Origin: Planctomycetota bacterium
GTDB taxonomy: Bacteria; Planctomycetota; SZUA-567; H5-PLA8
Length of the DNA stretch: 64,000 nucleotides
Assembly (NCBI GenBank): GCA_038227875.1
Contig: JBBRPR010000026.1
Coordinates: forward strand, 32,001 to 96,000
Direction: 5' to 3'
Part shown: piece after piece, positions 1 to 64,000 of the stretch
How the letters are laid out: every line of letters begins with the position of its first letter
Numbering within the stretch: the first letter of the stretch is position 1
Notes under the pieces: model-generated
Seen by the model: the letters and a program-made list of their open reading frames with translations, nothing else
Told to the model about the DNA's origin: nothing
Database searches by the model: none
Translations under genes and position numbers: made by a program

Positions 1-19
1 AATAGCTGGAGGCCACACC

Positions 20-736
20 ATGTCGCGCTCCGCGACTCGCTTTTTGTTGCTCTTTGCCCTGCCGTTGCTGTGTATGACGGTGAACACCGCCTTTGCCGAA
101 GTCGCCGGAACCACGCGCTCCCGGACGGCGAAGTTCGCCGACGATCTCGCGGCGGCCTGGAACGATTTTCCCAAAGACAATCAAAAGACGGTGCGCGAGC
201 AGAAGATTGTCGATTTGAACACGACTTTCACGCGTGAAGTCAACTTGATGGAAGTTCCATCCACCGTCACCGTTCAAAAGGCGCTGGATTTCTACATCGA
301 GAACATTAACCGGACGCGCTCGGTTCTAAAACTGGACAAGATGCAGCCGGAACGGCTGACGTACGCGACCGCATGCGCCTCGGTGTTGCGCCGCGAAATG
401 TTGCAATCTTCGGATTATAAGACGATTCGCACCACCCAGCAGTGTTTCCAGTTGATGCTTGAAAACCTCGCCAACGCCCGTGACACGCTCCATGCCGTGC
501 CCAACGAACTGCGGCTGCCTGCTTACCAGGCCATCAATGGCGCGATCGTGGATTTGTTCCGCAATGCCGTCCCTGACAAGTCAGATCCGGCGGTGCAGAT
601 GGACATCAATCTCAAAGCAGCGCGCGCCAAGTTTCCCATCACCAGTCCTGACCTGGAAGCCACCAACCACATCCTGTTCACGATGATGGAATCCTCCGCC
701 AAGACGCTTGAACAACAGGCGATGCGCGGGAAGTAA
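20..736 (+). CDS. Hypothetical secreted alpha-helical protein
   Basis: GGAGG RBS upstream; N-terminal signal peptide ending AFA; no recognisable motif. Confidence 0.75.
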   Translation: MSRSATRFLLLFALPLLCMTVNTAFAEVAGTTRSRTAKFADDLAAAWNDFPKDNQKTVREQKIVDLNTTFTREVNLMEVPSTVTVQKALDFYIENINRTRSVLKLDKMQPERLTYATACASVLRREMLQSSDYKTIRTTQQCFQLMLENLANARDTLHAVPNELRLPAYQAINGAIVDLFRNAVPDKSDPAVQMDINLKAARAKFPITSPDLEATNHILFTMMESSAKTLEQQAMRGK

Positions 737-741
737 ATTCT

Positions 742-1431
742 CTACGGACGGCGCGGGACCGCGCGCTGCCGGATCTGGTAAGCCGCAATCCCGAACGCCA
801 CCGCCACATTCAACGACGATTTGACGCCGTGCATCGGCAAGTGACAGACGATGTCCGCCTTGCCCAGCGTCTCCACTGAAACTCCAGCCACCTCGTTTCC
901 AACGACCAGGCAGAGCGGGGTGCGAATGCGGTCCTGCTCCAGCGCCTCCGTCAAATCGACGCTTTCTTCGGTACGCTCCAGTGCAACGATTTGAACTCGT
1001 TCCGCGATGAGTGCCGGTAGAATCTCCAGCGCGTGCGCGTGATGCTCCCAGCTCACATGTTCCTCCGCGCCCAGGCTGGTTTTCGCCAGCGCCTTGTTCG
1101 GCGGCGTGCCGGTGATGCCGCAGAGAAAAAGTTGTCCGAATCCTGCCCCGTCGGCGCTCCTGAAGATGGAGCCGACGTTCCACAGGCTGCGGATGTCTTC
1201 GAGCAATGCGCGATACGGAGCCGGAGGCTGATTCAAAGCAGGCGAACCCGCAGCTGCCGCGCGCCGTTCAGCCTGCAGTGCGTGCTGGCGTTCGATGGCC
1301 AGTAGCACGTCGAGTGACCTGAATGTGATCACCTGGCCACAAACAGGACACGGTCCGTTCTTGCCCTGCCGATCGTCGGCGACTTCAAAGGTGTGTTTGC
1401 ACGAGGGATTGGGACAGCGTGTGAGCATCAA
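742..1431 (-). CDS. TrmH/SpoU-family RNA methyltransferase with N-terminal Zn-ribbon
   Basis: SPOUT motifs LEDIRSLWNVGSIFRSA, VGNEVAGV, SLNVAVA; N-terminal CPNPSC...CPVC. Confidence 0.9.
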   Translation of the reverse strand: MMLTRCPNPSCKHTFEVADDRQGKNGPCPVCGQVITFRSLDVLLAIERQHALQAERRAAAAGSPALNQPPAPYRALLEDIRSLWNVGSIFRSADGAGFGQLFLCGITGTPPNKALAKTSLGAEEHVSWEHHAHALEILPALIAERVQIVALERTEESVDLTEALEQDRIRTPLCLVVGNEVAGVSVETLGKADIVCHLPMHGVKSSLNVAVAFGIAAYQIRQRAVPRRP

Positions 1432-1527
1432 CGTCCTTCAAATTCGAGTTTGGAATTCAGTTCCGGAGCAAAGTATGCTATCATCGCACCTGAGTTCCTT
1501 ACTCGTTAGCGAGATGGATCATCATAC

Positions 1528-4485
1528 GTGAGCCTCTCCACACGACACAGTAGAATCGTAGCCCCGCCCGCTTGCCCCGCCTGCGGTGAAGCCCTTCCGG
1601 CTGGCGCACAATTCTGCCCCGGTTGCGGCCGCGCCGTCAAGCCACTTCGAAGCATGAGCGGCACCGACAGCGCCGTCGGTCCGCGTACCGACAAGCCGCT
1701 GACAGCGATGCCGTCGCCGACCGAAACGCTCACCGACATCAGTGAAGTCAGCCAGTTCCTGCCGCCGCGTTATCAGCCCATGCGCAAGATCGGACAGGGC
1801 GGGATGGGCACTGTTTATCAGTGCCTCGACAAGGCGCTCGAACGCCAGGTCGCAATCAAGATCATGACCGACCGCTACCGCTCCGATCCGCAGGGCGAGC
1901 GGCGGTTCATGCGCGAAGCCCGCGCACAGGCAATCGTCAATCATCCCAACGTCGCAACGGTTTTGAACTTCGGCGTCTCGCCCGAAGGCCGCTTGTTCCT
2001 GGTGATGGAGTATCTGGAAGGCCAGGACCTGCGCAGCATGATTCGGCAGGAAAAAGTAATGGAGCCGCTGAAGGCCTGCGAACTCCTGCGCCAGACATGC
2101 GAAGGCCTGGAAGAAGCGCACAACGGTGGACTGGTCCATCGCGATCTTAAGCCGTCCAATCTCATGGTTGTGAAAGACCATCGCGGCGCTCCGTGGGTGA
2201 AGATCCTCGATTTGGGCCTGGCCAAAATCATCGGCGGACAGACGGACCTCAAGAGCATCACCGTTGACACCGCGGGCTTGTTGATCGGTACGCCCGCGTA
2301 CATGTCGCCGGAGCAGGTCGCCGGCGCCACCGTCGACGGGCGCGCGGACATCTATTCGCTCGGCGTCGTCTTTTTTGAAATGCTGACCGGCCATCTGCCC
2401 TTCGAATCCGAGACGATGGAAGGCTGGCTCTATCAGCATCTCAACACCAAGCCGCCGCCACCCAGCAAAGTTAATCCCGCCATCGCGCGCTACCCGCAGC
2501 TTGACCAGATTGTGCTGTGGATGATTTCCAAGCAGCCACACGAACGCCCCAAGACCGCCGGCGAACTGGCCGTGATGCTGCAGCGGCTGATCGAACGCAA
2601 ACTCGTCGACGGCACGGCCCCGCGCGCGCGCAAGTCCGGTCCGCGCCCGGCGCTTTCGTTCGAAGACAATCCGCCCGCGCGCGGTTCAGGTCCGCGGCCG
2701 GCGATGCTGATCCTCAACGATCTGCCGCCGCCGCCGCCCGATCCGGGGCAGACGCCGGAAAATGCGCGCAAGGGCGAGAGCAGCGGTGGCGGCACCGAGA
2801 TCATGCGCCAGCGCAACATGGAATACGCGCAATGCGCCAAGGCCGCGGAAAAAGCGGAGTCCGAACGCAATTGGGAAGATGCGCTCGAAGCATGGCAGAA
2901 AGCCGCGGGTTTGGCCGAAGATCCAGACAAGGCCCGTGAACACGCTGAAGTCTGCCGCCGCGAAATTTCAATGCAGAGCCAGATTGCCGTCGTCGACGAA
3001 GCTGTCTCCACGGGAAGCTGGGAAAAAGCCGAACACGTGCTGGGCCGCCTGAGCGCCGCGCGACCCAACGATCCACGCATCGAACAGATGAAAGCGCGAC
3101 TTTCCCGTCGACTGGTGGTTTCGTGGCTGAAGATGGCCGACGATCGCATCATGGCTCTGCCCGAAGGTGATTTGCGCCAGGCGTTGCTCGAGCGTCTGGG
3201 TATCGCGCATGCACAATCCGGCAACATGGCCGAGGCGCTGAATATCCTGCAGGGTGCGTCGCGCAAAATTGAATCGCGCGTCGTGGGACTCGCTCAGGCC
3301 ATCGTCGAAGCCATTCATCACGGCCACACCGACGGCTTGCGTCCGTATTTGGAACGCGCCAGCGCCGCCGCGGCCAGCCTTACCGATCCCGCTGAACGCG
3401 GGCGCGCCTGCCTGGAAGTTGGATTGTCGTACACCGCCTATGGCGATCAAGGCGGCGCGGCCTCTGCCTTTCAGAACGCCCTTGCCGCATATAGCGAAGC
3501 GCACACCAAGGGCATTCCCATGCAGGCGTTCTCGAAGAAGAACACCACCGGGATGCTGCGCCGCCCGTCCGCGGAGATGATGCGCTCGATTGCGCTCAGT
3601 ACGACCACCAACATCAACAGCCCGAAGTCGGTGAAGGCAAGTTGGGAGTCGGCCATCGGCGTCGTCGCTCAGGCGCAGGCCGATGCGGGCCTCGTCGAAG
3701 ACAGCCTTGCCACCGCGGCGATGATCGAAGATCCGTGGACGCTCTCGCATTCGCTCTCGCAGGTCGCGCAGGTCTTGGCCAAGACCGGGCGTAGCGTCGA
3801 AGCCGAACGCGTTACCGCGCAGATTACTTTTTCGCTGCCCAAGACGCAGGCGTTGCGCGCGCTGGCCGTCTCGCGCATTTACCGCGGCGACTTGAATGGC
3901 GCGGAAGAAACGTTCAAGAACATCAACACGCCCAGCGATCGCATTCAGCTTCAGGGCCTGCTCGCCACCGCGTGGGCCTTGCGTGGCGACAAGGGCCGCG
4001 CGGAATTCCGCGTTGCCGAAGCGATCAAGTCGATCTCCGACGTCGTCGGCGCGCGCTCGCGTTTTCAGGCGCTGGTCGGCGCGATCGAACCGCTGCTCAA
4101 CGCCGGCTTTCACGATCTGGCCGAACCGCTGGTGCGCGAGGCTTCGAAACTCGTCGACTTGATCGACGACGCCGCCGAACGTCTCCGCAGCCTGCTGCAG
4201 ATGGCGCAGGTCCAGGAAAACGCGCGCAGCGCACGTTTCTCCGCGACGCGGACGATGGTTTTCTCCAACCAGCCCGCACCGGCTCTGATCGATGTGCTCC
4301 GACGCGCGCTGGTGATTCTGCGCCAGGTCCGCCCTGGCCCCGATCGCTTCGAATGCGTCGAACGCCTGGCCTACAACATCGGCACCGCCTCGATGCCCGT
4401 CCTGGCCTCCGAACTCCTCGGCGCCTGCCGCGATGAGGCGGAAGGCGCGGTGATCTATATTGGCTTGAGTTCCGGCGTCGCTTGA
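1528..4485 (+). CDS. Ser/Thr protein kinase with N-terminal Zn-ribbon and long C-terminal TPR-like helical region
   Basis: GQGGMG, VAIK, HRDLKPSN, DLG, GTPAYMSPEQ; CPAC...CPGC at N-terminus. Confidence 0.92.
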   Translation: MSLSTRHSRIVAPPACPACGEALPAGAQFCPGCGRAVKPLRSMSGTDSAVGPRTDKPLTAMPSPTETLTDISEVSQFLPPRYQPMRKIGQGGMGTVYQCLDKALERQVAIKIMTDRYRSDPQGERRFMREARAQAIVNHPNVATVLNFGVSPEGRLFLVMEYLEGQDLRSMIRQEKVMEPLKACELLRQTCEGLEEAHNGGLVHRDLKPSNLMVVKDHRGAPWVKILDLGLAKIIGGQTDLKSITVDTAGLLIGTPAYMSPEQVAGATVDGRADIYSLGVVFFEMLTGHLPFESETMEGWLYQHLNTKPPPPSKVNPAIARYPQLDQIVLWMISKQPHERPKTAGELAVMLQRLIERKLVDGTAPRARKSGPRPALSFEDNPPARGSGPRPAMLILNDLPPPPPDPGQTPENARKGESSGGGTEIMRQRNMEYAQCAKAAEKAESERNWEDALEAWQKAAGLAEDPDKAREHAEVCRREISMQSQIAVVDEAVSTGSWEKAEHVLGRLSAARPNDPRIEQMKARLSRRLVVSWLKMADDRIMALPEGDLRQALLERLGIAHAQSGNMAEALNILQGASRKIESRVVGLAQAIVEAIHHGHTDGLRPYLERASAAAASLTDPAERGRACLEVGLSYTAYGDQGGAASAFQNALAAYSEAHTKGIPMQAFSKKNTTGMLRRPSAEMMRSIALSTTTNINSPKSVKASWESAIGVVAQAQADAGLVEDSLATAAMIEDPWTLSHSLSQVAQVLAKTGRSVEAERVTAQITFSLPKTQALRALAVSRIYRGDLNGAEETFKNINTPSDRIQLQGLLATAWALRGDKGRAEFRVAEAIKSISDVVGARSRFQALVGAIEPLLNAGFHDLAEPLVREASKLVDLIDDAAERLRSLLQMAQVQENARSARFSATRTMVFSNQPAPALIDVLRRALVILRQVRPGPDRFECVERLAYNIGTASMPVLASELLGACRDEAEGAVIYIGLSSGVA

Positions 4486-4594
4486 ACGTTCCGAGAACAC
4501 CCAATCGCAATCAGAAAACGCACAGCTCTTTAGAGCGTGCTGACGCGCGCGGTGATTTCGGTTATTCTGAAATGCTGACCCCACGGAGATTGAA

Positions 4595-5626
4595 ATGAGC
4601 AAGCCGACCATTCTTCTCGACCCGCATCCGCGTACCGTTCCGTTGATCTTCAGTGAAGAGGACCGCCGCCGCTTGGAAGCCGTCGGCACGGTGATTTACC
4701 CCGAGACCCAGCGCGTCACCGACGCGTTTATCGATGCGCATCTGCCGCAGGCTACGGCGCTGATTGGCCAGACCTCGCTGCCGAAGGAACGCCTCAACAA
4801 GGCGCCGAACCTGCGCGCGATCTTCAATGTTGAAGGCAATTTTCTGCCGAACATCGATTACGACGAATGCCATCGCCGCAACATTCATGTGCTCGCATGC
4901 GGTCCCGCGTTTTCTGGAGCCGTCGCCGAGTCGGCGCTCGGAATGGCGCTGGCCAGCGCGCGCGGCATCGTCTCCCATGACGCGCAATTCCGCAGCGGCA
5001 CGGAACTCTGGGGTGGCGCCTCCAATACGGAGTCGTTCCTGATCAAAGGTAAGACCATCGGCCTGATCGGCTGCGGCAATGTCGGCCGCGCGCTGCTGCC
5101 GTTCCTGCGCCCGTTCAGCAACGAAATCATCGTCCACGATCCGTGGCTGCACACGCACCTGCTGGAAGAATTGAACGTGAAGCCCGTGAGCTTGGACGAA
5201 ATCCTGACGCGCGCGCGCGTGCTCTTCGTCATGTCCGCGACGACCACGGAGAACAAGCACGGGCTGGGCAAGGAACACTTCGCGAAAATGCAAAAGGGTT
5301 CGATCCTGGTTCTCGTCGGCCGCTCGGAAACCGTGGATTTTGATGCGCTGCTCGATGCCGCCGCCTCCGGCCATCTGCGCGTCGCCACGGACGTCTTCCC
5401 CAGCGAACCGCTGCCGAAAGACCACCGCGCCCGCTCGACGCCGAACACAATTCTCTCCGCGCACCGCGCCGGCGGCATTCCGGAAACCTATCAGCTCATC
5501 GGCCGCCTGGTCGTCGACGACCTCGAACTGATCCTCCGCGGCCTCCCGCCCCAGCGCATGCAGAAAGCCATCCCCGAAACCGTCGCGCGTTACCGCGGCA
5601 AGCCCGTGGACGGCCCGGACAAATGA
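4595..5626 (+). CDS. D-isomer-specific 2-hydroxyacid dehydrogenase (SerA-like)
   Basis: Rossmann GCGNVG; catalytic R (VGRS), E (DVFPSEP), H (SAHRAG). Confidence 0.88.
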   Translation: MSKPTILLDPHPRTVPLIFSEEDRRRLEAVGTVIYPETQRVTDAFIDAHLPQATALIGQTSLPKERLNKAPNLRAIFNVEGNFLPNIDYDECHRRNIHVLACGPAFSGAVAESALGMALASARGIVSHDAQFRSGTELWGGASNTESFLIKGKTIGLIGCGNVGRALLPFLRPFSNEIIVHDPWLHTHLLEELNVKPVSLDEILTRARVLFVMSATTTENKHGLGKEHFAKMQKGSILVLVGRSETVDFDALLDAAASGHLRVATDVFPSEPLPKDHRARSTPNTILSAHRAGGIPETYQLIGRLVVDDLELILRGLPPQRMQKAIPETVARYRGKPVDGPDK

Positions 5627-5664
5627 GGACTGAGGACTGAGGACTGAGGACTGAGGACTGAGGA
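5624..5664. repeat. Heptamer tandem repeat (TGAGGAC)x5 plus a partial unit
   Basis: Read directly; short inverted copy CTCAGTCCTC at 5735-5744. Confidence 0.95.
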
Positions 5665-5665
5665 A

Positions 5666-5693
5666 AAAACTCCCCGCTGGCGCGGGGAGTTTT
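5666..5693. terminator. Bidirectional intrinsic terminator
   Basis: AAAACTCCCCGC-TGGC-GCGGGGAGTTTT between convergent genes. Confidence 0.85.
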
Positions 5694-5748
5694 GTTAACG
5701 AACTATTTTTAAGAGCGAAGCGACGCGCCGTAACCTCAGTCCTCGCCG

Positions 5749-8223
5749 TTAAAGTCCCCCGGCCTGAATCGCTTCCAGCGCGTCGATCGCGCGGCGGCGG
5801 AGGAGCGGGTTGCGTTGCTTCAATAGCTTTTGCAGCGACGGGACGGCGATGTCTCCGAAAGGCACCAGCGAACGGATCGATGCGCGGGCGACGAAATCTT
5901 CGCGATCGCCGAGTACGCGCAGCAGGACCGGGATGCTCTCCGGGTGGTCGGGCGCGTAGTTGCCGACGAGCTCCGCACAGACGGCGCGTTCGATGGGAAG
6001 TTTGCCGGGATCGCAATACTCCAGCAGTTTGGGAACCACGTCGGCTGGATCGGCCTTGAGCCGCGCGAGTACGCGCAGCGCCCAGTACGGCGCATCGCCT
6101 TCACCCAGCTTCAGCATTACGCGCAGTTGCGGCAGCGCCGGGTCGCCGATGCGTACCAGCGCGCCGTGAGCGCCGCGGCAGACGCCTTCGTCCGTGTCGA
6201 GTAGTTCCTGGCGCAGCGCATCGATCACCTGCTCCTTGTCGCCGTTGGCGGGAACTTTGATCTCGGCCAGCGCCCACGTCGCCCATTTTCGACGCTCGGC
6301 AAACAGGTCGCCGCGCAGCACGTACACCAGATAGGGCGCAGCCAGGGGATACGCTGGCGGTCCGATTACGCCCAGCCCTTCGAAGCCGGCGCGCGCATCG
6401 GAATCGACCATGCTCTTGGACAGTTCGACGAGATCCGGCACCGCCGTTGACGCCACCGCGCCCATCAGGCCCAGCACGTGCGCGGCGCGCGCGCGAATCG
6501 CGGCGTCGGGCGTTTTGAATTCAGCGGTGAGCGCCGCGACTGCATCGGGCCCAATCACGCGCAGTACGACGCTGAGCGTGTTTTCCAGATCCTTGTCCTT
6601 GGCGGTGCTCTCCGCGAGCGCCAATTTCAGGATGCGCGAGAGCGCCGGCTTCGCATCTTCGCCCAGGCCCGCCAGCGCAATTAGCGCAGCGCGTTGCGCG
6701 GCAGAGTCGTCCTTTTCCAACCACTGCTCAAAGGTATTGATCGCAACGCGCGAGTACTTTCCAAAATGAGCCAGGCTGCGCGCGGCCGCCATTTGCACTT
6801 TCGCGTCGGCGTCGTTGAGTGCTTCCAGCAGCGCGTTGGCAACGGGTTCGCCGGCGTCAGCGCGGGTGCGCAGCACTTCCGCTGCTTCCTGCCGCTGCCA
6901 GGCTTTGGCGCTTTTCATATCGGCCAGCAGTTGTTCGGTCGTCTCCGGCTCCATCGCCCACTTGTAGCGCGCATGATCGGCGGCCCGCGAGACGTTCAGG
7001 GCCGCCAGCGCCGCGGTGCGCTGCGCGGGCGAGCCTTCCGGATCAGTCTGGGCCATCCGTTCGAGCGCCTCTTTCGCCAGCGCGGCGGTCGGGCCATACG
7101 CGTCGAGCGCCTTGGCCGACGCGAGGCGCACGGCGGCGTCGGTATCCTGCACGCGCGAGATCAAATCGCTTACGGCATCCGTCGGTGGCGGCGTCAACTT
7201 CGCGAGAATGCCGACGAGGCGCAGCCGCCCAGCCGCGTTGGTGCTCTGCAGGCCGTGCCGGATCGCCGGCAGCGCCGCCGTGCCCGCCGCGGAGAGCCGC
7301 TTCGTTTCGAACTCATAGGGCGTGCGCGGAATTTTGTTGTCGTCGTTTCCGGCGAGGCTTTCGGGCAGCACATCCTGCTCGGTAAGCGAGAGCCGCTGCG
7401 CGAGCACATCCAGCAATGCCGGGTCCTTCGGCGCGATGCGCGCGGCGGCAGCGGTCAGCAGCAGATTCGCCTGCGGTTCGCGCTCGCGGGCCGCGGAGCG
7501 GAGCAGCGACGGCAAGGCTCGCGACGCCATCTTGCCGGACCGGCCCAGCGCCTCAGCGCAGAGCGCGCGAATGCCGGAGTCCGGGCGCTCCACGCCGCGG
7601 ATCAGCACGTCCAATCCCGGATCGCCCAGGCAGCGCAGCGCGATCGAGACGTCGCGCGCGTCATCGGGGTTGGTCAACATGCGGGAGAGGGTGGGGATGA
7701 CGGTGGAATCGAATTGCGCGACGGTCACTGCCGCGTCGATGGCTTCCGAACGGACTTCGCGCTTGCTGTCGCGCAGACCCGCCGCGACGGCGCGGATCAC
7801 GGCGCTCGATTGCGGATCAATTTGCGCCACCGCGTCCAGCGCCGCCGCGCGATGCGCCGGGGGCTGCGAGGGATCGTTGACGACCGCCAGCAGATCAGGC
7901 AGCGCGTCTTTGGCCGCCGGGCCGATGGCGCCGAGCGTCATGTAGGCCGAGCGCTGCACTTCCGGCTGCGCGCCGGCCTTGAACAGCCGCCGCAGTTCAT
8001 CCACCGCACCGACCGCGCCGGGTCCGAACTCAGCGATACAGAGCATCGCCAGCCGCCGCTGCTTTTCGTTCTCGAATCCCTTGAGGTGTTCGATCCACCC
8101 GTTGACGTCCTTATCGAGCACCTTCTGAACGGGCGCGGGATCGTAGATCGTCGGCGCATCTTCCGCGCGAAGTTGCAGTGCGAACAGTGAAGCGGCGAGG
8201 ATAGCGAGAAGATACCATTTCAT
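5749..8223 (-). CDS. Secreted HEAT/PBS-lyase repeat protein
   Basis: Signal peptide; many VR..AA..LG..GP.A..A.P.L repeats. Confidence 0.88.
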   Translation of the reverse strand: MKWYLLAILAASLFALQLRAEDAPTIYDPAPVQKVLDKDVNGWIEHLKGFENEKQRRLAMLCIAEFGPGAVGAVDELRRLFKAGAQPEVQRSAYMTLGAIGPAAKDALPDLLAVVNDPSQPPAHRAAALDAVAQIDPQSSAVIRAVAAGLRDSKREVRSEAIDAAVTVAQFDSTVIPTLSRMLTNPDDARDVSIALRCLGDPGLDVLIRGVERPDSGIRALCAEALGRSGKMASRALPSLLRSAAREREPQANLLLTAAAARIAPKDPALLDVLAQRLSLTEQDVLPESLAGNDDNKIPRTPYEFETKRLSAAGTAALPAIRHGLQSTNAAGRLRLVGILAKLTPPPTDAVSDLISRVQDTDAAVRLASAKALDAYGPTAALAKEALERMAQTDPEGSPAQRTAALAALNVSRAADHARYKWAMEPETTEQLLADMKSAKAWQRQEAAEVLRTRADAGEPVANALLEALNDADAKVQMAAARSLAHFGKYSRVAINTFEQWLEKDDSAAQRAALIALAGLGEDAKPALSRILKLALAESTAKDKDLENTLSVVLRVIGPDAVAALTAEFKTPDAAIRARAAHVLGLMGAVASTAVPDLVELSKSMVDSDARAGFEGLGVIGPPAYPLAAPYLVYVLRGDLFAERRKWATWALAEIKVPANGDKEQVIDALRQELLDTDEGVCRGAHGALVRIGDPALPQLRVMLKLGEGDAPYWALRVLARLKADPADVVPKLLEYCDPGKLPIERAVCAELVGNYAPDHPESIPVLLRVLGDREDFVARASIRSLVPFGDIAVPSLQKLLKQRNPLLRRRAIDALEAIQAGGL

Positions 8224-8320
8224 GCGCGGATGTCCTGAAGCCGGTAGCCGAGAACCAGAGGTGCGAAACGTCCCTTTAATAAGACTGTCCAGCGGCTGAA
8301 ATGAAAATCAAAATGTGAAA

Positions 8321-9595
8321 TTACTTGTCAGGGTGAATTTTTTTCGCGTAGGACTGCAACTGTTTGTTCTCGGATTTCTTTTGCTGATCCAGAATTCCAT
8401 CTAGGAATTGACGCCAATGCAATTCCCGAGTTTTAATTTGATCCGGAGTGAGATGTGCGCTCTCTGGATTGAATGAAAAGGCTTTGTATCCAATCGATTG
8501 TAACGTAACAAACTTAACCCAGGGATCACGCTCGTTTTCCCATGCCTTCATTACCTTTTCGTAGAGTTCCTCATCTGAATTTTCTAGTGCGGCAATCCAT
8601 AGCGACTGAATCGCGTCAGCACGAACTCCGCGTGACTTTTCATTCGGCATTAAAGCTAAAACGTCGCCTGATCGAGAATAGGAAAGGCAAGCAATTGCGA
8701 TACGCCGATTTTCGAGACTCGGTTCCGACTCGCTGATAATTTTGGATAGCGCAGCTAGGCAATCTGGCGACCATTTTTTCGAATCTGCTCTAGATTCGTG
8801 TGCACCGTTGAGCGCAATCGCTTTCTGGAATTGAGTGCCTCCCACCAGCGCCTTCATTGAAGGCTCCGTTTTCTGTTCATCCCAAATTCCTTCATTCTCT
8901 TTCACCAAGCGCTTCACCAACGTCTCATACGCCGACTTGTCAAAAACAACAGGAGCGGGAGCGGGGAATTTTGCGATCCAGTCCTCAATCAACTTCTTCT
9001 TGAGCGCGTAATTAGAATTCCCGCCTTCCGGAATTCCCATTTGAAGTTCAGGCCACCTTTTGAAGTTTTCGCGAGTGTCCCCAGCTGGAATGCTGGCGAT
9101 AAAATCCGCAATCAGCTTCTGTACGTCCTTGTCTGTCTCTGCGTCGATCCTTTTCTGGAGTTCTGGCGATACGCTAAAATCGAACACAAAAACCCAGCAG
9201 TAAGGATTCTCTGCCATCATCGCGCAACGGTAGGCTTTCATTCGAACACGTGGCGATGACTCGGATTCCAGTATTCTTAAACAGATGTCATGGATCGCCG
9301 CAACTGTGGACCATCGGCGATATGTTTCCGGATAAGGAAAGTAGGCATACACATCCAAAATCACTTCTTTTATTGCCGGACTTGCCTGCGGATCCAACAG
9401 GATTTGAGAATCCAACGCGCATTCCATAAACTGTGAAGCGGGAATCAAGGATTGGCCTGGGTCGGGCTTGAATAGATCTGAATTAAGAACGCCGGACCAC
9501 AACAGTCGTTGCTCATCCAATGCGGCATCACCTGCATTCGCCGCGAAGGCGATGCCCACAAGTAACATAATCACTATGGTGGCCGCTATACGCAT
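8321..9595 (-). CDS. Hypothetical secreted protein with C-terminal HEAT-like helices; AT-richer than its neighbours
   Basis: 424-aa ORF with signal peptide; composition visibly atypical. Confidence 0.7.
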   Translation of the reverse strand: MRIAATIVIMLLVGIAFAANAGDAALDEQRLLWSGVLNSDLFKPDPGQSLIPASQFMECALDSQILLDPQASPAIKEVILDVYAYFPYPETYRRWSTVAAIHDICLRILESESSPRVRMKAYRCAMMAENPYCWVFVFDFSVSPELQKRIDAETDKDVQKLIADFIASIPAGDTRENFKRWPELQMGIPEGGNSNYALKKKLIEDWIAKFPAPAPVVFDKSAYETLVKRLVKENEGIWDEQKTEPSMKALVGGTQFQKAIALNGAHESRADSKKWSPDCLAALSKIISESEPSLENRRIAIACLSYSRSGDVLALMPNEKSRGVRADAIQSLWIAALENSDEELYEKVMKAWENERDPWVKFVTLQSIGYKAFSFNPESAHLTPDQIKTRELHWRQFLDGILDQQKKSENKQLQSYAKKIHPDK

Positions 9596-9634
9596 GGATT
9601 CCCTCGGTATTTATAAGTGTATTCCAATTCGGAT

Positions 9635-11395
9635 TTACTTCCCGCCGCCCGCCGCCAACTGTGCCGCGGACGGCGCGCCTTCCATCTGCATACGGTACAT
9701 TTGCGCGTAAAGGCCGTTGCCGTCGAGCAGTTCCTGGTGTGAGCCCTGTTCGATGCGCACGCCGTTTTCCAGAATCACGATCAGATCGCAGGCGCGGATG
9801 ATCGAGAGGCGGTGCGAGATCACGAAGGTGGTGCGGCCGGACATCAGGCGGTCGAGCGCCTGCTGGATGATCGCTTCGCTCTCCGGTTCCACGGCGCTGG
9901 TGGCTTCATCGAGGAGCAGAATCGCCGGATTGGCGAGGAACGCGCGCGCAATCGCGATGCGCTGGCGCTGGCCGCCGGACAGTTTCACGCCGCGCTCGCC
10001 GACCATCGTGTCGTAGCCCTTGGGCAGCTTCTCGATGAATTCGTGCGCGTTGGCGTCGCGGGCGGCGCGTTCGGCTTCTTCACGCGTGGCGCTGGGCCGG
10101 CCGAAACGGATGTTCTCCAAAATGGAATCGTTGAAGAGGAAACTTTCTTGCAGCACCATGCCAATCTGGCGGCGCAGCGACGATTGCGTTACGGATTTTA
10201 AATCATGCCCGTCGATGCTGATCGAACCGGATTGCGGATCGTAAAAACGCGGAATCAGATTCAGCAGGGTGCTCTTGCCCGCGCCGCTGGGGCCGGCCAG
10301 GCCCACGCGCGTTCCGGCCGGGACGCGCAGGGAGAGGTCTTTAACGATGCCGTTGCGCGAGGCATAGTTGAACGAGACGTGATGGAAGACGACTTCGCCT
10401 TTCACCTTCGGCAGTTCGATCGCGTTGGGCGCGTCGCTGAGTTCCGGCTTGGTGTCGAGCAGATCGAAGACACGGCCGCCCGCGGCGCTGGCGCGCTGTA
10501 GCATGTCGTTGATTCCCGCGATGGAATACACGGGACCGTACAATTGCCACCAGTAGCCGCGGCACGCAACGAGAACGCCGACCGAAACTTCCTTGTTCAT
10601 CACCAGGTACGCGCCGTAGCCGATGGAAATAAAGCTGCCGACGTGCGAGATGAATTGCACCGCCGGCATGAATTTCGTCCGCAGGGAGATACCGAGCAGA
10701 TTCTGCATGAAGAACGCGCGGATCGTCTCTTCGAATTTCGACGCCGCCTGTTCTTCGCGCGCAAAGGCCTTGACGCTCTGCACGCCCGTCAGATTTTCCT
10801 GCAGCTTGGAACTGACGTCGCCCAGCTTGTCGCGCGCGGCGCGGTAGACGGGTTTCACCTTCTTGTTGTAACGGTACATCAGCGTGAAGGTGACGAACAC
10901 CGGCGCGACCGTGGCGAGGCCCAGCTTCCAGTTGTAAAGGACCAGCACCACCGCGACGCCGATCATGCTCAGGATGTTGGAGAGAAAGCCGTCGATGCCG
11001 TTGATCACCACTTCCTGCAACGTATCGATGTCGCCGATGACGCGGGAGATCAAGTCGCCCGTGCGCCGGTCATGAAAAAAGGAGAGGCTCTGCGATTGCA
11101 GATGCGCGTAAAGCGAGCGGCGCAGTTCGAGCACGAATTTCTGGCCGGTCCGTTCCAGCAGCCACGAGCGCAGTCCACCGCAGAAGGCATTGAGCACGCC
11201 GCAGCCGAGCATCGCGAGAATCAGCGGCCAGAAGAGATCCGTCTGCTTCTTGTCGAGCACCTGGTCGACCATCTTCTGCCAGAAGACGGGCTGCAGCAGC
11301 ATTGCGCCGGTGCTCAGCAGCAGGCACAACAGTCCCACCATCAGCGAGAGGCGATAGGGGCGCAGCAATTTCAAGACACGGTAGAGGACGGACAC
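9635..11395 (-). CDS. ABC exporter, fused permease and ATP-binding domains (MsbA/MdlB-like)
   Basis: N-terminal TM domain; Walker A GPSGAGKS, LSGGQ signature, ILLLDE Walker B. Confidence 0.95.
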   Translation of the reverse strand: MSVLYRVLKLLRPYRLSLMVGLLCLLLSTGAMLLQPVFWQKMVDQVLDKKQTDLFWPLILAMLGCGVLNAFCGGLRSWLLERTGQKFVLELRRSLYAHLQSQSLSFFHDRRTGDLISRVIGDIDTLQEVVINGIDGFLSNILSMIGVAVVLVLYNWKLGLATVAPVFVTFTLMYRYNKKVKPVYRAARDKLGDVSSKLQENLTGVQSVKAFAREEQAASKFEETIRAFFMQNLLGISLRTKFMPAVQFISHVGSFISIGYGAYLVMNKEVSVGVLVACRGYWWQLYGPVYSIAGINDMLQRASAAGGRVFDLLDTKPELSDAPNAIELPKVKGEVVFHHVSFNYASRNGIVKDLSLRVPAGTRVGLAGPSGAGKSTLLNLIPRFYDPQSGSISIDGHDLKSVTQSSLRRQIGMVLQESFLFNDSILENIRFGRPSATREEAERAARDANAHEFIEKLPKGYDTMVGERGVKLSGGQRQRIAIARAFLANPAILLLDEATSAVEPESEAIIQQALDRLMSGRTTFVISHRLSIIRACDLIVILENGVRIEQGSHQELLDGNGLYAQMYRMQMEGAPSAAQLAAGGGK

Positions 11396-11662
11396 GATTA
11401 AGGCGAAGCTCCTGGGACTGCAACGATACTATATACCGAGGCGCTGATTTTTGTAGTTCCGTGGTCCGGGCAATCCTGCCCGGTCGCCGACGGACGCGCG
11501 CGACCCATTCAAGAGACGCGTTGCCGGTAGGAGTGATAGCTCACTTTCAAGATGGACCGGGTGGGACGCCAGGACCACGAATACGCACGTGAATTCGCGC
11601 GCGATTGCGGTCTAATGCTTGCCAGGAATGTTTCACGAAATTCATCTGGAGCGCTCCACGCA

Positions 11663-12202
11663 ATGGCCTACTCCCTCTGCTGGCTTGCCGTTCACGGCAA
11701 GGTTACGGACATGATTCTCGATGAGCTGCAACTGCGCCGCACCGGCGAGCGTGAAAAGTCGGCGACGAAACTGGCCGGCGCGGAACTGCCGACAGGTTGG
11801 TACGTGGTCGTGAAGGATCAGGATGTCGAGCTGATGCGCGATCACCTGCTCAAAGAGATCTCGTTGCAGTGCGAATGCGTGGCGTGTTTTGTCGAAGACC
11901 GCTCGCACACGGCCAGCGCCGTCGGATGGAAGAACGGCCGCAAGGTCTGGTCGGCGCTCCATGACGGCCAGCAGGGCAAGGAACACCTGACGCTGCGCGG
12001 CGAATTTCCGGCGCTCTTTGGACCGATCCTGGAAGGCTTCAAAGCCAAACAGAAAGCCAGCGGCGGCGACTTTTACTTCGAAATTCCCATCGAGCTGGCG
12101 CGGGAAATCACCGGCTACCGCCACGACCTCCCGGTCGTCAGCAAGGAAAGTGAACCGTTCGAAATTCTGCAGTGGGTGCCGCCGCAGAAGGGTAAAAAGT
12201 AA
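11663..12202 (+). CDS. Hypothetical protein
   Basis: ORF with host-like codon usage; start moved to ATG 11663 (GGAG upstream). Confidence 0.7.
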   Translation: MAYSLCWLAVHGKVTDMILDELQLRRTGEREKSATKLAGAELPTGWYVVVKDQDVELMRDHLLKEISLQCECVACFVEDRSHTASAVGWKNGRKVWSALHDGQQGKEHLTLRGEFPALFGPILEGFKAKQKASGGDFYFEIPIELAREITGYRHDLPVVSKESEPFEILQWVPPQKGKK

Positions 12203-12205
12203 GGC

Positions 12206-12997
12206 TCAGTTGTCGGAGAGCCAGCAGCGCAGCCAGCGTTCGCAGGGCACCGTCCAGTTCTCGATCATTCCGGTGCCGTGTCCGCCCATCTGGTCGCGCA
12301 CGTATTCGTATGGTACGCCGGCGACGCGAAGACTTTCGGCGTAGAGATCGGAATTGAGCGGCGGCACGCCGGTGTCTTCCGTGGAGTGAACGAGAAACGC
12401 CGGCGGAGATTCGGCGCTCACCTGCTTTTCGTTGCTGAACAACTCCACCAGCTCCGGCGTCGGATTGGGACCGAGCAGCCCCTGGCGCGAGCCGGCGTGG
12501 CCTTCGGGCCCGAAGGTGATCACGGGATAAATCAGGATCTGCCCGTTTGGCCGCGACGAGACGCGCTCGATCGGATCGGCCGACGCCGCATCCCCCGCGG
12601 TGAAGTGCGTGGCGGCGCTGCTGGCCAGATGTCCACCGGCCGAGAAGCCCAGAATGCCGATGCGTTCGGGATCGATTTTGAGATCCGCCGCGTTTGCGCG
12701 GACCGTGCGGATGGCGCGTTGAACGTCGAGAATCTGCGCGGGGTAGTTGTACTTCGGAGCCAGCCGGTAGCGGAGCACGAACCCGGTGACACCGTTTTTC
12801 GCCAGCCATTCGGCGACGGGCGTGGCTTCGTGTGGCGCGAGGCGATGGTAGCCGCCGCCGGGACAGACGATCACGGCCGCGCCGGTGGATTCGGCGGTTG
12901 GCGAGATCAGTTGCAGCGCCGGACGATCTTCTTCGGCGTCACCTTTGGCGCCGGGCGCTCCGCCGGGCCACAGGTCTGTGTAAACGCGATCCACCAT
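12206..12997 (-). CDS. Alpha/beta hydrolase (acetyl-xylan/feruloyl esterase-like)
   Basis: PGGGY oxyanion motif, GFSAGG nucleophile elbow, catalytic D and H (GHG). Confidence 0.9.
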   Translation of the reverse strand: MVDRVYTDLWPGGAPGAKGDAEEDRPALQLISPTAESTGAAVIVCPGGGYHRLAPHEATPVAEWLAKNGVTGFVLRYRLAPKYNYPAQILDVQRAIRTVRANAADLKIDPERIGILGFSAGGHLASSAATHFTAGDAASADPIERVSSRPNGQILIYPVITFGPEGHAGSRQGLLGPNPTPELVELFSNEKQVSAESPPAFLVHSTEDTGVPPLNSDLYAESLRVAGVPYEYVRDQMGGHGTGMIENWTVPCERWLRCWLSDN

Positions 12998-13103
12998 TCA
13001 CTGACTTCTCCGAAGCATTTCGCAAGGATGAGGATATACTAATGCGGTCTTCACAGAAGACCAGAGTCTTGATTCGAAGTGCGCAAACCAGGAGATAACT
13101 TCC

Positions 13104-13319
13104 ATGTGCCGAATCGCCGGAATGATGCTCTTGTGCACGCTGGTGCTGGCCGGTTGCGGAAACAGCCAGGAAGTGAAGGACACCGTGACGGCGCCGGTCG
13201 ATAACATTCAGAAAAATGTGGACTACCTTCAAGACACGCGCAAAGAACTGCGCGAGACGGCGGGCAAGAACGCGGATCAGACCAACAAGCAGATCGACGA
13301 CATTCTGAAGAAGAAGTAA
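13104..13319 (+). CDS. Small lipoprotein
   Basis: AGGAG RBS; lipobox LAGC. Confidence 0.75.
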   Translation: MCRIAGMMLLCTLVLAGCGNSQEVKDTVTAPVDNIQKNVDYLQDTRKELRETAGKNADQTNKQIDDILKKK

Positions 13320-13342
13320 GGCGCGGCTTGATAATGTGGATA

Positions 13343-13491
13343 TCAAGGAGCAAGCGGCCGTTTGCTTGCTCCTTGCTCAGCGCCACGAATACTCCATTGA
13401 ATACGCGTTCAGGTTTGAGACTATAAAACCGCTTGCGCGAGAGTCGCGCGCATAACAGCAAGGAGCAAGCATACGGCCGCTTGCTCCTTGA
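13343..13491. repeat. REP-doublet-like element: two 35-bp palindromic units in inverted orientation
   Basis: TCAAGGAGCAAGCGGCCGTTTGCTTGCTCCTTGCT (13343-13377) and its reverse complement with 1 mismatch (13457-13491). Confidence 0.85.
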
Positions 13492-13524
13492 CACACGACC
13501 AGCGTCGTTCCCAAGAGCTATCGA

Positions 13525-15969
13525 TTGAAGTCCAAACCCGCACAACCCGATCTTTTCGCCGCGCTCGAGCCGCCAGCGCCTCCGGTTGCGCCGGTTCCTG
13601 TTGCAAAATTGACGGGTCGCTTCGCGGAGATCGCGGTCGAAGGGCCGGTGCGGGGGACGTTTACGTACCGGATTCCGGAACATTGGCCGACGCTGAGCCC
13701 CGGGGCGCGCGTGCTGGTGCCGTTTGGCAATCGGACGCTGGCGGGATTCTTTCTCGGCGAGTTCACGCCCGACGACATTCTCCGCCAGAACATCAATCCG
13801 GAAAAGCTGAAAGCCGCCACCAAGGTGCTCGGCGGAGCCAGCGGCGTGCCGCTGCTCACGCCCAGTTTGCTCGCGCTGGCGCGCTGGATGGCGCGGCACT
13901 ACGCCTGTCCGCTGGGCGCGACGTTAACGGCGATGTTACCCGCGGGCGTGAAGTCCGGCGCGGAGGGCGCGCGCATCCGGGTGGTCGTCGCGTTGAAGCC
14001 TGCTGCGGAATTGCTCGCCGAAGCGACCACGCGCGCCAAGCGGCGCCCGGCTCAGTCGGCGGTGTTGAAGGCACTTGCGGCAGTGAGCGGTCCGCCGCTG
14101 GCCGCTTCGGAGTTGCTCGAGAAAGCGCAGGCTTCCGACGCGGCCTTGAAAGCGCTCGCGAAGGCCGGGTTCTTGAAAATCAGTGAAGTGCGGCCGGACG
14201 ACGGCATCACCGACGACTCCGAACCGACAGAAGGCGAGTTGCACGATCTGTCGCTCAACGATGAGCAGCAGGCGGCGCTCAATCCCATTGAAGCGGCGCT
14301 AAGCGCCAACGTTTACGCAGGATTTTTGCTGCAGGGCGTGACGGGCAGCGGCAAGACGGAAGTTTATCTGCGCGCTCTGAAGACGGCGCTGGCGGCGGGC
14401 AAGCAGGGGATTGTGCTCGTCCCGGAAATTGCCCTGACGCCGCAGACGGCGCGGCGGTTTCAGGCGCGGCTGGGGCACGAACGCGTGGCGATTCTGCACA
14501 GCCATGTCACCGGCGGCGAACGCGCCGACGCGTGGCGCGCGATCCGCAACGGAGAAATCGATGTCGTCATCGGCGCGCGGTCGGCGCTCTTCGCGCCACT
14601 GCCGCGGCTGGGCATCATCGTCGTTGATGAGGAGCATGAGACGGCGTTCAAGCAGGAGAGCACGCCGCGCTATCACGCTCGCGATGTGGCTACGGAACTG
14701 GCGCGGATCACCAAGGCCGCGCTGATTCTCGGTTCGGCGACGCCGAGCCTCGAGTCGCTCCACGCCGCGCGATCCGGGGGGCTGCAGCACCTCCATTTGA
14801 ATCACCGCGTCGCCAACCGGCCGCTGCCGCCGGTTGAGATTGTCGACCTGAACGTCGAGAACGTCGAAGCCAAGCGCTACACCTACCTATCGAGACGTCT
14901 GAACGCGGCGCTCGATCAGACGTTGAAGCGTGGCGAGCAGGCGATTCTTTTCATGAATCGCCGCGGCTTCGCGACGGTCGTGACGTGTTTGCGCTGCGGG
15001 TACACTGAGAAGTGCGAGCAGTGCGATATCACGCTGACGACGCACCGCGGTTCGGAAAGCATCAAGCAGATGGCCGAGCACGCGCACGAGCGGAGCCTCG
15101 GTTTTCATGCGCGCTTGGAGAAGAAACCGGAACCGCCTGCGGAGACGTCGGAGTCGCTTAACTGCCATTACTGCAATTTCACCAAGCCCGTGCCGCTGGT
15201 ATGCACGGGCTGCGGCGCGCCGGGGATCAAGTTCTGGGGGTTGGGTACGGAACGCGTGGAACTGGAGGTGAAGAAGGCGTTCCCGCATGCGCGCGTGGCA
15301 CGCATGGATTCCGACACGATGGTCAAACGCACGGCCTACGCGGATGCGCTCACGGGTTTCCGGCAGGGGACGATCGATATTCTGGTGGGCACGCAGATGA
15401 TTGCGAAGGGATTGGACTTTCCCAACGTGACGCTTGTCGGCGTGGTGCTGGCCGATACGTCGCTGCACATGCCCGATTTCCGCAGCCGCGAGCGGACGTT
15501 TCAGTTGCTTGCGCAAGTCGCCGGGCGCGCGGGGCGGGGAGAGAAGGGCGGGATAGTAATCGTGCAGACGCACCTGCCGCAGGATCCGGCGGTACGCGCG
15601 GCGGCTCAGCACGATTTTGAAACCTTCGCGCTCGCGGAATTGAAAGAGCGCCGCGATTTCTCCTACCCGCCGTTCACCCGCATGGCGCGGGTGCTGATCC
15701 GTGGCAAAGATGCGGGGATTACAAAGACCGCGGCGGAGACCGCCGCCGCCGCGCTGCGCCAGCATGCGCTCAGCGATGGCACGCAGATTCTCGGGCCTTC
15801 GGAAGCGCCCATCGCGCGCATCGAAGGCTTCTTCCGCTGGCATATCGTGCTGAAAGCAAAATCGAGCGAGACGCTGGCGGAACTCTTCTCCGGCCCGACC
15901 GGCGATCAGCTTTCGAAACTCCGCGGCGCCGATGCAACGGTGGACATCGACCCGCTGTCGATGATGTAG
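13525..15969 (+). CDS. priA: Primosomal protein N' (replication restart helicase)
   Basis: GVTGSGKT, DEEHE, SATPS, NRRG, four CxxC, GTQMIAKGLDFP, QVAGRAGR. Confidence 0.97.
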   Translation: MKSKPAQPDLFAALEPPAPPVAPVPVAKLTGRFAEIAVEGPVRGTFTYRIPEHWPTLSPGARVLVPFGNRTLAGFFLGEFTPDDILRQNINPEKLKAATKVLGGASGVPLLTPSLLALARWMARHYACPLGATLTAMLPAGVKSGAEGARIRVVVALKPAAELLAEATTRAKRRPAQSAVLKALAAVSGPPLAASELLEKAQASDAALKALAKAGFLKISEVRPDDGITDDSEPTEGELHDLSLNDEQQAALNPIEAALSANVYAGFLLQGVTGSGKTEVYLRALKTALAAGKQGIVLVPEIALTPQTARRFQARLGHERVAILHSHVTGGERADAWRAIRNGEIDVVIGARSALFAPLPRLGIIVVDEEHETAFKQESTPRYHARDVATELARITKAALILGSATPSLESLHAARSGGLQHLHLNHRVANRPLPPVEIVDLNVENVEAKRYTYLSRRLNAALDQTLKRGEQAILFMNRRGFATVVTCLRCGYTEKCEQCDITLTTHRGSESIKQMAEHAHERSLGFHARLEKKPEPPAETSESLNCHYCNFTKPVPLVCTGCGAPGIKFWGLGTERVELEVKKAFPHARVARMDSDTMVKRTAYADALTGFRQGTIDILVGTQMIAKGLDFPNVTLVGVVLADTSLHMPDFRSRERTFQLLAQVAGRAGRGEKGGIVIVQTHLPQDPAVRAAAQHDFETFALAELKERRDFSYPPFTRMARVLIRGKDAGITKTAAETAAAALRQHALSDGTQILGPSEAPIARIEGFFRWHIVLKAKSSETLAELFSGPTGDQLSKLRGADATVDIDPLSMM

Positions 15970-16083
15970 TGTCGCGTAATGGCTCTTGGGCCTGGCGGGA
16001 AGGCTGAGCTCCTTCCGCAACGTTACCCGGCTCGAATGAGCCGGGACGTTGTAGGTTATTCAATTGGGATGAATCATTTCGGC

Positions 16084-16320
16084 TCAGCTGAACGCGGCGT
16101 GATGCTGCTCGTGTTCCTGCTCCTGCAGTTCCTCATTCCGGATTTCCTGGACATCTTCGCCTGAAACAGATTCCGATCCGGATTGTTTGAGCGCTGGAAT
16201 CGCGCCACAGCAGCAGCGCATCTGATCGGATTCGAATTCGGAATACTCGCAACTGTGCGTGATCGTGAAACTCAGGCGGCAGGCCGGGCATTCGTAGATA
16301 TCACCTTTTCGCGGCATCAT
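16084..16320 (-). CDS. Small Cys-rich protein, desulforedoxin-like metal-binding domain
   Basis: AAGGAG RBS; GDIYECPAC...CCCG. Confidence 0.55.
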   Translation of the reverse strand: MMPRKGDIYECPACRLSFTITHSCEYSEFESDQMRCCCGAIPALKQSGSESVSGEDVQEIRNEELQEQEHEQHHAAFS

Positions 16321-16512
16321 GATTATTCTCCTTTGTTCGCGAGAGTTCTTTCCCTCGCACGCACATCATGGCTGCAAATTGAAGACCAGCGAATTGTTTG
16401 AACATCCGCAGGGCTGAGACGTCGAATAATAGGAATTGTGAGACGGTTTTGAGTCGGTTGTCTTTGATATGCTGGTCGACTAACATAGAGGGCATTGGAG
16501 GCCCATGAATTT

Positions 16513-17478
16513 ATGAAAAGTATATATGGTCTGGCGGTCGTACTCGGCGCGGTGTGCGCGCTGCATGCCGCCGACGATCCCGATGCGGATTTCAATCTGC
16601 GGCTGGTGGACGCGGGTCGGAAGGTCATCTTCGATTACAAGCTTTTCCAGCGCTATAACGATGACAAGTTCAGCCCGGAAGCCCGGCTGAAGGAGATCAA
16701 CGACCGCGTGACGGGGGATGACGTCACGCAGGACGAAATGGTCTCGCTGCGCCAGGAAAGCTGGTCGCTAAACGAAGCGGATTTCAATCTCAACACGGCG
16801 CGCAAACAGTTCCGCGACCGCCTCGCCAAGTCGATCACGGGCTACAAAGAGATCCGCGAGCAGTCGAAGGACAATCCGGCGATGAAGCTGCCGAAGGAAA
16901 GCGAGGCGGTGCTGATCAAAGCCGAACTGATCTGCAAAAGCCCCGACAACCTGGCGCTCGACGTCACGCTGCCGTCGGATCTGATCAAGAAGACCAAGCC
17001 GAAGGAAACTCCCGCCCCCACGCCGAAAGCAGACGCGCCGAAAGTCGCCGGCGCGAACACGCCGCCGGGACCCGCGAAGACGGATGTGGTGCCGGCGGGC
17101 CAGTCATCCGGTAAGAAGGTCGATGGGGCAATGGTCGTCGCGCTGGGAAAATACAACACGATCCTGTTGGGCAAAGTTCATGGCGTATTGCAGCGCCGCG
17201 ATGTTCCGGCCGGCGACGAACGCAAATGGATGGTCGTGGTGGATGTGAAAGAACTGCTGCGCGGCAAGGCGATCCCGGGCAACTCCGTCTCGGTGTTCAT
17301 CAACAGTCCCGCCGAGAGCTTTGCCACGTACGAAACGGTCGACGACCTGCGCAACCGGCCATGCATTTACGCGCTGACGATTAAAGATGGAGTCGTCGGC
17401 GAAAGCGAAGCGCCGTTTCCGCAGCAGAAGTTCGACAAGGAAGATATCGATCGGCTGCGCGATGCTTTTAAAGAATGA
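16513..17478 (+). CDS. Hypothetical secreted protein
   Basis: GGAGG upstream; signal peptide; Pro/Ala linker between two domains. Confidence 0.75.
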   Translation: MKSIYGLAVVLGAVCALHAADDPDADFNLRLVDAGRKVIFDYKLFQRYNDDKFSPEARLKEINDRVTGDDVTQDEMVSLRQESWSLNEADFNLNTARKQFRDRLAKSITGYKEIREQSKDNPAMKLPKESEAVLIKAELICKSPDNLALDVTLPSDLIKKTKPKETPAPTPKADAPKVAGANTPPGPAKTDVVPAGQSSGKKVDGAMVVALGKYNTILLGKVHGVLQRRDVPAGDERKWMVVVDVKELLRGKAIPGNSVSVFINSPAESFATYETVDDLRNRPCIYALTIKDGVVGESEAPFPQQKFDKEDIDRLRDAFKE

Positions 17479-17529
17479 AGTCCGCCAGGCGTTTTAATCC
17501 TATTTATTGCCTGCATTGGAGCACCCCTG

Positions 17530-18489
17530 ATGAGAACCAGAATCAGTGCCTTGGTTTTTGTGTCTGTATGCTCAACTCTCCAGCTCAATGCATCCGAAAA
17601 GGTTGTTAGAACCATGGATTCGTATGACATGGACTTCATCGATAGATATTTGAAGACATTTGATGAAGTCCAGAATCATAACAGTGAAAATCAAGTTTAT
17701 TTGACCACTGCGAAAAGCAGTTTCGAACGCCAAATGGGGCTCGCTTTGAGCAAGAAAGACAAGCGCGCACCTGGCCGGTTGACGTACTTGGCCATGTTGA
17801 ATGGTGGACCCCTGAAAGCCGAAGACAAAATCGGATTAGGGCTCTCGGCACTTGCCGGAAACGATTTGAAAGCCACGTCCATGGGGGCAAAAAAAGTCTA
17901 TCGTCCATCGGATATCTATATCTGGTTTACCGCAAACAGTGAGAAATATGACGCGTGTCCTCAATTAGATGATTGGCTGAAAAGTCAAAGCGGAAAAGCA
18001 ATGTTGACTGTACTGAACCGCCTCAAAAAACTGGCGGAGGATAAAGCAGGACCCAACGCCAGCGATGCGCGCATGGCGTTTATCGATGAATACTTGAAAA
18101 CGTGGGATGACTTTGCACAGGGCGCGAACGAAAAGGCTGCGCTAATTCGAGAAGAACGGGATTCGTTCGAGTGTGAATTGGCTGAAGCCTTGACCCAGAA
18201 GGACAAGCGCGCGCCTGCGCGGTTGGTTTTTTCATCAGTGGTAACTGTAGGGATGCCGGTTGAGTTGGAGGGGGCATTGGGGGCGGCTTTTAAGGAACTC
18301 GTTGGGGAAGCAGTTCCCAAGACAACTTTTGAAGGTCGCGACTGCTATTTTTCAGCGGATCTTTATTTTTGGTGGCAGGAAAATAAAGCCAAGTACGAAG
18401 CTTCGCCGCTCTTTGACGAGTGGTCGAAGCGTGAGTTCGCTCAGAAATCCGTGATCCCGATGTTCGAAAAATTGCGGACCAAAAAGTAG
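17530..18489 (+). CDS. Hypothetical secreted protein made of two tandem homologous domains; AT-richer
   Basis: FIDRYLKTFD..KDKRAPGRL and FIDEYLKTWD..KDKRAPARL. Confidence 0.75.
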   Translation: MRTRISALVFVSVCSTLQLNASEKVVRTMDSYDMDFIDRYLKTFDEVQNHNSENQVYLTTAKSSFERQMGLALSKKDKRAPGRLTYLAMLNGGPLKAEDKIGLGLSALAGNDLKATSMGAKKVYRPSDIYIWFTANSEKYDACPQLDDWLKSQSGKAMLTVLNRLKKLAEDKAGPNASDARMAFIDEYLKTWDDFAQGANEKAALIREERDSFECELAEALTQKDKRAPARLVFSSVVTVGMPVELEGALGAAFKELVGEAVPKTTFEGRDCYFSADLYFWWQENKAKYEASPLFDEWSKREFAQKSVIPMFEKLRTKK

Positions 18490-18688
18490 AGAACAGTTGG
18501 CTCACATCGCCTACCGGACCTTCCGGAAATTTTTCCTCAAGGTGTTCAGGGACAACTCTACCATTAGTGGTTCAGGCCAATTGGCCTTAAGGTCCCCCGG
18601 CAGTGGTCAAAAGCCAGCATGGGGACCGTGGTCTCCATGCTGACTTCCGCTCGTCCGCGTACGCTTTTGGATTCGCCGCGCGCGAACG

Positions 18689-18720
18689 AAAAAACCCAAG
18701 GCTTGCGCCTTGGGTTTTTT
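18689..18720. terminator. Bidirectional intrinsic terminator
   Basis: AAAAAACCCAAGGC-TTGC-GCCTTGGGTTTTTT. Confidence 0.9.
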
Positions 18721-18742
18721 CGTGCGAACAGTTCGCGGTGAT

Positions 18743-19468
18743 TTACAGCTTGAAACCAGCCGCCGTGGAGTCCTTCAAGAACGTCTTGACGGTGTCCAGG
18801 GACAGGTCGTACAGGTCCTTGCCGACCCCGCCGAGCTTCTTGAAGATGTCGTGGGGGACGGTGATGATCTTGCAGCCGACTTCGTCAGCCTGGAAAATGT
18901 TGTGCAGCTCGCGCGTGCTGGCCCAGAGCAGTTCGCCCTTTTCGACCTTCTTGCAAAGACCCGCGCATTCCTTCATCAACGGAATCGGATCGCGGCCCGT
19001 GTCGGCAACGCGGCCGGCGAAGACGGAGATGATGCTCGGCGCGCCACCCTTCAGCGCTTCGGTCACTTCGTTGCACTGTTCGATCGTGGTGATCGCGGTG
19101 ACGTTCAGGTTCACGCCGGACTGGGTCAGCTTCTTGACCAGGTCCTTGGTCTTCGTGCCCTTGGTGTTGATGACCGGAATCTTGACGTAGACATTCGGGC
19201 CCCAGGTCTTGATCAGCGCGGCCTGGCGTTCCATTTCAGGGAGTTCGTCGGAGAAGACTTCGAAGGAGATGCTGCGGTCCTTGATGACCGTGAGGATATC
19301 CTTGGCGAACGCCATGTAATCGTGGATGCCGGCCTTGGCCATCAACGTGGGGTTCGTGGTGAAGCCCTTCACCCACTCATTTTTGTAAAGGTTGAGCATA
19401 CCTTCTTTGTCTGCGCCGTCGGCGTAGATCTTGACCTTGAGGTCCTTCAGTGAAGGGGCGTTCGACAT
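18743..19468 (-). CDS. tal: Transaldolase / fructose-6-phosphate aldolase family
   Basis: GFTTNPT, YVKIP Schiff-base Lys, NVTA, SVFAGR, LWAS; AAGGAG RBS before ATG 19468. Confidence 0.92.
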   Translation of the reverse strand: MSNAPSLKDLKVKIYADGADKEGMLNLYKNEWVKGFTTNPTLMAKAGIHDYMAFAKDILTVIKDRSISFEVFSDELPEMERQAALIKTWGPNVYVKIPVINTKGTKTKDLVKKLTQSGVNLNVTAITTIEQCNEVTEALKGGAPSIISVFAGRVADTGRDPIPLMKECAGLCKKVEKGELLWASTRELHNIFQADEVGCKIITVPHDIFKKLGGVGKDLYDLSLDTVKTFLKDSTAAGFKL

Positions 19469-19704
19469 CGGAAAAGTCTCCTTAGCAGGGGGTTTCTGTT
19501 CGTTAAGTGTGGAACACCCTAAACCGCTACGCACGTAAATCAACGGTAAATTCTAGGCACATTATTAAGTGCGCCAAGTGACGTGCAGCAAGGTGTTTGG
19601 CCGAAAATTCGGCCTAAAAATGGTATCCGCGAACAATTCGGAACGCATGTAGCAGTTCTGAAGTTTCCGTGAATGCGAAGTATTCCCAGAAAATGGAAGG
19701 GCAA

Positions 19705-19796
19705 CTCTTGGCTCTTCTTGGCTCTTGGTTCCTGTCGGTTAGTCGGACGGACTTTGACTAACCGACATGTTCCAAGAAAGAGCTAAGAGCCAAGAG
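19705..19796. repeat. Hairpin element with CTCTTGG heptamer arms and a 12-bp core stem
   Basis: (CTCTTGG)n-TGTCGGTTAGTC...GACTAACCGACA-(CCAAGAG)n. Confidence 0.8.
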
Positions 19797-19874
19797 CCGC
19801 CGCCCCACTGGCGCATTGTGCGGTCGCTCAGTAAACTATGGCTACATGGACACTTCCGGCCGGAGAACGAAGTC

Positions 19875-22800
19875 ATGAGCGCGGCGCCCAGTCAGGGGGC
19901 GAATGCGCCGGCTTCGGACGCGGCCAACGCGACGGTCCGCAGCGCCATCTTCGTGCTCTTCTTTCTTTCGGGCGCGTGCGGGCTGATTTACGAAGTCCTC
20001 TGGTGCCGGCAGCTCGGCCTGATTTTCGGCAACACGGTGCAGAGTCTTTCGGCGGTGCTCACCGCGTTTATGGCCGGGCTGGCGCTGGGGAGTTATCTGG
20101 CCGGGCGGCTGTGCCATCGCTTGAAACGGCCGCTGCTGGCGTATGGCATTCTGGAACTGTGCATCGGCGTCTACTGCGCGGCGCTGCCGTGGCTGTTCAG
20201 TGATCACGGACCGGTGATGCCGCTCTACCGCTCGTTGTACGGTGAGACCGGCAGCAGCACGCTTTCGATTTTTCGCTTCGCCATTTCGCTGGTGCTGCTG
20301 CTGATACCCACGACGTTCATGGGTGCCACGCTGCCGGTGCTGTCGCAGTACATGTCGGGAATCAAAACGAGTCTCGGCCGCACCGCCGGAGCGCTCTACG
20401 CGGTGAACACCTTCGGCGCCGTCGCAGGCGCAGCCGCAACGGGATTTTATTTTCTTCCCTGCTTCGGAAAAATAGAGACCAACTGGATCGCCGTCGGCTG
20501 CAACGTCATGCTCGGCCTGCTCGCCATCAATCTCGGCCTGCGCCAGGCGCTCGGCATGCTCCCCGCGAACTCTGCCTCCCAATCCCAAGAGCCAAAAGCT
20601 AAGAGCCAGGAGCCGACCCCGCTGCCTGCCGCGATCAAGCTCACCGTCGCCGCGTTCGCCATCACCGGTTTCGCTGGGATGGCGACGCAGATCGCCTGGA
20701 CGCGCGCGATCAGTTTGAGCACCGGAAGTTCCACGTACGCGTTCAGCCTGATCGTCTCCGTCTTCATTTTGGGCCTGAGTCTCGGTGGCGCGTGGGCGGC
20801 GCGCGTGGCGCCGAAGATCGCCGACCCGATTGGCGTGCTCGCGAAAATTCTGCTCGTGATTGGGTTGCTCGGGCTGGCGATTTCCACGCTGCTGGGCTTC
20901 GGACCGATTCTGTTTTTCTTTCTGCTCGCGTGGAGCAGCCAGTCGAGCTGGTGGGTGCTGTTGGTCGCGGAAGCGATCGGTATCGGGCTGATCATCCTGG
21001 TTCCCACCTTCCTGATGGGCGCGACGCTGCCGCTGACGATGCAGGTCGCCGCGACGTATCGTGAAAGCGCGGGGCGCACCGTCGGCACGATTTACTCCGT
21101 AAACACCATTGGCGCGATCCTGGGCAGCTTTCTTGGCGGGCTGGTGCTGCTGCCGCTGCTCACGATTCAATACACGCTCGTCGCCGCCGCATTGATGTAC
21201 GCGATCCCCGGCTTGCTGTTGATGGGTTACGGCGTGCAGAAGGGCAAATTCCGAAACCTGGGCCTGGCCGCTGTGTTGATTGGCGCCGGCGTCGTCTGCG
21301 CGCAGCCGTGGGATGGAAAAATCATGAGCAGCGGCGTGTACCTGCTCTACGATCCGCGCACGATCGCCGCGGCGCGGGAATTCCGGCTGCTCGATGCGCT
21401 ACCGAACCTGAGCAAGGGGCGCGAGCTGCTCTACTATAAGGAAGGCGCCGCCGCGACGGTGGCGGTGACGGAGCTCGATACGCCTAAGGGCAAAGATCTG
21501 ATGCTCTCCGTCGGCGGCAAGCCCGATGCCTCCAGCCGCGGCGATATGAGCACTCAGATCGGGCTGACGCTGGTCCCCGAACTGCTCCACGCCAAAGGTC
21601 CGCAGGATGTGCTGGTGATCGGACTGGGCTCGGGCGTCAGCGTCGGCGCGGCGCTTGCGCCGCAATCGGTGCAGCGCGTTGATGTGATCGAGATGTCGCC
21701 GGAAGTCGTCGAAGCTTCCGAAAAGTTCGCGCCGTTCAATGAGCTCACTTATGTGAAGTCGCCGCGGCCGTGGCTGGCGACGCCGAAGGTCGAGCTGCTG
21801 ATCAACGACGGCCGCAACCATCTGCTGCTGACGAAGCGCCGCTACGACGTGATCGCCAGCGAGCCGTCGAATCCGTGGATGGCCGGCGTGGGGAACCTTT
21901 TCACGCGGGAAGCGTTTGAGCTTACGCGCGGGTGCTTGAAGCCCGGCGGCATCATGTGTCAGTGGGTGCACGGTTACCGGCTGGAAGTGGGCGATTTTCA
22001 CAGCATCATCCGCACGTTTACGGAAGTTTATCCGTACGCGCAATTCTGGAACGTGAGCGATGGCGATTTTCTGCTGATCGGGTCGGAAGAGCCGCTCGAT
22101 CAGCCACTGGAGCGCCTGCAAACACGGATGCGCGAACCGGCGGTTGCGCGCTGGCTGGGGAAAGTTCATTACGATACGGACGCGGAGTTCCTCGCCTGCT
22201 ACCTGGCCGACAAACCGTTCCTGGAAGCGATGACACACGACGCTCGGATTCACACCGACGACAATATGCTGCTGGAGTTTTCCGCGCCGCGTTCGCTTTA
22301 CGCGCCGGTTCAGACGCTCAACGCCGGGCTCTTCAATCCCGATCCGGAAGAGATCGTGAAGCTCGGCGGATTGAGCCCCAGCGACACGCAGAGCTTTCAG
22401 GAGCGCCTCGACGGGTCGGTCAGCGCGCGTGAACACGAGCGGCAGGCGATGGAGCATCGCGGCGCATTCCTGGCGCACGTGAAAGCCGCACTGGAACTTT
22501 CGCCACTGCAACGCTGGGCCAACGACAACAAGGACCTCGTCGATACTCAACCGGCGCCGCAGCCGCCGGCCGAGATGCTCGCTCAGATGAAAGCGCAATC
22601 CGACGCGAAGATAAAACAACCCTCGCAACCCGAGGGCGTGCTCTCGGCGACCAATCTGCTCTGCGAACGCGCCGCGCTCGATCCGGGAAATTCACAGGCC
22701 AGAAGTGACGCGGCCGAAGTTCTGCTGCTCGCCGCAAAAGCGATCGTGGAGACCTCGCAAACCGGCGCCATTCATTTAAGCCGCGTCAGCCGCCGCATGG

Positions 22801-22895
22801 GCCGCGAAATTCTAAAACGCGGCGGCAGCGGTACGGCGCTGAATGAAGCGACGAAATTATTAAAAGAATTCCAAGCCGAAAGGCGTCAACCCTAG
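19875..22895 (+). CDS. Fused MFS-like membrane domain / spermidine synthase-like SAM-dependent domain
   Basis: SGACGLIYEVLW.R, YAVNTFGA, VLVIGLGSG, NDGRN, YDVIASEPSNPW. Confidence 0.9.
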   Translation: MSAAPSQGANAPASDAANATVRSAIFVLFFLSGACGLIYEVLWCRQLGLIFGNTVQSLSAVLTAFMAGLALGSYLAGRLCHRLKRPLLAYGILELCIGVYCAALPWLFSDHGPVMPLYRSLYGETGSSTLSIFRFAISLVLLLIPTTFMGATLPVLSQYMSGIKTSLGRTAGALYAVNTFGAVAGAAATGFYFLPCFGKIETNWIAVGCNVMLGLLAINLGLRQALGMLPANSASQSQEPKAKSQEPTPLPAAIKLTVAAFAITGFAGMATQIAWTRAISLSTGSSTYAFSLIVSVFILGLSLGGAWAARVAPKIADPIGVLAKILLVIGLLGLAISTLLGFGPILFFFLLAWSSQSSWWVLLVAEAIGIGLIILVPTFLMGATLPLTMQVAATYRESAGRTVGTIYSVNTIGAILGSFLGGLVLLPLLTIQYTLVAAALMYAIPGLLLMGYGVQKGKFRNLGLAAVLIGAGVVCAQPWDGKIMSSGVYLLYDPRTIAAAREFRLLDALPNLSKGRELLYYKEGAAATVAVTELDTPKGKDLMLSVGGKPDASSRGDMSTQIGLTLVPELLHAKGPQDVLVIGLGSGVSVGAALAPQSVQRVDVIEMSPEVVEASEKFAPFNELTYVKSPRPWLATPKVELLINDGRNHLLLTKRRYDVIASEPSNPWMAGVGNLFTREAFELTRGCLKPGGIMCQWVHGYRLEVGDFHSIIRTFTEVYPYAQFWNVSDGDFLLIGSEEPLDQPLERLQTRMREPAVARWLGKVHYDTDAEFLACYLADKPFLEAMTHDARIHTDDNMLLEFSAPRSLYAPVQTLNAGLFNPDPEEIVKLGGLSPSDTQSFQERLDGSVSAREHERQAMEHRGAFLAHVKAALELSPLQRWANDNKDLVDTQPAPQPPAEMLAQMKAQSDAKIKQPSQPEGVLSATNLLCERAALDPGNSQARSDAAEVLLLAAKAIVETSQTGAIHLSRVSRRMGREILKRGGSGTALNEATKLLKEFQAERRQP

Positions 22896-22934
22896 AAGCT
22901 GTTCTTGCGGCTTCGCGTGGGATAAAAAGCGGTC

Positions 22935-23963
22935 TTACGGCAAGGCAGCGTCGCGCTTGATCGCCAGCCGCCGCACGTCCGCCGCGCGCAGGGCGGCGAG
23001 CGCGGAATCCATGCCGGTCTTCGGTGCGTCGCCGCGGACGAGAATCACCGCCGACGGATGGTTGGTCTGATCGGCCGGCAGCCGCTTGCGCAGGTCTTCG
23101 ACAGCTTCGAGCACGAATGGCTTGAAATCCGTCTCGGCGGTCTTCGCGCCGATGCGCAGTTGGAATCCCGCCGCAGTTTTTCCGGGGAGTACTTCGACGA
23201 TCAGGCGCTCTTCAGCGTCGGGCGCTTCGATCGGCTGACTGGGCATCAGTTTGTCGGCACCCGAAGAGACGAGGTCGTCGGCGATGTGGCGCGACTCCAC
23301 CAATTTCGAAAATTCGAGCTCCGGGCAAATCAGCAGCGGCCGGCGCCACGGCGTTTCGTCGGCCTTGGCGGTGTTGCGCGCGTACAATTTCATGAAGTAG
23401 CCGCAGGCGCGGCCGACAGGCAGTGAATCTTCCTTGATACCCTTGTCGATGCGTTCGAACAACTTCGAGCCCGGCGGACAGAGAATGCGCAGCGCGTAGA
23501 CGTCGCGGGCCGAATCGATGAACACGGCGAGGATGATCGAATAGCCGGGCAGCTCGAATTCCGGCGGCAGTTCGACCTGTCGCGCTTCGATCACGATGCC
23601 GCGCGAGAGCGTCACGACCTGGCCGCGGTAGAGTCCCGGCTTGTCCATCAGGTTATCAAACGTGATTTTGTCGTTGGTATGCTTGCGCAGCTGATCCTGA
23701 TTGGTCGATGCGACCTGGTGGAGAAACCACTTATAAGGGGCGCCTTCCAGGATCGCGCTCTCTTCGAACTTATCGGGATAATAGTCTTCGACAATCTGCG
23801 CGAACAGGCGGCGCCGTTCGTCTTCCTCGTACTGGCCCGGGCGAATCTTGAGCGAGGAGGTCTTGCTATTACCGCCGCCGCTGTCATTGTCGACGGGGTG
23901 GTGGTTGCGTTCGCAGCCCGTGATGAGCAGCAACATCACCAGGATCACGCGCGTGTGTTTCAT
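22935..23963 (-). CDS. Hypothetical lipoprotein
   Basis: Lipobox-like ITGC after a hydrophobic stretch; GGAG upstream of ATG 23963. Confidence 0.7.
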   Translation of the reverse strand: MKHTRVILVMLLLITGCERNHHPVDNDSGGGNSKTSSLKIRPGQYEEDERRRLFAQIVEDYYPDKFEESAILEGAPYKWFLHQVASTNQDQLRKHTNDKITFDNLMDKPGLYRGQVVTLSRGIVIEARQVELPPEFELPGYSIILAVFIDSARDVYALRILCPPGSKLFERIDKGIKEDSLPVGRACGYFMKLYARNTAKADETPWRRPLLICPELEFSKLVESRHIADDLVSSGADKLMPSQPIEAPDAEERLIVEVLPGKTAAGFQLRIGAKTAETDFKPFVLEAVEDLRKRLPADQTNHPSAVILVRGDAPKTGMDSALAALRAADVRRLAIKRDAALP

Positions 23964-23977
23964 AACGACTACTCCGG

Positions 23978-24616
23978 TCAAACCTGCGGTCGTAGCAATC
24001 GCTTCACGGCCGCATCAATCCGTTCCCGTGCGGCCTGGCATTCAGCGATCTCTGCTTCGGCACGCGTACGGCGGGTGGCATTCAATCCTTCTTTATCGTC
24101 CGTTGCGCAGTTGGAAATCACCTGAATTCCTGCACCGCGTGCGGCCGCTTCGAGAAAATATCCCGCCGCCGCAACATCGCCTGCGAGTCCCGGATTGACC
24201 ACGCCGGCGAGTTCCTCAACCAGACGCAAGCCGACCCGGGCATCCGCAATGATTTTTTCGGGAATCTTCGTCGCTGCCTCGTTGCTTTCGGCGATCTTTT
24301 TGGAGCGCGCCGCCTTCTCCTCGGGCGTGGCGCGCGGGAGCTTGCGGGCTTCCGAGTAAGCGCAGTAGGCCTGGATGTCCGCCTCGATGCCGCTGACGAA
24401 CAAGCGTCGCAGTTCGGAGAAACTGTCGTCGAGCTTCCGGGCCTGCGCTTCGACGGCCTTGAACTTTTCGTTTTCGGTGGTGTAAAGCGCCGCCATGCTC
24501 GCCAGCCCCAGCCCGAGCGCCCCGACGAGCGCGCTGGTGCTGCCCCCACCCGGCGTGGGCGTGCGGGAGGCGAGGTCTTCCAGAAATTTGCTGAGCGGCT
24601 GTTCGGGGTACGCCAT
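23978..24616 (-). CDS. Formiminotetrahydrofolate cyclodeaminase / methenyl-THF cyclohydrolase family (FTCD C-terminal)
   Basis: FLEDLASRTPTPGGGSTSA motif. Confidence 0.88.
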   Translation of the reverse strand: MAYPEQPLSKFLEDLASRTPTPGGGSTSALVGALGLGLASMAALYTTENEKFKAVEAQARKLDDSFSELRRLFVSGIEADIQAYCAYSEARKLPRATPEEKAARSKKIAESNEAATKIPEKIIADARVGLRLVEELAGVVNPGLAGDVAAAGYFLEAAARGAGIQVISNCATDDKEGLNATRRTRAEAEIAECQAARERIDAAVKRLLRPQV

Positions 24617-24710
24617 TTTTTTGAGTCTTCCTTGAGAGGTTAAACGTCGCTTTCCGACGCAGTCAATTTTAGCGTGCCGGAACGATTTTAACATAGGGAA
24701 TTGGAAAGCA

Positions 24711-24894
24711 GTTCGTAGTCCGGGCGTCCCGCCCGGTCTAACCGAACCCAAGTCCAAAGGCGTCATTCTTGAGTGAGGCCTGATCTACCGCGAGAGCAAA
24801 GAGGACTTTGCTTCGCGGTAGATAAATTCAGGGGACGAAGAATGTTTATCGCCTTCGCCGAGGTCAGACCGGGCGAGCCGCCCGGACTACAAAC
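24711..24894. repeat. GTAG-type REP doublet (REPIN-like long hairpin)
   Basis: GTAGTCCGGGCG.. at left end, ..CGCCCGGACTAC at right end; nested stems CATTCTT/AAGAATG and TCTACCGCGA/TCGCGGTAGA. Confidence 0.8.
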
Positions 24895-24944
24895 AGCACG
24901 TCGCTGGCGCGGAGGAGCAGCGCGTATTAAGCTCCGCCCACATC

Positions 24945-25997
24945 ATGAAAATACTCGGCATTGAATCTTCTTGCGATGAGACTGCGGCGGCTGTGGTGGA
25001 AGACGGGCGCGCGGTGTTGTCGAATGTTGTGGCCAGCCAGTTTGATCTGCACCGGCCCTTCGGCGGCGTCGTTCCGGAACTCGCGGCGCGCGCGCACGCG
25101 GAGCGGATCACGGCGATCATTGATGAAGCGATGACCGTCGCGAAATGTTCGTCGGAACAGTTGGACGCGATCAGCGTTGTCAACCGGCCGGGCCTGGTTG
25201 GCGCATTGCTGGTGGGCGTCGCGGCGGCCAAGGCGCTTTCGATCGCGTGGAACAAGCCGCTGCTGGGCATGGACCACATCATGGGGCATGTCTACTCGCC
25301 GGTGCTGGCGGGTTTTGACCGCTTTCCGCACATCTCGTTGATCGTCTCGGGCGGCCATACGTGTCTTTACAAAGTCAACACGCCGCTGTCAGTCGAAGTC
25401 CTCGGGCAGACGGCCGACGACGCGGCCGGCGAAGCGTTTGACAAAGTGGCGAAGATGCTCGACCTCGGGTTTCCCGGTGGGCCGGCGCTTTCGAAGCTGG
25501 CCGACCAGGCCCCGCCGGAAGACCGCCGCATCTTCGCGGACTTCGGACAGAAAGCCGCCGACGCGCACACCAAGCCAGCCGATGCGCTCGACTTCAGCTT
25601 TTCGGGATTGAAGACGGCCGTCTACTATCATCTGCGCGGTACCAGCCGCGGACGCGGCCCGTTGCGCGAACTCTCCGCTCAGGAACGCGCGTCGGTGGCG
25701 GCGAGTTTCCAGGAAGCCGCGTGCGAGATCATGGTCAACACCACGCTGAACGCGTGCCGCGTGCACAACATTCACGCCGTCGCCGTGGCGGGAGGCGTGG
25801 CCTGCAACCGCCGTCTGCGCGATCTGTTTAAAGCGCGCGCGGCCGAACAGAACCCCCCGGTCGAGGTCTTCTTTCCGCCACCGGTGCTCTGCACGGACAA
25901 CGCGGCGATGAACGCCGGGTTGGCGTATCATCGGCTATTAAAGGGAGAGCGCGATTCGCTGGAAATCGACGCGGATCCCACGCCGAAGCGGAGCTGA
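24945..25997 (+). CDS. tsaD: tRNA N6-adenosine threonylcarbamoyltransferase
   Basis: ILGIESSCDET, GGVVPELAARAH, HxxxH, SGGHT, DDAAGEAFDK, FSFSGLKT, CTDNAAM. Confidence 0.97.
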   Translation: MKILGIESSCDETAAAVVEDGRAVLSNVVASQFDLHRPFGGVVPELAARAHAERITAIIDEAMTVAKCSSEQLDAISVVNRPGLVGALLVGVAAAKALSIAWNKPLLGMDHIMGHVYSPVLAGFDRFPHISLIVSGGHTCLYKVNTPLSVEVLGQTADDAAGEAFDKVAKMLDLGFPGGPALSKLADQAPPEDRRIFADFGQKAADAHTKPADALDFSFSGLKTAVYYHLRGTSRGRGPLRELSAQERASVAASFQEAACEIMVNTTLNACRVHNIHAVAVAGGVACNRRLRDLFKARAAEQNPPVEVFFPPPVLCTDNAAMNAGLAYHRLLKGERDSLEIDADPTPKRS

Positions 25998-26004
25998 GTG
26001 ACCA

Positions 26005-26166
26005 GAACGAACGGATGGGATCGGGGATCGGGGATCGGGCATCGGTCGTTGGGAATCGCTGTCGCAATACTACGCTTCGTTTTGTTGGATTTGGTTTTTG
26101 AAACTGCGTCTACATTTTTTAGCAGCGCATTCCCATTGCCCGATGCCCGATCCCATCAGTTCGTTC
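26005..26166. repeat. Hairpin element with GGGGATC/GGGCATC heptamer arms
   Basis: GAACGAACGGATGGGATCGGGGATCGG... and ...CCCGATGCCCGATCCCATCAGTTCGTTC. Confidence 0.75.
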
Positions 26167-26344
26167 CCTTCTAGACGTGCATCAAGGACCCACATCATGT
26201 GCAGTCTTTGTTAGGGCGAATATTTACTTATTCGTATTGATTACAGTTGCATTGACAGTAAGTCGAAATATTGAATGGAAACTGATTTTCATGCGTCAAA
26301 TAAGGACTGTTGTGATTCGAAACTCTGCGAAAGGATGTCACGAA

Positions 26345-28480
26345 ATGCGTAATGTGCTGTTAGCAGGCGTAGTTGCGACTCTCGGGCTGGTCTGGTCCGG
26401 GCACGCCGTCGCCTCGGAAGGGTTCGACGATTTGGCCAAGCTCGCCAAGTCGGGCGTCAACGATGATGTGATGCTGGCATATATCGATGCATCGCCCGTT
26501 GCTTACGAACTGACCGTGGACGAAATTCTGTTCTTCAACGATTTGGGCCTCGCGCCGAAAGTCGTTGCCGCTGCGGTGAAGCACGGCAAGGAACTGCGCG
26601 CCACGAACCCGGCGCCTGCCGCGCCCGTCGCCGCCGACGATCCGCCCGCTCCGCGTCCCGCTCTGGCTCCTCCGCCGGCGGCTCGCCCGGTGGTGGACAA
26701 TGGCGACGTTGAAAATGTCAACGACCCCGTGCCGATCACGCAAGCTCCCGTAACCACGATTTCGGAAGCGCCGCAGGAAGTCTATTCGACCACGACGGTC
26801 GTAGCGCCGCCGCCGGAACAGGCCAACCTCTCGTTCTTCTACGATGCGCTGAGCCCGTACGGCTCGTGGATCAATCTGGATGGCAACTACGTCTGGCAGC
26901 CGAACACGATCTCTGTCGATCCCAACTGGCGGCCGTACTGCCAGCGCGGACATTGGGTCTACACCGACGCAGGCTGGGCGTGGCAGTCGGATTACTCGTG
27001 GGGCTGGGCGCCGTTTCACTACGGCCGCTGGTCGCGCCACGATCGCTACGGTTGGGTGTGGTCTCCGGACACCACCTGGGGTCCGGCGTGGGTCTCCTGG
27101 CGCAACGACGGCACGCATGCCGGCTGGGCGCCGTTGCCGCCCCGCACTCGCGTTGAAGCGGGCGTGGGTCTCCACTTTGGCGGCAAGCATGTCGCGGTGG
27201 ACCTGGACTTCGGCATCACTGAACGCGACTACACGTTCGTTCCCGTCGAACACGTCTGCGAAACAAATCTGACGTCCTACTACGTCCGCGGCGGCGAAGT
27301 CTCGATCGTCTACAATCGGACCAGCTACGTGCGCGACAACTACAGCTACGATCACGACCGCGTGTTCAACCGCGGCATCTCGGTGGAATTTGTGGCCGAA
27401 CGTTCGCACCGCGAAATTCGCCCGATCACCATCGTCGACGTGAACGTGCAGGTCGGTGCGCCGATCCGCGGCACCACCGTGACCAACAGTTCGTTTGCCG
27501 TTTACCGCCCGGCGATCAAGAACGAAGCGCCGATCAATCCTGAAGTGGTCGCCGCGCGCCGTGAAGAAGAAGCCAAGCGCGTCGCCATCCGCCAGCAGGC
27601 CGCGACGGAGAAGGCCGCGATCCGCCAGCAGAATTCGGTGGACCGCACCGCCGCTCGCCAGGAAGCCACCACCGCTGAAGTGCAGGCCCGCCGCGACGCC
27701 GAAGCCCGCAAGGTTCAGGCCGCTGCCGAAGCTCGCGCCGCCGCCGCCGAAAGCCGCGCGCAGACCAAGGAACAGCGCGATGCAGAAGTTGCTGCGCGCG
27801 AACAGGCTCGCCAGGCCGCTGAAACCAAGGCGAAGGAATCGCGCTTGGACAACGCGGCCGCGCGTCAGGCTGATGCTGAAGCCAAGGCGCAGGCCCGCCG
27901 CGATGCCGAAGCCAAGGCGGCAGCTGCACGGCAGGACAACACCGCTGCGCGGCAGGCCGATCTGGCTGCCAAGGAGCAGGCGCGCCGCGATGCCGCCGCG
28001 AAGGATCAGGCTGACGATCAGGCCCGTGAACAGGCCCGCCGCGACGCCGCAGCCAAGGCCGCCGCCGAACGCCAGCAGAACGCTGCTGCGCGCAAGGCTG
28101 ACGAAGATGCGCGCGAACAGGCACGCCGCGATGCGTTGGCCAAGGCGCAGGCCGACCGCCAGCAGGCCGCTGAAACCAAGCGCGAACAGACCAACGACGG
28201 TTCCGAAGCCCGCAAGGCCGACCAGCTGGCCAAGGAACAGGCCCGCCGCGACGCCGAAGCCAAGGCCGCCGCCGATCGCCAGGCCAACGCTGCCGCTCGC
28301 GAACAGGCTCGCAAGGAAGCCGCCGCCAAGGAAGCCGCGGAAGCACAGGCCCGCAAGGATGCCCGCGCCGCCGCCGCCGCTGCGCGCAATCCCGCCAGCG
28401 ACGGACAGCCGGATCCGAACAATCCCAACGATCCGGACAATCCGAAGCCGAACAAGAAGAAGAAGAAGAACGACGACTGA
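26345..28480 (+). CDS. Secreted DUF6600-like Trp-rich domain protein with TolA-like Ala/Arg/Glu-rich repeat tail
   Basis: Signal peptide; FYDALSPYGSW, WGWAPFHYGRW, WGPAWVSWR; repeated EQARRDAxAKAAA units. Confidence 0.85.
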   Translation: MRNVLLAGVVATLGLVWSGHAVASEGFDDLAKLAKSGVNDDVMLAYIDASPVAYELTVDEILFFNDLGLAPKVVAAAVKHGKELRATNPAPAAPVAADDPPAPRPALAPPPAARPVVDNGDVENVNDPVPITQAPVTTISEAPQEVYSTTTVVAPPPEQANLSFFYDALSPYGSWINLDGNYVWQPNTISVDPNWRPYCQRGHWVYTDAGWAWQSDYSWGWAPFHYGRWSRHDRYGWVWSPDTTWGPAWVSWRNDGTHAGWAPLPPRTRVEAGVGLHFGGKHVAVDLDFGITERDYTFVPVEHVCETNLTSYYVRGGEVSIVYNRTSYVRDNYSYDHDRVFNRGISVEFVAERSHREIRPITIVDVNVQVGAPIRGTTVTNSSFAVYRPAIKNEAPINPEVVAARREEEAKRVAIRQQAATEKAAIRQQNSVDRTAARQEATTAEVQARRDAEARKVQAAAEARAAAAESRAQTKEQRDAEVAAREQARQAAETKAKESRLDNAAARQADAEAKAQARRDAEAKAAAARQDNTAARQADLAAKEQARRDAAAKDQADDQAREQARRDAAAKAAAERQQNAAARKADEDAREQARRDALAKAQADRQQAAETKREQTNDGSEARKADQLAKEQARRDAEAKAAADRQANAAAREQARKEAAAKEAAEAQARKDARAAAAAARNPASDGQPDPNNPNDPDNPKPNKKKKKNDD

Positions 28481-28507
28481 GTCGATCACTGTTGTAATGC
28501 CGAATAC

Positions 28508-28543
28508 AGCTCGGGGACCGGAAACGGTCCCCGAGCTTTTTTT
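28508..28543 (+). terminator. Intrinsic terminator
   Basis: AGCTCGGGGACCG-GAAA-CGGTCCCCGAGCT followed by a T-run. Confidence 0.92.
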
Positions 28544-28641
28544 CACGCGTGCAATTTCTGCCACTATTTAATTTGTAACAACAGCCGCCTAGAATGGTTT
28601 AGAATGAGTGATTCCAACTGGGCGTGAGGGCGGACCGCGGC

Positions 28642-31600
28642 ATGCAGGCGCAGCTTCGAAGACTGATACTCGTATTCTGCGCCGCCCTGCCTGTTTTTGC
28701 CGGAGAGGTCCCGTCGACTCCGCCACCTGCAACCGCTGCCTTTATTTCCGACCTCAAGCAGAAGTTCGAAACGTTTGGCGACTGGTCGTTGACGCAGAAT
28801 CGCAAGACCGATTCGCGATCGCTCAGTTGCGAGGGCGCGAATGTGTGGGACCTGCGCTCTTTTCGCACGCTCACCATTCGCGCCGCCTGCCGCAGTACTG
28901 AAGCGGTGCTGATCCATCTGCGCTGGCGCATCACCAGCAAAGCGGGCGGTCTGTACGAAGTGGATCGGCCCGTGGCGCTCAGCGCACTGGCGCCCGTGGA
29001 CGTCCAGCTTCCGCTCACGCCGGAAGCCGGGACGCTCATTCCCGTCGGCCATCAACGCCCCTGGGACGACCTGGCGGCCGCGGAAGTCACCGCGCTGGAA
29101 TTGCAGGCCGAATGGCGCGCGCCGTACGTGGTTGAAACGGCGCCGATCACGCTGAGCCAGCTTGCGCTCGAATCCCGCGAAACCGCGCCGATAACGCCAA
29201 AACTCCTGGACCTTGAACTCTCCGCCGTCGGAAAGAATTCGCGCGCGAAAGCGGTGTTGAGCTTCCGCATCGAGCCGCCGCCGGCCGATCCGTTCGCGGT
29301 GGAGGGTGCCGGCGACGTCCGCGTGATCCAGCCCGACGGCACGGAAGTGCTGGCGTGGCTCGACCAGAAAGATACCGGCGTCAACGACGGCAGCGCGGAA
29401 CGGAGCATCGCCGTGGGACATTCGGTCTGGCGTGCGTTCGTGAATTCCGGCGACGCCGGCGCGCGCTTCCAAATCCGCAGCGGTTCGCGCACGTGGTCGG
29501 TGCGCGGATTGCCATTGATGCCGGCCGCGGAGCTCTCACCGGAAACGCATTATCGATGGCAACCGGAGTTGCGTATCGACGGTCCGGAATTTCCGGGCGC
29601 GCTGTCCGCGTTTCCGCCGGCGCGCGTGCTCGATGGCCATGGCGTGTGGTTGGCGGCGCCGGAATTGGCGAAGGGCGCAAAGCACTGGCGGCCGGTGCCA
29701 TTCTGGAATGCCGCATGGAATCGCTTCGACGGCTTTCGCGCGGTGAACTTCGCCGATGCTCAGCGGCTGGACGCGGAACTCGACGCACTGGCCAACGAGA
29801 AAACCGCACTACCGCTCGACATTCTTCCCGGTGAAACGCTGGGCGTCTCGGGACCGTTCAACTGGCATTCCCATCTCCTGCGTGAACAACTGGCGACGCG
29901 CGGCGCCGTCTGCACGGATGCGGCGGCGTTAGCGTTTTATCAACGCTGGATGCGCTACTGCATCGCGCGCTACGGCGCGTCGCGCGCGGTACGGAATTTT
30001 GCGATTACCACGGCGCTCAATGCGCCGGAGGTTGCGGCCTTTCACGTCAAGCTCGCGGAGTGGCTCAGCACGCTGCCGCACGATCCGGACGTGCCGATCG
30101 TCAGCACCGATCCGCTCGCCGTGCCTTTTGAAGAGACCGGTGCCGTCGAGAATTTCGAGAAAACGTCCGCGTCGCCGCTGGTCCGTTGGCATGCCGACCT
30201 GCGCGTTCAGCGCGCATCGGTCGCGCTGCTTCCGGCTGGAAAGAGCGGGGAACCGGCCAGCCTGGAAATTAAAGCATACGATCCCGCCGCGACTGCGCTG
30301 GCCGTGGCGGGCACCTACCAATTCGGAGCGCCGCGCGTGGTTGCAGAGAGCGACGGCCTGACATTCGATCTCTTCGTGCCCCAGGATGCGCCGCCGGATC
30401 TCCGTGCCGGCGTACATTTGTGTACGCTGAGCGGCGATTGGTTCGACGCGGTCTTTTCAGAACTGCTGCGGCCCGGCGAATGGAACCGTTTCGTTCTGGA
30501 CCTCACCGCACAGAACCGCAACGCGCTCCATTGTGTGACCGGCGCCGAAAACTGGTCGGAGGCGAATCACGCGCGGCTCAGCGAACTGGGTATTCATTGC
30601 TTCAGCACGCACCCGTCGTTCACGGCGCGCGGCAAGGTTCAAGTGCTGACGCTGCGCGTCGGTCCGATTCGGGGCATCCGCTTCCGCCCTACTGCTGGAG
30701 CCAGCGACGACATCGCGCTCTCGGCCAATGCGGCGCGCACCTGGCCGCCGGAAACGCTGCAGGCGCTGAGCAACTTCGATGCGCGCGACATGGAATTGCT
30801 CAATCCATGGCAGGCCGACGGGCGGCTGGGCAAAGCGTCCGGCGCGTCGCTCTACCGCGCCGGCCCGGATAACAAAACGTGCTTCGAAGTCCGCGCGACG
30901 GATGCCAAGACGCTGGCGATCGGCGCGGTCGGCCGCTACCTCTTCGGCACGGCCGGTGATTTCTCGAATGCTGACACGCTGGTCTACGATCTCTGGATTC
31001 CTGCCAACGCGCCGCCGGACCTCCGCACCGGAATTCACTTTGTCGACCAGGATGGGCGTTGGGTCGAGACGGTGTTGCAGGCCCCGCCGATGCCCGGTGA
31101 GTGGACCACCTTTGCCGTCGACCTCACTTCAGCGAACGTGCAGCGAATACACGCCTTTCCGGCCGACGAGCAGTGGAAGCCTGGCGCGGTGAAGCGGTTT
31201 TTCGAGGTGGGCGTACATCTATTCAGCACGCATCCCAACTGGATCCCGCGCAACGAGGGCGCGCCGTTGCCGTTGTCGCTGCGTGTGGCCAACATCCGTG
31301 CCGTGCGCGCGCTGCCGCACACCGTCATTGCGCCACAGGTCGCGGAGACCGCTCCGCGCGGCGCGCCGACGCGGGTCGCGTCGCTTTCCGACACCAAACC
31401 CGCTGTCTACGCGTGGTTCGCCGACGAACGGACCGGTTCGCCGTGCAATGGGCAGATCACGGTTAACGAAGGGTTCACGATTTTCACGCTGACGGCGACG
31501 CAGGTAAATCCCAAGTCGCTGTGCCTGACCGCGAAAGATTCCGGCCGCGCCGCGCATTGGGATCAGCCGGCCAACGACAATCTGTTTTCCGCTGATGCGC

Positions 31601-33828
31601 TGGTCTTCCAAGTCTGGTGCCCGGCAGAGCAGCCGCCCGGCCGTGTCGGCGTGCACTTCCGCGACCGCAATGGGCTCTGGTTTGAAACGCTGCTGCCCGG
31701 AACACTCATTCCCAATGAGTGGACGACGTATGGCGTCGACCTCACGGGATCGAACGTCCATCAACTGAAGGCTGTCGGACACGTTGCGCCCTGGACCGAC
31801 TACAGCCGGCAGCGCGTCGGCGAACTCGGCATCCACATCTTCCCGCCGCCGAATTCCGGACCGCCGTCGAAATTCGCCTTCGAGACCCGCGTTCGCGATG
31901 TTCACACCGTCGCGTTCGAAAGCATTCAGCCGCGTAAGAGCACGACTATTACGCTATTTGATCCGGAGGCGCAGAAGGAACTCCCGCCAGGCGGCGCCGC
32001 CGCGAAGCTCACGCGAGGTGACTTGTGGGAATGCCACGCTTTGATCAACCGGACTTTCGAGAATCCGTTCGATCCGCGCGACTGCGATCTCACCGCGCTG
32101 GTCACGACGCCCTCAGGAAAAGAGGTGCGCGTCCCGGCGTTCTTCAATCAGCTCTGCCGCCGCCACGAATCGAAACCCGGCGGCGATGAAATCGTCGAAC
32201 CTTTCGGCCCGGAATTTTTCACCGTTCGCTTTCGCGCCACGGAGGCAGGACCGCACCGCGTCTGCATCGAACTTCACGACGGCGGAAAGTACGAGATCAG
32301 TTCCGAAGGCCATAACCGCGTGCACTTCACGCCGGGCCCCGTGGCGGCGCGATTGGACCTGGCCAACCCCGCGTTTGTCGTCGGAGAACGCCCGGCCGGG
32401 CAAGCGGCGTTTCACGGCTTCATGCGCTGCGCGGCCGACAAGCGGCATTTTGAATTTGAAGACGGTACGTTTTTTTATCCGATTGGGCCGTGCCTGCGCA
32501 GTCCCAGCGACACGCGCGTGCCGTACATCGATCATGCGAAGTGGAACGGCAACGAAATCGCGCGCATCGGCCGGCGCGGCACGTACCAGTACGATGATTA
32601 CATGGCCGAAGCCGCGAAGAACGGCGTTTCGTGGGCGCGCGTGTGGATGTGTTCGTGGTGGGGCGGCCTGGAATGGCGGCGCGACTGGCCCGGCTTCCAG
32701 GGACTCGGCCGCTACAATCTGCTCAACGCCTGGCGCATCGATCACGTGCTGGATCTGGCGGAAAAGTATGGCATCGAAATCAATCTGTGCCTCACCAACC
32801 ACGGCCAGTTTGCGCCCAACGTCGATTCCGAGTGGGGCAACAATCCCTACGGCTCGAGCTTTGGTGGACCGCTGCAAGCGCCGCGCGAATTCTTCACGCG
32901 GCCGGAGGCGAAAATTCTCCACGAGAACAAGCTGCGCTACGTCGTCGCGCGCTACGGCCATTCGCCGGCGGTGATGGCCTGGGCGCTCTTCAGCGAGTGC
33001 GAATTCACGCAGGAATATGGCGAGCATGAAAACAATTCACCCAACGTCTGCGACTGGCACGCGGAGATGGCGAATTTTTTGAAGGACCTGGATCCGAACA
33101 AGCATCTGGTGACCTCGCATTTCAGTCATCCACACCACGGCATTGATGTACTGGCGATTCCTGAAATGGATTTCGCGACCAGCAACGCCTACTCCGCGTT
33201 TGGCGAATTGACCGGTCGCTTCGACGCCGCCGAAGCGCTGGCGTCGTACTGGGGCGGACGCGGCGGATTCAAAGGCTTCATCGCGTACAACAAACCCGCA
33301 CTGGTGGAAGAACAGGGCCGGCACTTCATGGGCGGAAACGCGAACACGAAGGAGAATCTCAACGCCGATCTGCACGCCGGCATCTGGGGCTCGCTGGTCC
33401 AGCCGCTTTCGGGCGCGACCGGGTATTGGTGGTGGCTGCACCTTCATTTCGACCAGAAATGGAAAGCGTACAAGCCGTTCGCCGATTTCATGAAGGGCGA
33501 AGACCTGCGCCCCGCGCCGGGCGAGAAGGTACTCGAGCCCGCGGAACTGACCGTCTCAAACGCGCAGCTTCACGCGCGTGCACTGCGCTCCGCCGACCGG
33601 CTGTATGTCTGGGTCTACCACAACAACATGCCGATCAACGGCGAGACCAATCCCGTCGCCGGCGCGACCGTGCAGATCACGGATTTGAGGCCGGGCAATT
33701 ACCACGTTCAGTTCTGGAATACGTACAGCGGCGAGATCATCAAAAATCAGCAGATCACGGTTTCTGGAAGCTACACCCTGGCGTTGCCGGTGGTGGACCG
33801 AGACCTGGCGATCAAGATTTTGCCGTGA
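28642..33828 (+). CDS. Large secreted glycoside hydrolase-like protein (DUF5060 plus clan GH-A-type barrel) with repeated CBM-like modules
   Basis: ENPFDP..LTALVTTPSG, FEDGTFFYPIG, RYVVARYGHSPAVMAWALFSE, KPALVEE; three clear internal repeats. Confidence 0.8.
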   Translation: MQAQLRRLILVFCAALPVFAGEVPSTPPPATAAFISDLKQKFETFGDWSLTQNRKTDSRSLSCEGANVWDLRSFRTLTIRAACRSTEAVLIHLRWRITSKAGGLYEVDRPVALSALAPVDVQLPLTPEAGTLIPVGHQRPWDDLAAAEVTALELQAEWRAPYVVETAPITLSQLALESRETAPITPKLLDLELSAVGKNSRAKAVLSFRIEPPPADPFAVEGAGDVRVIQPDGTEVLAWLDQKDTGVNDGSAERSIAVGHSVWRAFVNSGDAGARFQIRSGSRTWSVRGLPLMPAAELSPETHYRWQPELRIDGPEFPGALSAFPPARVLDGHGVWLAAPELAKGAKHWRPVPFWNAAWNRFDGFRAVNFADAQRLDAELDALANEKTALPLDILPGETLGVSGPFNWHSHLLREQLATRGAVCTDAAALAFYQRWMRYCIARYGASRAVRNFAITTALNAPEVAAFHVKLAEWLSTLPHDPDVPIVSTDPLAVPFEETGAVENFEKTSASPLVRWHADLRVQRASVALLPAGKSGEPASLEIKAYDPAATALAVAGTYQFGAPRVVAESDGLTFDLFVPQDAPPDLRAGVHLCTLSGDWFDAVFSELLRPGEWNRFVLDLTAQNRNALHCVTGAENWSEANHARLSELGIHCFSTHPSFTARGKVQVLTLRVGPIRGIRFRPTAGASDDIALSANAARTWPPETLQALSNFDARDMELLNPWQADGRLGKASGASLYRAGPDNKTCFEVRATDAKTLAIGAVGRYLFGTAGDFSNADTLVYDLWIPANAPPDLRTGIHFVDQDGRWVETVLQAPPMPGEWTTFAVDLTSANVQRIHAFPADEQWKPGAVKRFFEVGVHLFSTHPNWIPRNEGAPLPLSLRVANIRAVRALPHTVIAPQVAETAPRGAPTRVASLSDTKPAVYAWFADERTGSPCNGQITVNEGFTIFTLTATQVNPKSLCLTAKDSGRAAHWDQPANDNLFSADALVFQVWCPAEQPPGRVGVHFRDRNGLWFETLLPGTLIPNEWTTYGVDLTGSNVHQLKAVGHVAPWTDYSRQRVGELGIHIFPPPNSGPPSKFAFETRVRDVHTVAFESIQPRKSTTITLFDPEAQKELPPGGAAAKLTRGDLWECHALINRTFENPFDPRDCDLTALVTTPSGKEVRVPAFFNQLCRRHESKPGGDEIVEPFGPEFFTVRFRATEAGPHRVCIELHDGGKYEISSEGHNRVHFTPGPVAARLDLANPAFVVGERPAGQAAFHGFMRCAADKRHFEFEDGTFFYPIGPCLRSPSDTRVPYIDHAKWNGNEIARIGRRGTYQYDDYMAEAAKNGVSWARVWMCSWWGGLEWRRDWPGFQGLGRYNLLNAWRIDHVLDLAEKYGIEINLCLTNHGQFAPNVDSEWGNNPYGSSFGGPLQAPREFFTRPEAKILHENKLRYVVARYGHSPAVMAWALFSECEFTQEYGEHENNSPNVCDWHAEMANFLKDLDPNKHLVTSHFSHPHHGIDVLAIPEMDFATSNAYSAFGELTGRFDAAEALASYWGGRGGFKGFIAYNKPALVEEQGRHFMGGNANTKENLNADLHAGIWGSLVQPLSGATGYWWWLHLHFDQKWKAYKPFADFMKGEDLRPAPGEKVLEPAELTVSNAQLHARALRSADRLYVWVYHNNMPINGETNPVAGATVQITDLRPGNYHVQFWNTYSGEIIKNQQITVSGSYTLALPVVDRDLAIKILP

Positions 33829-33890
33829 CCTGTGTAGCCATGGCTACACAGGTCAATTTGACATACCTTGTTGACCATGGTCGACAAGGT
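33826..33890. promoter_or_regulatory. Twin palindromes ACCT-N6-CCATGG-N6-AGGT (candidate operators) overlapping a possible sigma70 promoter
   Basis: 30-bp perfect palindrome 33826-33855; 26-bp near-perfect palindrome 33865-33890; TCGACA-17nt-TACGAT at 33881-33909. Confidence 0.5.
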
Positions 33891-33941
33891 GGGACGCCCG
33901 CGATACGATGATCGCACTTCATCCCACCGCGGAGTGCGACC

Positions 33942-34766
33942 ATGAAATACGCCATCTGCAATGAATTGTTCGAGGGCTGGACGCCGGAGAAGGTCTTCGA
34001 TTACGCCGCGAGCATTGGCTACCACGGCATCGAGATCGCGCCGTTTACGCTCGCCGACGACGCGCGCCAGATTTCCACGGCGCGGCGGGCGGAATTGAAA
34101 GCGGCAGCGCGCAAGGCGGGGATCGAGATCATCGGGCTGCACTGGCTGCTGGTGAAGCCCGCGGGCCTGCACCTCAATGGCCCCGACGCGGCAGTGCGCA
34201 AAAAAACGGAAGAATACGTCGAAGCGCTGATCGAACTATGCGCGGACCTCGGCGGCACGATCATGGTGTTCGGCAGCCCCAAGCAGCGCACTGTGGCGCC
34301 GACGGAAACGTTCTCGGACGCGTTCAAGCGCAGCGTCGAGATTTTCTCGCGGCTGGCGGAGAAAGCGGCGGCGAAAAAAATCGTGATCGCGTTCGAACCG
34401 CTCGCGCCGAAGGACAATTGTAATTTCATCAACACGATGGCCGAAGGCTCGCTGCTGGTCGAAGCGGTGAATTCGCCGGGTTTCAAACTGCATCTCGATG
34501 TTAAAGCGATGAACGGCGCGGAGAACCGCCCCGTCGCCGAAACCATCCGGCTGGAGGGCGGCAAGCATCTCGCGCATTTCCACGCCAACGATCCGAACCT
34601 GCGCGGGCCCGGCATGGGCGAGATGGCGTACGAACCGATCGCCGAGGCGCTGACGGACATTCAGTACACCGGCTACGTCTCCGTCGAAGTCTTCGATTTC
34701 ACACCCGGCCCGGAACGGACGGCTGTCGTCAGTCTCAAAACCCTGAAGCGAGCATTCGAAGAATAG
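33942..34766 (+). CDS. Sugar phosphate isomerase/epimerase (D-psicose/D-tagatose 3-epimerase-like TIM barrel)
   Basis: GIEIAPF, FEPL, HLDVK, HFHAND, VSVEVF metal ligands. Confidence 0.9.
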   Translation: MKYAICNELFEGWTPEKVFDYAASIGYHGIEIAPFTLADDARQISTARRAELKAAARKAGIEIIGLHWLLVKPAGLHLNGPDAAVRKKTEEYVEALIELCADLGGTIMVFGSPKQRTVAPTETFSDAFKRSVEIFSRLAEKAAAKKIVIAFEPLAPKDNCNFINTMAEGSLLVEAVNSPGFKLHLDVKAMNGAENRPVAETIRLEGGKHLAHFHANDPNLRGPGMGEMAYEPIAEALTDIQYTGYVSVEVFDFTPGPERTAVVSLKTLKRAFEE

Positions 34767-34780
34767 AGGAGCAATCGTTC

Positions 34781-35947
34781 ATGGCTCAAACTCTGTCGCT
34801 GGTTCTCAACGCCGGGCGCCACGCGCGCTACGATGCGCCAATCGTCACCGATCTTGGTGCATCGCTGGCGGGACACACGTACGCGAAGCTCACCGAGAAG
34901 GACACCGGCCGCGCGATTCCCTGCCAGATTGACGGCACGAAACTGGTTTTTCTGCTTCCTGGAATCGGTGCGCGCGACGAACGCAAACTGCTGCTGGAAC
35001 TCGGCGCCGAAGGTTCGCGCCACGGCGGCGTGAAGCTGACCGATGGCGGCGAGAAGGGCTTAAGCATCGAGGTCAACGGCCGGCCCTTCACCACGTACCG
35101 CTACCTGCCGCAGGGCGAATTTCCGATCAAGGCGCGGCCGTTCTTTTATCCGGTGCTCGGCCCCGGTGGCATCGGTATGACGCGCAATTACCCGATGCGC
35201 TCCGACGTGCCGAACGAAAAGCACGATCATCCGCACCACCGCGGGCTGTGGGTAGCGTTTGGCGACGTCAACGGCACCGACAACTGGTCGGAGGAAAAAG
35301 GCCACGCGTTTCAGACGCATCAGAAGTTCACGGAGCTGGTTAACGGGCCGGTCTTTGGCCGGTTCGTCGAGACGCTCCATTGGGAGAGCAACGACCGCAA
35401 GAAGGTCTGCGAAGAGATCCGCACGTTCACGACGTGGAATCTGCCGCACGACAGCCGGATCATCGATCTCTCCGTTTCATTCGTGGCCAGCGAGGGCGAG
35501 GTCCGTTTCGGCGACACGAAGGAAGGCGGCATCGTCGCCATCCGCGTGCCGACGAGCATGGATGGCGAGCGGACGGGCACAATCGAGAACGCCGCCGGCG
35601 GTGTCGGCGAAGGCGAAACGTGGGGCCGCAGCGCGCATTGGGTCGATTACCACGGCACGGTCGAAGGCCAGCACGTGGGCGTCGCGATTTTCGATCACCC
35701 GCTGAACCTGCGCCACCCCGCGCCTTGGCACGTGCGCGATTACGGGTTGTTTGGCGCCAATCCGTTTGCGCACAGCTACTACAAAGCCTCGCTGCTGCAG
35801 AACGGTGGATATTTTGTGCCAAAGGGCGAGTCACTGACGTTCAAGTACCGCGTCTACCTGCATCGCGGCGACACGCGGCGCGGCGACGTGAGCGCGAAGT
35901 GGAGCGACTATGCGTTTCCGGCGGGGGTGAAGGAAGTGAAGGAGTAG
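34781..35947 (+). CDS. 'PmoA-like' family protein (DUF6807-type), probably carbohydrate-related
   Basis: RPFFYPV, DHPHHRGLW, DTKEGG, WHVRDYGLFGANPF. Confidence 0.8.
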   Translation: MAQTLSLVLNAGRHARYDAPIVTDLGASLAGHTYAKLTEKDTGRAIPCQIDGTKLVFLLPGIGARDERKLLLELGAEGSRHGGVKLTDGGEKGLSIEVNGRPFTTYRYLPQGEFPIKARPFFYPVLGPGGIGMTRNYPMRSDVPNEKHDHPHHRGLWVAFGDVNGTDNWSEEKGHAFQTHQKFTELVNGPVFGRFVETLHWESNDRKKVCEEIRTFTTWNLPHDSRIIDLSVSFVASEGEVRFGDTKEGGIVAIRVPTSMDGERTGTIENAAGGVGEGETWGRSAHWVDYHGTVEGQHVGVAIFDHPLNLRHPAPWHVRDYGLFGANPFAHSYYKASLLQNGGYFVPKGESLTFKYRVYLHRGDTRRGDVSAKWSDYAFPAGVKEVKE

Positions 35948-35950
35948 CGG

Positions 35951-36568
35951 CTACTCTTTCTCGCCCCAGCGCGGTCCCAGATCGTGTTCGACCTTTAAGT
36001 GGTCCAGCACGCGCGCGACCACGAAGTCGACCATGTCGGCGACGCTCTGCGGCTTGCCGTAAAATCCCGGCGCGGCGGGGAGCACGGTAACGCCGAGCTT
36101 CGCCAACGTTAGCAGGTTCTCGAGATGGATCGCGGAAAGCGGCGTTTCGCGCGGGACGATCACCAGCGGGCGGCGCTCCTTGATCATCACATCGGCGGCG
36201 CGCTGGATCAGGTCGTCGCTGATGCCGTGCGCGATCGCGCCGACGCAGCCCATCGAACACGGCACGATCGCCAGCGCTTCCAGACGGAAACTGCCCGAGG
36301 CCAGCGGCGCGGCGACGTTGTCGCACGCATGAAAGGTGAATTTCTTGTCGTGCGGAATTCCCAGCGCGTCGGGATTGAAATTGGCCAGGTCGACGTTGAC
36401 GCCGTGCTCGAGCTTCAGGACCTTCTGCGCGCTGGGCGAGATCGTGAGATGAACTTCCAGGCCGTCGGCTTTCAGCAGTTCTTCGAGCACGCGCAGGCCG
36501 TACACCGCGCCACTGGCGCCGGTGATGCACAGGCCGATTCGCTTCCGATGCCATCGCGCTGTTTTCAT
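35951..36568 (-). CDS. ubiX: Flavin prenyltransferase UbiX
   Basis: ITGASGA.YG, ASGS, PCSM, RAADV.IKERR, PRETP, PGFY. Confidence 0.95.
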   Translation of the reverse strand: MKTARWHRKRIGLCITGASGAVYGLRVLEELLKADGLEVHLTISPSAQKVLKLEHGVNVDLANFNPDALGIPHDKKFTFHACDNVAAPLASGSFRLEALAIVPCSMGCVGAIAHGISDDLIQRAADVMIKERRPLVIVPRETPLSAIHLENLLTLAKLGVTVLPAAPGFYGKPQSVADMVDFVVARVLDHLKVEHDLGPRWGEKE

Positions 36569-36571
36569 GAT

Positions 36572-36988
36572 TTAGAATTTCACCTCGATGACCTGCGTGT
36601 ACGTCGCTTCGATCCCATGTTTCGTTTCAATCGCGCGGATCGCGCTCAGGAATTTTTCGTAGAGCGCGTTGCGCTGTTCGTCGTAGGTCGTGTCGCAGAA
36701 GTACATGCGGCAGCCCAGCGCGCGGTGCTCACGGACACCGCAGAGCTTTCCGTTCAGAAACGGGCACGACCCGCTTTCCGCCAGCGCGCGATCGGCCGGC
36801 ACGCCGGCGTTCGCCATCTCGGCGGCTTCCAGCGCGGTGACGTAGAGCCGATGACCGTGCGCCACGAAATTGCAGCAGATGCCGCGGGCGTCGCAGTGGC
36901 GGCGGAACGGTTCCAGTTCCGCCGACAACCGCGCGTACAGTTCGCGCAATTCCGCAAACGCCGTCGCGGGAATCGCGGCAGTAGCCAT
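36572..36988 (-). CDS. YkgJ/UPF0153-like cysteine-cluster (Fe-S or Zn) protein
   Basis: CxxxGxCC, CPFL..KLC.V.EHR..GCR.YFC. Confidence 0.75.
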   Translation of the reverse strand: MATAAIPATAFAELRELYARLSAELEPFRRHCDARGICCNFVAHGHRLYVTALEAAEMANAGVPADRALAESGSCPFLNGKLCGVREHRALGCRMYFCDTTYDEQRNALYEKFLSAIRAIETKHGIEATYTQVIEVKF

Positions 36989-36990
36989 CC

Positions 36991-37890
36991 TTAGTGCGAA
37001 TGACCCTTTGCATTGCCCGCGCCGATCAGCACTTGTTCAGCCTGGTAGCTGGAGCGCACGAACGGTCCGCACGCGGCGGCGCTGAAGCCGATGCTCAGGG
37101 CGTACTCTTCGTAGCGTTTGAAGACGTCGGGATGAACATGCTCGGCGACCGGCAGATGCGTCTTCGACGGCGACAGGTACTGGCCGATCGTCAAAATATC
37201 GCACGCATGCGCGCGCAGATCGCGAATGACCTGGAGCACCTCGTCCTGCGTTTCGCCGAGGCCGACCATCAGTCCGCTCTTGGTGGTGACGCCGGGGTCC
37301 ATGCGCTTGGTCATCTGCAGGACGCTCAAGCTGCGGCGGTAATTGCCTTGCGGGCGCACGGGTGTATGGAGGCGCTCGATGGTCTCGGTGTTGTGATTGA
37401 AGACGTTCGGTTTGGCTTCGACGACCGTGCGGATGCACTCCTCGCGCGCGTGGAAATCAGGGACGAGCACCTCGATCACCAGTTCCGGTCCGCAGAACTG
37501 GCGCACGGTTCGGATTACGCGCGAAAAATGGTCGGCGCCTTCGTCCTTCAAATCGTCGCGCGCGACGCTGGTGATGACGACGTGCTTCAAGCCGAGCTGC
37601 TTGGTGGCCTGTGCCACGCGGGCGGGTTCGTCGGCCAGCGATTCGAGGGACTCGCCGCGACCGGTCTTCACCGCGCAGAAATTACACGAACGCGTGCAGC
37701 TTTCGCCCAGCACCATGAACGTTGCCGCGCCGCGCGACCAGCATTCGCCAAGGTTCGGGCACTCCGCCGACTGGCAGACCGTGTTCAGTTTCAGGTCTTC
37801 CAGAATGCGGTGGGTCCGCGAATCGTACTGCGCCGGCCAGGGTTTTTTCAGCCACGCCGGAAAATCTTTGGCTCGCTTCACGTCGCTCAT
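36991..37890 (-). CDS. lipA: Lipoyl synthase
   Basis: CX4CX5C (CQSAECPNLGEC), CX3CX2C (CTRSCNFC), RSSY. Confidence 0.97.
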   Translation of the reverse strand: MSDVKRAKDFPAWLKKPWPAQYDSRTHRILEDLKLNTVCQSAECPNLGECWSRGAATFMVLGESCTRSCNFCAVKTGRGESLESLADEPARVAQATKQLGLKHVVITSVARDDLKDEGADHFSRVIRTVRQFCGPELVIEVLVPDFHAREECIRTVVEAKPNVFNHNTETIERLHTPVRPQGNYRRSLSVLQMTKRMDPGVTTKSGLMVGLGETQDEVLQVIRDLRAHACDILTIGQYLSPSKTHLPVAEHVHPDVFKRYEEYALSIGFSAAACGPFVRSSYQAEQVLIGAGNAKGHSH

Positions 37891-38114
37891 GGCTAACTTT
37901 TATCGCAAGGCAGCCGATAACTCAAGAAGACGATGAACTTGCATGCTCGCATGACGCAATTCGTCCAGCGCCCGGCAGCTTTGTCCGGCGACTCGTCGCA
38001 ATTTGTCACACTATAATATTGTTGGAAACGACGTTTATTTGTGTTCAGGAAATTGGGAATCACAAATTGAGTAGCGGCGAGCCTTTAAAAAATTTTAATT
38101 AGGCTGTGTAGATA

Positions 38115-38129
38115 TGGGCACGTATTTGC
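38115..38129 (+). promoter_or_regulatory. Possible sigma54 -24/-12 promoter of the pilin gene
   Basis: TGGGCACGTATTTGC fits GG-N10-GC with TTGC; AT-rich tract upstream. Confidence 0.4.
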
Positions 38130-38212
38130 CTCATACCCATTATTCCACTTCTGAGTGGCAAACATTTGGATGGGATGGAGCGTGCCTCCGCCCTACAGTA
38201 AGGAGAACTCGC

Positions 38213-38773
38213 ATGCGTAGTAAGGGGTTTACTCTCATTGAATTGATGATTGTCGTGGCGATCATCGCCATCATCGCGGCTATTGCCATTCCCAGTTTGT
38301 TGCGATCGCGAATGGCGGCGAATGAAACGGCGGCTGCGGCGGCGTGCAAGGCCTTTGCCGAAGCGCAGGAGATCTACCATCGAACGGATTATACCAAGTC
38401 TGCCGTACTGCAGTACTCGCAGCATCTGTCCGGTGTGAATAGCCTGCTGGGCATCAGCGGCGAACTCGCGCTGATCGACAAGACGTTTGCCACCGCGGAA
38501 GGCCCGGCGACGTCGGCCACTCCGAAGGCCGGTTACGTTTTTACGGTGATGACCTCACAGGGCTCGGCCGCCACAGGCGGTGCGCGCAACTATGTCGTCA
38601 ACTCGTTCATGACGCTGGGGTACTCCGTCAACGCCGTGCCGGGCGCGTGGGATAGCACAGGACGCGACCAGTTCATCATCAACAACAACGGCACCATTTT
38701 TCAACAAGACACTGGCAACTCCACCTTGTTGACGCTCTTCAATCCCAACACCAACTGGGTTCCGACGCAGTGA
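38213..38773 (+). CDS. Type IV pilin-like protein (prepilin N-methylation motif) with DUF2950-like C-terminus
   Basis: KG|FTLIELMIVVAIIAIIAAIAIP; AAGGAG RBS; KAGYVF...TGRDQFIINNNGTIFQQD. Confidence 0.9.
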   Translation: MRSKGFTLIELMIVVAIIAIIAAIAIPSLLRSRMAANETAAAAACKAFAEAQEIYHRTDYTKSAVLQYSQHLSGVNSLLGISGELALIDKTFATAEGPATSATPKAGYVFTVMTSQGSAATGGARNYVVNSFMTLGYSVNAVPGAWDSTGRDQFIINNNGTIFQQDTGNSTLLTLFNPNTNWVPTQ

Positions 38774-38805
38774 TCGAACGCTCGCCCAGGAAGATTGAGA
38801 AAATC

Positions 38806-38828
38806 AAGCGGCCGCAAGGCCGCTTTTT
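38806..38828 (+). terminator. Intrinsic terminator
   Basis: AAGCGGCC-GCAA-GGCCGCTTTTT. Confidence 0.85.
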
Positions 38829-38869
38829 CACGGCGACCTTTTTTGGCGGGCTGCTAATATCTCTTGATC

Positions 38870-39925
38870 ATGAGACACCTCAACTGGCATGGCGAAAAAG
38901 CGCCGGAACTGGTCTTTCAGGAACTCGCGGATTATTGCCGCACGACACCGTTTGAGGCGGACGTCTTCGGAAAAGGCGTATCGCTCAACGCGTTCGAAGC
39001 CCGCGTCGCCGCACTGCTCGGCAAGGAAGCGGCAGTCTTCGTCCCCAGCGGTGTGATGGCGCAGCAGATCGCGCTGCGCATCTACGCCGATCAGACCGGC
39101 CAGCGCACCGTCGGCGTGCATCATAGCACTCACGTGGAGACCAACGAACAGCGCGCGTACGCGCATCTGCACGGTCTGCAGCTGCGGCATCTGGGCGGCA
39201 AGAACGCGCCGATTTACGCTCAGGATCTCCGCGACTGCGGCGAACGGCTCGGCACACTGCTGGTCGAATTGCCGCTGCGCCGCATTGGCGGCATTCTGCC
39301 GGAGTGGGCACCGTTGCAGGAACTGCTCGGCGCCGCACGCGAACGCGGGCTGAAATTGCAGCTCGATGGCGCGCGCCTGTGGGAAGCGCAGGTGTTCTAC
39401 GACCGGCCGCTGGCTGAAATCTGTGCGGGGTTCGATTCGGTGTACGTCTCTTTCTATAAGGGCCTGGGCGGAATTGCCGGCGCAATGCTGCTGGGCTCGG
39501 CCGCGTTTATTTCAGAGGCTCGCGTCTGGCAGCGTCGCCATGGCGGAAATCTGACGACGCTTCATCCGCTGGCCGTCTCAGCGCAGATGAGTTTGGAGAA
39601 GCGGCTGCCCAAAATGAAAGCGTACCGCGACCGCGCGGTGTTTCTGGCCGCAGCGCTGAAGCCGCTGGGCAACGTCGTGATCAAACCCGGGCCGCCGCAG
39701 ACGAACATGTTTCATCTTTACGTCAACGCGACGCAGGAAAAACTGGAGGCCGCGCATCGCCAGATGATGGAGCGCGATGGCGTGAAACTCTGCACGTTTT
39801 TTTTGCCGTCGGACATCCCCGGCTGGACGTACACGGAAGTGGTCGCCGGCGATGCGACGCTGGAATTTTCGGACCGCGAGGCACTGGAAGGGTGGGGGAA
39901 ACTGTTGGCATGGGCGGCAAACTGA
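38870..39925 (+). CDS. Low-specificity L-threonine aldolase family (PLP)
   Basis: LLGKEAAVFVPSG.MA, DGARL, SFYKG PLP-lysine. Confidence 0.9.
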   Translation: MRHLNWHGEKAPELVFQELADYCRTTPFEADVFGKGVSLNAFEARVAALLGKEAAVFVPSGVMAQQIALRIYADQTGQRTVGVHHSTHVETNEQRAYAHLHGLQLRHLGGKNAPIYAQDLRDCGERLGTLLVELPLRRIGGILPEWAPLQELLGAARERGLKLQLDGARLWEAQVFYDRPLAEICAGFDSVYVSFYKGLGGIAGAMLLGSAAFISEARVWQRRHGGNLTTLHPLAVSAQMSLEKRLPKMKAYRDRAVFLAAALKPLGNVVIKPGPPQTNMFHLYVNATQEKLEAAHRQMMERDGVKLCTFFLPSDIPGWTYTEVVAGDATLEFSDREALEGWGKLLAWAAN

Positions 39926-40650
39926 AGGGCCTCTATCTCGAAGACCTGACCTGGCCCGAAGCCGAAGCGGCGTTTCGTGAGTACACCGTCGCCGTGCTGC
40001 CGGTCGGAGCGCGGACGAAGGAGCATGGTTTCCATCTGCCGCTAAAGAACGACTTCGTGATCGCGGAGTACCTTGCGCGGCGCGTGACGGAAAGTTGCCG
40101 CGTCATCACGCTGCCGACGGTGCCGTACGGTTACTACCCGGCGTTCGTGGAGTACCCGGGATCGGTCAACCTTCCCAAAAAGGTCTTTCGCGACACGATC
40201 TGCGAAATCTGCCGCTCGATCGCGGCGCACGGTTTGAAACGAATCTACGTGCTGAACACCGGCATCAGCACCAATACGCCGCTGAAGCTTGCGCGGCGCA
40301 AGTTGCTCGTCGAAGGCATTGCGTTCGAGTACACCGATCTGCATCAGACGCTGACCCAGCTCAAATCCACACTGTTGACGCAGCAAGCCGGGACGCACGC
40401 CGATGAACTCGAGACGTCGATGATGCTTTACATCGCGCCCGAAATTGTAAAGTTGGCGAAAGCGAAAAAGGACGTCCATCCCAACAAGGGCCCCGGCGGC
40501 CTGACGCGAAATCCCAGCGCGACAACGGGCGTTTATTCGCCGACCGGCGCATGGGGCGACCCGACGCTCGCCACGCGCAAGAAGGGTGAGATTTACATCG
40601 AGGCGCTGGTGAAGGAACTGATCGCCGCGGTGGAACGCATGCAGGTGTGA
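39910..40650 (+). CDS. Creatininase-family amidohydrolase
   Basis: LPVG..EHGFHLP..ND, HADELETS, G.WGDP. Confidence 0.88.
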   Translation: MGGKLKGLYLEDLTWPEAEAAFREYTVAVLPVGARTKEHGFHLPLKNDFVIAEYLARRVTESCRVITLPTVPYGYYPAFVEYPGSVNLPKKVFRDTICEICRSIAAHGLKRIYVLNTGISTNTPLKLARRKLLVEGIAFEYTDLHQTLTQLKSTLLTQQAGTHADELETSMMLYIAPEIVKLAKAKKDVHPNKGPGGLTRNPSATTGVYSPTGAWGDPTLATRKKGEIYIEALVKELIAAVERMQV

Positions 40651-40653
40651 TGT

Positions 40654-40714
40654 TGGTGCCACTGGCACGGCCGATCCTTCCCTACGCTCAGGGCCGTCCG
40701 TGCCAGTGGCACCA
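40654..40714. repeat. 17-bp perfect inverted repeat (REP-like; each arm is itself a GTGCCA-N-TGGCAC palindrome)
   Basis: TGGTGCCACTGGCACGG ... CCGTGCCAGTGGCACCA. Confidence 0.8.
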
Positions 40715-40780
40715 CTTGCGCTTTGACTGTTCCAACACATGACTAGTCGCTATAGTTCTCCGGCGTGTTGAGGAGGGTGG

Positions 40781-41611
40781 GTGATGCGTTGGATGCTGTG
40801 TATTCTGGTGCTGGTGGTGACAGGTTTTTCCGTCGCGGCTGAAGACAAGCCGTCAGATCTGAAAGTGGAAGCCAGCGGGCTGCGCGTTATTGCGCCGTTT
40901 TCGGTCAATGACGAAGCGCTTAACGCCTTCGGCAGCCGCACGCCGGGCACCACGGCGACGCTGCTGATCACCTCACCGTCGGATCGCATCGTTCACTTCG
41001 ATCACGCCTCCAGCACGATTACCCGATTCACAGACGACAAGGGCAACGATCTGCTCGCCAAACCGGCCGGCCCCGCGACACCCAATCCTGAAAAAATTGT
41101 CCAGCAGGGCTTGGCACTCTTTCCGCAGATCTCCAAAGACGGCAAGGCCTGCGCCGTGGAAGTCAACGCGCCGGTGCTTCCCGCCAAAGGCAGCACCTCG
41201 ATCAAACTCGCCGGAACGCTGACGCTGGTCTGCGCGTCGGCGACGAAGGAAATCGTGCAGAAAGACGTCCCGGTCAAGAATGGCAGCAAGATCGATGCTC
41301 AAAAACTGGCGCTGACGCTCGTGCAGGTCGGCAAGCCGCTGGTCGGCGACGAACCGCTCTCGATCACGCTCCGATCGCATGAAAGTCTCGACGATCTGGC
41401 CGACGTGAAATTCTTCAAAGCCGACGGCACGGAGATCAAATCCCGCAGCGTGGGTGGTCTGAGCAAAATGGCGGTGCTGGGCGAACTGACCGTGGAATGG
41501 TGCTTCAACCTCGCCGAAATGTCGGACGCCGTGACGATCAAGCTCTTTGTCTGGTCCGACCGGCAGGTCAAGAAGACGAACTTTGAACTGACCATCGGAC
41601 CTGGACTGTAG
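40781..41611 (+). CDS. Hypothetical secreted beta-rich protein
   Basis: GAGGAGG RBS; signal peptide. Confidence 0.78.
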   Translation: MMRWMLCILVLVVTGFSVAAEDKPSDLKVEASGLRVIAPFSVNDEALNAFGSRTPGTTATLLITSPSDRIVHFDHASSTITRFTDDKGNDLLAKPAGPATPNPEKIVQQGLALFPQISKDGKACAVEVNAPVLPAKGSTSIKLAGTLTLVCASATKEIVQKDVPVKNGSKIDAQKLALTLVQVGKPLVGDEPLSITLRSHESLDDLADVKFFKADGTEIKSRSVGGLSKMAVLGELTVEWCFNLAEMSDAVTIKLFVWSDRQVKKTNFELTIGPGL

Positions 41612-41683
41612 TTGCGCGAAGAATTTTCCAAGGAGTGGTCTATAGTCAACATGCCGCAAATTTGCGCCAGCATGACGTGAAAT

Positions 41684-41714
41684 AAAAAGCCCCCTCTTTC
41701 GAGGGGGCTTTTTT
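41684..41714. terminator. Bidirectional intrinsic terminator
   Basis: AAAAAGCCCCCTC-TTTC-GAGGGGGCTTTTTT between convergent genes. Confidence 0.92.
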
Positions 41715-41744
41715 CTACTGCTCAACTTTCACATCTCTATTTAC

Positions 41745-43244
41745 TCACTTCCCCTTCGGCGCGTCCGGTGCGGCTTTCGGGGCGTCCTTGGGAGGTTCCG
41801 GGGCTTTCGGCGCATCGGCCGGCGCGTCGTTGTGATGTTTGCCGCCGCCGTACTTTTCGTCGAGCCACTTGCCCCACTTCGGAATGTCCTGTTCGAAGTC
41901 CATGCCCGTGATGTACTCCAGCGTTTCGGGAATCTTCTTCTTCAGGTCTTCGGGCGTCTTCTTGTCTTTCAACAGGTAGAACAGCGATTCGATCGCTTCC
42001 TTCTTCTGAGCGTCGAACTTCTTGCCTTCCAAGGTCCGCATGGCATACACCGCGGACGCCTTCACTTCCATCGCTGGGTCTTCATCCGTCACCGTAACCA
42101 GCAGAGCGGCACCATCCGAAGCGGCTTTCATATCCATAGCCTTGGCCTTTTTCTGTGTCGTCAGGACGTTGCGTGTCGCACGGACCACGGCGATGCGGAC
42201 GTCTGTGTTCTTCGACGGCTGCTTCAAGTCCAGACAATCCTTGTAGGCCTTCTTCAGCGGTTCCAGCGCGTCGATGGTTCCGATGACGCCCAGCGCATGG
42301 ATGCCGCCGATGACCAGTTTGATTTGTTCGGACTTGGCGACGATGTCCTTGATCGGCTGAAGACCTTCACGTGCGGCCGAACCGTTTCCGTTCTGAATCA
42401 ACTGCGCCAACGCATCCATCACGTTGATCTTCAGATCGTCAGAAGTCTTCTGGTCCGCGAGCAGTTCGATCAATTTCCGGATCGTGGCAATGCCAACCTT
42501 GTCTGCGGCAGTGGCCACTTTCTGGATCAGCACAGAGAGCGCGCTGGCTGCTTTTTCGCGCACGTACGAATCCTGCTCGTTCAAGATGTCGACGATAATC
42601 TGGAGGCCTTCGAGGTCACCGAAATCGCCAATCGCCAGGATACATTCGTTGCGCAGGCCCTGATTTTGTTCGTTTTTGTTGCGTGCAATGTCGACCAGTG
42701 CGCGGAAGCCCACGTCTTTATCCTGAAGTCCATCGGCCGACAAAGTCTGTCGCCAGACCTTGACCACTGCGCGGCGGACGGGAGCCGATTCTCCGCCCAC
42801 ACCATTCCCGGGCGCGTTTTTTAGAATCGCGGCAAACGGTTGAATGGTCTTGTTCTTCGATTTGTGATCACGCGTGACATTTGTTTCTAACGTGCCCAGC
42901 GTAAGAATCGCCGCGACGCGAACCGACGGGTCGTCGTCAACCTTGGTGGCGATGTCGAGCAGTCCTTCGACCACCTTATTATCGCGTTCCTGTTCGGGCG
43001 ATACTCCGCCCAAGCCCTTGATCAGCTCTTCGCGCTCCTCGGAATCCTTCTGCGGATTCTGCGCGCCGGTGATCTTCTCTGCAACGGTTGGCTCCTTCTT
43101 TACGGGAGCTCCGCCGCCGCCCTGTTCGCCTGCGCACACGCGCAACGAACTGGTAGCGATTGTCAGACTCAAGCAGGCCAGCAGGATGCCCAGCAGCCCG
43201 CGCAAATTCGTCTTGAACACTTTTCGTACCTCCACAATCGCCAT
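41745..43244 (-). CDS. Secreted or membrane-anchored HEAT repeat protein
   Basis: Hydrophobic N-terminus; VRVAAILTLG, VREKAASAL repeats; LEYITGMDF...W..W cap. Confidence 0.82.
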   Translation of the reverse strand: MAIVEVRKVFKTNLRGLLGILLACLSLTIATSSLRVCAGEQGGGGAPVKKEPTVAEKITGAQNPQKDSEEREELIKGLGGVSPEQERDNKVVEGLLDIATKVDDDPSVRVAAILTLGTLETNVTRDHKSKNKTIQPFAAILKNAPGNGVGGESAPVRRAVVKVWRQTLSADGLQDKDVGFRALVDIARNKNEQNQGLRNECILAIGDFGDLEGLQIIVDILNEQDSYVREKAASALSVLIQKVATAADKVGIATIRKLIELLADQKTSDDLKINVMDALAQLIQNGNGSAAREGLQPIKDIVAKSEQIKLVIGGIHALGVIGTIDALEPLKKAYKDCLDLKQPSKNTDVRIAVVRATRNVLTTQKKAKAMDMKAASDGAALLVTVTDEDPAMEVKASAVYAMRTLEGKKFDAQKKEAIESLFYLLKDKKTPEDLKKKIPETLEYITGMDFEQDIPKWGKWLDEKYGGGKHHNDAPADAPKAPEPPKDAPKAAPDAPKGK

Positions 43245-43511
43245 CCCATTAGTGCTCGTTGTGCACTAAAACAGCATGACGGGAGCATGTTGGGAAAACT
43301 GCAAGTTTGTAAAGCAATTAACTGCACGCTGTCAACACCGAAAAGCGACGGGCCCAGTTTCGCTCACTCATTCGACTGCATCTTGCGCAATACATTACAG
43401 ACATTCAGACGGAATTAGCAGCGCCGCGTTTAGAACTGCTTTACATCGCGGGGTTGCGTGGTAAGCTACTCTCCTTTCCAAATCCCGAAAAGTTGGCGTA
43501 GAAGGCGGGCC

Positions 43512-44531
43512 ATGCTGTACAAAAACGTCTGCATCGAAGCGTTCGGCTACGAATTACCTCCTAATATCATCACTTCAGCGGCGATTGAGGACAAACTCGC
43601 GCCATTGTACGAGCGCCTGAAGCTGCCTCATGGCCGTTTGATGATGATGAGCGGGATCCGGGAGCGCCGTTTCTGGAACGTCGGCGACACGCCCAGCCAG
43701 GTCAGCGCCCGCGCCGGCGCCGTGGCGCTCAAGAATTCCGACGCCAAGCCCGGCGAGATCGAAGTGCTGCTGCACACCTCCGTCTGCCGCGATTTTCTCG
43801 AACCGGCGTCGGCAACGCTCGTCCACAAAACGCTGGGCCTTTCCCCCGACGTGATGGTCTACGACATTTCCAACGCCTGCCTCGGGTTCCTCAACGGCAT
43901 GGTGACACTGGCCAACATGATTGAACTCGGCCAGGTCAAGAAGGGCATGATCGTCGCCGGCGAAAGCAGCCGCCAGCTGGTGGAATCGACGCTCGAATCG
44001 CTGCTGCAGAATCCCAACGTGACGCGCGACAGCATCAAGGAAGCGTTCGCTACGATGACCATCGGCTCCGGCGCTTGCGCGCTGGTGATGGCTCACGACA
44101 GCGTCTCCAAGTTCGGCCACCGCCTGATGGGCGGCGCGGTGCAGTGCGCGACGGACTTCAACCACCTCTGCCGCGGCAACGCCGGCAACATGGCCACCGA
44201 TTCCGAAACGCTTCTGCAGGAAGGTTGCAACCTCGCTCGCAACACGTGGGCGAAGACCTGCAATCTGCTCGGTTGGACCAATTCGATGGTGCAGCGCGTT
44301 TTCTGCCACCAAGTCGGCATTGCTCATCGCAAGCTGCTCTACAAGACGCTCGAACTGGAACAATCGAAGGACTTCTCGACGGTCGAATACCTCGGAAATA
44401 CCGGCTCAGTCTCGCTGCCGACGACGATGGCCATCGGCACCGAACAATCGCCGCCCAAGAAAGACGACAACATCGCCATGCTCGGCATCGGCTCGGGATT
44501 GAATTGCCTGATGCTCGGCGTGAAATGGTGA
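43512..44531 (+). CDS. oleA: OleA-type thiolase (acyl-CoA head-to-head condensing enzyme; FabH-like)
   Basis: GIRERRFW, LEPASA (catalytic Glu), NACLGF (Cys), HQVG, GNTGS, GIGSGLNC. Confidence 0.85.
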   Translation: MLYKNVCIEAFGYELPPNIITSAAIEDKLAPLYERLKLPHGRLMMMSGIRERRFWNVGDTPSQVSARAGAVALKNSDAKPGEIEVLLHTSVCRDFLEPASATLVHKTLGLSPDVMVYDISNACLGFLNGMVTLANMIELGQVKKGMIVAGESSRQLVESTLESLLQNPNVTRDSIKEAFATMTIGSGACALVMAHDSVSKFGHRLMGGAVQCATDFNHLCRGNAGNMATDSETLLQEGCNLARNTWAKTCNLLGWTNSMVQRVFCHQVGIAHRKLLYKTLELEQSKDFSTVEYLGNTGSVSLPTTMAIGTEQSPPKKDDNIAMLGIGSGLNCLMLGVKW

Positions 44532-44541
44532 GAGTTACGGC

Positions 44542-44626
44542 AATTTTGAATTCTTAATTGTCGCAAGCGCTGGAAAGACGCCGATTGCAGCGCAATTCAA
44601 AATTAAGAATTCAACATTAAAAATTC
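44542..44626. repeat. Hairpin element with AT-rich heptamer arms between oleA and oleB
   Basis: AATTTTG-AATTCTT-AATTG ... CAATTCA-AAATTAA-GAATTCA-ACATTAA-AAATTC. Confidence 0.7.
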
Positions 44627-44644
44627 TCAGTCAGAAAGCTTTCC

Positions 44645-45517
44645 TTGAACGACATCCCCCTTTACCCCTTCACCTCCCACACTATCCCGTTCAACTACGG
44701 CAAGCTCCGATACCACTTCGTCGACGACGGCCCGCGCACGAATGCCCGCGCGGTACTGATGCTTCACGGCAATCCGACGTGGAGCTTCTACTACCGCAAT
44801 GTGATCAACGCGCTGAAAGGCGAGCACCGTTGCATCGTTCCCGATCACATGGGCTGCGGACTTTCCGATAAGCCGCAGGATTATCCGTACACGCTCCAGC
44901 AGCACATCGCCAACGTGCGCAGCCTGATCGAACGGCTCGACGTGAAGGAACTCGACCTGGTGCTCCACGACTGGGGCGGCGCGATCGGCATGGGGCTGGC
45001 GATGCAGATTCCCGAACGCATCCGCCGCATCGTCGTGCTGAACACCGCGGCGTTTCTCTCGCCGCGGATTCCGTTCCGCATCGACATCTGCCGCACGCCG
45101 GTGCTCGGTGATTTTGCGATCCGGGGGCTCAACGCGTTCGCCAAGGCGGCGCTCTTCATGGCCGTCGCGCGCCGCGAAAAACTGACGCCCGAAATCAAAG
45201 ATGGCCTGTTGCTGCCCTACGATTCATGGGAAAATCGCGTCGCGATCTTACGGTTCGTGCAGGACATTCCGATGACGCCGCGCCATCCCACGTGGAAGCT
45301 GATGCAGGACATCGAAGCGGCGCTGCCGCAGTTCAAGAATCGAAAGATGATGATCTGCTGGGGTATGAAGGACTGGTGCTTCGACAAAAGCTTCCTGAGG
45401 ACCTGGCGCGAAAAATTCCCCGACGCGGAAGTCAACGAATTCGCCGACGCCGGTCATTACGTCCTCGAAGACGCCTGGGAGCAGATCGCGCCGAAGATCA
45501 GTGCATTTTTGCGCTAA
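44645..45517 (+). CDS. oleB: OleB-type beta-lactone decarboxylase (haloalkane dehalogenase-like alpha/beta hydrolase)
   Basis: HGNPTWSFYYR, HDWGG, WGMKDWCF, GHY; directly downstream of oleA. Confidence 0.82.
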   Translation: MNDIPLYPFTSHTIPFNYGKLRYHFVDDGPRTNARAVLMLHGNPTWSFYYRNVINALKGEHRCIVPDHMGCGLSDKPQDYPYTLQQHIANVRSLIERLDVKELDLVLHDWGGAIGMGLAMQIPERIRRIVVLNTAAFLSPRIPFRIDICRTPVLGDFAIRGLNAFAKAALFMAVARREKLTPEIKDGLLLPYDSWENRVAILRFVQDIPMTPRHPTWKLMQDIEAALPQFKNRKMMICWGMKDWCFDKSFLRTWREKFPDAEVNEFADAGHYVLEDAWEQIAPKISAFLR

Positions 45518-45613
45518 GTCAGTGAATTTTCATTTTTCATTCGTCTGTTCACAATCCTGAAACGTCCATTAGAACACTGTCTTGGTTTGCCGCCCCGACA
45601 AAAGGACGTTGCC

Positions 45614-46930
45614 ATGCGGATATTCGCGCGTCGTTTTCTTCTGACGATACCCACCGCGCTCGCGGCGCTTACCTGCTCGGCCGCGACAACTCCGCAGCCT
45701 CCGCCTCCATCGCCCGAACCGGAACGTCCGGCCTTGATCGGCGCGACGAACGGCAACCGCGTGGAAGCGCAGAACGAATTCGCTAATACGAACTACGACG
45801 AAGTCGTCCGCGACCTGCTCACCAATCTCGACAAAAGCTTCGCCGCCGCGATGGACAGCGCCATCAAACTCGGCGGTCTCGGCAAGCGCGCCGCTCCTCC
45901 GCTGATCGATACCATCGCCGCGTACTACCTGCGGATGAAAGAAGACCGCAAAGCAAAAGTCCCCAACCCCAAGGCCCCGGTCAATGAACAAGTCGTGCTC
46001 TACAGCGCCATCGCGTTGGCGCGGATCAAATCCGGCGATGCCGCCAAGGCCCTGCTGCCGCTGCTGCAGGACGAAAAGCTGATCACCAACATTCGCTATA
46101 CCTGCGTCACGGCCAACGGAATGGAGTACTCCGACGAAGCCGTCGCGGTGCTGCAGAAACTCGCAGCGAAGGATTCCGACATCGAACTGCGGCGCAAGGC
46201 GTACAATCGGCTGACGTCGATGCCCAAGCAGTGGCTGGCCTCGGAAAAGCTGTTCTTGGAAGCGCTCGACGATCCCGACCTGGACATCCGTACCATCGCC
46301 GCAAAGCAATTCTACTTCGCCGCGCCGGTCTACCGTGATGCGATCGGCACGCTTGTGGCCTTCGTCGAAAAAGAAAACAATGATGCACCGCGCATCCAGG
46401 CCGTCCTGGCCATCGCCCGCATGCGCGCCAGCGAAGCGGTGCCGTTTCTGCTGCGCCTGTATTCCAACGAACAGACGCCGCAAAAAGTGCAGCAGCAGGC
46501 GCTTCGGGCGATCAACGACATCGCCGGCATGAATTTCAAGGATGGCCCTGCGCTCCAGGCTTGGTGGACGAAGTATGGCGAGAAGCAGTACGGCAAGCTT
46601 GAAGTGATGCTGAAAAAAGATCCTGCCGCAGGTGAAAAAACGGCCGCCACCGCTGATAAAACGACCGACAAGGCGCCGGCAAAAACCCCTGATGGCGCGC
46701 TGGAAAAACAGCCCGTCAAAACTGCCGACCCGGACAAAAAGTCCGCCGACACAGTAACACCGCCCGCACCGCCTGTTGCACCGGTTCCGCCCAAGACCCC
46801 GCCGCCGGCTCATCCGCTCAAAGCGATGCCGCTGGACCCGGTGGATGGCGAAATCGTGCGCCCGGAACGTAACCCCGACGCCCCGCCACCGGTTGAAAAG
46901 AAAGAGGACGTGGACGCCGGGAAAAAGTAG
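45614..46930 (+). CDS. Secreted HEAT repeat protein with Pro/Lys-rich tail
   Basis: RRF-hydrophobic N-terminus; HEAT-like repeats; IAGMNF...WW cap. Confidence 0.78.
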   Translation: MRIFARRFLLTIPTALAALTCSAATTPQPPPPSPEPERPALIGATNGNRVEAQNEFANTNYDEVVRDLLTNLDKSFAAAMDSAIKLGGLGKRAAPPLIDTIAAYYLRMKEDRKAKVPNPKAPVNEQVVLYSAIALARIKSGDAAKALLPLLQDEKLITNIRYTCVTANGMEYSDEAVAVLQKLAAKDSDIELRRKAYNRLTSMPKQWLASEKLFLEALDDPDLDIRTIAAKQFYFAAPVYRDAIGTLVAFVEKENNDAPRIQAVLAIARMRASEAVPFLLRLYSNEQTPQKVQQQALRAINDIAGMNFKDGPALQAWWTKYGEKQYGKLEVMLKKDPAAGEKTAATADKTTDKAPAKTPDGALEKQPVKTADPDKKSADTVTPPAPPVAPVPPKTPPPAHPLKAMPLDPVDGEIVRPERNPDAPPPVEKKEDVDAGKK

Positions 46931-46957
46931 TCCGGGAACACCGAGACAAATGGTGCG

Positions 46958-48001
46958 ATGAATTCTCCAGCAGCGACCACCGCACCGATGCCGGGCCCGC
47001 GCGCCGGGCTTTCGGCGTCCGTTCCAGTGCCCGCCAATTTCGCGCAGCTTGCGGCAACGGTGATTCTTGCGCTGGCGCTGAGCATGCTGCTCTTTGCGCT
47101 CTGGGATGGTCGCGTCCCTGCCGTTGCGCAGTGGACCGCGCGAGAATGGCGCGTGCTGCCGTGCGTCAGCATCTATCTGGTCACGGCTGTGATGGCACTT
47201 TGCATCCAGTCGGCCATTCCCAACGAACGCCTCGTGCTGTACGCCGGACTGCTGGCCTTGAGCACTTCGGTGGCGCTGCTCTCGCTGCGTCCTGAACCCG
47301 CGCCGCGCACGCCCACCTTCGAACGACGCTCTATAAAGGGAGAACCCGCGCCGCCAGAAAAGGCCGAAGTGGCGGAGAAAGTGCGCGGTATCCGCGCAGC
47401 GCCGACGACGGTCTTCAACTTCATCGGTTTCGCCGCCGCATTATTTTCGGCAGTGTTGCTCGGCACGTGGTTGGGACGCGGTATGCGCCAGCCGCTGCAT
47501 TTTCTGATGCTCGTGCTCTGCGCCGTTTCAGGTAACGCCTGGATGGCAACCGTGGGGCTTGGTCACGATCCGGCGGCCTCATACGCGTCCAGCGGTGTGT
47601 TAAGCCTGCTCAGTATTCCCTGGCCCAGCGGCGCGCCGGCGAATTTCTGCCCGACCGTACTCGAGTTGCTGGTGCTCTGCACCGTGCTGGAAGGCGCGCG
47701 CGTGCTCAAGCTCCACCGCTTCTCGATGTTCCTCGGCGCTGGCGCCGGTTATTGCGGCGGCGCGTTTCTCGCTCTGGATCCGTGGCCGGCCTGGCCCGTC
47801 CCCGGCGTGTTGATGTGCGCGTCCGGTATCCTCATCGCGTCGTGGCCCGACCTCCGCATCACGCGCCGCGATGTGTTGAAATCGATCCTCGCCAGTCTTT
47901 CGCTGCTGGTCGTGCTGCTGGCGCTCACGGTCCTGCGCCAGCGCCTGGTCCCCGAGCCGGAACCGGTGCAGGATGTGTTCCGCTACAAAGGAAGCACCTG
48001 A
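46958..48001 (+). CDS. Hypothetical integral membrane protein
   Basis: Multiple hydrophobic segments. Confidence 0.72.
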   Translation: MNSPAATTAPMPGPRAGLSASVPVPANFAQLAATVILALALSMLLFALWDGRVPAVAQWTAREWRVLPCVSIYLVTAVMALCIQSAIPNERLVLYAGLLALSTSVALLSLRPEPAPRTPTFERRSIKGEPAPPEKAEVAEKVRGIRAAPTTVFNFIGFAAALFSAVLLGTWLGRGMRQPLHFLMLVLCAVSGNAWMATVGLGHDPAASYASSGVLSLLSIPWPSGAPANFCPTVLELLVLCTVLEGARVLKLHRFSMFLGAGAGYCGGAFLALDPWPAWPVPGVLMCASGILIASWPDLRITRRDVLKSILASLSLLVVLLALTVLRQRLVPEPEPVQDVFRYKGST

Positions 48002-48010
48002 GGAGTAGCT

Positions 48011-48075
48011 GTGAGTTTCAAGTGTTGAGTTGTGTTGCAATTGGGCCTCGCACTCTCAACTCAAAACTCAAAACT
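48011..48075. repeat. Hairpin element with TGAGTTT/CAAAACT-type heptamer arms
   Basis: GTGAGTTTCAAGTGTTGAGTTG ... CTCAACTCAAAACTCAAAACT. Confidence 0.65.
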
Positions 48076-48113
48076 GTCGTGTTAAATTCCATCCTCCCGA
48101 TAAAACTGGTCCT

Positions 48114-49517
48114 ATGACCTTGGCGCAAATTCCGGCAATCGTTTGGATTGTGATCGCGTGGATCTACGGCGCGATGCTCGGCAGCTATGTCAACATGGCG
48201 GCGTACCGGCTGCCGCGTTATATCTCGACGGTGACGCGCACGCGTTCGTTCTGCCCGAAATGCAATCATCAACTTTCGATCTTCGAAAATCTGCCGATCA
48301 TCAGCTTCCTGGTGCTGCGCGGAAAATGCTGGCATTGCAAAGCGCCGATTCCGTCGCGGTATCTCTGGGTGGAACTGATCGTCGCTTCGCTTTCCGCGCT
48401 CGCCGCGTATCAGTACTTTGCGCTGAATCTCGGCTTTTCCGGACCGATGCCGCTGGCCATTCTATTCATACAGCTGTTCCTGATCGTGGACCTGGTGCTG
48501 CTCTCCGTTGTCGATTTGGAGATGTGGATCATTCCCTGGCAGACGACGCTGCCGTGGATTGTCGTGGGCCTGATCCTTGCGCCGATATTTCCCGAACTGC
48601 ATCAGTCTGCGACGCAGTGGTTTCCCTTTGAACCGCGCCTGAACGCGTTCATCGACAGCTTCACTGGCCTGGCGCTCGGCGCTGGAGGCCCCTGGGCCGT
48701 CGGCATCCTCACCACCATCGGCTCGTTTGCGTGGTTCAAATTCCGCCAGGACCCGCGCCGCCCGCTGGAAGGCATGGGCGACGGCGACACGCATTTGATG
48801 GGCATGGTCGGTGCGCTGCTGGGCTGGAAGCCCGCGCTGCTCACGCTTTTTCTCGGCGTGATCATCGGCGCGACAACCGGCCTGGCGAAAATCTGGTACG
48901 AACGTTTCCGCCACTGGCAGCTCGGCGACAAATACAAACCGTGGCAGCCGACGTACGAACACATCGAAGAACCCGCCGGCGCCGATCAGAAACCGTCGCA
49001 CGCCTTCTGGATTCTGCTGGTCATGGGCGTAATCGTGATGATCTTCGCCGGATTCCTCTACGAACGCAGTTACTCGACGTTTGACGGCGCTCCGTCGCGC
49101 GGCGATGAAATGTCCGATCGCACTCTGTTTCAGGCCTACGACATGCGGCTGCTGCCGGTGCTGATGATGTTCCTGCTGGCGATGCTGCTGGTCTTCGCGT
49201 TCCTCTTCAAGTCGTACCTCGCGCGCATCGACCTGCTGCCGCAGGGCGATATCGTCGAGAAGGATGATGGCAAGAAAGAAGAGGTGCTCGAAGGTAATTA
49301 CGTTCCGTTCGGTCCGTCCCTGGCGCTTGGCGCGCTGCTGGTTGCGCTTTACGACCCGCTGCTTCGCGAAATCGCGTACTGGTTCGCGACCGGAACATCG
49401 AAGCAACTGCCCACGCTGCCCTACCGGTTTCTTGCTGACGGCTTCGTGATTCACTGGCTCACCACGATCCTACAGGGATTTAACGCACTGACTCAGAAGC
49501 TAATGGGTGGTCAATAG
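48114..49517 (+). CDS. pilD: Prepilin peptidase / N-methyltransferase (A24), extended
   Basis: GSYVN...YRLPR, RSFCPKC, RGKCWHC, VDLE, GMGDGD, VPFGPSLA. Confidence 0.9.
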   Translation: MTLAQIPAIVWIVIAWIYGAMLGSYVNMAAYRLPRYISTVTRTRSFCPKCNHQLSIFENLPIISFLVLRGKCWHCKAPIPSRYLWVELIVASLSALAAYQYFALNLGFSGPMPLAILFIQLFLIVDLVLLSVVDLEMWIIPWQTTLPWIVVGLILAPIFPELHQSATQWFPFEPRLNAFIDSFTGLALGAGGPWAVGILTTIGSFAWFKFRQDPRRPLEGMGDGDTHLMGMVGALLGWKPALLTLFLGVIIGATTGLAKIWYERFRHWQLGDKYKPWQPTYEHIEEPAGADQKPSHAFWILLVMGVIVMIFAGFLYERSYSTFDGAPSRGDEMSDRTLFQAYDMRLLPVLMMFLLAMLLVFAFLFKSYLARIDLLPQGDIVEKDDGKKEEVLEGNYVPFGPSLALGALLVALYDPLLREIAYWFATGTSKQLPTLPYRFLADGFVIHWLTTILQGFNALTQKLMGGQ

Positions 49518-49532
49518 GACAGGGAGGTCTCC

Positions 49533-50048
49533 GTGGTACGACGCATTCTCATTTCAACATTCCTCTGCGCGATTGCCTTGCAACTCCGCGCGGAAGACGC
49601 GGCCACCGCGCAGATCAAGAAGAAGGCCGAAACGTGTGCGACGGCGATGCAGAAAGGTGAATTCGAGAAAGTCGCCGAACTGACGCACCCCAAAGTAATC
49701 GAAATTCTCGGCGGCAAGAAGAAGGCCGCGGAGACCATGGCCTCGGTCATGGACGAGATGGAAACGCAGGGAATCTCCATCGCCGAATACACGGTCGGCA
49801 ACGTTTCGGAGATCGTCACTGATAACGACAATCAGTTCGCCATCGTCCGCACCACGATGAAGATGAATTGTCCCAAAGGCATTCTGACGCAGAACAGTTT
49901 CCTGGTCGCGATCTCTTCCGACAAGGGCAAGTCGTGGACGTTTGTCGACGGCAATGCCGTCGATCAGTTGAAGCAGATCAACTTTTCCGTGCCCAAGGCG
50001 CTGAAAATTCCAGAGCGCGAAGAACCGGTGCTCTCGCCGAAAAAATAA
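49533..50048 (+). CDS. Hypothetical secreted protein (NTF2-like fold possible)
   Basis: GGAGG RBS; signal peptide; AISSDKGKSWTFVD. Confidence 0.78.
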   Translation: MVRRILISTFLCAIALQLRAEDAATAQIKKKAETCATAMQKGEFEKVAELTHPKVIEILGGKKKAAETMASVMDEMETQGISIAEYTVGNVSEIVTDNDNQFAIVRTTMKMNCPKGILTQNSFLVAISSDKGKSWTFVDGNAVDQLKQINFSVPKALKIPEREEPVLSPKK

Positions 50049-50053
50049 CCGCG

Positions 50054-50893
50054 CTACTTCGCATTCCAGCGCCGAGCCGCCAGCCGATACGCGCGGGGAC
50101 TCTGCCCGCAGGCGGCTTTGAATAAGCGGCTGAAATGGAATTGATCCGCGAAGCCGCTACGCTGCCCGACTTCAGCGATCGACGCGTCACTGGCCAGCAG
50201 CAACTCCTGAGCGCTCCGCAGTCTCAGCATCTGCAGATAGTGCAGCGGCGCATGCCCCGTCGCCCGCCGGAACGTGTCGTGAAAGCGGCTCTCCGATAAA
50301 AACACGCTCCGCGCCAGCTGCCCGCGCGTGACCCGCTCGGCCAGATGAGCCTGCATGTAATCCAGCGCCGGCTGGATGCGCGCGTGTCCTGAAAGCAGCG
50401 CCGCCGCGCTCTCCTTCAGCCGCGCGTGCCGGAGCAGCAGTCGCAGCGTGCGAAAATTCAGCTCCCGGCGCTGCGCAATCGCCGCGAGGCTGTGCGGCTC
50501 GGAACTCTGAAGCAGCGCTACTTGTTGCACGACCACCGCGCCGATTTCCTCGCCGGTTTTACGCGGCAGCACCAGCGGGATCTCAACGACTTGGAACAAG
50601 TCCACCGCGCCCAGCACCGTAAAGCGCATATGCGACCAATGGTAGACCGTTGACGTTCCGGGATCATTGCGCGAACGCTGCAGCGCGTTGCTGGGCACCG
50701 CGTAGCCCCCGTGGGGCGGCACATACACCGGCACACGTCCCTCCAGTTGCATCGTCACGCGACCGCCCGCGGCTTGGCCGATCACCGCGCCGGGATAACG
50801 CGTCCAAGGATCGTTCAGACAATGCCGCTCGACGCCGCAGCGTAGCAACTGAACATCCAGCGACTGTTCCCACGCGGTGAGTGGAACTTCCAT
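50054..50893 (-). CDS. AraC-family transcriptional regulator
   Basis: C-terminal LSESRF..F...G..P..Y...R, GFADQFHFSRLFK...G.SP..YR. Confidence 0.93.
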   Translation of the reverse strand: MEVPLTAWEQSLDVQLLRCGVERHCLNDPWTRYPGAVIGQAAGGRVTMQLEGRVPVYVPPHGGYAVPSNALQRSRNDPGTSTVYHWSHMRFTVLGAVDLFQVVEIPLVLPRKTGEEIGAVVVQQVALLQSSEPHSLAAIAQRRELNFRTLRLLLRHARLKESAAALLSGHARIQPALDYMQAHLAERVTRGQLARSVFLSESRFHDTFRRATGHAPLHYLQMLRLRSAQELLLASDASIAEVGQRSGFADQFHFSRLFKAACGQSPRAYRLAARRWNAK

Positions 50894-51008
50894 CGGTTTC
50901 TCCGGACAGTACAATCCGACATAAAGTCGATATTCGCCACTATGGAATTAATACTGAGAATAGCGCATAGTGTCTCCCGAAGACAACCTTCATTCAGGAG
51001 AAAACAGC

Positions 51009-51848
51009 ATGTCCAGTTCAGTTGCAGAATACGACACTAAAACAGCCGTGGTGAGTAACGAGGACCGTTTCCTGTTCGACCTGCAGGGATTCATTCTGCT
51101 GCGCGGTGTACTCTCGCCGGAAGAATGCCGGAACTATCTGGGTGTAATCGAAGAACTCGAGAACCTTCCGCACGACGACAAAGCGCGGCGCGAGAAGCTC
51201 AACCCGACCGGTCGTCCCAGCCAGCCCACGCTCGAAAACAATACGCACTCCAAGCGTTTGAACGGATTGCTGCGCCTCAATTCCGCGTTCGATGCGCTGA
51301 TCGCACATCCCGGGGTTGCGCCGTATCTTGAAGCCTTCATGGGGCAACCGCAACTGGTCAACACGTGGTCGATCTCGAAATTCAAAGGCCAGGACAGTGG
51401 CGGCTGGCATCGCGGCGTCTCGCCGATTCAGTACAGCTGCCGCGACGGCAATATACGCAGCGCGATGCTCAACACCGTCTGGTTCCTGACCGATAACGGT
51501 CCCGAGGACGGTTGCGTCGTCGCGCTTCCCGGCGGCCACAAGAGCAACCGCGATCTCGACTGGGGCAAGTATAAGGGCCTGGCCATGCCCGGCGCGCGCC
51601 CGATCACCGGCCAGCCCGGCGACGTCTTTCTCTTCTCCGAAACCGTGCTCCACAACGGCCTGCCCAAAACCACGCCCGGCCGCCGCACGAATCTCTACTA
51701 CAACTATACCACGCGCGATTTCAACGTGATGACCTTCTCGCCCGAGCATAACTTCCACTTCTGCATGCCGCCCTCGGTCCGCGCTCGATTCACACCCAAG
51801 CAACTCGAATACACCGAGTGGATGCAGTACATGCAAGCAACGGAATAG
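51009..51848 (+). CDS. PhyH-family Fe(II)/2-oxoglutarate-dependent enzyme with HxG motif
   Basis: FDLQGFILLRGVLS, WHRG, LTDNGPEDG, PGGHK, GDVFLF...LHNG, distal Arg; AGGAG RBS. Confidence 0.88.
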   Translation: MSSSVAEYDTKTAVVSNEDRFLFDLQGFILLRGVLSPEECRNYLGVIEELENLPHDDKARREKLNPTGRPSQPTLENNTHSKRLNGLLRLNSAFDALIAHPGVAPYLEAFMGQPQLVNTWSISKFKGQDSGGWHRGVSPIQYSCRDGNIRSAMLNTVWFLTDNGPEDGCVVALPGGHKSNRDLDWGKYKGLAMPGARPITGQPGDVFLFSETVLHNGLPKTTPGRRTNLYYNYTTRDFNVMTFSPEHNFHFCMPPSVRARFTPKQLEYTEWMQYMQATE

Positions 51849-51885
51849 TAACGATGAACGATGATTAATGAACGTTGGATAAAAA

Positions 51886-51912
51886 TTCGGAACGCGAAAT
51901 TTGCGTTCCGAA
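51886..51912 (+). terminator. Hairpin, probable terminator of the PhyH gene
   Basis: TTCGGAACGC-GAAATTT-GCGTTCCGAA followed by GTTT. Confidence 0.55.
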
Positions 51913-51963
51913 GTTTCATGTGGTCAAATGGTGGCTGTAGTTTTTCACAGGGCGACGTGCTTT

Positions 51964-52135
51964 CATGGAGGACAAGATTATGCGTGCTTTCTGCGCTCCC
52001 AACCACGTCCTCCATGTTCGCGCCTGAATCCTTCTTACTCTCACCAGCTAAGAATGGCCTGATCGCTCTTGTGAGCGGAGCGCGGCGTGGGGTCACATCC
52101 ACATCCGCGGCGCATGCCGCAAGGAGCGCAGTGTC
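51964..52135 (+). promoter_or_regulatory. Putative ribosome-dependent attenuator leader of the rbfA-like/rtcB operon
   Basis: CATGGAGGAC (51964-73) pairs with GTCCTCCATG (52007-16); CTGCGCTCC (51991-99) pairs with the downstream RBS GGAGCGCAG (52123-31) or with GGAGCGCGG (52077-85). Confidence 0.55.
51980..52027 (+). CDS. Putative 15-aa leader peptide MRAFCAPNHVLHVRA
   Basis: GGAGG RBS, ATG 51980, TGA 52025-52027; below the ORF-track size cut-off. Confidence 0.55.
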   Translation: MRAFCAPNHVLHVRA

Positions 52136-52495
52136 ATGTCGTATGACAAAGAAGAAAAGCGCGGCCAACGAGGCCATCGGGCTCAGCGCATCGAACGCAC
52201 CGTTGCCGACGTGTTGGAATATGAAATCCTGCCAGCGCTGGAAAACCCGGCGTTGGAAGAACTGCATGTGTTGCGCGTCGAGGCTTCCAACAACCTCGCG
52301 AGCCTGCAGATCGCAATCGTACCCAAACGCAAGGAAGTTCCGCAACCTCCCGAAGAAATCCAGGCGGCGCTGACCTCAGCAGAAGGCTTCGTCCGCTCGG
52401 AACTCGCCGGAATCCTGCGCATCAAGCGCATGCCGGTGATCCGGCTGCGCTACATTCCGCTGCCGCTATACGGGGCGGAAGGCGGTGGCGCATGA
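52136..52495 (+). CDS. Ribosome-binding factor A (RbfA)-like protein, divergent paralog
   Basis: HRAQRI..., NPAL..LHVLRVEAS.NL, AL..AEGFVRSELA..LRIKRMP.I pattern; AAGGAG RBS; lacks the canonical DPR motif and C-terminal helix. Confidence 0.8.
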   Translation: MSYDKEEKRGQRGHRAQRIERTVADVLEYEILPALENPALEELHVLRVEASNNLASLQIAIVPKRKEVPQPPEEIQAALTSAEGFVRSELAGILRIKRMPVIRLRYIPLPLYGAEGGGA

Positions 52496-53637
52496 AGCAG
52501 ATCTTCGCGCACCCACAGTTGGTGCCGTTAAAAATCTGGGCGGAGAAAGTCGATGCGGAGGCGCTCCAGCAGTTGCAGCGCCTCGCGCGTTCGGAGTTGC
52601 TCGCGGGGCCGGTGGCCGTCATGCCGGATGTTCACAGCGCCGGCGCCGTCTGCGTCGGCACGGTCCTCGCCACGGCGAACGTGGTACTGCCCACGGCCGT
52701 CGGGGAGGACCTCGGCTGTGGCATGGCCGTCGAACGGCTGCCGCTCGCCGCGAGCCATTTCTCGCGGGCGCAATTGGAATCGATCGTCGCAACTGTTCTT
52801 AAAGCAGTGCCCGTCGGCCGGCGCAGTCACGCCACACCGCGTGAATTTATCCAAGGCAGCGCGCTCAGCACCGGCGCGCTGCAACACGCCGCGGAGTACC
52901 TCGGTCCGCGCCAAGTCGGCACGCTCGGCGGCGGCAACCACTTCATCGAGTTGCAACGGGACGCACACGACCGGCTGTGGGTGACGGTGCATTCCGGTTC
53001 GCGCGGCGTCGGCGCGGCGATCGCGTCGCATCACGGTCGCGTGGCGGAAGCGAAGTCCGATCGCAAGCTGCCGTTTTTGCGACTCGGTACGTCAGAAGCT
53101 GACGCGTTCTGGCTCGACCTGGCGTGGGCGCTGGCGTTTGCCGAAGAAAACCGGCGTCGCATGCACGCGGCCGTGCGGCGCGTGCTCTCCGCACTGTGCA
53201 ATGAGCACGTGGAAGCCGCCGAACGCTTCGACGTCGCTCACAATCTGATCACGCGCGAAGTTCACGGCGGTCGGGAACTCGTGATTCACCGCAAAGGCGC
53301 CATGCCTGCCGCGGCCGGCGCGCGCGGCATCATTCCCGGCTCGATGGGTACTATCAGCTATATCGTGGAAGGACTCGGCAGCGACGCATCGTATCACTCG
53401 TGTTCGCACGGCGCAGGGCGAGCTCTCCCGCGCGTCGAGGCCCGGCAGCGCATCTCGCCGGCCCAGTTGCGCCGCGAACTTCGCGCCGTCGTGATCCCCG
53501 CCGATCCGCGCCTCGTACGCACGCTCGTTGAGGAAGCGCCCTCGGCCTACAAGCCGCTCAAACGCGTGTTGGCAGAGCAGGCCGACCTGGTCCGGCCGAT
53601 GCTGCGATTGGAACCGTTGGCGGTGATTAAAGGATGA
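52492..53637 (+). CDS. rtcB: RtcB-family RNA 2',3'-cyclic phosphate/5'-OH ligase
   Basis: MPDVH, DLGCG, GTLGGGNHFIE, HSGSRG, HN, HRKGA, PGSMG, SCSHGAGR, EEAPSAYK; ATGA overlap with the upstream gene. Confidence 0.95.
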   Translation: MKQIFAHPQLVPLKIWAEKVDAEALQQLQRLARSELLAGPVAVMPDVHSAGAVCVGTVLATANVVLPTAVGEDLGCGMAVERLPLAASHFSRAQLESIVATVLKAVPVGRRSHATPREFIQGSALSTGALQHAAEYLGPRQVGTLGGGNHFIELQRDAHDRLWVTVHSGSRGVGAAIASHHGRVAEAKSDRKLPFLRLGTSEADAFWLDLAWALAFAEENRRRMHAAVRRVLSALCNEHVEAAERFDVAHNLITREVHGGRELVIHRKGAMPAAAGARGIIPGSMGTISYIVEGLGSDASYHSCSHGAGRALPRVEARQRISPAQLRRELRAVVIPADPRLVRTLVEEAPSAYKPLKRVLAEQADLVRPMLRLEPLAVIKG

Positions 53638-53648
53638 AACCGAAAGAC

Positions 53649-53691
53649 GTCATTTTGACCTCCGTGCCAATGGCACGAAGGTTAAAATGAC
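53649..53691. terminator. 21-bp imperfect hairpin between convergent genes
   Basis: GTCATTTTGACCTCCGTGCCA-A-TGGCACGAAGGTTAAAATGAC. Confidence 0.65.
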
Positions 53692-53720
53692 CCTAGGGCC
53701 AACTGGCCCGCGGGTGTTCG

Positions 53721-54341
53721 CTACAGCGCACCATCCAAACTCAACTGCCCATATGTCGCCACCTTCGCGTCGCGGACGTTGTCGATCGGAACCGGCGTAT
53801 CGTTGCGCACTTCCGCCCCGGCAAAGGTGCATTCGATAATCGCGTTGGACACCGGCAGTCGCTTGAGCACCAATCGCGCGCGCGGCGTCATGCCTGCGAT
53901 ACCCGACGCGGCAATCACGTAACTTTCCTGATCGGACGTCGCAATCAGCAGCGCCTCGCGTTTTTGAACGGCCTTGGCCGACACAATCTCCGTAATCGCG
54001 ATCTCTTCAATCCGCTTGGCGCTCAGATCGGCCTCAAAGCGCGGCTTGGACGTCCAGTTCTGGACCAGCGATGCGTCGCGCGAAAAACGGTAGACGGCGT
54101 ACAGCGAGACGCTCAGCGAACTCAAATACGCCGCGGTCATCGCGAAATCGTTGCCTTTCAGCAGCGCGCGCATCAGCGGGCCGAAGAAGATCATACCCAG
54201 CGCGCTGATCGGCAACGCCAGCACCACCAGCATCATGTAGATGAGGATCTTCGCGGCGGGACCGCTGTTGTCCGGGACGCGATCGGCTTCGATCTTCTGG
54301 CGTTCTTCCGGCGTAAAGTTGCGTTCAGTAATCTTCAGCAT
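53721..54341 (-). CDS. Hypothetical membrane protein (2 TM)
   Basis: Two hydrophobic segments; start codon uncertain. Confidence 0.65.
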   Translation of the reverse strand: MLKITERNFTPEERQKIEADRVPDNSGPAAKILIYMMLVVLALPISALGMIFFGPLMRALLKGNDFAMTAAYLSSLSVSLYAVYRFSRDASLVQNWTSKPRFEADLSAKRIEEIAITEIVSAKAVQKREALLIATSDQESYVIAASGIAGMTPRARLVLKRLPVSNAIIECTFAGAEVRNDTPVPIDNVRDAKVATYGQLSLDGAL

Positions 54342-54450
54342 GCGTATCGAAAACCATACTACCGACGCGGCCCGATTTCGCCACATTGCCTTCACGAGTG
54401 CGCATGGTATTGTTCATTTTTTCTCACATATATCGCGCGAGGCAACTCCT

Positions 54451-55191
54451 GTGGCAGCGACGGCACTCATCCTTGGCGCATCTGGAACGATCGGCGGCCG
54501 CGTCGCCTCCGAACTGATCAATCGCGGCTACGACGTCGGGTTGCACTATCACGCTCATTCCGCGCCTTGCGAAAAACTGGCCGCGGACGCTGCATCACGC
54601 CGACTCAACGCCAAATGCTACGTGGCCGACTTCCAGGATCCACAAGCACCGACGGTTCTCGCTCAAGCATTCCTGAAAGATTTTTCGAAAATCGACGCGC
54701 TGGTCTGCGCCGCCGGCGTCGTCCACGACGCGCCGCTGCTGACGCTCAAAGACGATGACCTCCGCGGAGTGGTGAATGTCGACCTGCGCGCGATATTTCT
54801 GGTGCTCAAAGCTTTCTCGCGGCAGTTCATGAAGCAGAAGTCCGGCGCGATCGTTGCGCTCTCGTCGCACGCGGGCGTCAGCGGGCGGGCCGGGGGAGTG
54901 GCCTACGCGATGGCGCAGAGCGGCCTGCAGGCGCTGATCAAATCCACCGCGCGCGAATGGGGCGCCTTCGGCGTGCGCGCCAACGCTGTTTTGCCCCCGT
55001 TTGTCGCCGATTCCGCCATGGGCCGCAGCGCGTCGCCGGAATTCGCCGCCGCCGTGAAAGCCAAGCGTGTCCTGAAAACCGAGACCGACGGCGCCGCCGC
55101 CGTGGCGTTGCTGGTCGCCAGCCTGCTCGAAAACCCGTCGATCTCCGGCCAGATCCTCAGCGCTGACAGTCGCGTGCTTTCCCTCTCGTGA
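54451..55191 (+). CDS. Short-chain dehydrogenase/reductase (FabG-like)
   Basis: GASGTIG, CAAG, SS..G..G...YAMAQ, GVRANAV.P; GTG start with GAGG upstream. Confidence 0.88.
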   Translation: MAATALILGASGTIGGRVASELINRGYDVGLHYHAHSAPCEKLAADAASRRLNAKCYVADFQDPQAPTVLAQAFLKDFSKIDALVCAAGVVHDAPLLTLKDDDLRGVVNVDLRAIFLVLKAFSRQFMKQKSGAIVALSSHAGVSGRAGGVAYAMAQSGLQALIKSTAREWGAFGVRANAVLPPFVADSAMGRSASPEFAAAVKAKRVLKTETDGAAAVALLVASLLENPSISGQILSADSRVLSLS

Positions 55192-55234
55192 ATTCTGTTT
55201 CGCGGGTACCTAAAGAGCTGTATAGTTTCCCCTT

Positions 55235-57004
55235 GTGACCGACGCCACGGCCCAGTCCCTCGACGCCAAACGAGACGTACAGCGCATCCTTGCTGAGCGC
55301 CTGTATCCGCTGGGCGTGTTGCTGCGTTTCCGCGTCCGCGCCATCACCAATCAGATCCGTAACATCCGCCGCGAATCGATGTTGAAAATCGTCGTCGTCA
55401 CCACGCTTGGCGTCGGTTTCTGGGTCGGGTTGTTTGAACTGTTTCTCTACGGTTTCCAATTCGTCAACGATAACGCCGGCGTCGCGCGGCCGTACTTGAT
55501 CCACCACATTCTCAGCCTGTTCTTCATGGCGCTCTCGTTCATGCTCGTTTTTTCCAACGCGGTCATCGCGCTGCAAAATCTGTTCAAGGAGCAGGAGACC
55601 GCGTTTCTTTTCTCCCTGCCCGTGCGCCACGACACGATTTTTCTCTACAAATTCATCGAATCACTGGTCTTCTCGTCGTGGGCGGTCTTTGCCGCCGGAT
55701 TGCCTTTGATGCTCGCCTATGGCATCAAGTCCGATGTCGACTGGTACTTTTATCCGCTCGTGCTGTTGTTCATGCTGCCATTTGTCGTACTCCCCGCCGC
55801 GCTCGGAACGCTGCTGGGATTGCTCTTGATGGCCATCGTCCCACGGCATGGTTATAAGGTGCTCGGCGCGATGGTCGTGGCGCTCGTCGGCTGCGCGATC
55901 TACCTGTACGTCACGATTTTCCACTCGCCGGCCGCGTACATGAGCGGCTACGGCTCGTCGGAAATCCAGGCCAGCGTGCAGCGCGTGCTCGGCCGCCTGA
56001 ACTTCACGCAGCACGTCCTTACGCCCAACTATTGGATTACCGAAGGACTGCTCCGCGTCGGCGACGCCAAGCCCGACAGCCTCAATGCCGGCGCGCTGTT
56101 TTTCGGAGCGTTGATGACCAGTGCGATGTTCTTCCTCTCGCTGGGTTGGTTCCTTTCCGGCTCGATGTACGCCGCGACATACTCCTTCGCCAGCGGCGGA
56201 AGTTCCGTGCGCAGCATCGGCAGAAAATCGTGGGTCGAATGGTTTTTCGCGCCGGCGTCCGCGCGCTGGCCGCAGATCATGATCCTGGTGGTGAAAGACG
56301 TGAAGACGTTTCTGCGCGACCCGACCCAGTGGTCGCAGGTGCTGATTTTCTTCGGCATCCTTGGGCTGTACATCGGCAACCTGCGGAACTTTTCGTATCC
56401 GCTCGATCAGCCCTTCTACCAGAACCTGATTTCGTTCCTGAATCTCGGCGCGACCTGCATGACGCTGGCGACGATGACCAGCCGCTTCATTTTTCCCCTG
56501 ATTTCGCTCGAAGGCCGCCGATTCTGGGTGCTGGGCCTGGTGCCGCTCGACCGCCGCCACGTGATGATCTCGAAATTCTATTTCGCCTTCAGCGGCTCGC
56601 TCCTGCTGGTGGTGATTCTCGTCCTGCTCTCCAATTACATTTTGCGCGGCTCGACGTTTGTGCTCGGCATCCAGCTCGTCACGGGCGTGTTTATCGCGAT
56701 GGGCTTGAGCGGCCTGAGCGTCGGCATGGGCGCGATTTTCCCCAGCTTCAACGAACGCAACCCGTCGAAGATCGTCTCCGGTTTCGGTGGCACGCTGACG
56801 CTGATTCTCGCCATCGGCCTGGTGATCGTGAGCATCATTTCCGAAGGCCTCGTCTGCCACCGCTACCTCGGCCCCATCCCCGACGAAGCCCACCTCAACT
56901 GGATGATCATCGCCTCCCTCGCCGGCATCGCGCTGCTCAACACGCTCGCCGCGTACATCCCCATGCGCTTGGGAATTCGCGCGCTGAGGCAGGTTGAGTT
57001 TTAG
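55235..57004 (+). CDS. Putative ABC-2-type transporter permease (two-repeat membrane protein)
   Basis: Many TM segments; LFSLPV, KDVKTFLRDP.QW, ISLEGRRFW motifs. Confidence 0.82.
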   Translation: MTDATAQSLDAKRDVQRILAERLYPLGVLLRFRVRAITNQIRNIRRESMLKIVVVTTLGVGFWVGLFELFLYGFQFVNDNAGVARPYLIHHILSLFFMALSFMLVFSNAVIALQNLFKEQETAFLFSLPVRHDTIFLYKFIESLVFSSWAVFAAGLPLMLAYGIKSDVDWYFYPLVLLFMLPFVVLPAALGTLLGLLLMAIVPRHGYKVLGAMVVALVGCAIYLYVTIFHSPAAYMSGYGSSEIQASVQRVLGRLNFTQHVLTPNYWITEGLLRVGDAKPDSLNAGALFFGALMTSAMFFLSLGWFLSGSMYAATYSFASGGSSVRSIGRKSWVEWFFAPASARWPQIMILVVKDVKTFLRDPTQWSQVLIFFGILGLYIGNLRNFSYPLDQPFYQNLISFLNLGATCMTLATMTSRFIFPLISLEGRRFWVLGLVPLDRRHVMISKFYFAFSGSLLLVVILVLLSNYILRGSTFVLGIQLVTGVFIAMGLSGLSVGMGAIFPSFNERNPSKIVSGFGGTLTLILAIGLVIVSIISEGLVCHRYLGPIPDEAHLNWMIIASLAGIALLNTLAAYIPMRLGIRALRQVEF

Positions 57005-57006
57005 GG

Positions 57007-57107
57007 AACGGAGTCATTGGTCATTTACGGAGAGCGATAGACAGGCCCTTCGATTTGCCAGCCCGCTCCTCGTAAATGAAAAATGCCCGATGACCAATGA
57101 CTCCGTT
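57007..57107. repeat. Hairpin element with GTCATTG heptamer arms between convergent genes
   Basis: 18-bp perfect inverted repeat AACGGAGTCATTGGTCAT / ATGACCAATGACTCCGTT plus further degenerate heptamers. Confidence 0.8.
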
Positions 57108-57569
57108 TCACCCATTTCTCCCGCAGCACTTCTTAAACTTCCGCCCGCTCCCGCACGTACACGGATCGTTCGGCATCGTCTTCTTCTCCGCCCGTAGGGT
57201 GTGTGTCGGAATAATCGGGTCCTGATCGTCGCTGGCCGGTTGTTCCCGACTTGGGCGCGCTTGCGGTTGGCCGGGCGCTTGGAATTTCGGGCTCTGCCCC
57301 GCGTCGCGCGCCTGCTTTTTGGCTTGAGCTTTCTCCATCGCCGCAAGCTTCAATGCTTCCGGCGGGAGTGAATCGGTGCCGAGGACCGTACAGAAATACG
57401 GCTCGACGCCGCTCATCAACGCCGACGCTCCCGCCCGCTTCGCCGCGGGATTGGGAGCGAACTTGCCGCACTCCATCCGCGTGTAATCGTCGGCATGACA
57501 GCAGGGCCGCCCGCCTTGCAGATCGAAGCCCAGGTGCGGGCAACTGGGAGTGCCTACCATTTGGTCCAT
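57108..57569 (-). CDS. SEC-C motif protein with Cys-rich N-terminal domain
   Basis: PNDPCTCGSGRKFKKCCG at C-terminus. Confidence 0.85.
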   Translation of the reverse strand: MDQMVGTPSCPHLGFDLQGGRPCCHADDYTRMECGKFAPNPAAKRAGASALMSGVEPYFCTVLGTDSLPPEALKLAAMEKAQAKKQARDAGQSPKFQAPGQPQARPSREQPASDDQDPIIPTHTLRAEKKTMPNDPCTCGSGRKFKKCCGRNG

Positions 57570-57573
57570 GCGT

Positions 57574-59199
57574 CTATTGCCCCTTCGCCTTCGTCGTGTC
57601 CGGCTTCTCGTTTTTCGCGAACCAGTTCAGCAGCACTTTTTTGCGGTCGGTGTCGGTCGCCGCGGGTGTGTGATGATCTTTGTCGACCGGCAGATTTTCA
57701 TGCTCGACGCTCCAGCCCGGCCATTCGCGGTAGGCATGGTACGACCAGTCCCACCCGTATTCTTCGAAGATGCTGACGCAGTCTTCCAGATACCTCGCCG
57801 CGCCTGGCGCCCAGCGGATGGCGCTGAATTCGCCGACGTAAATGTGAACATTGTACGCGCGCTGAAAATCGCGCACCGGCTGCAGCACTTTTTTCAGAGC
57901 GTCCTTGTCGTACTGCTTGCCGTCAATCGTGCCGGGGTAGGTGATGCCCACCGTTTTGCTGAAGACGCCCTGATGCGTAAACGTGTGCGGCGTATACATG
58001 TGAACCTGGTAGACGACGTTGGGCACGTCAATGGGCGTCAGCCATGCGAACGCTTCCGGCGAATCCCAGTTCTCCGATTCGATGATGATCGCCGTCTTCG
58101 CATCGATCGCGCGGATCGCCCTGGCAGCGCGAACTTGCGTGGCGAGGCTGTCCATGCCCGGCAGCGTGAGCTTGTTGCAGGTCGGCTCGTTGACCAGGTC
58201 GTAACCCCAGACCGCGGAATTGTCCTTGTAGCGTTTGGCGATCTTCTCCCAGACCGCGACGAAATGGTCCTGGTACTTCTTTTCGTAGAACATCGCCATG
58301 TCGCGATTTTCGTCGCGTCCGCCGGGTGGCGAATGCAGATCGATCACCGCCTTGATGCCGTACTTTTTGCACGCCGCGAGCGCCTGATCGAGCTCGTCGA
58401 GACGGCCGTTGAGCCACGAGTCATATTCGTCGAGGTCCCGCTCCGTGCCGTTCTGCCCCCAGTTGCGCGTGATCTGCCAGCGGATCAGATTTGCCTTCCA
58501 CTCCATGCCAAGATTGCGCAGATCCTCATCCTTGAACGCATTCGGCGACATCACCCCGCGCAATCGCGGCAGATCGTGTCCCTTATAAGGAGGCGCGGCC
58601 TTGGGATCCGGCTCCGGCAATATCGGCGAGCGAGTCCGCAAGATTTTCGCGCGAAGTTCCCGGAACCACGCCTTGCCCGAACTGTCCTGAAGACCCAGGC
58701 AGATTTCCCCCGCGCCGGCATCCTCGGGAATCGGCACCGCGAAGCTCAGCGTTTTCCAATCGAATGTTCCAAAGACGTCGGTCTGATTCACCCAACGCTC
58801 GCCGCTCGCCGCTTTGAAATGAAGCATGAATTTGACGCCGTTGTAGCCGTGCTCCGGCCGGGAAACGCCGTCCGCTTTTGCCTGGCCTTCGAATTCCAGC
58901 GACAGCCCGCGGTACGGCGTCAGGTCGATCGGCAGCGCAATCATCTGTGCCACCGGCCGAGCACCCGCTGTCGCTTCCGCGGCCTCGACGCGCAAACTCA
59001 TTGCGGCTTTCGGCCCGTCCGGCGTCCAGGTGGTGCTGGGCAGCAGTTTCCACGTCTCGCGATCCGCTGGCGTATCGAAGTCGATCTTCAACACCGTCGC
59101 TCCGCGCTCCAAGGCTGGAGCCGCAGCTTCGCCCGCCGCGGCGGCAAACCCACCCGCGAGCGCCAAAATCAGAATCCATTTCAAAATCGTCGCATTCAT
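57574..59199 (-). CDS. Secreted glycoside hydrolase family 5 (cellulase-like) with N-terminal CBM-like domain
   Basis: IDLHSPPGG, YDLVNEP (acid/base), HMY, YVGEF (nucleophile); signal peptide. Confidence 0.9.
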   Translation of the reverse strand: MNATILKWILILALAGGFAAAAGEAAAPALERGATVLKIDFDTPADRETWKLLPSTTWTPDGPKAAMSLRVEAAEATAGARPVAQMIALPIDLTPYRGLSLEFEGQAKADGVSRPEHGYNGVKFMLHFKAASGERWVNQTDVFGTFDWKTLSFAVPIPEDAGAGEICLGLQDSSGKAWFRELRAKILRTRSPILPEPDPKAAPPYKGHDLPRLRGVMSPNAFKDEDLRNLGMEWKANLIRWQITRNWGQNGTERDLDEYDSWLNGRLDELDQALAACKKYGIKAVIDLHSPPGGRDENRDMAMFYEKKYQDHFVAVWEKIAKRYKDNSAVWGYDLVNEPTCNKLTLPGMDSLATQVRAARAIRAIDAKTAIIIESENWDSPEAFAWLTPIDVPNVVYQVHMYTPHTFTHQGVFSKTVGITYPGTIDGKQYDKDALKKVLQPVRDFQRAYNVHIYVGEFSAIRWAPGAARYLEDCVSIFEEYGWDWSYHAYREWPGWSVEHENLPVDKDHHTPAATDTDRKKVLLNWFAKNEKPDTTKAKGQ

Positions 59200-59242
59200 A
59201 CGCGCGAGCCTAATACGCCCAGCCAACCCGCGCCAGCGCGCC

Positions 59243-59270
59243 GTTTGTAGTCCGGGCGACCGGCTCGGAC
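59243..59270 (+). repeat. GTAG-type REP copy
   Basis: GTTTGTAGTCCGGGCGACCGGCTCGGAC. Confidence 0.75.
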
Positions 59271-59411
59271 AATCAGAGTCCGTCGCCTCATGTAGTGCAC
59301 TGTAATATCAAGTCTGTAGCCACGATTGATAGAGTTTTCCATCGACTCGGCACTTTCGACGGTGTAATACGATGGCACAGATTATAGTACAGAGCTACAG
59401 AGGTCGTGCCC

Positions 59412-60506
59412 ATGAAAGCCACCGAGACTCACGGTTCCGCCCAGATCGCTGCGACACTGAAGAACCGCATGATCGCCGGCGAGATTCAGCTCGGCGCGTA
59501 CCTCTCCAGCATCCGCACGCTCAGCCACGAATTCGGCTGCGCGCCGCTCACGGCGCAGCGTGCGCTGAAGCTGCTCTCAGACGAAGGCCTCGTCGTCGCC
59601 GAACCCCGCCGTGGCTACCGCGCCACGCGCCACGGCATGATTCCGAAAACGCACGAGACCGTCGCCTTTCTCGAACTCACGACCGGCTTCGAACGCTACA
59701 TCGGCGAGCTTTACCACGCGCAGCTCTCCGCGCTGCAAAACCAGGCGCTGAAACGCGGCTGGATCTCCGCGGTGCTGCCGTATCAGGGCCAGTCGCCGGA
59801 GGTCATCGCCGAACAACTGCGCAACATGGGTGCGACCGCGTTGATTCTGCAGGACATCGGCGACCAGTTTCCACCCGGATTTCCCTCTGCGTTAATGGCG
59901 CTGGGGCTGCCGACCGTCGGGCTGGATGAATCGTCGCGCGCTCCGGGCATGGACCTGGTGCTGCGCGATGAAATGCAGGGCGCCGCGCTGGCCGCGGAGC
60001 ATCTCATCCGCAAAGGTCATCGTAAAATCGGTTGGTACGGGCCGCTCAAAGTCACCTTTAACTCCCGAAGACGCTTCGCAGGCGCGGCCGAAGCCTTGAT
60101 GCGCGCCGACATCTCCATCGACGCGCAGGGCTGGCGCGAGATCGACGACGCGTCCGACACCGCCGTCGCGCGAAAATATCTACAGCGCGCCGACAGGCCG
60201 CGCGCGATCCTGGCGCTCTGGCAGAGTTCCGCCCGCGCCCTGGCGCGCGCCGCGCGCGAATTGGGGCTCAAGCTCGGCGAAGATTTGGAACTCGTCGGCT
60301 GGTCGCTCGACGAACATCTCGACAGCGACTACATCGCCGACTGCCCCGAGCTGCGGAAAAAGTGCGCCGCTGTGACCTGGTCCCTGACCGATGTCGCTCA
60401 CTCCGTCTTCAACCGCATCGAAGACCGCCGCCGTGAGCCCGGCCTTCCCACCGCCAAACTGCTGCTGCCGATGAAACTGCGCGTGCCGGCCGCAGTGCGG
60501 AAATAA
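59412..60506 (+). CDS. GntR-HTH / LacI-type sensor transcriptional regulator (AraR-like)
   Basis: N-terminal GntR wHTH (SIRTLS..FG....TAQRAL..L..EG), AAEHLIRKGHRKIG. Confidence 0.9.
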   Translation: MKATETHGSAQIAATLKNRMIAGEIQLGAYLSSIRTLSHEFGCAPLTAQRALKLLSDEGLVVAEPRRGYRATRHGMIPKTHETVAFLELTTGFERYIGELYHAQLSALQNQALKRGWISAVLPYQGQSPEVIAEQLRNMGATALILQDIGDQFPPGFPSALMALGLPTVGLDESSRAPGMDLVLRDEMQGAALAAEHLIRKGHRKIGWYGPLKVTFNSRRRFAGAAEALMRADISIDAQGWREIDDASDTAVARKYLQRADRPRAILALWQSSARALARAARELGLKLGEDLELVGWSLDEHLDSDYIADCPELRKKCAAVTWSLTDVAHSVFNRIEDRRREPGLPTAKLLLPMKLRVPAAVRK

Positions 60507-60522
60507 CGGAGCTTAAATTTTC

Positions 60523-62745
60523 ATGCTGATCAAGCGTCGTCTACTCTTCGCGCTGCTGTTTTCGATTCTTTCCGCCGCGTGCATGGCGGGAGAGGCCACT
60601 GCGGAATTCCTCGAGGATCCGAAGTTCGTCCCGCCCGAACCGCTCGCGCGCGGCAAGGAGTATCGCCCACCCGGCTCGCCCATCACGACGGAAAAGCAGC
60701 CGGTCATCTGGGCCTGGCGCCTGACGCTCGCCGACGGCTCCGGGCTGGCGTTCGGCGGCCGTTCGCTGCGCACCGAAGACCCGGCCGTGCACACGCAGAT
60801 ACGTCAGAACGGTGAATGGAAATCGATCGTCGACGAACTGCGCACGAAAAATCCACTGCAGCCGCACCATGACGCGCTGGCCGCGCTGCGTTGGCCGCTG
60901 CTTCACATCACTGGCCTTGCGCGCCAGGTTTATTTTCAGGGCCGCGATGAAGCCGCGGAGAAAGCGTTCCTGGAAAAAGAAGTCGCGCCGAAAGTTTCCG
61001 AGCTTACCGCCAAACTCAAAGACGCCACCGCCGCGCTCGCCAAATCCAATGGAGCCGACGCGTACTGCGCCGCTCAAGTCGCTCTGGCGCAGGCGCATCT
61101 CGCCAAAGTTACTCCGGCGCTCGACGCGCTGGGCACACATATCGCCGGCGAAAAGCTCGACGCGCTCCGCCAGGCGCGCATCGAATTGGAAGAAGCCGCC
61201 GATGCGCTCGACGCCGAACCGCCGGTGCGCGCGCACAGCAAAATCGCCTATGACTCCAAGAGCGGCCTCTTCGCGATCTTCGGCGGCGACCACCTCGATT
61301 ACCTCTCCAACGATCTCTGGAGTTTCGATCCCAAAGTGCAACGCTGGCAGCAGCGCCATCCCAAGACCGCTCCCGAACCGCGCGCGCTTCATTTTCTGGA
61401 CAGCGACGGCGCAGGAAAATTGAAACTGCGTGGCGGTTACCTCTATGGCGGCCGGGCCGGTTTCGAAAGTACCTACGGTCACGCTGGCCCCGACGAATGG
61501 ATTTACGATCTCGCCGCCGATACTTGGACTGGCCCGGCCGGCGCGCAAGCTTCCGCCGGTGATCTTCGGCAGTACCGCCAGGGCAACGCGATTCCGGATT
61601 TCTTCACGCCCGCGCCGCGTCCGGACGCCATTGCCGCGGCCAAGACACTGGCCGATCTTCCCGCCAACGCGTGGGTGGATCTGAAGCCCGCGCGCCGCTT
61701 CACGTGGAACCGCGATTGGGGCACGCTCGCGTTCGACACCGACCGCGACGAAATTTATTGGTACACCGGCGGCCACTCCGCCTATCCCGGCAACGACGTC
61801 GCGCACTACTACCTGGCGACTAATTGCTGGGATCAGCCGGTCGAGACGGAACTGCCGCCCGGTTACATCGGGTCCAACGAGGCGATGATCGGCTGGAGCT
61901 TCAACCACCGCCCGTTCATGGGCCACAGTTACGCTTCGTACGCTTACCATCCGCTGCTGCATAAAATGATCGTCAACGGCCGCCAGACGCTCAACGGCAA
62001 GGCTCACGACGCCAACACCTATGTCTACGATCCCGACCACGGCGACTGGCAGGAACGCAAACCCACGCCCATTAGCTTCGACCGCCACCACGCCAAGCTC
62101 CGCTACATTCCAAATTTCGGCATGATCACCTGGTACGCCGACAAACTCTGGAAGTTTGATGACGCCGCGCTGACATGGAGTGCGCTGGACGTGAAGGGCA
62201 AGCTGCCCAGCACGATCTGCGATCACAGTGGACTGATCTTCGACGCCAAGCGCAGCCGCATCCTCTTTTTCAGCGGCGGCAGCTACAGCGGCGTCCCGTA
62301 TTCCGGCGAAGTTTTTGCGCTGGCGATTCCGTCACTGGAAGTGACGTCGTTCAAGCCGGAAGGCTCCGAGCACATCGAAGCGCTCTCCTGTTTCAACGCC
62401 AAAGGTCAGAAGCAGGATCCCGCTGTCGTTTGGGTCCTGCGCGAAGTCGCGCACCATCCCGATGCCGATCTCTTCCTCTTCGGCTCCAAACTTTCCGGCG
62501 GCTACATGGCCGCGCTCGACGCGAAGACCAACCGCTGGGTCGGCCTGAAAATCCCCGGCCCATGGCCAATGGGCCTGAGCGCCGGCCTGACCTACGACGC
62601 GAAGCGCGACCGCTTCATCGCCGTCGGCACGCGCGCCGACGTCTCCGCGTTGAAACTCGACGTCAAATCCGTCGAACTAAAAACCTTCGCCGAGATCGCC
62701 GCCGAAAACCCCAAGCCCCCGCCGCCCGCGCCCGCCGCGAAGTGA
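60523..62745 (+). CDS. Secreted Kelch/beta-propeller repeat protein
   Basis: Signal peptide; repeated YD....IFGG....DLW.FD....W units. Confidence 0.8.
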   Translation: MLIKRRLLFALLFSILSAACMAGEATAEFLEDPKFVPPEPLARGKEYRPPGSPITTEKQPVIWAWRLTLADGSGLAFGGRSLRTEDPAVHTQIRQNGEWKSIVDELRTKNPLQPHHDALAALRWPLLHITGLARQVYFQGRDEAAEKAFLEKEVAPKVSELTAKLKDATAALAKSNGADAYCAAQVALAQAHLAKVTPALDALGTHIAGEKLDALRQARIELEEAADALDAEPPVRAHSKIAYDSKSGLFAIFGGDHLDYLSNDLWSFDPKVQRWQQRHPKTAPEPRALHFLDSDGAGKLKLRGGYLYGGRAGFESTYGHAGPDEWIYDLAADTWTGPAGAQASAGDLRQYRQGNAIPDFFTPAPRPDAIAAAKTLADLPANAWVDLKPARRFTWNRDWGTLAFDTDRDEIYWYTGGHSAYPGNDVAHYYLATNCWDQPVETELPPGYIGSNEAMIGWSFNHRPFMGHSYASYAYHPLLHKMIVNGRQTLNGKAHDANTYVYDPDHGDWQERKPTPISFDRHHAKLRYIPNFGMITWYADKLWKFDDAALTWSALDVKGKLPSTICDHSGLIFDAKRSRILFFSGGSYSGVPYSGEVFALAIPSLEVTSFKPEGSEHIEALSCFNAKGQKQDPAVVWVLREVAHHPDADLFLFGSKLSGGYMAALDAKTNRWVGLKIPGPWPMGLSAGLTYDAKRDRFIAVGTRADVSALKLDVKSVELKTFAEIAAENPKPPPPAPAAK

Positions 62746-62748
62746 GCT

Positions 62749-62775
62749 GTTTGTAGTCCGGGCGGCCCGCTCGGA
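62749..62775 (+). repeat. GTAG-type REP copy
   Basis: GTTTGTAGTCCGGGCGGCCCGCTCGGA. Confidence 0.75.
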
Positions 62776-62820
62776 GAAGCGAGGTCCGGCTACTCTCCCT
62801 CGTGGGGTCCATGTTGCTGG

Positions 62821-63021
62821 TCACCACGGCGGATTCAGAAAGAAGTCCTGAGCACTCAAGACCGTTACAAACGTCCCCATTAGAATAGAAAGCCAATAGA
62901 AAATTTCCGACTCGCTGCGATGGTGAACTCTCCACATGCGACCGAAATACTGCCCGGTCAGAAGTGAATAGCCGGTCATGGACCCGGCGAACAAAGCAAC
63001 AAGCAGAGTTAGAAACTGCAT
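62821..63021 (-). CDS. Small hypothetical 2-TM membrane protein
   Basis: GGAG upstream; two hydrophobic helices; AT-richer. Confidence 0.5.
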   Translation of the reverse strand: MQFLTLLVALFAGSMTGYSLLTGQYFGRMWRVHHRSESEIFYWLSILMGTFVTVLSAQDFFLNPPW

Positions 63022-63338
63022 TCAACTCTCCAGCGCGAAATCACGCACTTCATCACACATTCGTATAACGGTCCCTGCAGTCAACTAACCACTAACGCGT
63101 CCGCATTTCAAGAATGACGTCACGTTCTCTAACTCTGCTTCACAGTCTTGTGCGCCGACGCGCAGGACGCCCCAACCGGGCGCAATGTGAAAGCCCGGCA
63201 ACGCCCCGGGAAAATTAGCACGTGGAATCTCCACAGCTCTGAAAGAGCGAGATCGGATCGCTCTGCAGGAACAATTTTAACGCCACGCTTTGCGCAAGAA
63301 AACACCCGCTTACGCGTTAATCCAGCAGAGCGAATCTT

Positions 63339-64000
63339 ATGCAGACACGCCACGCGGACCGTATCGCCACCGGAATTACCAACGTCTCACTGGTAGCCAT
63401 GGTCGGCGCGTTCAGTATTCGGTTCCTCCTCTATGGGGAAGATCGTTTCTGGAATGCGATCGCCGAATCGCAGGGCATCGCCGCGTTACTGGGCATGTTG
63501 CTGGCCATCTCGCCGGCCTTGTGGCTCTGGCGAACGTGGATGCTCACGCGCATGCCCGCTTCAACGCGTTCCGTTCGGTGGAGATTCGTTGCGGGACTGT
63601 TGAGCTACTGGCTGCTCTGGCTGGGGCTGCTGCAAGCGCTGGTGATGCGCTTGCCGTTTAGGGAATGGTTTTCGACTCACGCACTGCCTGTCTATCTACT
63701 GCTCACCTGCGCTCCGCCCGCGGTGCCGTGGCTGATGTCCACGATGAAGTGGCTTCGTGGCAAACGGCTAACTGGCGCGAATACAACCGGACTGTTTCAC
63801 GCGCCGTGGTTTTCGAGCGCCGCTGTCGCCACGTTGATCTCGCCGCTTGTCCTGCTCTATGGTGGCGCGCTGTACCACAGCTGCTGGACCCCCAGCTTTC
63901 TACAACGGCCGCTTGTCTCCTCGTTCAAGAACATCCGATGCTACACATTTGAGGAGGGCGAAAACACGCGCTGGTTCCTCTGGCACCACGTCCAAGCCTA
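63339..64000 (+). CDS. Hypothetical multi-pass membrane protein, runs off the window end (partial)
   Basis: Own translation MQTRHADRIATGITNVSLVAMVGAFSIRFLL...; no stop before 64000; several TM segments. Confidence 0.6.
   Translation, partial: MQTRHADRIATGITNVSLVAMVGAFSIRFLLYGEDRFWNAIAESQGIAALLGMLLAISPALWLWRTWMLTRMPASTRSVRWRFVAGLLSYWLLWLGLLQALVMRLPFREWFSTHALPVYLLLTCAPPAVPWLMSTMKWLRGKRLTGANTTGLFHAPWFSSAAVATLISPLVLLYGGALYHSCWTPSFLQRPLVSSFKNIRCYTFEEGENTRWFLWHHVQA

Follow-up and report, generated by a model that had tools for sequence, protein, structure and literature searches.

In the translational attenuators of erm and cat genes, as in the ermC leader, a short leader ORF precedes a main ribosome-binding site (RBS) that is held in a helix, and alternative pairings are set by the ribosome. 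Leader attenuators of the trp type distinguish three states, the ON state requiring a ribosome that is held within the leader. RNA ligase genes can also be placed under a protein regulator, as in E. coli and Salmonella, where the sigma-54 activator RtcR controls rtcBA. To our knowledge, the sensing of ribosome damage in bacteria has been described in few cases, namely RtcR and the proposed PA5471.1 attenuator. In the parts of PMC12057347 devoted to this system, ArmZ is an RtcB-like ligase and PA5471.1 is a leader peptide that relieves transcription attenuation upon ribosome stalling. The same parts agree with the original prediction for the locus studied here, which had cited the P. aeruginosa operon PA5471(armZ)-PA5470, induced by ribosome inhibitors through a short leader peptide, as its precedent. 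According to the passages on this enzyme in PMC9304027, the related ligase RtcB2 is a repair enzyme for 16S rRNA cleaved between A1493 and G1494, within the decoding centre.

Here we describe a conserved 15-codon leader ORF, together with its RNA pairings, ahead of an RbfA-like gene and an RtcB-family gene in a 64,000-nucleotide stretch of Planctomycetota DNA, referred to in full as the window. Among titles and abstracts no RbfA-like/RtcB operon or leader was found, although the RtcB-neighbourhood catalogue of Burroughs & Aravind 2016 may list an RbfA-like neighbour, and a search on rtcB leader-peptide attenuation yielded only the MexXY review as relevant. A term search of PMC6514570 gave no occurrence of 'RbfA', and the RtcB passages that it brought up cover PrfH-RtcB only.

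The RbfA-like/RtcB gene pair and its leader ORF

The two genes downstream of the leader had been named as rbfA-like and rtcB, an assignment that the Pfam and NCBIfam models bear out. The RbfA-like protein reaches 35.0 bits against the Pfam family RBFA (PF02033; cut-off 34.7), or 34.2 bits in a six-frame search, and 32.3 bits against TIGR00082, which is under the cut-off of 51.15. In addition, a profile of five RbfA-like homologues matches solved RbfA structures (E = 2e-6), and a canonical rbfA is encoded elsewhere in the genome (95 bits). Judged from its sequence, the product of the first gene is a divergent RbfA paralogue.

The RtcB start codon overlaps the stop codon of the RbfA-like gene (ATGA), and an ATGA or GTGA overlap is present in six other close loci that were checked, including a metagenome contig (L014), as well as in one distant locus (L055). 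The NCBIfam models nearest to the window RtcB are those of the PrfH-linked RtcB2 type. Its score against TIGR03073 is 170.2 bits, below the cut-off of 271.8, whereas the true RtcB2 of the genome, to which it is 35% identical, scores 449.3 bits. This true rtcB2 forms an operon with prfH on contig C3 (L037, 851-2667, minus strand; 449 bits on TIGR03073 and 231 bits on TIGR03072), and the genome also holds two long RtcB paralogues. Because canonical rbfA, the long RtcB paralogues and rtcB2-prfH are all located elsewhere, the pair in the window represents an additional module. No RtcR-type regulator is encoded by the Pfam-scanned flanking ORFs; an AraC-family gene located further upstream is unrelated. 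Separately, we note that in one relative (G010; L004, 1489-2139) the RbfA-like frame is open for 216 codons and runs past the RtcB start, unlike at the other loci, which may reflect an assembly frameshift or a real extension.

The short ORF that the original prediction had placed ahead of these genes is present in full, with its GGAGG, ATG, 15 codons and TGA all where they had been described (Table 1). Of the crude gene starts in this genome, just 4.8% are preceded by GGAGG. When 61 related genomes were searched at the protein level for the RbfA-like gene, RtcB was found directly behind it in six, the window's genome counted, two further matches being canonical rbfA; within the window's family, five of the 16 other genomes carry the pair. 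The window and five homologous loci provide six leaders for comparison, of which about five are independent. When these upstream regions are aligned, an ORF of exactly 15 codons with a strong Shine-Dalgarno (SD) sequence is found at the same place in all five homologous RbfA-like/RtcB operons, some 100-130 nt ahead of the RbfA-like start. In all six leaders the strong SD lies 6-7 nt upstream of the start codon, while the start codons themselves (ATG, GTG or TTG) and the stop codons (TGA, TAA or TAG) differ. The homologous peptides read MRPIRASKKLLHVCL, MRALRAPSPFLHVRA, MRAADAPAFIRHARA and MRASSAPSPFLHVRG, of which the final one is shared by two loci. Codons 4, 5, 8, 9 and 15 are variable, and the conserved codons are those that reside in helices; thus, selection appears, from these alignments, to act on the leader RNA and the reading frame rather than on the peptide.

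A scan of genome contigs for more homologous leaders returned only the four already-known loci, and a scan of metagenomes returned two loci, one identical to that of G001 and one lacking upstream DNA, and hence no independent leader. The leader motif occurs once in the genome, and positions 51000-53000 gave no match at E<=1 to any of 4227 Rfam covariance models. A 170-aa ORF (51861-52373) overlapping the leader was rejected as spurious, given that it has no Pfam match and carries indels among relatives.

All six leaders share, by eye, a TTGCnn element, a 17-nt spacer ending in GG and then TAnnTT (TCAAAT in the window), which would place the start of transcription near 51936. The proposed promoter comes from this by-eye comparison, a sigma-70 consensus scan having listed no promoter. 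The 3' arm of the terminator-like hairpin behind the upstream gene overlaps the proposed -35 box, and on the minus strand, too, the hairpin is terminator-like. Terminator-like sites on the plus strand end at 51912, with none in 52028-52135, between the ORF and the main gene, so that control would act on initiation.

Table 1. Features of the leader and of the genes that follow it, in window coordinates
Feature	Position	Strand	Remark
Terminator-like hairpin	51886..51912	+	After upstream PhyH-family gene (gene end 51848)
Putative -35 box TTGCGT	51901..51906	+	By-eye comparison
Putative -10 box TCAAAT	51924..51929	+	By-eye comparison
Segment A, CATGGAGGAC	51964..51973	+	5' arm of own-SD stem; holds leader SD
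Leader SD GGAGG	51967-71	+	Within segment A; read from sequence
15-codon leader ORF MRAFCAPNHVLHVRA + TGA stop	51980..52027	+	ATG 51980, TGA 52025-27
Segment B	51982..51999	+	Two parts pair with main start region and main SD
Segment C, GTCCTCCATG	52007..52016	+	Codons 10-13; 3' arm of own-SD stem
Segment D, CATGTTCGCGCC	52013..52024	+	Codons 12-15; pairs with box X
Segment E, CGCTCTTGTG	52064..52073	+	Second, intergenic anti-SD
Box X, AGCGCGGCGTGG	52079..52090	+	Core GCGG(C/G)GTGG in 6/6 leaders
Hairpin P (GCGGC-GCAT-GCCGC)	52107..52120	+	Directly 5' of main SD
Segment F, main RBS	52121..52139	+	SD AAGGAGCG 52121-28, ATG 52136-38
RbfA-like paralogue, 119 aa	52136..52495	+	Pfam RBFA; profile versus structures
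RtcB-family RNA ligase, 381 aa	52492..53637	+	Pfam RtcB, E 1e-88

Pairings within the leader RNA and their conservation

Two stretches of the leader ORF, both in segment B, match the main RBS. GCGTG (51982-86) forms pairs with CATGT (52135-39), the main start region, and CTGCGCTCC (51991-99) is the exact reverse complement of GGAGCGCAG (52123-31), which lies 5 nt before the ATG at 52136. The latter match had been proposed as an anti-SD in codons 4-7; it holds to the nucleotide and recurs in the homologous leaders. Indeed, five of the six leaders carry a perfect main-SD complement of at least 8 nt within codons 4-8, and the sixth has a 9-bp match containing G.U, with a compensatory change from C-G to U-A. 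Among 1000 shuffled ORFs, 2.1% contain a perfect complement of at least 9 nt to the main RBS window.

The SD of the leader ORF itself pairs with codons 10-12 (A:C). The perfect 10-bp stem that had been proposed here, between 51964-73 and 52007-16, is likewise exact and recurs in the homologues. The duplex between the own-SD window and the ORF body is worth -19.1 kcal/mol, compared with -10.7 +/- 2.1 kcal/mol in 300 dinucleotide shuffles, none of which is as good. Recurrence in the homologous loci tests these features more strongly than shuffling does. Segment C carries CCUCC, the core of the 16S anti-SD, the 16S 3' end being taken from relatives. Further along the ORF, codons 12-14 pair with the invariant GCGGCGUGG box (box X), just 5' of which an SD-complementary pyrimidine run is found in all six leaders, at the position of segment E. 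The original prediction had pointed to a second possible partner, GGAGCGCGG at 52077-85, which is present in the window but does not recur, as the relatives read TTCGCGG, TTAGCGG, CCGCGCGG or CCGGGCGG.

In an RNAalifold consensus of the six leaders, the main SD is paired to codons 5-7 and the main AUG to codons 1-3 (B:F), and the consensus also holds D:X (codons 12-14 with GCGG(C/G)GUGG) and the GCGGC/GCCGC hairpin P. Across the six leaders, the duplex energies range from -9.7 to -18.5 kcal/mol for A:C, -18 to -32 for B:F, -14 to -20 for D:X and -16 to -25 for E:F. In the window, the whole 221-nt fold has a z of -2.39. In the consensus structure 95.2% of 168 cells pair, as against 29-50% with the partners slid, a control that flatters the consensus because the structure was derived from the same six sequences; three pairs are changed on both sides, a count that 19 of 500 shuffles reach. 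The D:X helix has 98% of its cells paired, with a register-shifting compensatory change in L004. In G001 the SD GGGAGCA is matched by the anti-SD UGCUUCC; in G010 codon 13 changes from GUC to GCC in step with a change from C to G in box X; and where the own-SD stem of the window has a C-G pair, three relatives have A-U and G010 has U-A. The covariation sought among homologous leaders is present as compensatory changes, but it is thin with six leaders.

Two further relationships were considered and rejected. Pairing of the leader SD with the second anti-SD, as an anti-anti-SD, is weak (-6.6 to -9.0 kcal/mol). Mimicry of 16S rRNA was judged against the 16S sequences of G006 and G014, the assembly of the window's genome holding no 16S: the leaders share with them only 9-12-mers (GGAGGAAC, which is SD-like, and GCGGCGTGG), in approximately the number expected by chance, and no antisense match of at least 10 nt was found.

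Models for the control of the operon

We see about an even chance that the leader, of approximately 200 nt, acts as a translational attenuator with a translated ORF of 15 codons at its centre, and the likeliest reading is that this mini-gene and its competing pairings let the operon be made only when ribosomes falter. The main RBS (F) would be closed by default through either of two alternative conserved partners, codons 1-7 (B) or the intergenic anti-SD (E). Codons 10-12 (C) would close the SD of the ORF itself (A), and codons 12-14 (D) would compete for box X, which otherwise would aid folding of the E-F domain. The resulting three-state logic would resemble the trp leader's, with initiation instead of termination as its target. 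In the untranslated leader (state 1), A:C, D:X and B:F would form and the operon would be OFF. When a ribosome reaches the stop codon (state 2), D would be covered or melted and the E-X-F domain would fold, again giving OFF. When a ribosome is held at about codons 3-8 (state 3), B and C would be covered while D:X persists and hinders E:F, such that F would keep just weak local pairing and the operon would be ON. Expression would then occur when ribosomes are slowed or damaged, which fits the likely job of the operon in 30S/16S rRNA repair.

Equilibrium folding without a ribosome leaves the main SD closed (its unpaired probability does not exceed 0.16 in any of the six leaders), and opening the main RBS costs 8.7-20.7 kcal/mol, as expected for sequestration in a helix. 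The leaders divide between two folds, one comprising the own-SD stem and E:F and the other D:X and the ORF:RBS pairing, and the main SD is closed in both. The leaders of G001 and G010 adopt the B:F/D:X fold, in which their leader SD is free in part; the minimum free energy fold of the window lacks B:F, and in it CGCUCUUGUG (52064-73) pairs with the main SD, enclosing roughly 70 nt as a hairpin domain. D:X is predicted as a co-transcriptional intermediate, once X emerges, in five of the six leaders (probability 0.52-0.97); it is not predicted in the window's own sequence, where the 10-bp A:C stem dominates.

According to the original prediction, a stalled ribosome would switch on the repair genes by masking the anti-SD. 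In silico such masking is insufficient. With a 27-nt footprint masked at each of the 15 codons in the six leaders, the unpaired probability of the main SD never exceeds 0.30 at any position, as segment E and a local UUCC keep it paired, and the opening cost stays at or above 8 kcal/mol. With D:X enforced and a ribosome at codon 5, the SD is still 80-97% paired via a local UUCC:GGAG contact. On average, the RBS costs 13.6 kcal/mol to open when no ribosome is present; a ribosome at codon 5 brings this to 11.7, or to 11.0 when D:X is enforced in addition, and a ribosome at the last codon brings it to 15.6. The cost is lower at codon 5 than at the last codon in all six leaders, and a ribosome held on the leader reduces it by 2-12 kcal/mol relative to a terminating one; in the proposed ON state it still amounts to 8.4-13.7 kcal/mol, as computed with ViennaRNA, which cannot score the pseudoknots that the three-state model invokes. 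Since equilibrium folding keeps the RBS closed, the ON state would have to be kinetic or need another input. We favour a kinetic state, for which a route by way of D:X is plausible, with the ribosome held over approximately codons 3-8, although the computations do not establish it. What had been predicted stands as regards the ORF and its anti-SD, which are genuine, but the switch appears more elaborate, with simple masking insufficient in silico.

The B:F pairing, by which codons 1-7 of the ORF hold both the main SD and the main start codon, would also suit plain positive translational coupling, in which the passage of a ribosome melts B:F and briefly exposes the main RBS, yielding low expression in proportion to translation, with no sensing of stalling or stress. 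The partly free leader SD of G001 and G010 in the B:F/D:X fold is compatible with such coupling. We nevertheless consider it unlikely, given that the conserved second anti-SD E, the self-sequestered leader SD and the peak in opening cost with the ribosome at the last codon are all left unexplained by it.

That the equilibrium modelling contains no ribosome-only ON state could instead reflect a factor acting in trans, which would open or lock the domain that runs from X through a hairpin, CCGCGGC and hairpin P to the SD, leaving the ORF an auxiliary role; the RbfA-like protein (by autoregulation), another RNA-binding protein, a small RNA or a ligand are the candidates. It is this domain, and not the ORF, that forms the most invariant stretch of the leader, and an 11-mer, CCACGTCCGCG, is encountered again in the rtcB2 leaders of two relatives. 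However, pairing with codons 12-14 accounts for the invariance of box X, no Rfam family is matched and the motif is found only once in the genome, and we regard control by such a factor as quite improbable.

RbfA has a role in cold adaptation, and with both SDs in helices an RNA thermosensor, whose SD-sequestering helices respond to temperature, would be in keeping with it. Yet in silico the main SD is paired from 5 to 55 C in all six leaders, and the shift between the two folds follows no consistent direction with temperature, making a thermosensor very improbable. Least probable of all is that the ORF encodes a functional micropeptide and that its complementarities are incidental, since, although the peptides end alike between leaders (MRA...LHVRA), each conserved codon falls in a predicted helix and the non-helical ones vary freely, R14C in G001 and V13A in G010 alter the peptide but keep the pairing, and distant operons retain the layout without the peptide sequence.

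Wider occurrence and relation to known systems

A profile from N-extended RbfA-like relatives, run against 401 sampled Planctomycetota genomes, locates the N-terminally extended paralogue (motif ELGPDDGIDPR) in 47 of them, and RtcB lies directly behind it in 15 of 30 fetched loci (L046-L075). Within 500 nt upstream, an SD-led ORF of 15-28 codons is present in 12 of these 15 distant RbfA-like/RtcB operons, compared with SD-led short ORFs in five of the 15 fetched loci without RtcB and at 530 of 7177 crude control genes (7.4%), a control drawn from the window's genome only and set against loci that are interrelated. In nine of the 12 distant ORFs the 3' half complements the ORF's own SD and spacer better than at least 90% of shuffles do, and these complements are not the same from locus to locus but co-vary. 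Just two of the 12 have a significant complement to the main RBS; the start codons of those main genes are uncertain.

Short ORFs are likewise found ahead of the rtcB2-prfH operons. In the region upstream of that of the window's genome (L037, 2668-2870), an SD-led ORF of 17 codons (MTHLTNLGDLKSGAALA) lies at a distance of about 190 nt, and the rtcB2 operons of three relatives (L041-L043) have SD-led ORFs of 19-20 codons at the same place. In G006 and G012, the 11-mer mentioned above forms segment D of the RbfA-like leader (window positions 52010-52022 compared). It is also found in the rtcB2 leaders of both genomes (L042, L043), where it lies outside the short ORF and is followed by a partner, GCGCGCCGTG, and it may represent a shared RNA module or binding site. 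In another genome (G403; L021), an ORF of 12 codons led by AAAGGAGG (MSADSPLHQDRA) precedes the RbfA-like gene at about -95 to -56; there is no RtcB within 1.5 kb of this gene, and the ending of the ORF resembles the LHVRA ending of the window's.

The leader is a compact, conserved and fully cis-encoded candidate sensor of ribosome damage. Its operon points to a new partner for RtcB of the ribosome-repair type, a paralogue of the 30S maturation factor RbfA, and hints that the ligase may be brought to damaged small subunits in a second way, other than through PrfH; the paralogue family is widespread among the Planctomycetota genomes sampled. It is conceivable, though we hold the proposal only tentatively, that Planctomycetota carry an undescribed 30S-repair module, in which an RbfA-like targeting factor and an RtcB2-related ligase are gated by a three-state sensor of ribosome pace with a self-sequestered super-strong SD, and that leader ORFs acting in cis constitute a general, RtcR-independent route to RtcB-type repair. 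The short ORFs before the family's rtcB2-prfH operons and PA5471.1 point the same way, towards a general sensing of damage by leader ORFs.

As in the RtcR system, an RtcB ligase would, on the model proposed here, be induced when the translation apparatus is damaged, the regulator in the window being a candidate cis-acting leader instead of a protein activator of transcription. With the RtcB2-PrfH module, in so far as the sources describe it, the window shares a compact RtcB co-transcribed with a ribosome-binding partner, which in the window, to judge by its sequence, is RbfA-like. As in the trp leader, the model is OFF when untranslated, OFF when freely translated and ON with a ribosome held, but its output would be access to the RBS rather than a terminator, and the ORF has no run of regulatory codons. 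The overall arrangement is similar to, but distinct from, that of the erm/cat attenuators: shared are an SD-led leader ORF, here conserved with its own SD as a predicted ORF in all six leaders, a main RBS in a helix and, in the proposed model, alternative pairings by ribosome position, whereas in the window the leader's own SD is also sequestered, two redundant anti-SDs are present, the leader is not known to have a drug-dependent arrest motif and the genes under control encode factors for RNA repair and for the ribosome. PA5471.1/armZ-prfH of Pseudomonas aeruginosa, as far as its published description extends, likewise has a short leader ORF before an RtcB-family gene tied to ribosome rescue. 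In operons of that type the RtcB-like gene is followed by prfH, whereas in the window RtcB follows the RbfA-like gene and prfH belongs to the other operon, on contig C3. Moreover, the mechanism put forward for PA5471.1 is attenuation of transcription through terminators, whereas the window leader has no terminator-like site and its ORF pairs with the main SD and start codon; owing to this, and to its proposed action on the RBS, the window leader would be a translational variant of the PA5471.1/armZ leader.

Follow-up and report, generated by a model that had tools for sequence, protein, structure and literature searches.

Organization of the locus

The stretch of DNA analyzed here, a 64-kb segment of a planctomycetotal genome that we refer to as the window, contains two overlapping genes on its forward strand, which encode a short RbfA-like protein (RbfA-L) and an RtcB-type RNA ligase. 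They are preceded by a leader and enclosed by two hairpins:

51879..51919, no strand assigned: upstream boundary hairpin with 20-nt arms, 85% complementary
51967..52027, + strand: leader SD and uORF, comprising the SD GGAGGA (51967-51972) and 15 codons from ATG at 51980 to TGA at 52025-52027; peptide MRAFCAPNHVLHVRA
52101..52135, + strand: conserved leader box GCGCGGCGTGG (52101-52111), small hairpin and SD of RbfA-L (AAGGAG, 52121-52126), based on alignment A6
52136..52495, + strand: gene for RbfA-L, 119 aa, based on the ORF listing, Pfam, AF2 and Foldseek
52477..52495, + strand: coupling junction, with the purine-rich, SD-like motifs GGAAGG and then GGTGG in the last RbfA-L codons, followed by ATGA
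52492..53637, + strand: RtcB 3'-phosphate/5'-OH RNA ligase, 381 aa, compact form, based on Pfam and alignment; activity predicted
53649..53691, no strand assigned: downstream boundary hairpin with 21-nt arms, 90% complementary

A sequence-only reading of the locus had described a 119-aa RbfA-like gene that overlaps rtcB by ATGA, is flanked together with it by hairpins and has neither nusA nor infB nearby, a layout that our analysis bears out. Both genes lie exactly where they had been placed, and the sequence of the overlap (52492-52495) combines the rtcB start codon ATG (52492-52494) with the RbfA-L stop codon TGA (52493-52495). The upstream hairpin, located 216 nt in front of the pair, looks like a terminator on either strand and presumably belongs to the preceding PhyH gene, whose stop codon lies at 51848. 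Its downstream counterpart is not followed by a T-run and was thus not called as a terminator in the terminator scan. The immediate neighbors of the pair encode an AraC-type regulator, a PhyH dioxygenase, an uncharacterized 224-aa protein and an SDR, and none of the 22 ORFs of at least 330 aa scanned within the window matched the NusA or IF2 families. A search for sigma-70-like promoters between 51700 and 54000 gave no hit, and the window has no match to Rfam families.

The leader upstream of RbfA-L contains a short ORF that is preceded by an SD and comprises 15 codons at all six loci of the window's family group. In the five-genome alignment A6, its start codon varies between ATG, TTG and GTG and its stop codon between TGA, TAG and TAA, each at a single column. 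An SD followed by a uORF of 14-20 codons was found at 19 of 23 module loci, compared with 1.8 ± 1.2 in shuffled sequences (the locus L053 was left out of this count because only 38 nt of upstream sequence are available), suggesting that expression of the operon is gated by translation. RNAalifold predicted 34 base pairs for the five sequences of A6, eight of them changed on both sides. The fold of the single leader sequence (z -2.08) involves different pairings, so that the leader structure has to be regarded as tentative. With this qualification, the region comprising the box, the small hairpin and the SD may pair with the uORF codons and thus form a candidate translational attenuator. In attenuators of the ermC/cat type, the ribosome-binding site of the controlled gene can base-pair with codons of a small leader ORF that has its own SD. 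The leader of RbfA-L resembles them in its SD, its short ORF and the pairing with the downstream ribosome-binding site predicted from five sequences, but it differs in that it has no known terminator or drug link and in that its peptide motifs vary between the two RbfA-L subgroups described below.

The RbfA-like protein and the ligase

By sequence, the assignment of RbfA-L to the RbfA family is marginal. The protein scored 35.0 bits (E 1.9e-8) against the Pfam family PF02033 (RBFA), whose gathering cut-off is 34.7, and 34.2 bits in a six-frame search, which is under this cut-off. Linked paralogues from other families reached 20-34 bits, and the score of RbfA-L against the NCBIfam equivalog TIGR00082 (32.3 bits) stayed below the cut-off of 51.15. 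The assignment is secured by the fold, which matches that of RbfA. In a Foldseek search of the PDB with the AF2 model (pLDDT 81.3), ranks 1-18 were all occupied by RbfA structures, with E values down to 1.7e-5 and TM-scores of up to 0.78 by target, and the superposition with 30S-bound RbfA (7afl_V) yielded TM-scores of 0.63/0.74 and an rmsd of 2.6 Å. The core of RbfA-L has the KH type-II/RbfA architecture (α1, β1, β2, one long α2-α3 helix and β3). Apart from this fold, it has in common with canonical RbfA (PF02033/TIGR00082), a late assembly factor of the 30S subunit, the conserved Pro residue before β3, the basic residues of the N-terminal helix and, in part, the AxG kink.

RbfA-L differs from canonical RbfA in its sub-equivalog score, its coupling to a ligase and its consistent occurrence as an extra copy, as well as in several structural features, including the absence of the DPR motif and the C-terminal helix, which had already been noted from the sequence. 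The DPR position lies in the α1/β1 loop, and its three residues are invariant in 18 canonical RbfAs of the phylum. In the window protein, it reads NPA, with the Arg lost. It is DPxL in the window's subgroup and has the consensus DxxL in the wider subgroup, where both the Pro and the Arg are gone. The window protein stops one residue past the RbfA core, and 23 of the 24 linked paralogues extend 1-13 residues beyond it, the exception being a read-through ORF, whereas the canonical RbfAs of the phylum have 27-58 more residues at this point. The linked paralogues are also less basic, with a median core pI of 9.0 and a net charge of +2 compared with 10.0 and +6 for the canonical proteins (medians calculated without the orphans L021, L022 and L026), and the core of the window protein is neutral. 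Basic residues are nevertheless conserved at the positions R15, R18, R87, K97 and R98.

The two RbfA-L subgroups match each other in hhalign at 98.6% (E 1.4e-15) and canonical RbfA at 97.8% and 96.8%, respectively, and thus appear to form one family whose members are closer to each other than to canonical RbfA. In the Protein Atlas, a look-up by homologue returned clusters of short proteins annotated as 'RbfA family', mostly from the Planctomycetota. It also listed a structural neighbor dominated by Verrucomicrobiota, which we regard as a lead only.

The second gene of the pair codes for a clear member of the RtcB family (298.6 bits against PF01139, cut-off 27). Its metal- and GMP-binding motifs, previously read as intact, could all be matched to those of Pyrococcus horikoshii RtcB, with D73, C76, N149, H150, H167, H250 and H306 aligning to Asp95, Cys98, Asn202, His203, His234, His329 and His404. 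A report on the P. horikoshii enzyme assigns Asp95, Cys98, His203, His234 and His329 to the ligands of the metals M1 and M2, Asn202 to contacts with the GTP phosphates and His404 to the GMP nucleophile (PMC9745838). In alignment A5, which comprises 23 of the 24 linked RtcBs (L020 was left out because of its ambiguous start), D73, C76, N149, H167, H250 and H306 do not vary, and at least 90% of the sequences share H150. The active site is thus intact, and the enzyme is predicted to catalyze GTP/Mn-dependent 3'-P/5'-OH ligation. Among public sequencing runs, one DNA run covers the entire stretch and may be its source. All other runs cover small portions, and most of the matches inspected were short and fell into the conserved GGGNHF region of other RtcBs.

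The ligase belongs to none of the NCBIfam RtcB equivalogs. Membership in the RtcB2 subfamily could be rejected, since its scores of 170.2 against TIGR03073 and 192.7 against NF007153 fall short of the respective cut-offs (271.8 and 407). Its match to the RtcB2 protein encoded elsewhere in the same genome amounts to 99 bits, and it scores nearer to RtcB1-like enzymes. A quick RtcB tree recovered two linked clades with support values of 100 and 99 and placed L053 alone on a long branch. The order of the two linked clades relative to the RtcB1-like enzymes and a third RtcB group was ambiguous.

Distribution of the pair and its genomic background

The arrangement recurs widely, as the sequence-only reading would require. 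An RbfA-like gene followed by an RtcB gene is present in at least 24 of the 401 species genomes surveyed from the window's own phylum, the Planctomycetota, covering 14 families, and the source labels of the homologues likewise point to the Planctomycetota. The pair was found in five of five relatives from the same family, and the module occurs in six of the 17 genomes of the window's family, which makes its distribution patchy. All 24 RtcBs from the two nearest RtcB clades, as well as that of L053, have an RbfA-like ORF upstream, compared with 0 of 18 other RtcB loci examined. The two genes overlap by four nucleotides (NTGA) at 20 of 24 loci; the remaining four show an 8-nt overlap, a 17-nt overlap or 4-nt gap, a read-through ORF and an inserted gene, which codes for a SpoU-family RNA methylase. 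At 11 of 24 loci, the last RbfA-L codons contain GGAGG or GGAGGT, and most others have a near form of this motif. The arrangement remains unchanged between clades whose RtcB identity is as low as 35-48%, and the flanks of the linked loci do not contain a third conserved gene. A chance adjacency can be rejected, given that the linkage is conserved across 24 genomes and the NTGA overlap at 20 of their loci, and the association is instead old and selected. Pattern scans of the genome contigs with the alignments A1 and A4 did not find a relative. The earlier reading knew of no characterized RbfA-RtcB system. Our literature search returned no description of such a pair, and the conserved module is apparently undescribed.

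RbfA-L is not the sole RbfA protein of its host. The same genome carries a canonical rbfA gene (G000:C3:182307-182597; Pfam 94-95 bits, TIGR00082 91.9 with a cut-off of 51.15), in agreement with the proposal that RbfA-L is an extra paralogue, and a PF02033 search of 13 carrier genomes located a canonical gene away from the module in each of them. In addition, the window's genome harbors a bona fide RtcB2-PrfH pair and an rtcBA operon together with a fourth RtcB, identifying RbfA-L and its ligase as an extra, specialized pair. The PrfH protein (TIGR03072, 231 bits) is encoded on a separate contig beside its own RtcB2 (449 against TIGR03073 and 502 against NF007153). Across the phylum, PrfH is found in five of 401 genomes and in two of the 24 module carriers. 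The notion that the RbfA paralogue replaces PrfH has to be qualified: PrfH is rare, but PrfH-RtcB2 coexists with RbfA-L/RtcB in the window's genome and in a second one (G006), indicating that the two modules are not simple substitutes. Short RbfA-like paralogues also occur as orphans in three genomes (G373, G161 and G085), where they adjoin no RtcB and have unrelated neighbors. These genomes gave 0 matches to the window RtcB at E ≤ 1e-30, so that the paralogue may have a job of its own.

Possible functions of the module

We consider it plausible, although still short of probable, that RbfA-L and RtcB form an autonomous unit for RNA repair, made up of two translationally coupled genes and a leader, in which RbfA-L acts as the RNA- or ribosome-recognizing partner of its own RtcB. 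The most likely role of such a module would be to target RtcB to the 30S subunit or the 3' region of 16S rRNA independently of PrfH, and it probably mends or services ribosomal RNA. The closest parallel is the RtcB2-PrfH system of E. coli ATCC 25922 and other bacteria, which is likewise a two-gene operon that combines a dedicated, compact RtcB paralogue with a small ribosome-binding paralogue of a translation factor (PMC9304027). As described there, RtcB2 repairs free damaged 30S subunits rather than tRNA and needs its ribosome-binding partner PrfH, whereas RtcB1-like enzymes of E. coli repair tRNA and not 30S. In both cases, the hosts keep a housekeeping version of the partner factor. The systems differ in that the partner gene comes first in the RbfA-L/RtcB operon, whose ligase fails the RtcB2 model, and in the nature of the partner: PrfH, a paralogue of release factors, moves into the A site of 70S ribosomes that have stalled and hydrolyses peptidyl-tRNA, whereas RbfA-L is a paralogue of RbfA and would, like the latter, bind free 30S at the 16S 3' end.

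According to a study on RbfA, the protein traps the 3' end of 16S rRNA inside the exit channel, reading it with its α1/β1 loop, and maintains h28 as well as the h44/45 linker in an unfolded state (PMC8177701). Based on its fold and its homology with RbfA, RbfA-L may bind the 30S subunit and the 16S 3' end in a similar fashion. A possible scenario would be that pairing between the leader uORF and the ribosome-binding site of RbfA-L keeps expression of the operon low until this site is released by ribosomes that occupy the uORF or stall on it, with output thereby tracking the translation state. The ATGA overlap would then ensure that RbfA-L and RtcB are made in fixed proportion. RbfA-L could dock on free 30S at the neck and the mRNA-exit channel, hold the 16S 3' end and keep the h28 and h44/45-linker region open, allowing RtcB to seal a 2',3'-cyclic-phosphate/5'-OH break in the 3' minor domain or decoding region before RbfA-L leaves. 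Where both exist, the module would work beside PrfH-RtcB2, not instead of it. It is tempting to extend this scenario to a second, PrfH-independent ribosome repair pathway with a self-sensed trigger, in which damaged or stalled ribosomes on the 15-18-codon leader ORF switch on the operon and RbfA-L opens up broken 30S subunits again at the neck and the decoding region, presenting the cut 16S ends to its dedicated RtcB. Such a pathway would be widespread in the Planctomycetota, where it would outnumber PrfH-RtcB2 about fivefold. We regard this extended version as conceivable but, on balance, doubtful.

Several observations count against 30S repair and at the same time lend weight to a different, though unlikely, explanation, namely that RbfA-L is an archease-like accessory subunit that binds the ligase or its RNA ends and accelerates guanylylation or turnover with ordinary substrates, broken tRNAs or mRNAs for instance. 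The ribosome would not be involved, and the RbfA fold would have been put to new use as a small domain for binding RNA or protein. RbfA-L no longer has the Arg of the DPR motif or the C-terminal helix, both presumed to be important for recognizing 30S and the 3' end, its core is less basic, and its ligase lies nearer to the RtcB1-like enzymes than to RtcB2. The tight 4-nt coupling, suggestive of a fixed stoichiometry, would also suit an accessory subunit, as would the absence of archease (PF01951), for which a search of the window's genome (88% complete) gave no match. Both of these observations count equally in favor of the repair module, as does the SpoU-family methylase inserted in one operon. 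Archease acts on the guanylylation cycle of RtcB and is not known to influence target choice. In archaea, Thermus and the human tRNA ligase complex, it is a small accessory protein that acts on RtcB or is encoded together with it, but its fold and family are unrelated to those of RbfA-L. This explanation is at odds with the orphan paralogues that exist without this RtcB and with the retention of the KH/RbfA core and its conserved basic residues. A search for long fused RbfA-L-RtcB forms found none, which is weak evidence against both readings. Repair of 30S subunits is further weakened by the orphans and by the ambiguous monophyly of the linked RtcBs in the quick tree. An uncontrolled complex prediction with the alignments A5 (RtcB) and A2 (RbfA-L) returned ipSAE values of 0.01 and 0.00 and carries no weight for or against a contact between the two proteins.

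It is likewise unlikely that the two proteins act separately as members of a co-regulated translation-stress operon, with RbfA-L as a spare 30S assembly or holding factor and RtcB as a general RNA repair ligase. The conserved leader ORF, typical of translation-sensing control, and the orphan paralogues would agree with such an arrangement, as would the late induction of both rtcB and rbfA, unlinked in this case, during the translational-stress response of a cyanobacterium (PMC8421152). However, it leaves unexplained why the NTGA overlap and the SD within the first gene are maintained across 14 families with no third gene, and why the linkage is limited to two RtcB clades. Stress-responsive repair operons based on RtcB are also known in the form of the E. 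coli-type rtcBA operon with RtcR, and an rtcB-rtcA pair is present in the window's genome as well. RtcR is a sigma-54 activator. By contrast, the module described here includes no RtcA and no adjacent regulator, and its control seems to reside in the translated leader.

A function in normal rRNA maturation, such as a ligation on 16S precursors held by RbfA-L, appears very improbable. RbfA does function in maturation, acting on the 3' end of 16S rRNA (PMC8177701), and one operon contains an inserted gene of the SpoU rRNA methylase family, but a core maturation step would be expected to be universal in a lineage, which argues against it given the patchy occurrence of the module (about 24 of 401 genomes, six of 17 in its own family). 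The possibility that the genes are chance neighbors, or that RbfA-L is a decaying, functionless rbfA duplicate, as its marginal Pfam score might suggest, is negligible and already refuted by the conservation data, including intact frames in 24 genomes, 38-52% identity within the family group, the conserved overlap, the confident fold and the representation of the wider subgroup in public data by at least 194 protein clusters.

To our knowledge, RtcB2-PrfH is the only ribosome-repair system worked out so far. In this system, an RtcB paralogue owes its specificity for ribosomes to a partner recruited from the translation apparatus. The RbfA-L/RtcB pair appears to be a second, independent case of such recruitment in a different phylum, in which the partner stems from a 30S assembly factor instead of a release factor and the leader ORF could monitor how well translation is working. 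If RbfA-L turned out to be an archease-like cofactor, it would represent a new class of RtcB activator. If, on the other hand, it targets the 30S subunit, assembly factors would be redeployable to re-open mature subunits for repair, the module would provide a handle on the 16S lesions that occur in nature, and hundreds of database entries named just 'ribosome-binding factor A' would find an explanation.

The gene pair and its products

The window carries a compact unit in which the ATG of an rtcB gene overlaps the TGA of an RbfA-like gene, the two ORFs lying exactly where the sequence-only reading had placed them and both of the hairpins by which it had bounded the unit being present:

51879-51919: hairpin, 216 nt 5' of the first gene, also serving the preceding gene
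51967-52135: Shine-Dalgarno sequence and leader region, 5' of the RbfA-like gene
51980-52027: upstream ORF (uORF) of 15 codons, seen on aligning the 230 nt 5' of the first gene from five genomes that belong to the same family as the window
52136-52495, + strand: RbfA-like ORF, 119 aa (ORF call)
52492-53637, + strand: RtcB ORF, 381 aa (Pfam, 298.6 bits)
53649-53691: hairpin bracketing the two-gene unit at its 3' side

The 381-aa protein is unambiguously an RtcB. Alignment to the Pyrococcus horikoshii enzyme as a reference pairs its residues D73, C76, N149, H150, H167, H250 and H306 with Asp95, Cys98, Asn202, His203, His234, His329 and His404, respectively. According to sections of PMC9745838 on the reference protein, Cys98, His234 and His329 bind the M1 metal and Asp95, Cys98 and His203 the M2 metal, with Asn202 contacting the GTP phosphates and His404 accepting GMP. 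Counterparts of the metal ligands, Asn202 and His404 are all present, in line with the earlier claim of intact metal- and GMP-binding motifs. None of the curated NCBIfam RtcB subfamilies fits the window's protein, which scores 192.7 against 407 for NF007153. Assignment to the PrfH-associated 'release_rtcB' type was rejected (170.2 against 271.8).

From its sequence, the RbfA identity of the 119-aa protein is marginal, with scores of 35.0 in one search and 34.2 in a six-frame search against the Pfam RbfA model (cut-off 34.7) and of 32.3 against 51.15 for TIGR00082. The question is settled by an AlphaFold model for which 22 relatives were used (pLDDT 81.3): the predicted elements follow the order a1, b1, b2, one long helix spanning a2-a3, and b3, and Foldseek against the PDB returned RbfA at all of ranks 1-18, 30S-bound RbfA among them. 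As the sequence-only reading had described, the DPR motif and the C-terminal helix are missing. NPA takes the place of DPR, and the chain ends one residue past the core; in canonical RbfAs of this phylum, a further 27-58 residues follow.

In this truncated paralogue, here called RbfA-L, two subgroups can be told apart: a short one (116-119 aa), found in the window's family, and a wider one whose ORFs measure about 110-195 aa. Neither has the C-terminal helix. In a profile comparison, the match between the two (98.6%, E 1.4e-15) is better than that of either one to canonical RbfA (97.8% and 96.8%). The wider subgroup has an N-terminal extension of 40-60 residues with two conserved cysteines and a Cys...GPDDGxDPR motif (alignment A7, covering that subgroup), which is absent from the window's subgroup.

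Distribution of the module and its genomic background

Few proteins closely resemble the 119-aa product: 3 homologues came from a word-indexed search, and 58 at E<=1e-3 from HMMER run exhaustively on 1.84 billion representatives. The protein is present in 6 of 20 genomes of the window's order, all six among the 17 of its own family, and an RtcB orthologue (54-59% identity) lies directly 3' of it in five of five family relatives. The wider subgroup accounts for at least 194 clusters in a 5.8-billion-protein collection, labelled, where the source gives a name, 'ribosome-binding factor A' or 'hypothetical protein'; the named sources are Planctomycetaceae, Pirellulales, Phycisphaerae and 'Planctomycetes bacterium', with which the Atlas clusters concur.

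For the phylum, 401 species genomes were searched with an RbfA-L profile and for RtcB, and 20 further RtcB loci were then fetched, namely those with the best scores among the compact or RtcB1-like enzymes. An RbfA-like ORF lies directly upstream in 15 of these best 20; the five that lack it all encode RtcB1-like enzymes of 406-417 aa. The linkage, whose conservation the sequence-only reading had proposed to check, extends in the order RbfA-like then RtcB, counting three loci from the preceding searches, to at least 24 of the 401 genomes and 14 families. This is a lower bound, as the choice of loci relied on score and on the alignment pattern typical of compact RtcBs, and a further 35 RtcB matches, all weaker, lie outside the set considered. 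No RbfA-like neighbour was found beside ten third-group RtcBs or the three other RtcBs of the window's genome, nor any third gene common to the flanks of linked loci. In a quick maximum-likelihood tree, whose backbone lacks resolution, the linked RtcBs form two individually and strongly supported clades (6 and 17 sequences) and one long branch.

The junction is a 4-nt NTGA overlap in 20 of the 24 linked loci (19 ATGA, 1 TTGA), an 8-nt overlap in one, and in another either a 17-nt overlap or a gap of 4 nt, according to which start codon is taken. In 11 of the 24, the terminal codons of the first gene contain GGAGG or GGAGGT, and most others, including the window's, have a near form; because this Shine-Dalgarno sequence of rtcB lies within RbfA-L codons, '...GGGA' C-termini recur. 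At one locus (L020:1501-2151, genome G009), the RbfA-like frame stays open through the junction, continuing for 106 codons over the rtcB start. The database protein P0018 (253 aa) joins an RbfA-like N-terminus, through a frame change, to an RtcB N-terminus. A frameshift, a misassembly or genuine variation might account for either. The remaining locus (L053:521-1447, genome G229) has a SpoU-family RNA 2'-O-methylase gene (PF00588, 68 bits) between the two genes, reminiscent of repair systems in which the resealed site is methylated.

The window's own assembly (9.3 Mb, 176 contigs, 88% complete) contains four RtcB genes in total and, in addition to the pair, the following:

Contig C3 (not the window's contig), L001:1357-3289: canonical rbfA (Pfam 94-95 bits; TIGR00082 91.9, above cut-off)
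Contig C3, 107930-109599 (L006): RtcB2 (TIGR03073, 449 bits) then PrfH (TIGR03072, 231 bits), a bona fide pair
Contig C59, 20130-23176: rtcB then rtcA
Contig C102: long, solitary RtcB, the fourth paralogue

The second, canonical rbfA that was to be sought in the infB operon thus exists, but downstream of dnaN and the DciA-family gene dciA rather than of infB or a nusA-infB operon. No archease was found in this 88% complete assembly. Since canonical rbfA, RtcB2-PrfH and rtcB-rtcA are present elsewhere, the window's pair supplements an already complete standard set and does not stand in for a missing part. Similarly, a full-length canonical rbfA occurs elsewhere in all 13 carrier genomes tested with the Pfam model. 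PrfH, the release-factor paralogue that partners RtcB2, scores above cut-off in five of the 401 genomes, two of which carry the module, so that in this phylum the module outnumbers PrfH-RtcB2 about fivefold, without the two excluding each other. The suggestion that the paralogue replaces PrfH has to be qualified, as two genomes, the window's included, have both systems.

A translated leader

The leader went unnoticed in the first reading and was found by upstream alignment. In the five genomes, the uORF is constant in length, and its start (ATG/TTG/GTG) and stop (TGA/TAG/TAA) vary, each at one column, a pattern that points to translation of the leader and not to a mere RNA motif. In the RNAalifold prediction, the uORF codons are joined to a conserved box as well as to the RbfA-like gene's ribosome-binding site, with 34 pairs in all, 8 of which show compensatory changes. 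Folded as a single sequence, the window's leader adopts another pairing and is only mildly better than shuffles (z -2.08). The leader can thus pair and is a candidate switch, for which the two folds predict different pairings. Across the whole module family, a Shine-Dalgarno-preceded ORF of 14-20 codons lies within 330 nt upstream at 19 of 23 loci, against 1.8 +/- 1.2 in mononucleotide shuffles (maximum 6 in 300) and 2 in the reverse complement. A GAGCCTCGGC ('SSLG') box in the leader ORF is common to the wider subgroup.

A wetland metatranscriptome run contains a 208-nt contig covering window positions 53220-53425 with 5 differences, a weak hint of a close relative's rtcB in an RNA library, with DNA carry-over possible.

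Possible function of the module

Sections of PMC9304027 describe how E. coli RtcB2 reseals 16S rRNA cut at A1493/G1494 in the free 30S subunit, and not tRNA, a repair for which PrfH must already have dismantled the stalled 70S ribosome; RtcB1 behaves the other way round and repairs tRNA instead of the 30S subunit. RbfA, as parts of PMC8177701 report, takes hold of the 16S 3' end within the exit channel, wedges h28 off this end and thereby keeps the h44/45 linker unfolded. Given these precedents, a truncated RbfA with a private ligase would be well placed for 30S resealing. Our preferred, though tentative, reading is that RbfA-L and its RtcB, made in a fixed ratio, may act together, with RbfA-L holding the neck and decoding region of a damaged or re-opened 30S subunit for resealing by RtcB and the translated leader serving as a plausible sensor of impaired translation.

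Several observations count against 30S resealing. Short RbfA-like paralogues without a C-terminal helix and without an adjacent RtcB occur at three loci (L021, L022 and L026, in genomes G373, G161 and G085) beside unrelated genes (P-type ATPase, PtsP, radical-SAM protein, glycosyltransferase, LCIB-like protein); the RtcB search found no RtcB of the linked kind in these three genomes, and G161 and G085 also have canonical rbfA. Moreover, the window's ligase is nearer to RtcB1-like enzymes than to RtcB2, the cores of linked RbfA-L proteins are less basic than canonical cores, and the loop that reads the 16S 3' end is altered and the C-terminal part missing. This part of RbfA reportedly strengthens 30S binding (work attributed to Xia et al. 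in 2003). RbfA-L might instead be an archease-like cofactor of RtcB, which we consider rather unlikely, and it is also unlikely that the two are independent stress proteins that are merely co-regulated. A role in normal maturation is highly improbable because the module is patchily distributed.

In agreement with the sequence-only reading, which knew of no characterised RbfA-RtcB system, no description of such a pair was found in the open-access full-text literature. On the resealing reading, the module may be classed as an apparently undescribed type of RtcB repair operon, in which a ribosome-factor paralogue would be the partner of the ligase.
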